DNA of 24,181 nucleotides from a virus (IMGVR_UViG_3300017754_001741:1-24181), one strand, 5' to 3'; shown: positions 1 to 24,181, counted from the stretch's first letter. Notes: generated from the letters alone by a model not told the origin. A program made the numbers and translations.

Positions 1-327
1 ATCTCGGGCGTAGCTGGACTCGCCGACTACGAACGCTGGACTATCATTCTCAAGATCGCGCCGAGTTACGAGACGCTCGCGCACGAGCTGGTCCACATGG
101 CTGTAGGAAGTCGAGGTCGACTAGGTCGCCGCGATCACCACGACCGCGTGTTCTACAACTGCCTCAAGGACGTCCTCGAACGTCGCTTCAAGATCCGCCT
201 CTCCTTCTACGAGGTCTCGCGATACGGCTACGAGGTCGACGGGATCATCGAGGAACAACTCTACGAAAAGGACGTGTTCCGAGTGTTCCGCAAGGAACCC
301 AAGGTGACCCCGACCGAGGAGTCATAG
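1..327 (+). CDS. Zinc metalloprotease-like protein (SprT/YgjP-like HEXXH), 5' truncated by window edge
   Basis: Frame 1 is open from base 1: ISGVAGLADYERWTIILKIAPSYETLAHELVHMAVG...HHDRVFY. It has HELVH plus a downstream H..F. The ORF-track start at 97 misses the motif. Confidence 0.6.
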   Translation: MSGVAGLADYERWTIILKIAPSYETLAHELVHMAVGSRGRLGRRDHHDRVFYNCLKDVLERRFKIRLSFYEVSRYGYEVDGIIEEQLYEKDVFRVFRKEPKVTPTEES

Positions 328-331
328 AGTC

Positions 332-360
332 TCGACAACTCGACTCGAGTCGGCTAGAGT
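332..360 (+). promoter_or_regulatory. Sigma70-type promoter with palindromic operator (copy 1)
   Basis: TCGACA (332-337), 17 bp spacer containing CGACTCGAGTCG, TAGAGT (355-360); upstream of the ORF at 397. Confidence 0.7.
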
Positions 361-396
361 GTCGACGCATACATTCTCTCAACAGAAAGAAAACCA

Positions 397-615
397 ATGA
401 GCAATACACAAGAACCCAACCCACCGATCGAGGTCTCGTGGACCAAGGTCGACGGTGACTGGCGGATCCGCGTCTACGGAACGAGCGACGATCTCTCAGG
501 TCAGCTCGTCACCGTGACAACGAAGGACGGCAAGGCGAGTCCTGTTCTCCTCGGAGAGATGATCGAGCAACGCGGATCCGCGATCCGTATCTACTCGACA
601 GGAGACCGCCAATGA
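397..615 (+). CDS. Small hypothetical phage protein (beta-rich)
   Basis: 72 aa ORF with AGAAAGA upstream; ATGA overlap with the next ORF. Confidence 0.7.
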   Translation: MSNTQEPNPPIEVSWTKVDGDWRIRVYGTSDDLSGQLVTVTTKDGKASPVLLGEMIEQRGSAIRIYSTGDRQ

Positions 616-773
616 GTCGCTGTCCTGAGTGCGATAAGCAACTGACCTCCGAGGACGATCTCGGTCACGACTGCGAGGTCCCCTCTCAGGAGGAGATCGA
701 CAAGGCTCGCGCCGATGATCGTCGAGCCCTCCAGTCCCTCACCAACATGATCGTTCTCGGGAACGGTTACTAG
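612..773 (+). CDS. Small hypothetical protein with CxxC...HxC (possible zinc finger); not in ORF track
   Basis: MSRCPECDKQLTSEDDLGHDCEVPSQEEIDKARADDRRALQSLTNMIVLGNGY (53 aa); ATGA overlap at 612-615 and GGAG upstream. Confidence 0.6.
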   Translation: MSRCPECDKQLTSEDDLGHDCEVPSQEEIDKARADDRRALQSLTNMIVLGNGY

Positions 774-889
774 ATCTCGCCTGACAGGACGACAGGCAGA
801 ACCCCGACACAGGGGTCCAATAGAGTCGCTCTCAGATTGAGACGTCTCTACCGTCCTAACCAATCCAACTATCCAACAGGAGACACGCC

Positions 890-1408
890 ATGCCCACTAC
901 CGATCCGTCGACGACCCTCGCCAAGACTCTCAAGAGTCTTGAGGGCATCGACCCAATGACAATCTCCGAGGGGACTCCCTCGGACCTAGCACGTCGACTC
1001 GACCTGCTCTCTCGACTCGTCTCTGCCTCGCGCCTGCTACAGGACGAGATCACGGAGTCGCTGTCCGCTTCAATGGAGGACGACTCCCTCGTCATCGCTG
1101 GCGTCGGCAACGTCGTCCGCAAGGCGAAGTATTCGTCAACGTGGATCCACGACTCGAGCCGTGAGCAGATGTTCGACGACGCGATTCGCGCGATCATACA
1201 GAAGCTCGCGACGGACAAGATGACAGGCGAGGTTCACCCTGCCCTGTCGAACGCAATCCGCGAGACCTACAACCTCCTTGACTCAAGCTTCTCGTTCGGA
1301 GCTGATCCCAAGACAGGCTTCCGTAAGCAACTCGGTCTACAGCCCGACGAGTACCGCGCGAAGCGTCAGACAGGCTTCTCGATCTCGATCGAAGGAGAAC
1401 GCGTATGA
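890..1408 (+). CDS. Hypothetical phage protein next to the ERF gene
   Basis: 172 aa ORF, AGGAGA RBS, ATGA overlap with ERF gene. Confidence 0.75.
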   Translation: MPTTDPSTTLAKTLKSLEGIDPMTISEGTPSDLARRLDLLSRLVSASRLLQDEITESLSASMEDDSLVIAGVGNVVRKAKYSSTWIHDSSREQMFDDAIRAIIQKLATDKMTGEVHPALSNAIRETYNLLDSSFSFGADPKTGFRKQLGLQPDEYRAKRQTGFSISIEGERV

Positions 1409-2124
1409 GCTGGACCTCCTCTCCCGAGATACAGAACATCTCTGCTTCTCTCGTCAGGGCTCTCGGCGAACTCTCCGACGTGCCGAAAGGTCGCGAGGCT
1501 AAGATCCCGACTAAGACAGGAGCGTCGTACGGCTACCGCTACGCGGACCTCGCCGACGCGCTCTCAATGGTCCGCCCGATCCTCGCGAAGCACGACCTCG
1601 CTGTGACACAGACAGCCTCTAACCCCGATCACGACACGGTCGCCATTACGACGACCCTGCTCCACGCCTCGGGACAATGGATCACCTTCGACCCTCTCCT
1701 GCTTCCGAACGGTCGCACAGCACAGGAGACAGGATCGGCGATTACCTACGGGCGTCGCTACTCGCTCCTTGCCGTCCTCGGACTCGCCGCGGAGGACGAT
1801 GACGGCGCTAGTGCCGCTCCGCGTCAACCTCGGAACGCTCAGCCCCGTTCTACGGAACGCTCGACAGCGCCCGTCAAGAAGGCTCCCGTCGTAGAGGACA
1901 CGGTCGTCACCTCCGAGATCAAGCGAATGCTCTCCGAGGTAACGACAGAGACAGCCAAGGCGATCAAGACAGAGTTCCTCGCCGAATACGGGAAGCTCGC
2001 GGACCTCTCTCCCGAGAAGCAGGTCGAAGCTCGAGACTGGGTCGCGCTCAAGATCGCAATGGCAGACGTTGCCGATGCGGAATGGATCGCCTCGGCGAAG
2101 GACGAGACGGAGGGCGCGGAATGA
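1405..2124 (+). CDS. ERF-family single-strand DNA annealing protein
   Basis: Motifs YRYADLADAL, TTLLHASGQW, AQETGSAITYGRRYSLLAVLGLAAEDDDG, typical of the ERF superfamily. Confidence 0.9.
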   Translation: MSWTSSPEIQNISASLVRALGELSDVPKGREAKIPTKTGASYGYRYADLADALSMVRPILAKHDLAVTQTASNPDHDTVAITTTLLHASGQWITFDPLLLPNGRTAQETGSAITYGRRYSLLAVLGLAAEDDDGASAAPRQPRNAQPRSTERSTAPVKKAPVVEDTVVTSEIKRMLSEVTTETAKAIKTEFLAEYGKLADLSPEKQVEARDWVALKIAMADVADAEWIASAKDETEGAE

Positions 2125-2450
2125 ATGTCAAGCTGACTGATCTACAGAGATCCGTTCTGTGCTGGCTCGAGACGACAGGAGGAGTCATGCCTCGCAAGCA
2201 AGGGCTATTCGAGAGCAACTCGGCGCTCGCGCATGAGATCGTGATGACTCTCCGAAACCTCGATCTCCTCGGAGAGGGCGTATGGGAGAACGGCTGGAAC
2301 TACCCTCTCACCGAGGAGGGGATCCGCCGAGCGCAACTCAGTCGCTACGGCAGCTGCCCTTCCTGCGTTCAATGTCATTGTGTATGCCGTGTACGCCTTG
2401 TCTGTGCCTTGGGCTGTGGCTCACAGGGCTGTCACGGGAGCCACGATTGA
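2121..2450 (+). CDS. Hypothetical protein, wHTH-like N-terminus and Cys-rich C-terminus
   Basis: Start chosen at ATGA overlap 2121 (MNVKLTDLQRSVL...YPLTEEG...CPSCVQCHCVC..CALGC...CH). Confidence 0.6.
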   Translation: MNVKLTDLQRSVLCWLETTGGVMPRKQGLFESNSALAHEIVMTLRNLDLLGEGVWENGWNYPLTEEGIRRAQLSRYGSCPSCVQCHCVCRVRLVCALGCGSQGCHGSHD

Positions 2451-2725
2451 GCGCGGAGATCTCCCGTCGACGTCTCGTTACCTTTACGGTCATCGTGTCG
2501 ATCGACGCGGACAAGGCAGACAGCCTCGTCGGAGATCAGGGCTTCCTTAGTCCCGACGGAGAGTACGGTCTCCCGATCTCGGGACTCGAGATGACGACGG
2601 ACAATCTCGCATGGAGCCTCGCTCGTCAAGCGTTTGAGACATTAGGTGAGAGGCTCGACGCTGTCGTCCTCGATGCCTCTAGTCATGTCGGCGACGAGAT
2701 CCCGACGGAGTTCTCCGAGTTCTAA
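2447..2725 (+). CDS. Hypothetical protein
   Basis: 3' part of ORF 2282-2725; TTG start overlapping the upstream TGA (TTGA); acidic, plausible composition. Confidence 0.55.
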   Translation: MSAEISRRRLVTFTVIVSIDADKADSLVGDQGFLSPDGEYGLPISGLEMTTDNLAWSLARQAFETLGERLDAVVLDASSHVGDEIPTEFSEF

Positions 2726-2733
2726 CGAGCTGA

Positions 2734-2773
2734 GAGCCCGAGGAGTGCGCTATGGTTGGCGACCCTCGGGCTC
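2734..2773 (+). terminator. Strong hairpin directly after the gene (terminator-like, or 5' element of a structured RNA)
   Basis: GAGCCCGAGG (2734-2743) pairs with CCTCGGGCTC (2764-2773), with extra inner pairing; no U-tract. Confidence 0.45.
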
Positions 2774-2887
2774 GTCGCCCGTTCCCAATCCTGTTCCGCA
2801 AGAGAGGTCGCTGACATTCTACAGCAATCCGAGTAAGACTCGATGACACCAATACTCAGATCGACGGCGTAGGTGGGCTCACCCAGT

Positions 2888-3175
2888 TTCGTTAACGGGA
2901 ACAATCTCGCCGAGCGACATCTGACTGCTTAGTCGCCACCCAGAGGACCTGAGAATCCTCGACTCGCGGTGGTCACTCGATGAACAGAGATGTCGCTTTC
3001 CCGATCCGCAACGAATGTCATAAGGGCATTCGCCGAGGGAGAGGGGCTGACGCAGGCTTAGCTGACTCTAAGAGGGGGTGCGTGTTTCTTGAGAGAGAAC
3101 GCGTGGCACGCTCGTTGTACCTGAGACTCGTATCTTTCTTTTACCCTTCGTCTCTGTCTCACCCTGACGAAAGGG
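2888..3175. ncRNA. Candidate structured non-coding element (ncRNA or origin)
   Basis: Nested helices: CGGGAA 2896-2901/TTCCCG 2998-3003; AGCGACATCT 2913-2922/AGATGTCGCT 2988-2997; GACT/AGTC; GCCACC/GGTGGT; GAGGA/TCCTC; further hairpins 3012-3032, ~3081-3103, 3144-3175. Lies in the largest gap lacking a credible ORF. Confidence 0.4.
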
Positions 3176-3198
3176 GGTGGGGGCTCTACACAATCTCA

Positions 3199-3221
3199 AC
3201 CCGACCCGAGTCGGCTAGAAC
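3199..3221 (+). promoter_or_regulatory. Palindromic operator (copy 2), auxiliary site without a clear -35
   Basis: ACCCGACCCGAGTCGGCT at 3199-3216, 46 bp upstream of copy 3. Confidence 0.6.
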
Positions 3222-3238
3222 AGAGGGAGATACGGTCC

Positions 3239-3267
3239 TCGACAAGTCGACCCGAGTCGGCTAGAGT
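3239..3267 (+). promoter_or_regulatory. Sigma70-type promoter with palindromic operator (copy 3)
   Basis: TCGACA (3239-3244), 17 bp spacer AGTCGACCCGAGTCGGC, TAGAGT (3262-3267); upstream of the ORF at 3298. Confidence 0.7.
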
Positions 3268-3297
3268 CTCCGATTACAGCACAGAAAGGCTGACACA

Positions 3298-4113
3298 ATG
3301 ACCCAACGACCTACACGCATTCTTTCCCTCGGAGCAGGAGTCCAATCCACAACCCTTTTGCTCATGATGCTTCACGGAGAGATTGAGCGAGCTGATCACG
3401 TCGTTTTCGCTGATACAGGCTGGGAGCCGAAGCGAGTCTACGAACACCTCGAGAACCTCAAGGTCCTCATGGAGGAGGCGCAGATCCCGTTTCACTTCGT
3501 CAGCAAGGGCAACATTCGAGAGGACTTCCTGACCGAGGGAGTCCGCGCCGCGTCGATGCCGTTACACATGGTCGGCGAGGACGGCAAGCCGGGCATGGTT
3601 CGTAGACAATGTACCGAGGAGTACAAGCTGAAGCCTCTCATGAAGAAACAGAGGGAGCTGGCTGGACTCGCAAAAGGACAGCGAAGCAAGGAACACCTCG
3701 TAACGACGCTCATCGGTATCTCGTGGGACGAGAGCCAGAGAATGAGGGATCCGAAGTTCTCATGGATACGTCACGAGTATCCCCTGATCGACCGACATCT
3801 CACACGGCAGGACTGCCTCGACTGGTGTGCGGACAAGGGCTACGCCCTTCCTCCTCGGTCGGCGTGTATCGGTTGTCCGTTCAAGAACACCGAGGAGTGG
3901 AGACTCCTGAGCGAGATGCCCGAGGAGTGGGCGGACGCAGTCGAGTTTGACGAGGCGCTACGGTCCCTCCCTCATTTACAGGCGAAGTATCGAGGGACGC
4001 CCTACCTCCACTCGTCACGAGTCGCCTTGAGAGACGCTGATCTGAGAACGAAAGAGGAAATGGGGATTGTGTCCCTATTCGATCAGGAGTGCGAAGGAAT
4101 GTGCGGACTCTGA
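3298..4113 (+). CDS. PAPS reductase-like PP-loop (adenine nucleotide alpha hydrolase) protein, copy 1
   Basis: LSLGAGVQST PP-loop, FADTGWE, RQCT..YK, IGIS.DE..R, YPL, PPRSACIGCPF, C-terminal CEGMCG; AGAAAGG RBS. Confidence 0.8.
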   Translation: MTQRPTRILSLGAGVQSTTLLLMMLHGEIERADHVVFADTGWEPKRVYEHLENLKVLMEEAQIPFHFVSKGNIREDFLTEGVRAASMPLHMVGEDGKPGMVRRQCTEEYKLKPLMKKQRELAGLAKGQRSKEHLVTTLIGISWDESQRMRDPKFSWIRHEYPLIDRHLTRQDCLDWCADKGYALPPRSACIGCPFKNTEEWRLLSEMPEEWADAVEFDEALRSLPHLQAKYRGTPYLHSSRVALRDADLRTKEEMGIVSLFDQECEGMCGL

Positions 4114-4433
4114 TGAAGCGTTCGGGAGCAATAACTCGACGGACTCCTCTCAAGAGATCCGCGCCTAAGCGACAGCGACGGACGGGACTCGACAGCGACG
4201 TTCGCACGAGCGTGTTCCTCCGAGACAAGGGCTGTAAAGGCAGAGAGCTGATCCCTGACCTCTCCTGTTGGGGGAAGCTCGATCCTCATCACATTCTACG
4301 GAAGTCACAAGGTGGGCAGGACACGCCCGACAACCTTGTGACCCTCTGTAGGGCTCACCACGACTGGGTACACGGGAACCCTGAGTCGTCACGAAACCTC
4401 GGTCTCCTTCGGAGACCTCAACACAAGGAATAA
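4113..4433 (+). CDS. HNH endonuclease
   Basis: VFLRDKGC...C...LDPHHILRKSQGGQDTPDNLVTLCRAHHDWVH; start at TGATG overlap 4113. Confidence 0.85.
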   Translation: MKRSGAITRRTPLKRSAPKRQRRTGLDSDVRTSVFLRDKGCKGRELIPDLSCWGKLDPHHILRKSQGGQDTPDNLVTLCRAHHDWVHGNPESSRNLGLLRRPQHKE

Positions 4434-4437
4434 TCCA

Positions 4438-4902
4438 ATGACACTAATGAACCAGCAACTCGACCTATTCGGGGAGATCGTCCCCGAGGTCCGTCAAGTA
4501 ATGTGCTGTCCGCATTGTTCGGGCAGGGGAGTGATCCCCGTCGACGAAGCGACAGCCCGTAATGCCGATCCTCGATCCTCGAAAGAGGCTGGCGGTCGAC
4601 ACTCCTCTGACCCGAGGCGATTCCAGCGAGGATCACGACAGGCGCGCGTTCTCGAGGCGTTCTCCCTCCAGCCCTATACGGCACAAGAAGTAGCAATCGC
4701 TGTCGTTGGGGCAGAAGCTCCTCTCTCGGCGCTCGAGGGAACGCGGAGACGCGTCTCCTCGCTCAAGAGAATCGGTCTTATTGCGGAGACAGGACAAGAA
4801 CGCGTCAATCCGGGGAGCGCAACTCCTTCGTCAATCTACGGAGTGACGGATCTCGGTCTCGACGTCCTGCGTCGTTTGCGCGAGACGGGCTGGTCCGTAT
4901 GA
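4438..4902 (+). CDS. Winged-helix DNA-binding protein with N-terminal CxxCxG
   Basis: ARNADPRSSKEAG motif, then YTAQEVA...RRVSSLKRIGLI...YGVTDLG wHTH pattern. Confidence 0.6.
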   Translation: MTLMNQQLDLFGEIVPEVRQVMCCPHCSGRGVIPVDEATARNADPRSSKEAGGRHSSDPRRFQRGSRQARVLEAFSLQPYTAQEVAIAVVGAEAPLSALEGTRRRVSSLKRIGLIAETGQERVNPGSATPSSIYGVTDLGLDVLRRLRETGWSV

Positions 4903-5249
4903 GTCGACTTCTGACTCAGGGCGAGATCGAGGCAAACATTGCCGAACTGAGCGATCTCCTCGAGGAGCAGACCTACCTGTATGCCGAACAATCCGAAGCA
5001 GCTGCCATTACCGAATCGGATTACAAGATCCGAATGGCGAGAGCGATCGTCGGCTTCGCCAATGACCCCACAATCAAGATGACCCAGCACGAGCGACAGG
5101 CTCGATGCGACCTACATTGCGCCTCGGAGTTCCGAGACTGGAAACTCGCCGAGGCGCAGAGACAGGCAACGAAGGAAGCTCTCCTATCCTTGCGATCCCG
5201 ATTGGACGCAATGAGAACCCTGTCCGCAAATGTCCGACACGCAACCTAG
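4899..5249 (+). CDS. Helical/coiled-coil hypothetical phage protein
   Basis: 116 aa ORF, ATGA overlap, amphipathic helices ending LRSRLDAMRTLSANVR. Confidence 0.7.
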   Translation: MSRLLTQGEIEANIAELSDLLEEQTYLYAEQSEAAAITESDYKIRMARAIVGFANDPTIKMTQHERQARCDLHCASEFRDWKLAEAQRQATKEALLSLRSRLDAMRTLSANVRHAT

Positions 5250-5263
5250 AAAGAAACTCCCCA

Positions 5264-5491
5264 ATGACCAAGAACAACGACGTTGACGAACTGAAACGTC
5301 TCGAGAGACTGATCGCCCGAGGCATCAAGGCATACGACGAGCGCAACGCTCTCATTGTTGCCCTCGTCAATCGAGGGCATAAGCAGGTAGACGTCGCTCG
5401 GATTATCAACCGAGAACGCGAGAAGCTCGGCGTTCCCCTGATCACACCCGACGCGATCGCCGCCACTATCAAGAGAGTCAACGCAGAATAG
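5264..5491 (+). CDS. Small HTH-like DNA-binding protein, paralog 1
   Basis: MTKNN start after AGAAAGA; RNALIVALVNRGHKQVDVARIIN...ITPDAIAATIKR; paralog of 9196-9453. Confidence 0.65.
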   Translation: MTKNNDVDELKRLERLIARGIKAYDERNALIVALVNRGHKQVDVARIINREREKLGVPLITPDAIAATIKRVNAE

Positions 5492-5520
5492 TTGACTCCT
5501 CGACTCGAGTCGGCTATCCT
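5492..5520 (+). promoter_or_regulatory. Sigma70-type promoter with palindromic operator (copy 4)
   Basis: TTGACT (5492-5497), 17 bp spacer CCTCGACTCGAGTCGGC, TATCCT (5515-5520). Confidence 0.8.
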
Positions 5521-5550
5521 GCCGACAACCTACAACAAGAAAGACACGCC

Positions 5551-5922
5551 ATGACAACAGATCCAAACGGTCTCAAGACACACACACAGACAACCTTCCA
5601 GCGTCACGAACGCCGAACGCATCTCCGCGAGACGTTCTGGACCTTTACGGGTATGCGCTCCCTCAACGCCTGCTACAGCGACGGTCTCCACATGATCTCG
5701 TTCATTACGCACGACCGCGACGACTCTCGTCAGACCGTTATCCACGCTCATAGGACCGAGACGATCTCGATCGACTCCGACGACGAACTCGCGTTATGTA
5801 TCAACATACGAACTAACGACGGCGTTCCTCTGACGATCCACCTCCACGACGTCACACTCTCGCAACTCATGGAGGCGCTCGATACAGCCCTCCTTTCGAG
5901 GACAGCGACGGAGACAGCATGA
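5551..5922 (+). CDS. Hypothetical protein
   Basis: 123 aa ORF, AGAAAGA upstream, ATGA overlap with the methyltransferase. Confidence 0.7.
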   Translation: MTTDPNGLKTHTQTTFQRHERRTHLRETFWTFTGMRSLNACYSDGLHMISFITHDRDDSRQTVIHAHRTETISIDSDDELALCINIRTNDGVPLTIHLHDVTLSQLMEALDTALLSRTATETA

Positions 5923-6968
5923 CCGAGGAGTCAACTCCCCTTGCGACGATCCTCGTCGGAGATGTCCTCGACAGGCTGACAGACATTTTCGACGGCTCGG
6001 TTCAATGCTGTATCACGTCTCCTCCGTATTGGGGGCTCCGCGATTACGGAACAGGAGAGTGGATCGGCGGAGATCCCGATTGCTCTCATCGGCGCGATTC
6101 AAAGTTCTCCGAGCTGACCGCGACAGGGCATAAGAACCTCGAGATCGGCGGAGTCGGCGACGGCATTTACAAGTCGCTGTGTAAGCAATGCGGAGCGCGT
6201 CGCGTCGACAGCCAGCTCGGACTCGAGGAGACTCCCGACGAGTACGTCGAGAGTATGGTCCGCGTTTTCCGTGAGGTCCGACGTGTCCTCGCCGACGACG
6301 GAGTCCTCTGGCTCAACCTCGGCGACTCCTACTCAGGATCAGGCAAGGGTCCAGCAGGCAACCTCGGCGCTACGAATAACGAGCGTCACATGGAACACGC
6401 GCACAGCGCGATCGTTCCCGACGGACTCAAACCGAAGGACCTCGTCGGGATACCTTGGCGAGTCGCCTTCGCTCTACAGAAGGACGGCTGGTATCTACGG
6501 CAGGACGTTATTTGGCACAAGCCGAACCCGATGCCCGAGAGCGTCCTCGATCGCTGTACTAAGGCTCACGAATACGTTTTCATGCTGACGAAGTCGGCGA
6601 GGTACTACTTCGATAACAAGGCGATTGCAGAGGCGACCGTCTCGACGTCGACGGATCTCGCCGAGAAGTCGACACGCAATAAAAGGTCGGTATGGACGAT
6701 CGCTGTCAAGGCGTTCAAGGGCTCTCACTTCGCAGTTATGCCCGAGGCGCTAGTCGAGCCCTGTCTCCTGTCCTCGAGTCGTAAGGGCGACCTAGTCCTC
6801 GACCCTTTTACAGGATCGGGAACCGTCGGAGTCGTCGGACTTCGTTACGGTCGGCGCTTCGTCGGGACCGAACTCAACCCCGAATACGCGAAGCTCGCCC
6901 GAGGACGGATCTCGGAGGATAATCCTCTCTGGAATGTCGTCACGATCGACGAGAAGGAGACAGTATGA
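5919..6968 (+). CDS. Site-specific DNA methyltransferase, N4-C/N6-A family (beta arrangement)
   Basis: N-terminal catalytic TSPPY, WLNLGD, IWHKPNPMPES, C-terminal SAM-binding VLDPFTGSGT...ELNPEY; Cys-containing insertion (DCSH...CKQCG). Confidence 0.92.
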   Translation: MTEESTPLATILVGDVLDRLTDIFDGSVQCCITSPPYWGLRDYGTGEWIGGDPDCSHRRDSKFSELTATGHKNLEIGGVGDGIYKSLCKQCGARRVDSQLGLEETPDEYVESMVRVFREVRRVLADDGVLWLNLGDSYSGSGKGPAGNLGATNNERHMEHAHSAIVPDGLKPKDLVGIPWRVAFALQKDGWYLRQDVIWHKPNPMPESVLDRCTKAHEYVFMLTKSARYYFDNKAIAEATVSTSTDLAEKSTRNKRSVWTIAVKAFKGSHFAVMPEALVEPCLLSSSRKGDLVLDPFTGSGTVGVVGLRYGRRFVGTELNPEYAKLARGRISEDNPLWNVVTIDEKETV

Positions 6969-7555
6969 GCATTCCCCTAGACCTAGACCTCCAAATGACA
7001 GGGCTACTCGATAGCGCAATCGAGATGTGGAGGAAAGACGGTTGCGTCATGACGTGCTCGTACGCGCTCGGACACTCCGCACACGCCTTCGCTCAGCCTT
7101 ACGAGATCCAAGGAGTCACGATTGCGATCGAGACGCGAGTCGCGCTCCATGCCCTCATCGCCGCCTGCGTCAACGCTCGTTACATTGGGCGAATCGACGA
7201 GAGCTGGGTCCGTCTGTCCGACGTCGGAGAGCCCGATCTCGTTCACGGAGATCTCGAGCAAATGGCTGATTACGATCCTCGGGTAGCGACAGCGATCTGC
7301 GTACAGGCATACGACCTCGAGACGGGAGACTCCTATCTCCACATGGCGACCCTGAGCCTCGACGACAACGGATCTCAGCAATGGCGCAGGACATTTTCGG
7401 AAGATGTCGAGGGACGGATCGTAGGAGGATCTCAGCTCACCGCACGAGCAATACCGATCCTGTCGAAAGAGACCGACCTCAACGCCGAGGTCGTCGAGAG
7501 CTTCCTCAACGCGGTCGGCTGGACAATGGCTGTAGCGAGCGCGGAGGCGGAATGA
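6965..7555 (+). CDS. Hypothetical protein
   Basis: 196 aa ORF, AAGGAG RBS, ATGA overlaps on both sides. Confidence 0.7.
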   Translation: MSIPLDLDLQMTGLLDSAIEMWRKDGCVMTCSYALGHSAHAFAQPYEIQGVTIAIETRVALHALIAACVNARYIGRIDESWVRLSDVGEPDLVHGDLEQMADYDPRVATAICVQAYDLETGDSYLHMATLSLDDNGSQQWRRTFSEDVEGRIVGGSQLTARAIPILSKETDLNAEVVESFLNAVGWTMAVASAEAE

Positions 7556-7635
7556 GAACGCTGATGACAATCGCCTATTACCTCGGCGCAGCTGCGATTA
7601 TGTACGCAATGTGGAGGTGGCTCCATGAGATGTGA
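7552..7635 (+). CDS. 27 aa membrane peptide
   Basis: MRTLMTIAYYLGAAAIMYAMWRWLHEM; GGAGG RBS and ATGA overlap; fills the gap between two genes. Confidence 0.5.
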   Translation: MRTLMTIAYYLGAAAIMYAMWRWLHEM

Positions 7636-8143
7636 GTTCGCGGAGACCGTATCGCGTCGTCTTTACAACGGGACCGAGAGAACAGACTCCCTCGCCAATC
7701 TTTTACAGGCTGGAGGACAACTCGAGGCACACTACCGAAAGGTCTGCCCTTGCTACGGCTTTCCTCCTGTCGATCGGATCTGCGTACCTGAGCCTGTCGT
7801 CGAGCCTGTCGCTCCGCCGACACGATCCTTCGCACACGGGCTCAACGCCTATTGCGTCTACAAGTGTCGGTGCGAGATCTGTATCACCGCGAATACGGAA
7901 TCCAAACGTAAATACCGACCTCTGTCCGATGCTGTAAAGGTCCGACTCGACGCTCAGCCTCTAATCAGCAGGCTCACTCGAGACGGTCGCCTCGCCGCAG
8001 TCGAGAACTCCAAGATCTCAAGCTGGCGCAAGGACGGAATCGGGATCTACTCTGCTGACAAGTGGTGTATTCGCCTCGGCTATCACCCGATTGAGATCTG
8101 GGGACAGGATTTCTACGTCTCGATAGCGCCTGACGTCGACTAG
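7625..8143 (+). CDS. Zinc-binding / HTH DNA-binding protein
   Basis: HG..AY....CRCEIC..AN motif common in actinophage proteins; C-terminal ADKWCIRLGYHPIEIWG HTH-like tail. Confidence 0.6.
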   Translation: MRCEFAETVSRRLYNGTERTDSLANLLQAGGQLEAHYRKVCPCYGFPPVDRICVPEPVVEPVAPPTRSFAHGLNAYCVYKCRCEICITANTESKRKYRPLSDAVKVRLDAQPLISRLTRDGRLAAVENSKISSWRKDGIGIYSADKWCIRLGYHPIEIWGQDFYVSIAPDVD

Positions 8144-8316
8144 ACCGCCGACGTCGCTGTCCCGTAGATCCGCACAACATTGACGCAAGGATCTCCCTGA
8201 GCATCGAACTCCGAGATCTCCTCCTCCGTGTACGGCAATCCGTCGTGAGTATCGCAGACAGGATCCGAACAGAAGCCCTGAGCCTTTCCGTAGTTGATCC
8301 ATTCGGCAAGTGTCAT
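8140..8316 (-). CDS. Small Cys/His hypothetical phage protein (only credible minus-strand gene)
   Basis: MTLAEWINYGKAQGFCSDPVCDTHDGLPYTEEEISEFDAQGDPCVNVVRIY (58 aa) fills the gap between + genes; overlapping stops at CTAG 8140-8143. Confidence 0.6.
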   Translation of the reverse strand: MTLAEWINYGKAQGFCSDPVCDTHDGLPYTEEEISEFDAQGDPCVNVVRIYGTATSAV

Positions 8317-8353
8317 CTCAGGCGTCACGTCGACAAGTGTAACGTAGGGGAGT

Positions 8354-9127
8354 ATGCCTCTCGGATCTCGCACACTCCTGACGCAGAACTCCGAGTTACG
8401 CCCTGATCACATCTGGAACTACGCCATACCAGCTTGGTACGTTGTCCTCCCGACAGGCGAGAGGTTCAAGACCTGCCCGAACGCAGGAGCCTGTGCTCAG
8501 GTGTGCTATGCGAGAAACGGGACCTATCGGTTCTCCAATGTCCTCGAAGCGCACACGCGCAACCTCACTCGCTATCTCGACGACCCGGGTCAATGGCTCT
8601 CCGACCTACACGGGGAGCTGGCGCAGTCGAAGTTCCGACCGACAGGCATACGACGTCGCGTGACGGGAGATCTCGATCCCTACCTTCGTCAATGGGTCGA
8701 GCGAGGAGGATCGGCGGTCCGTATCCACGACTCCGGCGACTTCTTTTCTCTTGAGTACCTTCGAGATTGGATCTACACGGCTCGCCTGTTCAGCGACGTC
8801 CTGTTCTACGCCTACACGAAAGAGGTCTCTCTCCTCAAGAGTCTCGACCCCGACGAGATCCCTCCGAACTTCCGCTACCTGTTCTCGACGGGAGGACTCG
8901 AGGACAGCCTCATTGACCCTGACAAGGATCGCCACGCAGACGTTTTCCCGACCGAGGAGGCAATCGCCCTAGCTGGATACCAGAGTCAAGAAGCCTCGGA
9001 TCTCCTCGCAATCCTTCTCAATACGACGAGGATCGGCATACCTGCTAACAACATTCCTCACTTCAACAAGAAGCTCAACGGGCGACGGTTCTCCGAGATC
9101 GGGAGACAGGATCGCTCGAAGGGATAG
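8354..9127 (+). CDS. Gp88-like protein (radical-SAM-related Fe-S protein)
   Basis: TCPNAGACAQVCYA (CX5CX3C), VRIHDSGDFF and FYAYTK motifs characteristic of the phage gene product 88 family. Confidence 0.8.
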   Translation: MPLGSRTLLTQNSELRPDHIWNYAIPAWYVVLPTGERFKTCPNAGACAQVCYARNGTYRFSNVLEAHTRNLTRYLDDPGQWLSDLHGELAQSKFRPTGIRRRVTGDLDPYLRQWVERGGSAVRIHDSGDFFSLEYLRDWIYTARLFSDVLFYAYTKEVSLLKSLDPDEIPPNFRYLFSTGGLEDSLIDPDKDRHADVFPTEEAIALAGYQSQEASDLLAILLNTTRIGIPANNIPHFNKKLNGRRFSEIGRQDRSKG

Positions 9128-9164
9128 AACTAGAGGGTCGAAAAGGTCGATACCTACCTCTGTC

Positions 9165-9188
9165 GGTAACACCCATTGGTGATACCAT
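9165..9188 (+). promoter_or_regulatory. Inverted repeat overlapping an extended -10 (second operator type)
   Basis: GGTAACACC-CATT-GGTGATACC (one mismatch); TG-A-TACCAT at 9180-9188, 7 nt before ATG 9196. Confidence 0.5.
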
Positions 9189-9195
9189 TTACGCA

Positions 9196-9453
9196 ATGGC
9201 TCCGACACCTCCTCCACCTCCCCGATCCTCACGAGAACAGAAACTCGAGTCCCTCGAACGCGAGATCGTCAGAGGACAGCGAGCCCTTCTCGAGCGCAAT
9301 CGCCTTGTCGTCGAACTCGTCTCCTCGGGCTACACGCAGGCAGACATCACCCGACGCCTCAACCGCCAGCGGACAGCCCTGAGCGCCGAACCTCTCACAC
9401 CCGACGCGATCCACGTCATTATCAAGAGAACCTCACCCAAGGAGAGCAACTAA
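9196..9453 (+). CDS. Small HTH-like DNA-binding protein, paralog 2
   Basis: LERNRLVVELVSSGYTQADITRRLN...LTPDAIHVIIKR aligns with 5264-5491. Confidence 0.65.
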   Translation: MAPTPPPPPRSSREQKLESLEREIVRGQRALLERNRLVVELVSSGYTQADITRRLNRQRTALSAEPLTPDAIHVIIKRTSPKESN

Positions 9454-10079
9454 TGAAAACGATTGAGCAAGAGTTCGACCCTGCGATCGCAGTCGCGGAC
9501 CTGTCCGAGCACCCCGACAACCCTCGCCGAGGCGACTCCAAGGCAGTCAACGACAGCATCGCCGCTAACGGCTTCTACGGGGCGATCCTCGTACAGAAGT
9601 CGACGGGTCGAGTCCTCGCTGGTCACACTCGCCTCAAGGCGGCTAAGCAGAGTGGCGCAACAGAGGTTCCGGGGATCTGGCTCGACGTCGACGACGCTCA
9701 GGCGAAGCGGATCCTTCTCGCGGACAATCGCACGAGCGACCTCGCCTACTACGACGATGACGCCCTTTTCGCTGTCCTCGGCTCGATCCTCGAGGACGGA
9801 GACAGCCTCAAGGGAACGGGATACGACGACGCGACCTACACTCTCCTGCTCCGCAACGACGAAAACCCGAACGACCTCTACGTCGGAAACGTCGAGCAGG
9901 GCATGACACCCGGCGACCGAGGACCGATCTACGACGCAAGCGACATTCGCTCGATCATTCTCCCGTTTCAAGGAGAAACCTACGACGAGGTCGTACAGAA
10001 CCTCACGACCTTGCGCTCGCGTTTCGACGTCAAGACGAACGCCGACGTAGTTCGGATCGTCCTCAGTCGGGCGATCTAG
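9453..10079 (+). CDS. ParB/sulfiredoxin-like N-terminal domain protein
   Basis: HPDNPRR...SIAANGFYGAILV...VLAGHTRLKAAK...LLADNRT; AAGGAG RBS, TAATG overlap. Confidence 0.85.
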   Translation: MKTIEQEFDPAIAVADLSEHPDNPRRGDSKAVNDSIAANGFYGAILVQKSTGRVLAGHTRLKAAKQSGATEVPGIWLDVDDAQAKRILLADNRTSDLAYYDDDALFAVLGSILEDGDSLKGTGYDDATYTLLLRNDENPNDLYVGNVEQGMTPGDRGPIYDASDIRSIILPFQGETYDEVVQNLTTLRSRFDVKTNADVVRIVLSRAI

Positions 10080-10081
10080 CC

Positions 10082-11026
10082 ATGAAGCGAGTCGTCCTCC
10101 AGCGACGTGTTCCCTCGGTTGTCTGTACGTCAATGGACGTCGGAGACAGGACTCGTACGATCCGTTCGTGCGGAGAGCTGATCCCGTACACGCCGAACAA
10201 GCCCTGCCCGAACTGCGGTCGAAAGCAGATCCGCGCGACAGCGCCAGCCCCGAGCCCCGACTCCCTCGTGATCAACGAGACAGCCTGTATCGTCGACGCC
10301 GATCTCGACGAGGTCGTCGCTGTCCAGATCCTCGGGGAACAGCAACTCGCCTCCGCAATCGCACAGCAGCTGCGACACGTCACTCAATGGGAGCGTGTCG
10401 GCAACGAAGGACGTCTTTCGGGGATCTCTGTCGAGCACAACACGTTTGGCTACGCGGCTCCAGCTCCTCTCCGATCTCGCTGGGCGTGTACGCGCTGTCG
10501 CTTCGACCGCAACTACCCCGACGCCGCGGAGCTGATCTACGACTTCGTCTACACCGCCGAGCGACGATTCCGCGAACACGCGCCCGACGCCTACCGTCAA
10601 TCCGCCGAGGCTGTTCTCGACGCGGTCCCGAACGCATGGCTTATTCGAGGGACGCCTTGGACCTCGGGGATCATCAACAACACCGCCGCCCTCCCGTTCC
10701 ACAAGGACTCAGGGAACATCAGAGGCTCATGGTCCGCCATGATCGCCTGTCGACACGGGATCGACGGAGGAATGCTCTACCTCGCGGACTACGACGTCTA
10801 CCTCGCTGTTCCTCACGGCTCGATCTCTATTTTCGACGGACAATCTGTGCTACATGGCGTTACGCCCTTTACCGTCACGTCGCACGACGCGTGGCGCTAC
10901 ACGCTCGTTGCCTACGCTAAGAGCGGCATGAAGTCATGCTCTCCGAATCCTGCCGACGAGGTAGAGCGCGCCGCGATTCGCGCCACCGACGCCGATCGGC
11001 GCAAGGCAGAGCGCCTCCGTAAGTGA
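10082..11026 (+). CDS. TET/JBP-like 2-oxoglutarate/Fe(II) dioxygenase
   Basis: HKD (HxD) then N, FDGQSVLHGVTP (distal His), RYTLVAY (2OG-binding Arg); N-terminal Cys cluster CPNCG. Confidence 0.8.
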   Translation: MKRVVLQRRVPSVVCTSMDVGDRTRTIRSCGELIPYTPNKPCPNCGRKQIRATAPAPSPDSLVINETACIVDADLDEVVAVQILGEQQLASAIAQQLRHVTQWERVGNEGRLSGISVEHNTFGYAAPAPLRSRWACTRCRFDRNYPDAAELIYDFVYTAERRFREHAPDAYRQSAEAVLDAVPNAWLIRGTPWTSGIINNTAALPFHKDSGNIRGSWSAMIACRHGIDGGMLYLADYDVYLAVPHGSISIFDGQSVLHGVTPFTVTSHDAWRYTLVAYAKSGMKSCSPNPADEVERAAIRATDADRRKAERLRK

Positions 11027-12105
11027 CCCTGACGACACTTCCCGACGACGCCGATCTACGCCGAGCTGAGTATCGGCGAGAGGTATTCCTTCGGTTCTAC
11101 GACTATCACACGAAGTACGGGACGCACCCCGGACTCGTCTACCTCATAATCCCCAGCCTCGCGGAGAAGCTCGAATGGACAACCGAGGAGACTCTCTGGT
11201 TCTCCTTCCTCAACGGCTGTACGCAACACCCGATTACTACGCTTCGCCTGTGGCGTGTCGCCCCGTCGATCGCCGACGCGGACAGGCTCGTCGGGTGGCT
11301 CGAGGAGAACGTCACTTCGATCGTCGTCGATACGGATCGGCGCTACCACCGTCGAGCGATACCGCAGGCGATACAGGGCTACAGAACCCTTCTCGGCGGA
11401 TCCTCACAGGAGGACTTCTGGAGAACGAAGGCAAGCGAAGGCTGGAGCGCGACATGGTCCGCGGCTCGAGCAATCCCGACCTTCGGCAGACTCTCCGCGT
11501 GGTCTTTCTGCGATTACCTCCTCTGCTCGGGCATCGCTGTCTCTCCGAGCGACCTCATGCTCGAGGATCGAGCCGGATCCCGATCGCACCGCAACGGACT
11601 CGCAATCGTGTCGGGACGCGATGACCTCGATCATCACGCGAGCAACCCGTCCTTCGACGGGCGCTACACGGGACAGGACCTCGAGTACCTCGCTCAGGTC
11701 GGCGACGACCTACTCCTCGAGGCACAGACACGCGCCGAGGGAGAGCCCTACGCTCGTTTCGTCAACAGACTGACCCTTGAGTCGGCTCTCTGTACCTACA
11801 AGTCTTTCCACCGACCCAACCGTCGGTATCCAAACGTCTACGCGGACATGATGTACGACAGGATCATGGCGTCGCGAGGAGTCGCGACCGACGCTGACCT
11901 CGACTTATTCTGGGAGATCCGCGCTGAGCGCCTCCCCGTCGAGCTGAGACTCGAGGACAACCTCGGAGACCCGGGTTGCGTCGCGCTCAAACAGAACTGG
12001 TACAGAGAGACAGGACGGTTGCCGATGATGTCGGGAGAATACGCGGACATGAGATGCGAGTTCGACGATCTCGTACGCACCAACTCGTTCGGAGTGTTCC
12101 GATGA
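11023..12105 (+). CDS. Amino acid:DNA transferase-like protein (aGPT-Pplase family, HhH glycosylase-like fold)
   Basis: DTDRRY, FGRLSAWSFCDYL, SHRNGL, LESALCTYK motifs; GTGA overlap; gene context. Confidence 0.72.
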   Translation: MTLTTLPDDADLRRAEYRREVFLRFYDYHTKYGTHPGLVYLIIPSLAEKLEWTTEETLWFSFLNGCTQHPITTLRLWRVAPSIADADRLVGWLEENVTSIVVDTDRRYHRRAIPQAIQGYRTLLGGSSQEDFWRTKASEGWSATWSAARAIPTFGRLSAWSFCDYLLCSGIAVSPSDLMLEDRAGSRSHRNGLAIVSGRDDLDHHASNPSFDGRYTGQDLEYLAQVGDDLLLEAQTRAEGEPYARFVNRLTLESALCTYKSFHRPNRRYPNVYADMMYDRIMASRGVATDADLDLFWEIRAERLPVELRLEDNLGDPGCVALKQNWYRETGRLPMMSGEYADMRCEFDDLVRTNSFGVFR

Positions 12106-13007
12106 CGATCGGGTGGGGCGAGGTCCTCACGGCTACGACGCCTTGGGAGAACCGAGGAGGGCGCTGGTACAAGCGAGAGGATTACTGCGCGCCTCTCGGC
12201 TACGGCAAGGTCAACGGAGCGAAGTTCCGTCAATGTCTCTTTCTCCTCAACCGAGCTGCCGAGTCGGGCTACTCAGGGATCGTCACGGGAGCCTCTGTCC
12301 TGTCGCCTCAGCTCCCCATGAGCGCCTGTATCGCCGAGCACGTCGGGCTTCCCCTGCGGATCGTCATCGGAGGGACAACACTCGACAAGGCAATACGCCA
12401 CAGCAACGTCAAGATCGCGCTCGACTTCGGAGCTGAGTTCCGCACGATCCGCGTGGGCTACAACCCGGCTCTACAGTCGGCTGTCACCAAGGACGTCGAG
12501 GAGACAGGGCGTTACCACCTCCGCTACGGGATCTCTCCCGACCCCGACGACGACTCGGTCATCGCCTTTCACAAGGTCGGCGCGGAACAGGCGCGCAACA
12601 TTCCGTCGGACCTCCATCACCTCGTCATACCCTGCGGATCGGCGAACTCGACGATCTCGATCCTTCTCGGGCTGTCGATCTACCCTCACTCCCTCGAGAA
12701 GGTCACGCTCATCGGGATAGGACCGAACAGAGAGAGCCTCATCGCGGACCGTCTCGACCTATTCCGCGAGAAGCTCGGAGTGTCCCTCCCGTCCTCTCTC
12801 GAGATCGAGATGCACGACCTCCATTCCTCGGGACTCGTCTCCTACGGCAAGCGCGTTCCTCAGTCGCTCGACGGGATCACCTTTCACCCGACCTACGAGG
12901 GCAAGGTCGTCAATCACCTGCTCTCTCACCCCGACGTAGCCCGAGGCTTCACCGAGGGAGACTCGACGACAGGGCTCTGGATCATCGGGTCCGAGCCGAA
13001 AGGATAG
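12102..13007 (+). CDS. PLP-dependent enzyme, fold type II (ACC deaminase/D-cysteine desulfhydrase-like)
   Basis: YKRED...NGAKFR (PLP Lys), IPCGSANS, HPTYEGK, LWIIG; start at ATGA overlap 12102. Confidence 0.8.
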   Translation: MTIGWGEVLTATTPWENRGGRWYKREDYCAPLGYGKVNGAKFRQCLFLLNRAAESGYSGIVTGASVLSPQLPMSACIAEHVGLPLRIVIGGTTLDKAIRHSNVKIALDFGAEFRTIRVGYNPALQSAVTKDVEETGRYHLRYGISPDPDDDSVIAFHKVGAEQARNIPSDLHHLVIPCGSANSTISILLGLSIYPHSLEKVTLIGIGPNRESLIADRLDLFREKLGVSLPSSLEIEMHDLHSSGLVSYGKRVPQSLDGITFHPTYEGKVVNHLLSHPDVARGFTEGDSTTGLWIIGSEPKG

Positions 13008-13009
13008 GC

Positions 13010-13549
13010 ATGAGAACGATCTACGTCATTGGAGCGCCCGGCTCAGGGAAGTCGTCTGCCGTCCTCCGCGCGACAGAACTCGTACATTGGGGAACACCGA
13101 CGCAACTCCTCGCCCCGATCCCACACCTTGATTACGGCGCAGGCTGTATCCAGCTCGGTAAGGTCCGCGAGACAGGCTTCTCAGGGACCGATGCTCTCGG
13201 CATGGCGATCAACCCCAAGGCGATCGAGTTCATCTCCTCCCGTCCAGCCAACGTCGTCCTCGGAGAAGGGGACAGGCTCGCCAACTCAGGCTTCCTTACC
13301 GCGGCGGACAGCGCAGGCGTACTAACGATTGTGTGGATCGACGTCCCTCCCGAAGTAGCGAGAGCGAGAGCCCGAGAACGCGCCCTCCGTCTCGGCACGA
13401 AGGAACAGACAGAGTCGTGGTGGAAGGGGCGCTACACCAAGACGCAACGCCTCGCTGGAGGCTGGTCTCACGTTCGGATCGACGGGACACAGAGCCCCGA
13501 CGTCGTCGCACAGGCGCTCGCTGACGTACTCCCGACACCTCGTTACTGA
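13010..13549 (+). CDS. P-loop nucleotide kinase (candidate 5-hydroxymethyluracil DNA kinase)
   Basis: IGAPGSGKS Walker A, FSGTDAL, VLGEGDRL; located next to the transferase and oxygenase. Confidence 0.75.
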   Translation: MRTIYVIGAPGSGKSSAVLRATELVHWGTPTQLLAPIPHLDYGAGCIQLGKVRETGFSGTDALGMAINPKAIEFISSRPANVVLGEGDRLANSGFLTAADSAGVLTIVWIDVPPEVARARARERALRLGTKEQTESWWKGRYTKTQRLAGGWSHVRIDGTQSPDVVAQALADVLPTPRY

Positions 13550-13566
13550 TAGCGTCAACTACCGAA

Positions 13567-13767
13567 ATGGGTAGACCGACCGAATACGAGACTCCACGCA
13601 TACAGGTATTGGTGCGCTTCGTCCCGAGGGACCTCCTCCTCGTCAAGGCTGAAGCGCGTCACTTAGGGATCAGCCTCAACCGCCTGATCGAGCGAGCCGT
13701 ACAGGATTGGATTATCCGCGAGGCAGGAGAGACAGACAGCCTCGACACTACGAAGGACACGCAATGA
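13567..13767 (+). CDS. Ribbon-helix-helix (Arc/HicB-like) DNA-binding protein
   Basis: QVLVRF...VKAEARHLGISLNRLIERAV pattern. Confidence 0.65.
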   Translation: MGRPTEYETPRIQVLVRFVPRDLLLVKAEARHLGISLNRLIERAVQDWIIREAGETDSLDTTKDTQ

Positions 13768-14498
13768 CCGCTAAGAAGGCAACCCCGAAGTCGACATCTG
13801 AGAAGCCCGTCGCCAAGCCTCCTCGCAAGGCAAGAGCCCGACGAGAGCCAACGGAGCGTTCGATCGACCTCGCGAAGGCGACCAACCTTGCCCTCGCTGG
13901 GGCGACCTACAAGCAGATTGCCTCGGAACTCTCGCTCGACGAGGAGACGGTCCGCTACCACCTCCTGTCTCCCGAGGGACAGCGAGCCCTTCGGTACGCG
14001 GTCAACGACCTACAGGATCGGACCGATCGGTTCCTCGCCTCGGCGCACCTACAGGCGATCCGACGTCTCGTGAGAGAAATGGAGGAGGCAGAGAAGTCGG
14101 GCGACCGTATTCGAGCCGCCTCGGCGATCACAATGCTGGCGGCGCGACGGATCGAGATCACAGGCGCGAACGGAGGTCCTGTCGAGGTCGATACGACGGC
14201 GGCGACACTTCTCGACGAACGCATCTCTCGAATGAGAGAGAGGTCGCGTACGGTGATAGATACGACAGCCGTTACCGTCGCAGCTGCCTCAGAACCTCAA
14301 GAGACTCAGAATGAGGTCATTGAGATCGTCCCGATCCAGCCCGAACTCAAAGAACTCAAAGAAACCACAGCAATCATCGTTGAGGTCGCTGAGTCTGTTG
14401 AGGTCCTTGAGGCTGTCCCCGAGCCGACACGTCTGCCGACGCGGACTCGACAGCCTGCTGGACTCGCTCCGGGTCAGGGACTTCGAGCAAGGCGATGA
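13764..14498 (+). CDS. Probable terminase small subunit (HTH plus low-complexity tail)
   Basis: GATYKQIASELSLDEETVRYHL HTH, IEITGANGGPVEV motif, directly upstream of TerL; start at ATGA overlap 13764. Confidence 0.7.
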   Translation: MTAKKATPKSTSEKPVAKPPRKARARREPTERSIDLAKATNLALAGATYKQIASELSLDEETVRYHLLSPEGQRALRYAVNDLQDRTDRFLASAHLQAIRRLVREMEEAEKSGDRIRAASAITMLAARRIEITGANGGPVEVDTTAATLLDERISRMRERSRTVIDTTAVTVAAASEPQETQNEVIEIVPIQPELKELKETTAIIVEVAESVEVLEAVPEPTRLPTRTRQPAGLAPGQGLRARR

Positions 14499-15901
14499 CG
14501 ACGATCGACAACTCTCAATGGGAACGCATGAGCGACGCGGAGCGCGCGATCCTGACAGGGGAGATCGACGAGATCCGAGCAGGGCTGTCTCCGTCTCAGC
14601 TCGAACAACTCATGTACCTCTGGGAGTTTTGGCGTCGCCCTAATCAGGCGCGTCCCGAGGGACTAGGGACTCGCTACCGCGCGTGGATGCTGATCGCTGG
14701 TCGAGGCTTCGGTAAGACTCGCGTCGGGGCGGAGACGACTCGACAGATGATCGGGATCGAACCTCGCATCGCCCTTGTCGGACCGACCGCCGCTGACGTG
14801 CGTGACGTCATGGTCGAAGGAGAGTCGGGTCTGCTGTCCGTGTTCCCTCCCTCCGAGCGCCCGATCTACGAGCCCTCGAAACGTCGAGTCACATTCCACA
14901 ATGGCGCAATGGCGACCTTGTTCTCGGCGGAGGAGCCCGATCGACTACGCGGACCTCAGCATGGTTGGGCATGGGTCGACGAGCCTGCCTCGATGCCTCG
15001 AGGCGAGGACGCTCTCTCGAACCTTCTCCTCGGTCTACGCCTCGGCAGGGAGCCTTGGGCGCTCCTCACGGGAACCCCGAAGCCTGCTCGCTGGCTCAGA
15101 CTCCTGTCTCAGCGCGACGATACTCTCGTCACGACAGGATCGACGTACGACAACGTCGCCAACCTCGCGCCGGGCTTCATTGACGACGTCCTCGGCAGGT
15201 ACGAAGGTACTCGCCTCGGGCGACAGGAGTTACACGCTGAGTGGCTCGACGACGTCGAAGGGGCGCTCTGGACGGAGCTGATCCTCGACCGATCCCGTCT
15301 CACGTCGTTCGATGTCCGTCAACCTTGGGCTGGACTCAATAAGCACCTCTCCGACCGAGGTCTCCCGTCGCTCCTCGAGCGTCGCGCGTGGAGGATCATC
15401 GTCGCTGTCGATCCGCCGGGCGAGACAGCTGAGTGCGGAATAATCGTCGCCTGCGCGCCTACGCAGGGCAGGGCTGGCGTCGATCACGCAGTCGTCCTCG
15501 AGGATTGCTCGATGCCCGGACGCCCCGAGGAATGGGGAGCGCAAGTAGCCTCCGCCGCCAAACGCTGGAACGCGGAGCGCGTCGTCGTCGAGTCCAATCA
15601 GGGCGGAGACATGGTCCGCGCGACGATCCACGCAGTCGAGCCGAATCTCCGAGTCGAAAAGATCACCGCCCGTCTTAGCAAGTCAGCTCGAGCCGAGCCC
15701 GTCTCCGCGCTGTACGAGCGAGGTCTCGTACACCACGCTGGCTTCTTTCCCATGCTCGAGAGTCAGATGACTAGCTGGGTCCCGAACGAAGGTAAGAGTC
15801 CCGACCGAATGGACGCTCTCGTACACGCGATCGCGTCTCTGCTGATCGCACAGCCCGTTGTACCCGGCTCGGTTGTCTCTCCCACACGTCGTCGCCTGTA
15901 A
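14495..15901 (+). CDS. terL: Terminase large subunit
   Basis: AGRGFGKT Walker A, LRGPQ..WAWVDE Walker B, TGTP, LGRQEL, VAVDP, VESNQGG, SPDRMDA nuclease motifs. Confidence 0.95.
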   Translation: MTTIDNSQWERMSDAERAILTGEIDEIRAGLSPSQLEQLMYLWEFWRRPNQARPEGLGTRYRAWMLIAGRGFGKTRVGAETTRQMIGIEPRIALVGPTAADVRDVMVEGESGLLSVFPPSERPIYEPSKRRVTFHNGAMATLFSAEEPDRLRGPQHGWAWVDEPASMPRGEDALSNLLLGLRLGREPWALLTGTPKPARWLRLLSQRDDTLVTTGSTYDNVANLAPGFIDDVLGRYEGTRLGRQELHAEWLDDVEGALWTELILDRSRLTSFDVRQPWAGLNKHLSDRGLPSLLERRAWRIIVAVDPPGETAECGIIVACAPTQGRAGVDHAVVLEDCSMPGRPEEWGAQVASAAKRWNAERVVVESNQGGDMVRATIHAVEPNLRVEKITARLSKSARAEPVSALYERGLVHHAGFFPMLESQMTSWVPNEGKSPDRMDALVHAIASLLIAQPVVPGSVVSPTRRRL

Positions 15902-15917
15902 CGACTAGACTCGGCAC

Positions 15918-16208
15918 ATGACACCATTTCTACTGACGCTCGTCGCGCTGTCGACATACCGACTCACACGCCTGATTACTGCCGACCGCCTTACGCAACG
16001 GATCCGAGAATGGGCGATTGCGAGAGGCGAGATGATCGGCTACCTCGCGACGTGCGACTGGTGTCTCTCGATCTGGATCGCTCCTGTCCCGTCGGTCCTT
16101 GCGCTCATTTACCCCTCCAATAGACTCCTCCTCGGAGCGTTAGTCGCGCTCTCCGCATCAGCCCTCACGGGTCTGATCGCCGCAACAGAAAGCAAACTCG
16201 ATGCCTGA
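15918..16208 (+). CDS. DUF1360-like membrane protein
   Basis: YRLTRLITAD...LATCDWCLSIW with hydrophobic helices; typical position after the terminase in actinophages. Confidence 0.75.
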   Translation: MTPFLLTLVALSTYRLTRLITADRLTQRIREWAIARGEMIGYLATCDWCLSIWIAPVPSVLALIYPSNRLLLGALVALSASALTGLIAATESKLDA

Positions 16209-17022
16209 TAGCCCTTACCCATTGCGAGTCCTGTCCCTCGGAGCAGGAGTTCAGTCGACGACGGTCCTCCTCAAGATGATCGCAGGAGAGATCGAGAGAG
16301 CCGACCACGTCGTCTACGCCGACGTCGGCTGGGAACCGAAAAATGTCTACACGCACCTTGACTACCTCAAGGGTCTCATGGAGAAGGAAGGGATCCCGTT
16401 CCACGTCGTCTCCGCAGGCAACATTCGTCAGGACTTCGTCGAGGGACGATCGGGCTTCGCCTCGATGCCTCTACACGTCGTCAACGCCGAGGGAAAGAAG
16501 GGCATGAAGCCGAGGCAATGTACAAGCAACTACAAGATCTTGCCCCTGCTCAAGAAGCAGAGAGAGCTGGCAGGGCTCGCCAAGGGCGAACGCTGTAAGG
16601 AACACCGCATTACGACCGTCATCGGGATCTCGGCTGACGAGTCTCAGCGAATGCGCGATCCTGCCTTCTCGTGGATCCGCAACGAGTATCCCCTCGTTGA
16701 CGCAGGACTAACCCGACAGGATTGTCTGGACTGGTGCGAGGAGCATGGCTTCGACCGTCCTCCTCGATCAGCTTGTATCGGCTGTCCGTTCAAGTCTCAA
16801 GACGAGTGGCGAGCCCTTCGGCAGATGCCCGAGGAATGGGCTGACGCGATCGACTTCGACGAGGCTGTCCGACGCGACCCCGGCATCATCGAACGCTTCG
16901 GCGGTCGCGCCTACCTTCACGCCTCCCTCCAGCCTCTCAGCGAGGTCGATCTCCGCACGAACGATGAGAAGGGGATCTGGTCTCTGTTTGACATGGAGTG
17001 CGAAGGAATGTGCGGTCTCTGA
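16201..17022 (+). CDS. PAPS reductase-like PP-loop protein, copy 2
   Basis: Colinear paralog of 3298-4113, same LSLGAGVQST, SACIGCPF and ECEGMCGL motifs. Confidence 0.8.
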   Translation: MPDSPYPLRVLSLGAGVQSTTVLLKMIAGEIERADHVVYADVGWEPKNVYTHLDYLKGLMEKEGIPFHVVSAGNIRQDFVEGRSGFASMPLHVVNAEGKKGMKPRQCTSNYKILPLLKKQRELAGLAKGERCKEHRITTVIGISADESQRMRDPAFSWIRNEYPLVDAGLTRQDCLDWCEEHGFDRPPRSACIGCPFKSQDEWRALRQMPEEWADAIDFDEAVRRDPGIIERFGGRAYLHASLQPLSEVDLRTNDEKGIWSLFDMECEGMCGL

Positions 17023-17038
17023 GGCGATCTCCGAGGCG

Positions 17039-17100
17039 CAAAAAATAATCTTGCTAAAGACTTGACAACCCGACTCGAGTCGGCTATCTTTAGATACATG
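17039..17100 (+). repeat. 62 bp direct repeat, copy A: UP element, promoter, operator (copy 5), leaderless ATG
   Basis: CAAAAAATAAT..., TTGACA (17062-17067), 17 bp, TATCTT (17085-17090), 7 nt, ATG 17098; 58/62 identical to 18340-18401. Confidence 0.9.
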
Positions 17101-17565
17101 AGCACGACATACATCAGCACCAAGACCCCAGTCATCGTCATTCCTTGTGGAGGCGCTAAGGCTTCCGAGGCTTGTGCCGCTCGCGATCTCTACATCGGCT
17201 CAGCCTTCCAAGAGCAACTCGCTGGAGCAATCGCCGAGGTCGGCGAGAACAACGTCTACATTCTCTCGGCGCTTCACGGTCTCATCGGCATCAACGACGT
17301 CATCGCTCCTTACGACGTCAAGATGGGCGACAAGGGCTCGATCAGCAAGACCGAAAAGGGCTTCCAGCGTCTCGTCCTCGGGATCATCTGGTACGGTCTC
17401 GAGGACGACGCTCTCGACGTTTACGCGATGCTCCCGAACGCTTACTTCTCCATTTTCGACAAGGCAATGCGCTACTGCGAGGCTGTCCCTCCAGCGCAGA
17501 CCTACGAAGCCACAGCTGGCATCGGCGAGCACAAGGCGATCTCAAAGAAGATGCGCCTCCGCTAG
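17098..17565 (+). CDS. DUF6884-like protein
   Basis: IVIPCGGAK....AARDLYIGSAF...YILSALHGL.......PYDVKM and GIGE motifs; true start at ATG 17098. Confidence 0.65.
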   Translation: MSTTYISTKTPVIVIPCGGAKASEACAARDLYIGSAFQEQLAGAIAEVGENNVYILSALHGLIGINDVIAPYDVKMGDKGSISKTEKGFQRLVLGIIWYGLEDDALDVYAMLPNAYFSIFDKAMRYCEAVPPAQTYEATAGIGEHKAISKKMRLR

Positions 17566-18362
17566 TGAGGTTCTACCTCGGGACGGATCAACCCGTCTGG
17601 CTGGAGAGGGCTGACCGCCCTCTCTTTCTGTCGTGGAACAGCGTCGCTCGATCCCGACATACCGCACGAGTGAATTGGGCTCTCGACTCAGGAGGCTTCA
17701 CGCAGATCGTCCGTCACGGGAGTTACGAAACGGATCCCGAGACCTACGCTCGGGGAGTCGCTCGTCTCCTGTCCGAAGTCGGCAGACTCCAGTTCGCTGT
17801 CGTACAGGATTACCCATGCGCGCCCCTCGCGCTCGAGATGACGAACCTCACCGTCGCCGAGCACCAACGTCTCACGATCGAGTCGACGCTCGATCTGGCG
17901 TCGATTGCTCCTGAGTTGCCTTGGGCTCCTGTCCTCACGGGGATAACGCCGAGCGACTTCCTGCGTCACGCCGACGCGTACGAGAGAGCTGGGGTCGATC
18001 TCCGATCCTTCGGGACCGTGTCGATCGGAGCCCTCGTCGGTCGGTCCTACCCCGATCAGCTCTCGGTGCTGACGGCTGTCGACACGCTCGGACTTCCGTA
18101 TCACGGGCTCGGGATCAAGGGTCGAACACTTCGATCAACTTGGCAGCTGCTACAGAGTGCTGACTCAATGGCGTGGTCGATGACAGCGCGCCGAGCTGAC
18201 GGTCCTCTCTGTCGCCCCGACGCGACTCATCAGAGGTGTAAAGGCTGTCTGATCTGGGCTCAGCGTTGGGCGGAGAAACTCGACGGATCCCTCGAAACGG
18301 AGACGTTTCAGCCTTCTCTTTTCCCTACGTTTCATGGCTCAAAAAATAATCCTGCTAAATAG
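17565..18362 (+). CDS. tRNA-guanine transglycosylase (TGT)/DpdA-like TIM-barrel protein
   Basis: GTG start overlapping TAG; RFYLGT, WALDSGGF, QDYPC, PVLTG, HGLGIK, SADSMAWS and terminal CxxC. Confidence 0.7.
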   Translation: MRFYLGTDQPVWLERADRPLFLSWNSVARSRHTARVNWALDSGGFTQIVRHGSYETDPETYARGVARLLSEVGRLQFAVVQDYPCAPLALEMTNLTVAEHQRLTIESTLDLASIAPELPWAPVLTGITPSDFLRHADAYERAGVDLRSFGTVSIGALVGRSYPDQLSVLTAVDTLGLPYHGLGIKGRTLRSTWQLLQSADSMAWSMTARRADGPLCRPDATHQRCKGCLIWAQRWAEKLDGSLETETFQPSLFPTFHGSKNNPAK

Positions 18363-18401
18363 TTGACAAGCCGACTCGAGTCGGCTATCTTTAGATACAT
18401 G
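18340..18401 (+). repeat. 62 bp direct repeat, copy B: UP element, promoter, perfect 18 bp operator (copy 6), leaderless ATG
   Basis: TTGACA (18363-18368), AGCCGACTCGAGTCGGCT (18369-18386), TATCTT (18386-18391), ATG 18399. Confidence 0.9.
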
Positions 18402-19133
18402 GACACATACACCACAGCAACACTCACCCCAGTCGAGATCGACACTCTCGTTCTTGACCTCTCTTGGAAGCAAGTTACGACAGCCGATCGCCTCGCTGGT
18501 CAGCACGACTTCCTTACCCGTTTTGTCGGTCGCGAACAGCACGTCGGCTACGGCTACAAGTCGACCTACTTCCACCCAACCGAGGACCGCACAATGGTCG
18601 CTGGCGAGGCTTACGCGATCGCTCGCGAGATGCTCGACAATGCTCCAATGACCTACGACGACGGAACTCCACGAGATCGCAAGTTCATCTGGAGCCACCG
18701 AGGAGCAACCCTCGACGAGGAGACCTTCGCTCGTATCGCCAACCTCGAGACAGAACTCGCCAAGATCACCGCAGAGCTGACAGCCCTCGAAGCCGAGTAC
18801 GTCGCTCGCGGAGGTTGGGATCGCTACTTCCTCGTCGCCTCCTCCTCGGGTCACATTCACTCGTCAACCTCCTGCCACACCTGCAACAAGGGCAAGAACC
18901 CAACGCAGTTCGCCCTCGTTCCTTCCCTCTCGAACATGAAGGTAGACGTCGCTGTCGAGGCACTCGGCGCAGGGCTCTGCTCGATCTGCTTCCCTGACGC
19001 GCCTGTCGAGATGCTCGAGCAGATGAAGATCAGCCAGTCACTCGCGACAATCCTCCGCGAGAAGGGCGAGTCCGCATTCGTCGAGGCTCGCCAGAAGGCA
19101 CAGGCTCGCGCACTCAAGAAAGCAGGTAAGTAA
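18399..19133 (+). CDS. Conserved actinophage-type hypothetical protein with Cys/His metal site
   Basis: GWDRYFLV....GHIHSSTSCHTC...LCSICFPDAPV; start at ATG 18399. Confidence 0.75.
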   Translation: MDTYTTATLTPVEIDTLVLDLSWKQVTTADRLAGQHDFLTRFVGREQHVGYGYKSTYFHPTEDRTMVAGEAYAIAREMLDNAPMTYDDGTPRDRKFIWSHRGATLDEETFARIANLETELAKITAELTALEAEYVARGGWDRYFLVASSSGHIHSSTSCHTCNKGKNPTQFALVPSLSNMKVDVAVEALGAGLCSICFPDAPVEMLEQMKISQSLATILREKGESAFVEARQKAQARALKKAGK

Positions 19134-19134
19134 G

Positions 19135-19389
19135 ATGACGCTCGACGAGCTGATCAACCGTCTGACGGAGATCCGAGAGGAGGTTGGAGGCGAGTTCCCC
19201 GTCAGGGGAGCCTTCCAGCCCAACTACGTTCTGCTCGCTGAGATCGACGCGATCTCGACGATCACCGAGTCAGGCGACGCCGACGGAGTGTTCATCGCTC
19301 TCGCCGACAGCCGTGAGTACGGCTCGGGGATCCACTACTCCGACGAGGTCGTCTACGCGACGATCTGCGACGAGGAGGAGTACGCGTGA
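19135..19389 (+). CDS. Small acidic hypothetical protein
   Basis: 84 aa, MTLDELINRL...AFQPNY; in operon. Confidence 0.7.
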   Translation: MTLDELINRLTEIREEVGGEFPVRGAFQPNYVLLAEIDAISTITESGDADGVFIALADSREYGSGIHYSDEVVYATICDEEEYA

Positions 19390-19634
19390 GAGTATCTCGC
19401 CGATCCCCTGAGCACCCCGTATTTGCGATCCCTCGCAACGGTCGCTGTTCCTGCGTATGTGGCTGTACGCACGTCCTGTCTCGTCACGAGATGGACGAGG
19501 TAGGCGACTGGTGCGACGCCTGCTTCGACGAGGGCGGACACGCCCCGACCCGACAGGGCGACGCCCGATCCTTCGACACCGATCCAACACCACCACACGG
19601 CATACGCCGACCTACAACAGGAGACACACAATGA
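19386..19634 (+). CDS. Cys-rich hypothetical protein
   Basis: GTGA and ATGA overlaps on both sides; CSCVCGC...WCDAC. Confidence 0.55.
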   Translation: MRVSRRSPEHPVFAIPRNGRCSCVCGCTHVLSRHEMDEVGDWCDACFDEGGHAPTRQGDARSFDTDPTPPHGIRRPTTGDTQ

Positions 19635-20026
19635 GAAACAGAGAGCTGGAGACGATCGCCACGATCCTCGCCACGACGGAGGACACCTACGACGACCTCG
19701 AGAGCCTCGACGAGGAGATCGTCCAGCGCGTCTGGAAGTACCTCGTCGGTTGCGGTATCGACCCCGAGGACTTCCGTACGAAGCGAGCCTCGAGCAAGGG
19801 CTTCGTCGTCGGACAGACATTGAGCGTACGTTCCCTCGGAGATTGGGACTGCGTGTTCACGTTCACCGTCACGAAGCGATCCGAGAAGTTCGTCACTCTC
19901 GACTGGCGAGGACAGGTATCGCGCGTCGCTATCCGTAAGTGGACCGACGACGTTGAGTATTGCTATCCCCTCGGGACCTACTCACTCGCGCCCCTTCTCC
20001 GAGCTGACGCGGAGGTAATCCAATGA
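19631..20026 (+). CDS. Hypothetical protein
   Basis: ATG 19631 after AGGAGA; C-terminal beta domain (FVVGQT..RSLGDWDCVFTFTVTKRSEKFVT). Confidence 0.7.
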   Translation: MRNRELETIATILATTEDTYDDLESLDEEIVQRVWKYLVGCGIDPEDFRTKRASSKGFVVGQTLSVRSLGDWDCVFTFTVTKRSEKFVTLDWRGQVSRVAIRKWTDDVEYCYPLGTYSLAPLLRADAEVIQ

Positions 20027-20208
20027 GCACTCCTCCTCGCCTGATCGCCTGCCTCAAGAAGGCGTACGACGCCCTCGAGGACGCACAGGCTCACGCCAAC
20101 TCCTTCGACCGTCCTGTCCTCGGTCGCGACCTCGACGACATTCGCTGGAGGCTGGGCGACTTCATCGCGAACCTCGAGATCGACGAGCGACTGGAGGCGA
20201 TCCGATGA
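20023..20208 (+). CDS. Small hypothetical protein
   Basis: 61 aa, GGAGGT RBS, ATGA overlaps. Confidence 0.65.
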   Translation: MSTPPRLIACLKKAYDALEDAQAHANSFDRPVLGRDLDDIRWRLGDFIANLEIDERLEAIR

Positions 20209-20525
20209 AAAGTGACTACTCACACGAGACGACCGAACTCCTCCTCTACCTCTGGAACGATCACGGTTGCTACGAGGCGTATGTCTTGCCTGTCTGCCGT
20301 AACCTCGCTCGGCTTCATGATCAGGGCAAATACACTCACGAGATAGCCCTCCGTCGAGTCCTGTGGGCTGTCAATCAGATCGCGAAGCAGTACAACCTCG
20401 AACACGGATCCATGACGACGAAGTGGTCATCGCTGTTCTCCCGAGCCGACAGAGACCGCGCAACAGAGGTCGTAGTCGAGCGTTTTATCATCGAGCTTCG
20501 CCTCGGCAATCGCTTCTGGGACTAG
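20205..20525 (+). CDS. Hypothetical phage protein
   Basis: 106 aa, GGAGG RBS; ELLLYLWND..Y...P...NL...GKY pattern; followed by a terminator. Confidence 0.7.
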   Translation: MKSDYSHETTELLLYLWNDHGCYEAYVLPVCRNLARLHDQGKYTHEIALRRVLWAVNQIAKQYNLEHGSMTTKWSSLFSRADRDRATEVVVERFIIELRLGNRFWD

Positions 20526-20540
20526 GGATACAGCCTGATC

Positions 20541-20596
20541 GAGACCCCGACGTCGCGACCTCACCCTCCGAGGTCGTGGCGCTCGGGGTCTCTTTT
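20541..20596 (+). terminator. Rho-independent terminator with long stem
   Basis: GAGACCCCGA-CGTCGCGACCTC-loop-GAGGTCGTGGCG-C-TCGGGGTCTC followed by TTTT. Confidence 0.85.
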
Positions 20597-20686
20597 CGCT
20601 AGGGTCTCAGTACCGAGCCATAGCGCCCCACCTCTCCAGAGCCACCGAGCCCGAGAGCGCCCCTGTCGCCTACAGAAAGAGTCCAC

Positions 20687-21160
20687 ATGACCTATCCCCG
20701 AAAGAGTCTCCTCCTCGCTGTCGTCTTATTCCTTGTCACTCCTGTCCCGATCGCCTCTGCCTCGATCCCTTCCGCCTCGGCTCCTGTCCCTGAGATCTGC
20801 CCTCAACTCCGTCCCCTCATCAAGGAGGTTGGTCTCCCTCCTGTCTTTCTCAAGATCGCCTACCGTGAATCCCGATGCCAACGCAAGGCTGTCGGCTGGA
20901 ACTATCGCCGAGGATCGGGACCGAGCGACTGTAAGAGCGTCCCCTTCCGCGACTACCTACAATCCTGCGGTAAGCACATCAGATCATTCGACTCTGGTTA
21001 CTGGCAAGTCAATAGCAGTTGGGTCTCTGTCACGAAGGCGATCTGCGGAAAGACTCCTCGAGAGGGAGCCCTATTCAACGCCAAATGTAATGCCCGTGTC
21101 GCGAAGTATCTCTACGAGAATGGCGGACTCAATCATTGGCGAGCCTCCTCGGGCTCGTAG
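20687..21160 (+). CDS. Secreted lytic transglycosylase/lysozyme-like protein
   Basis: Signal peptide; IAYRESRC (catalytic Glu), DSGYWQVN, N..VAKYLY...GLNHW. Confidence 0.8.
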   Translation: MTYPRKSLLLAVVLFLVTPVPIASASIPSASAPVPEICPQLRPLIKEVGLPPVFLKIAYRESRCQRKAVGWNYRRGSGPSDCKSVPFRDYLQSCGKHIRSFDSGYWQVNSSWVSVTKAICGKTPREGALFNAKCNARVAKYLYENGGLNHWRASSGS

Positions 21161-21197
21161 CACCACCGACACGCTCGATGCTGTAACATGATCGACG

Positions 21198-23066
21198 ATG
21201 CCTGATCGCCGACCCCGAAACAGAACGCCTCAGTTCAATAGCCTTGTCGCAGCTGCCGAGATTATGCTTGCGCCGAATCTTGGAGTGCGAGCGTCCTCGT
21301 CGATCTCTGTTCACGGCTGGCATCACGACGCTTGGGACTACTACGACACGATCGGCGAGCTTCGCTTCGGCGTCAACTGGATCGCCAATGCGATGTCTCG
21401 AGTCAACCTCGTCGCCGCTCGACCTCCTGACAGCCCCGGCGGAGACCCGATCATCATCGACCCCGAGGACCCGATCAACTCCCCAGCGCAGAAGCGCGCG
21501 GCGGAGATTGTTGCCCTCATCGCAGGCGGACAATCGGGACAAGGGCAAATGCTCCTCTCATTCGGTATCCACCTCTCCGTCACGGGCGTAGCTTGGCTCG
21601 TTGCTGAGCCCTCCCTCGACGATCCTCTTTCCGATCGCTTCGATACTTGGCTCGTCCTGTCGACGGAGGAGATCCGCGAAACACGAGAAGGCAGAGTCGA
21701 GATCCGAGTCGGGGAGAAGCGTTGGCGCGATCTCCACCCGAACGCGATCGTCGTACGCGTCTGGCGCAAGCACCCTCGACGCTCATGGGAGCCCGACGCT
21801 CCTGTCCGAGGCGTCCTCGCTGTCCTCTCCGAGATCGACCTCCTCAACCGTCACATACACGCGACCGCGACGTCTCGCCTCGCTGGAGCTGGAGTGCTGG
21901 CGATCCCTTCTGAGGCTGTATTCCCTCCGGGTCAGGGACCTCAAGCGTCTCAGCCCGTCGACCCCGACGATCAGAACACCACAGCGCCCGAGGACGGCTT
22001 CGTCGACACTCTGATTGACGCGATGACTACGCCCCTCATCGACCGAGGATCCGCAGCTGCGGTCGTCCCTCTCGTCGTCAAGGTTCCCGGCGAACTCGTC
22101 GACAAGATCAAGCACCTCAGTTTCTCGACGCCTTTCGACGATCGCGTCATGGACCTCCTCGATCAAGCGATCAAGCGTCTTGCTCTCGGTCTCGACATAC
22201 CGCCCGAAGTCCTGACGGGGACAGGCGGAATGAACCATTGGGGCGCTTGGCAGGTTGCCGAGGAAGCGATCACGCTTCACATTGAGCCCCTGTCTGAGAC
22301 CGTCGTCCACGCGCTTACGATCGGCTTCCTCGAGGCGGCTCTGACCGCAGAGGGCTACGATCCGAGCGAGGCAATGATCTGGTACGACACGTCGGACCTC
22401 CGCACTAAGCCTGATAAGACCGCGAGCGCGCTCGAGGCATACGACCGAAACGAACTCTCAGCCGACGCCCTCCTTCGCGAAATGGGCTTCTCACCCGAGG
22501 ACGCACCCGACGACGAGGAGCGCAGGCGCAATGTTCTGCTCTCTGTTGTTCGAGGAGCGCCGACTCTCGCCCCGAGCATTCTCATGGACCTCGGCTACCT
22601 CAGCGCGCCAGAGATCGCCGAAGGTGTCTCAGTCGTCGAGGACGCGAAGGCGATCTCAACTCCCGAGATCACGGCTCCAGCCCCCGAGCAGACGGTCCCC
22701 GAAACGCAACCCACGAGCGTCGGACAGGCGGCTCTGCTTGCTTCGTGCGACATGATCGTACGCCGAGCACTCGAACGCGCAGGATCTCGTCTACGTTCTG
22801 CCGTTGGGAAGGGACAGCCCGGCGGAGCTTCCTCCGTAGTGTGCGCGGATCCCTCAGCTCTCCATACGCACTTCGACGCGACAGCGCACTCTGACCTCGG
22901 ATCACTCCTCGAGGGAGCGTGGATCCTTGTCCCTGAGATCGCGGAACGCTACAACGTCGACGCTGAGGCGCTGACCCTGTCCCTCGACACCTACACGCGA
23001 GCCCTTCTCGCGTCGAAGCAGGAGCACAAGTATGGACGCCTTGAGAGCGCCCTCGAACCTGCCTGA
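21198..23066 (+). CDS. Portal protein
   Basis: 622 aa; AWDYYDTIGELRF...W.AN..SR, RLAGAGVL.IP, AIKRLALGLDIPPEVLTG..MNHWGAW as in actinophage portals; position after TerL and before MuF. Confidence 0.88.
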   Translation: MPDRRPRNRTPQFNSLVAAAEIMLAPNLGVRASSSISVHGWHHDAWDYYDTIGELRFGVNWIANAMSRVNLVAARPPDSPGGDPIIIDPEDPINSPAQKRAAEIVALIAGGQSGQGQMLLSFGIHLSVTGVAWLVAEPSLDDPLSDRFDTWLVLSTEEIRETREGRVEIRVGEKRWRDLHPNAIVVRVWRKHPRRSWEPDAPVRGVLAVLSEIDLLNRHIHATATSRLAGAGVLAIPSEAVFPPGQGPQASQPVDPDDQNTTAPEDGFVDTLIDAMTTPLIDRGSAAAVVPLVVKVPGELVDKIKHLSFSTPFDDRVMDLLDQAIKRLALGLDIPPEVLTGTGGMNHWGAWQVAEEAITLHIEPLSETVVHALTIGFLEAALTAEGYDPSEAMIWYDTSDLRTKPDKTASALEAYDRNELSADALLREMGFSPEDAPDDEERRRNVLLSVVRGAPTLAPSILMDLGYLSAPEIAEGVSVVEDAKAISTPEITAPAPEQTVPETQPTSVGQAALLASCDMIVRRALERAGSRLRSAVGKGQPGGASSVVCADPSALHTHFDATAHSDLGSLLEGAWILVPEIAERYNVDAEALTLSLDTYTRALLASKQEHKYGRLESALEPA

Positions 23067-23937
23067 TCCGAGGAACCGCAGGGAAACAGAGGCATGGCTC
23101 GATCGCCGATCTGAGAGCCTGTCCGACTCGATCGCCCGATCCCTCAAGAAGGTCGTCACGACTGCTTACGAGCGTTTCCTCGCGACACTCCCTGAGACCT
23201 CGATCGTCTCGTCACTCACGGCGGCAGGAGACTTCCACGCCTTCGACTCGATCGTCGGACAATGGAGACTGATTTACGATCGAGAGATCGCTCCCGAGAT
23301 CGAGGAGACCTACCTATCGGGATCAATGTCCGCCTTTACTCAATCTCCCGGCGCAGTCGCGATGACTTCCGCAGAGGTCGCGTCATGGGCTCGCGTAACG
23401 AATGATCAGGCTGTCTCTTACATGGCGAAGGCATCGAATCGCCTTGCTGGAGTTGGAGACACAATCTGGCAAGACGTCCGCAATCGAGTGACCTCGGCTG
23501 TCGCCTCGGGCATGAGCAACGAGGAACTCAAGGATCAGATCGGCAAACTCGCGGACTTCTCGGAGTATCGCGCTGACACGATCGCGAGGACAGAGACGAT
23601 CGGAGCGTACGTCAACGGAGATTGGGAGGGCGCTCAGCTCCTCGGAGAATACGGTCCCGTTGAGAAGGTCTGGGTCGCGACAGGCGACGCGCGAGGTCGC
23701 GAGTGGCATACGGACATGATGAGCGAGTCGATCCCCGTAGACGAGCCCTTCGACGTCGACGGTGAGCCAATGATGTATCCCCACGATCCGAGCGGCTCCG
23801 CGTTCAACGTCGTCAACTGTCGTTGCTACGTCGAGTTCCTGTATCCGGGCGACACGCGCCCTAACGGATCCGTCATTCCCGAGATCGAAGCAGTAGAACA
23901 GAGTCCTTACACGCCTGTGCAACTCCCTGAGATCTGA
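23032..23937 (+). CDS. MuF-like head morphogenesis (minor capsid) protein
   Basis: RADTIARTET, KVWVATGD.R.R..H, PF.VDGE.MMYP.DP, VNCRC; start uncertain (23032-23059). Confidence 0.88.
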   Translation: MDALRAPSNLPDPRNRRETEAWLDRRSESLSDSIARSLKKVVTTAYERFLATLPETSIVSSLTAAGDFHAFDSIVGQWRLIYDREIAPEIEETYLSGSMSAFTQSPGAVAMTSAEVASWARVTNDQAVSYMAKASNRLAGVGDTIWQDVRNRVTSAVASGMSNEELKDQIGKLADFSEYRADTIARTETIGAYVNGDWEGAQLLGEYGPVEKVWVATGDARGREWHTDMMSESIPVDEPFDVDGEPMMYPHDPSGSAFNVVNCRCYVEFLYPGDTRPNGSVIPEIEAVEQSPYTPVQLPEI

Positions 23938-23938
23938 C

Positions 23939-24181
23939 GTGAGGCGTCTCCTGTCGCTCGTTAGCCTCGTGGCGGTCGCGTTCGGCACTCTCGCGCCACA
24001 CTCTGCCGAAGCCTCGTCTCCGGGGCTCTCCGTTACCGCTTACAGCATCTCGGAGTTCCCTCCGACACGCTCCGACACGGAGTACCCTCTCTGCGGCTTC
24101 CGAGTCGACCCTTTCGTGAACATACAGTACGAGTACGATCCGATCGGCAGCTGCGGAGGCGACTCTTTCCTCGTTCATTAC
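23939..24181 (+). CDS. Secreted protein, possibly PA14-like domain; 3' truncated, not in ORF track
   Basis: GTG 23939 opens MRRLLSLVSLVAVAFGTLAPHSAEA (signal peptide, AEA cleavage) SSPGLSVTAY...CGGDSFLVHY, open to the window end. Confidence 0.6.
   Translation, partial: MRRLLSLVSLVAVAFGTLAPHSAEASSPGLSVTAYSISEFPPTRSDTEYPLCGFRVDPFVNIQYEYDPIGSCGGDSFLVHY

Follow-up and report, generated by a model that had tools for sequence, protein, structure and literature searches.

The five genes at positions 9453-13549 of the DNA analysed here, from an uncultured phage (24,181 nucleotides at full length, referred to as the window), probably constitute a thymine hypermodification operon that runs through successive ParB/TET, kinase, transferase and PLP enzyme steps. 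In the pathway that we propose, a TET/JBP dioxygenase, likely with a ParB-like protein as its activator, would oxidise thymine of finished DNA to 5-hydroxymethyluracil (5hmU); a P-loop kinase would phosphorylate 5hmU, an amino acid:DNA transferase (AADT) would put an amino acid in place of the phosphate, and a PLP enzyme resembling gp226 of phage ViI would probably decarboxylate this amino acid to give an amine-bearing side chain. The resulting base, probably placed at selected sequence contexts, may serve to shield the DNA of the phage against nucleases of the host. The genes of the region are as follows.

9196-9453, + strand: small ORF, 85 aa, with a weak match to RepB_primase_C (E 0.0025, under the cut-off)
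9453-10079, + strand: ParB-like gene, 208 aa
10082-11026, + strand: TET/JBP dioxygenase gene, 314 aa
11023-12105, + strand: AADT gene, 360 aa
12102-13007, + strand: gene for a fold-type-II PLP enzyme, 301 aa, ATG start
13010-13549, + strand: P-loop kinase gene (5-hmdU DNA kinase family, Ploopntkinase3), 179 aa
13707-14498, + strand: gene for an HTH protein and probable small terminase subunit, with weak HTH-family matches only
14495-15901, + strand: large terminase subunit (Terminase_6N, E 1.9e-19; Terminase_6C, E 1.4e-13)

The first-pass annotation had described five tightly coupled genes upstream of the terminases, and all five were indeed found on the + strand at that place, separated in order by a 2-nt gap (from the end of ParB to the start of TET), two 4-nt overlaps and another 2-nt gap. 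The PLP enzyme likely starts at the ATG at 12102, which overlaps the AADT stop codon (ATGA), rather than at a TTG at 11976. The product of 13707-14498 is the probable small terminase because its gene lies directly upstream of, and overlaps, that of the large subunit. At the other end, the stop codon of the small ORF shares one base with the ParB start codon; this ORF had no PHROG match and has a counterpart in a relative of the window (G001; 50,038 bp, 87% complete according to CheckV), and it is only possibly part of the module. The same window, 28% complete by CheckV, also encodes DpdA and a CcrM-like methyltransferase.

The possible coupling to packaging suggested earlier is a reading of gene order, the five genes standing directly before the terminase genes; of the 36 loci examined, 13 have a large terminase no more than 3 kb downstream. 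The hypermodification may be made late, at the time of the packaging genes.

The design of the pathway has been published before, and the operon represents a further example of it and no new principle. Tet/JBP-fed hypermodification clusters were inferred in metaviromes by Lee et al. 2021 (PMC8989533), in line with the remark in the first-pass annotation that similar neighbourhoods had been predicted computationally, and O'Toole et al. 2026 (PMC13229309) showed phage thymine dioxygenases that depend on ParB and are linked to kinases and AADTs. The further remark of the first-pass annotation, that no chemically defined product is known for the gene set, agrees with our literature search, which found none. 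The gene families, intact catalytic motifs, two predicted folds, recurrence of the set and absence of hydroxymethylase and C5-methyltransferase come directly from the present analysis, while thymine oxidation to 5hmU with its ParB dependence (PMC13229309) and the chemistry of kinase, transferase and decarboxylase (PMC8989533) are taken from published homologues; we infer in which order the steps occur in the phage, which amino acid is the donor and what the final base is.

ParB, TET and the probable source of 5hmU

The ParB-like protein matches PF02195 slightly below the cut-off (E 2e-5, 25.0 bits against 26.3) and phrog_723 clearly (E 7.4e-35). The profile match places a domain of the ParB/Srx type at the N-terminus (residues 12-92), and an alignment of 21 TET-adjacent ParBs shows a conserved block at the C-terminus and has N23, G57 and D101 invariant. 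By analogy with the systems of O'Toole et al. 2026 (PMC13229309), it is likely an activator of the dioxygenase.

The TET/JBP protein passes the PF12851 cut-off by a narrow margin (E 5e-9, 36.0 bits against 34.9), and its iron triad (H207-x-D209 and H258) and 2OG-binding R272 are invariant in 21 out of 21 aligned homologues. Its predicted structure (pLDDT 85.2, pTM 0.83) was searched against solved structures, and the 17 top matches listed, from ranks 1-25, are TET-family chains without exception, including NgTET1, TET2, CcTet and CMD1, with E from 3.3e-11 to 5.3e-9, TM up to 0.60 and the best matches to NgTET1 and human TET2 (E 3.3e-11); AlkB-like and other dioxygenases appear only from E 2.8e-5 or weaker. 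The model thus gives the oxygenase a double-stranded beta-helix fold closest to solved TET enzymes, and the alignment shows its HxD..H..R site to be intact; its predicted reaction as a TET/JBP (5mYOX) Fe(II)/2OG dioxygenase is the oxidation of thymine to 5hmU in DNA. The alignment shows a lineage-specific four-cysteine N-terminus and, together with the model, a C-terminal helical extension. In the TET tree the protein falls in a clade of 39 rows (SH-aLRT 100) which includes cultured actinophages and in which the locus contains ParB for all 39 rows.

Neither the thymidylate synthase type of dUMP hydroxymethylase (PF00303) nor C5-methyltransferase (PF00145) was found in the window or in G001; the first-pass annotation had noted the lack of a C5-methyltransferase in the window and proposed searching beyond it for both families. 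The absence of hydroxymethylase rests on G001, which is not a closed genome, because the window itself is far less complete. To this we added a survey of 80 related viral AADT loci, scanned with purpose-built HMMs: TET is present in 62, hydroxymethylase in seven, both in none and neither in 11 loci, most of them short. Across all 80 loci the two enzymes are mutually exclusive. ParB accompanies TET in 49 of the TET loci and hydroxymethylase in none of its seven, and the full set of ParB, TET, AADT, PLP enzyme and kinase recurs as a block in 35 loci, indicating that the five genes are not a chance grouping. Given the negative PF00303 searches, the operon is not of the pre-replicative type known from ViI, M6 and PhiW-14, which it resembles from the kinase step on. 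The TET/JBP-fed post-replicative route put forward in the first-pass annotation thus finds support in the intact TET site, the ParB-associated clade, the absence of PF00303 and PF00145, the exclusion between TET and hydroxymethylase and, for the later steps, the homology of PLP enzyme and AADT to ViI gp226 and gp247, and it has more support than any other reading considered here.

A dUMP hydroxymethylase encoded outside the window could still supply 5hmU before replication, leaving TET with some other role, and the incompleteness of the window and of its best relative gives room for such a gene. Nevertheless, PF00303 was also not found in the complete genome of the TET-bearing Mycobacterium phage Prince, while the same search was positive in the controls ViI (Vi01) and Glutamicibacter phage Montesquieu, and no DNA polymerase or nucleotide-metabolism family occurs among the Pfam matches of the 54 ORFs of G001; together with the lack of any locus combining the two enzymes, this makes such a supply extremely improbable. 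It is nearly as hard to sustain that the dioxygenase acts on 5-methylcytosine made by host or phage, so that cytosine instead of thymine would be hypermodified. Phage 5mYOX enzymes are able to oxidise 5-methylcytosine in vitro (PMC13229309), and in one related locus (L066) a C5-methyltransferase lies near TET, AADT and kinase, but the TETs of that locus and of L058 have no ParB and sit elsewhere in the tree than the TET of the window, PF00145 is absent as described above, and the characterised partners of such kinase and AADT types all act on 5hmU (PMC8989533). The ParB-like protein, for its part, might be a nuclease, or a partition or packaging-site protein serving the adjacent terminase and unrelated to the dioxygenase: ParB-like genes are common beside phage terminases, the operon lies directly upstream of such genes, and the homologues in cultured relatives are annotated as 'ParB-like nuclease domain'. 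We consider this very unlikely, since ParB follows TET and not hydroxymethylase in the survey and remains beside TET even where no terminase is nearby, and since oxidation of thymine on DNA to 5hmU was shown for ParB-dependent phage enzymes (O'Toole et al. 2026, PMC13229309), homologous TET/ParB pairs requiring ParB for this reaction on double-stranded DNA.

Proposed steps from 5hmU to the final base

The kinase is recognised by PF18751 well above the cut-off (E 5.9e-23, 81.8 bits against 27), has an intact Walker A motif (GAPGSGKS, residues 8-15) and has homologues in 75 of the 80 related loci; no sequence similarity to ViI gp243 was found. By analogy, it is predicted to act on 5hmU in DNA.

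The AADT belongs to the family once named aGPT-Pplase clade 2 (PF18724, 46.6 bits against a cut-off of 26.2, E 4.6e-12; phrog_3271, E 2e-69) and shares 30% identity with the serine transferase gp247 of ViI (E 2e-25). A sequence search of the PDB gave no match, and in the search with the predicted structure (pLDDT 94.0) TM exceeded 0.5 only for three chains of the PaMx11 gp46 5-PmdU glycinyltransferase (TM 0.50-0.65, E 6e-3 to 1.5e-2), all remaining fold matches having TM of at most 0.37. One (P0086) of 1190 AADT homologues is fused to Tet_JBP. The enzyme is predicted, again by analogy, to exchange the phosphate of 5-phosphomethyl-dU for an amino acid.

The PLP enzyme scores below the cut-off of PF00291 (E 1.4e-7, 31.6 bits against 35) and strongly with phrog_3650 (E 8.5e-68). 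It is 32% identical to ViI gp226 (E 5e-49) over residues 3-299 of 301, that is, over its full length, and its Lys41 aligns with gp226 Lys92, proposed as the aldimine residue by Lee et al. 2021 (PMC8989533). A YKRED motif (K24, R25), K41, G179 and other positions are invariant in 21 out of 21 sequences, gp226 included, and the similarity to gp226 suggests that the enzyme is a decarboxylase of a DNA-linked amino acid. Along the AADT tree, PLP switches between present and absent at least 16 times; besides G001, the nearest AADT neighbours of the window (L017 and L018) lack PLP, and L017 has an amidoligase and a GATase in its place. Of the HMM and structure searches suggested as a check in the first-pass annotation, the HMM searches gave family calls for all five proteins, those of ParB and PLP enzyme with Pfam scores under the cut-off; the TET and AADT models matched solved members of their families, and the HxD..H..R, aGPT-Pplase-like, KRED/PLP-Lys and Walker A motifs listed there were borne out by profiles and alignments.

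By analogy with ViI the donor may most simply be serine, linked through its side chain; the PLP enzyme would require a free alpha-amine, and there is no radical-SAM isomerase. A 5-NeOmdU-like final base is plausible given the identities to gp226 and gp247, and we advance it as a tentative candidate for the exact product.

The route may also agree with this one through the AADT step and yet end in something different from a decarboxylated O-serine adduct, whether because the side-chain donor is another one (e.g. threonine, cysteine, ornithine or lysine) or because the PLP enzyme carries out beta-elimination or replacement, or makes the donor; in that case the phage would carry an undescribed base. 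Donor specificity is not safely transferable from gp247, considering the low identity and the position of gp247 in the AADT tree on a very long branch outside the clade of all 83 other rows. In the donor pocket, K248 and Y257 of the YuA enzyme specify glycine, while G227 and D238 of the 15599 enzyme specify a diamine. According to Li et al. 2026, a change of two pocket residues can switch the donor, and many clusters of the AADT family are uncharacterised. Thr258 of the window's AADT aligns with YuA Lys248, at 16% identity to YuA in the alignment, and matches no characterised enzyme at this position, where gp247 has Trp (and Tyr at the column of residue 269). The PLP enzyme has ACC deaminase and D-cysteine desulfhydrase as its nearest named families, with weak matches to 1j0a and D-cysteine desulfhydrase. 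Against such an ending, gp226, to which the PLP enzyme is homologous over its full length and with which it shares the lysine, is proven to decarboxylate DNA-linked serine, and the operon has no radical-SAM, flavin or amidoligase gene. In addition, Tyr269 aligns at the same 16% identity with YuA Tyr257, which takes part in coordinating the donor carboxylate (Li et al. 2026), and is thus compatible with a carboxylate-bearing donor. A different end product therefore appears unlikely, while deserving far more weight than the alternatives concerning oxidation.

Comparison with known systems

The closest published counterparts of the oxidation step are the ParB-dependent thymine dioxygenase systems of 5mYOX clade C1, such as 5mYOX176/ParB176 (O'Toole et al., PNAS 2026, PMC13229309), in which a ParB-like gene also lies directly upstream of TET/JBP. 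The window's TET and 5mYOX176 have their best solved-structure family in common, with 7ne6_A among the top matches of both (Dataset S8 for 5mYOX176), and their C-terminal tails past a conserved Cys look similar by eye. The Pfams that mark the neighbourhoods of these systems (PF12851, PF02195, PF18751 and PF18724) are all present in the window, which also shares with them a short ParB made up of an N-terminal domain and a conserved block at the C-terminus, and a helical extension at the C-terminal end of TET. The ParB of clade C1 is described as combining an N-domain that binds nucleotide with a C-terminal domain and as lacking a DNA-binding domain (PMC13229309), and the TET of the window would fall in this clade, as judged from ParB linkage only. 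The window differs in its GC-rich, actinophage-like TET/ParB pair and in the four-cysteine N-terminus of its TET; furthermore, the study, whose assayed enzymes include 5mYOX176, 185 and 177, dealt with the oxidation step alone in its assays and mentions no PLP enzyme in its main text or supplements (PMC13229309).

The steps after 5hmU share the logic of the 5-NeOmdU pathway of ViI (Vi01), which consists of the kinases gp67 and gp243, the serine:DNA transferase gp247 and gp226 as the PLP decarboxylase (Lee et al. 2018, 2021; PMC8989533): a P-loop kinase is present, and AADT and PLP enzyme are homologous to those of ViI. However, ViI makes 5hmU before replication by a thymidylate-synthase-type hydroxymethylase, in place of which the window has TET and ParB; its genes are scattered, whereas those of the window are in one operon; it has a clade-1 AADT paralogue that the window lacks; and gp243 is unrelated in sequence to the window's kinase.

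Among cultured phages, the order ParB-TET-AADT-kinase-terminase is shared by Mycobacterium phages including Prince (gp1-4), Gordonia phage Wooper (gp1-5) and Rhodococcus phage Tonitrus, whose cassette has been described as a system of five genes for the hypermodification of thymine (PMC11955845). As in the window, these cassettes are located at the start of the structural genes, their TETs belong to the same ParB-associated clade, and the AADT of Prince and its relatives is 43.5% identical to that of the window. In contrast, a PLP homologue is missing from all five of the cultured TET phages that were checked, and of the cassette Matzah carries ParB and TET alone. The proteins of about 290 aa encoded after the kinase, gp5 in Wooper and gp8 in Tonitrus, are unrelated to the PLP enzyme.

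Montesquieu (AADT clade 2, 'ACC deaminase' PLP enzyme, kinases) has an AADT 39.7% identical to that of the window, with the gene for a homologous PLP enzyme directly after it, and kinases, but it lacks TET and ParB, derives 5hmU from a thymidylate synthase/hydroxymethylase and has a clade-1 AADT paralogue. The post-replicative oxidation proposed here has its parallel in trypanosomes, where the TET/JBP enzymes JBP1/2 act on replicated DNA and oxidise its thymine to 5hmU, to which a group is subsequently attached. Base J, however, arises by direct glucosylation, a route that involves neither a kinase, AADT or PLP step nor a partner of the ParB type.

The five-gene operon and its surroundings

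Five tightly coupled genes had been described in the first-pass annotation as a thymine hypermodification operon, and profile searches with Pfam and PHROG models confirmed all of them at the positions reported (five genes, about 4.1 kb):

Genes of the operon and their profile matches
9453-10079, + strand: ParB-like protein (PF02195, 25.0 bits, slightly below the cut-off; phrog_723, E 7.4e-35)
10082-11026, + strand: TET/JBP dioxygenase, TET (PF12851, 36.0 bits, cut-off 34.9)
11023-12105, + strand: amino acid:DNA transferase, AADT (PF18724, E 4.6e-12; phrog_3271, E 2e-69)
start 12102, + strand: PLP enzyme (PF00291, 31.6 bits, below the cut-off of 35; phrog_3650, E 8.5e-68)
13010-13549, + strand: P-loop kinase (PF18751, E 5.9e-23)

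Consecutive genes are separated by 2-nt gaps or overlap by 4 nt. For the PLP gene the ORF tool chose an upstream TTG, but the most likely start is the ATG at 12102, which shares bases with the stop codon of AADT. The motifs named in that annotation are also real: H207-x-D209, H258 and R272 of TET and the YKRED motif and Lys41 of the PLP enzyme are invariant in the alignments (21/21 homologues in each case), and GAPGSGKS is found in the N-terminal region of the kinase. As had been noted, the operon lies just upstream of the packaging genes, with a probable small terminase gene and then the large terminase gene directly 3' of it. An apparent PLP-kinase fusion in the nearest relative contig, G001, was an ORF-calling artefact, a stop codon being present between the two genes.

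Since sequence searches of the PDB gave no match for AADT (profile or single sequence) or TET, fold searches, as the first-pass annotation had asked for, were needed for both proteins. The AlphaFold2 model of TET (21 sequences; pLDDT 85.2, pTM 0.83) matched best NgTET1 and human TET2 (E 3.3e-11), followed by CcTet and CMD1; the 17 first rows listed (ranks 1-25) were all TET-family proteins, and other dioxygenases appeared from E 2.8e-5. The AADT model (23 sequences; pLDDT 94.0) matched only the PaMx11 gp46 5-phosphomethyl-dU glycinyltransferase (three chains, TM 0.50-0.65, E 6e-3 to 1.5e-2), all remaining rows having TM values of 0.37 or less. Weak sequence matches of the PLP enzyme were to D-cysteine desulfhydrase and to 1j0a, an ACC deaminase homologue reported by Lee et al. 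(PMC8989533) as template for gp226, the PLP decarboxylase of Salmonella phage Vi01 (ViI). A predicted TET-ParB complex scored 0.00 against a mark of 0.32 in a run without controls, and was counted neither for nor against binding.

Within residues 1-60 of TET (10082-10260), the proteins of the window and G001 have four cysteines (C..C..CPNC) in a beta-rich segment that is missing from all 19 remaining homologues of the alignment. This segment is a possible zinc ribbon specific to the lineage, in a part of the model where confidence is low (pLDDT 49-69). The window has a single ParB gene, preceded by a small 85-aa ORF, and many related loci carry two tandem ParB paralogues upstream of TET (e.g. 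L021, L023, L030, L031, L033, L035, L060, L069 and L091); a tandem pair, ParB166_1/_2, also appears in the supplement of O'Toole et al. (PMC13229309).

The window is the entire virus record (24,181 bases, linear, completeness estimate 28%), with a G+C content of 56-63% and long ORFs almost all on the + strand. It encodes an ERF recombinase, a GP88-family protein, a portal, a Mu-F-like head protein and the terminase, and no tRNA genes were found in it. Actinophages make up nearly all of the cultured phages with relatives of the portal (877 records, all below 60% identity; Mycobacterium 496, Gordonia 198 and Microbacterium 131), which points to an actinobacterium as the likely host. No match to the operon was found among cultured phages by megablast.

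Several other genes of the window are related to DNA modification or mobility:

Other modification and mobile genes
3298-4113 and 16201-17022, both + strand: PAPS-reductase-like paralogues (phrog_424, E 2e-48 and 1e-47)
4089-4433: HNH endonuclease
5919-6968, + strand: CcrM-like N6/N4 DNA methyltransferase (PF01555, E 1.9e-49; NCBIfam NF050803, E 4.9e-31)
17062-17565, + strand: phrog_5935 gene, preceding DpdA
17565-18362, + strand: DpdA homologue (PF23859, E 9e-52; phrog_1279, E 6e-55)

Judged from its genes, the phage would thus carry three separate DNA-modification functions, namely the thymine module, DpdA and the CcrM-like methyltransferase. DpdA follows the large terminase at a distance of about 1.7 kb, and its occurrence alongside the thymine module was seen in only one of 80 related loci (G001). 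Neither in the window nor in the 87%-complete G001 did the Pfam matches include preQ0-synthesis genes, and therefore any 7-deazaguanine base would be host-derived. Compared with G001, which has neither, each of the PAPS-reductase-like genes (67% mutual identity) stands as a clean insert of about 850 bp, and the first overlaps the start of the HNH endonuclease gene; they may be mobile. The literature search found no link between them and DpdA.

Proposed origin of 5hmU and alternative front ends

The source of 5-hydroxymethyluracil (5hmU) could be sought beyond the window through G001, its closest relative (50,038 bases, 87% complete, 87-90% DNA identity), which shares the same five genes, the terminase and DpdA. 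A dUMP hydroxymethylase (PF00303) was detected neither in the window nor in G001, whereas the same search recovered the gene in phage Vi01 and Glutamicibacter phage Montesquieu; it was also negative in the complete genome of the TET-bearing Mycobacterium phage Prince. The claim that the window has no C5-methyltransferase held in the PF00145 search, which was negative for G001 as well. Moreover, no DNA polymerase was found among the Pfam matches of 54 G001 ORFs, which fits a phage poorly able to replace dTTP before replication.

A large protein collection contained 1190 AADT homologues at E <= 1e-5, among them a natural fusion of AADT (PF18724) and Tet_JBP (PF12851) domains (P0086, 608 aa, 49% identical to the window AADT). 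From an alignment of 23 AADTs, the best 80 viral loci of 581 confirmed relatives were fetched, the collection being estimated to contain about 1400 matching stretches; they are those nearest to the window AADT rather than drawn at random, and contig ends truncate many of them. The loci were scored with iterative HMMs built from the window proteins and from the Montesquieu hydroxymethylase and clade-1 AADT:

Gene content of the 80 loci nearest to the window AADT
TET: 62/80
hydroxymethylase: 7/80
TET and hydroxymethylase together: 0/80
neither TET nor hydroxymethylase: 11/80, mostly short loci
ParB with TET: 49/62 TET loci
ParB with hydroxymethylase: 0/7 hydroxymethylase loci
clade-1 AADT paralogue: 8/80 (7 with hydroxymethylase, 0 with TET)
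ParB, TET, AADT, PLP enzyme and kinase: 35/80, a PLP-bearing variant thus common in viral metagenomes
TET and kinase without PLP enzyme: 21/80

By this distribution of genes, TET with ParB and hydroxymethylase with clade-1 AADT are two alternative front ends feeding one and the same set of downstream enzymes. In the AADT tree (84 rows), clusters fed by TET and by hydroxymethylase interleave, and the presence of the PLP gene requires at least 16 changes. Of the 67 rows in the TET tree, 39 form a clade (SH-aLRT 100) that contains the window; all 39 have ParB in the locus, and the TETs of phages Prince, Wooper, Tonitrus, Matzah and Bumble are among them. The 12 rows without ParB fall outside this clade. 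By its ParB linkage, the window pair would belong to the ParB-dependent subclass (clade C1) of the 5mYOX dioxygenases.

Alternative tailoring genes lie near related TET-AADT-kinase modules: Amidoligase_2 and GATase genes in L017 (4750-6810), the locus without PLP whose AADT is nearest to that of the window; a glycosyltransferase associated with TET in L058 (3074-3979); a C5-methyltransferase in L066 (4417-5502); and NAD-dependent epimerase/dehydratases in L051 and L055.

The region up to 3 kb downstream of the module was scanned in 36 loci, covering 57 of 61 long ORFs (two of the four dropped came from L041, a duplicate of L040, and two were overlapping alternative frames). A large terminase was present in 13 of the 36 loci, representing four different Pfam terminase families, and the cassettes of cultured phages likewise directly precede the terminase. 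The repeated occurrence at this place suggests that the module is expressed late, together with the packaging genes, and says nothing for or against a mechanistic coupling. Between 7500 and 16500 no promoter-like sites were found. Of three terminator-like sites, fewer than in shuffled sequences, one is on the + strand, ahead of the operon at 7639-7656; both scans are uninformative for a GC-rich host.

Downstream chemistry and amino acid donor

The PLP enzyme is 32% identical to Vi01_182 (orf00226, gp226) over residues 3-299 (E 5e-49), and its Lys41 aligns with gp226 Lys92. According to Lee et al. (PMC8989533), Lys92 is the proposed aldimine residue, gp226 decarboxylates O-seryl-thymidine in DNA, and PLP enzymes of this kind depend on a free alpha-amine, provided in phage M6 by a radical-SAM isomerase. 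Because no radical-SAM gene was found among the profile matches of the window, the simplest reading is that the donor is a side-chain-linked amino acid such as serine. AADT is 30% identical to the ViI serine transferase gp247 (E 2e-25), and when aligned with the YuA enzyme, whose K248 and Y257 help to coordinate the glycine carboxylate (Li et al. 2026), it has Thr258 and Tyr269 at these positions. In this alignment Tyr269 would fit an amino-acid donor, and Thr258 matches no characterised enzyme at its position. The AADT tree was unusable for donor prediction, gp247 being a very long outlying branch. The kinase shows no similarity to the ViI kinase gp243.

The general route, in which TET-made 5hmU would be processed by the kinase, AADT and PLP enzyme, is probably correct. 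That the exact product is 5-NeOmdU, the ViI base, is a more tentative proposal. It is rather unlikely that AADT uses a donor other than serine to give an undescribed thymine-derived base, placed late, at selected sites and with packaging, in virion DNA that would also carry DpdA-inserted 7-deazaguanine (without phage preQ0 genes) and adenine methylation; if so, three of the four bases would be modified. On the probable general route, the operon would install a bulky amine on DNA using only thymine-containing DNA and common metabolites, and such a compact, self-contained five-gene kit is a practical candidate for reconstituting complete post-replicative thymine hypermodification in a laboratory host.

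Comparison with known systems

The original computational prediction was reportedly made by Iyer et al. in 2013. As the first-pass annotation stated, similar neighbourhoods had already been predicted: in metavirome clusters described by Lee et al. 2021 (PMC8989533), which have no hydroxymethylase, Tet/JBP lies next to the genes for the kinase, AADT and further tailoring enzymes. Its statement that this gene set has no chemically defined product also agrees with our search, which found no paper that establishes which base a TET-fed cluster finally makes, most subscription journals lying outside the search.

Among cultured phages, 0 of the 5 TET-bearing actinophages searched has a PLP homologue, in contrast to the window, and as far as checked its exact five-gene set is confined to uncultured contigs. 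Gordonia phage Wooper gp5 (L101:3054-3926) and Rhodococcus phage Tonitrus gp8 (L099:3761-4642), unannotated proteins of about 290 aa encoded after the kinase, were rejected as PLP enzymes for lack of similarity; they are candidates for a further tailoring step. Pseudanabaena phage Pam4, one of the cultured phages whose portals are most closely related to that of the window (35.6% identity), was also rejected as a cultured carrier of the module: the genome has no TET, and the match is gene 70 of this cyanophage (L097:5783-8272, 829 aa), a fusion of N6_N4 methyltransferase and PLP (PALP) domains. The best cultured relatives of the PLP enzyme (best 14 of 349 records) are all large phages of Gram-negative bacteria, of ViI type or similar.

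Taken together, the observation is confirmed and the post-replicative interpretation supported, but the route is not new, and the biology brings no new principle: the design was published in 2021, when in-situ formation of 5hmU from thymine was inferred (Lee et al., PMC8989533), and has been partly tested, the first step, oxidation of T to 5hmU, having been shown in 2026 in E. coli and in vitro, with NTR and YTY site preferences, by O'Toole et al. (PMC13229309), whose available text and supplements make no mention of PLP enzymes.
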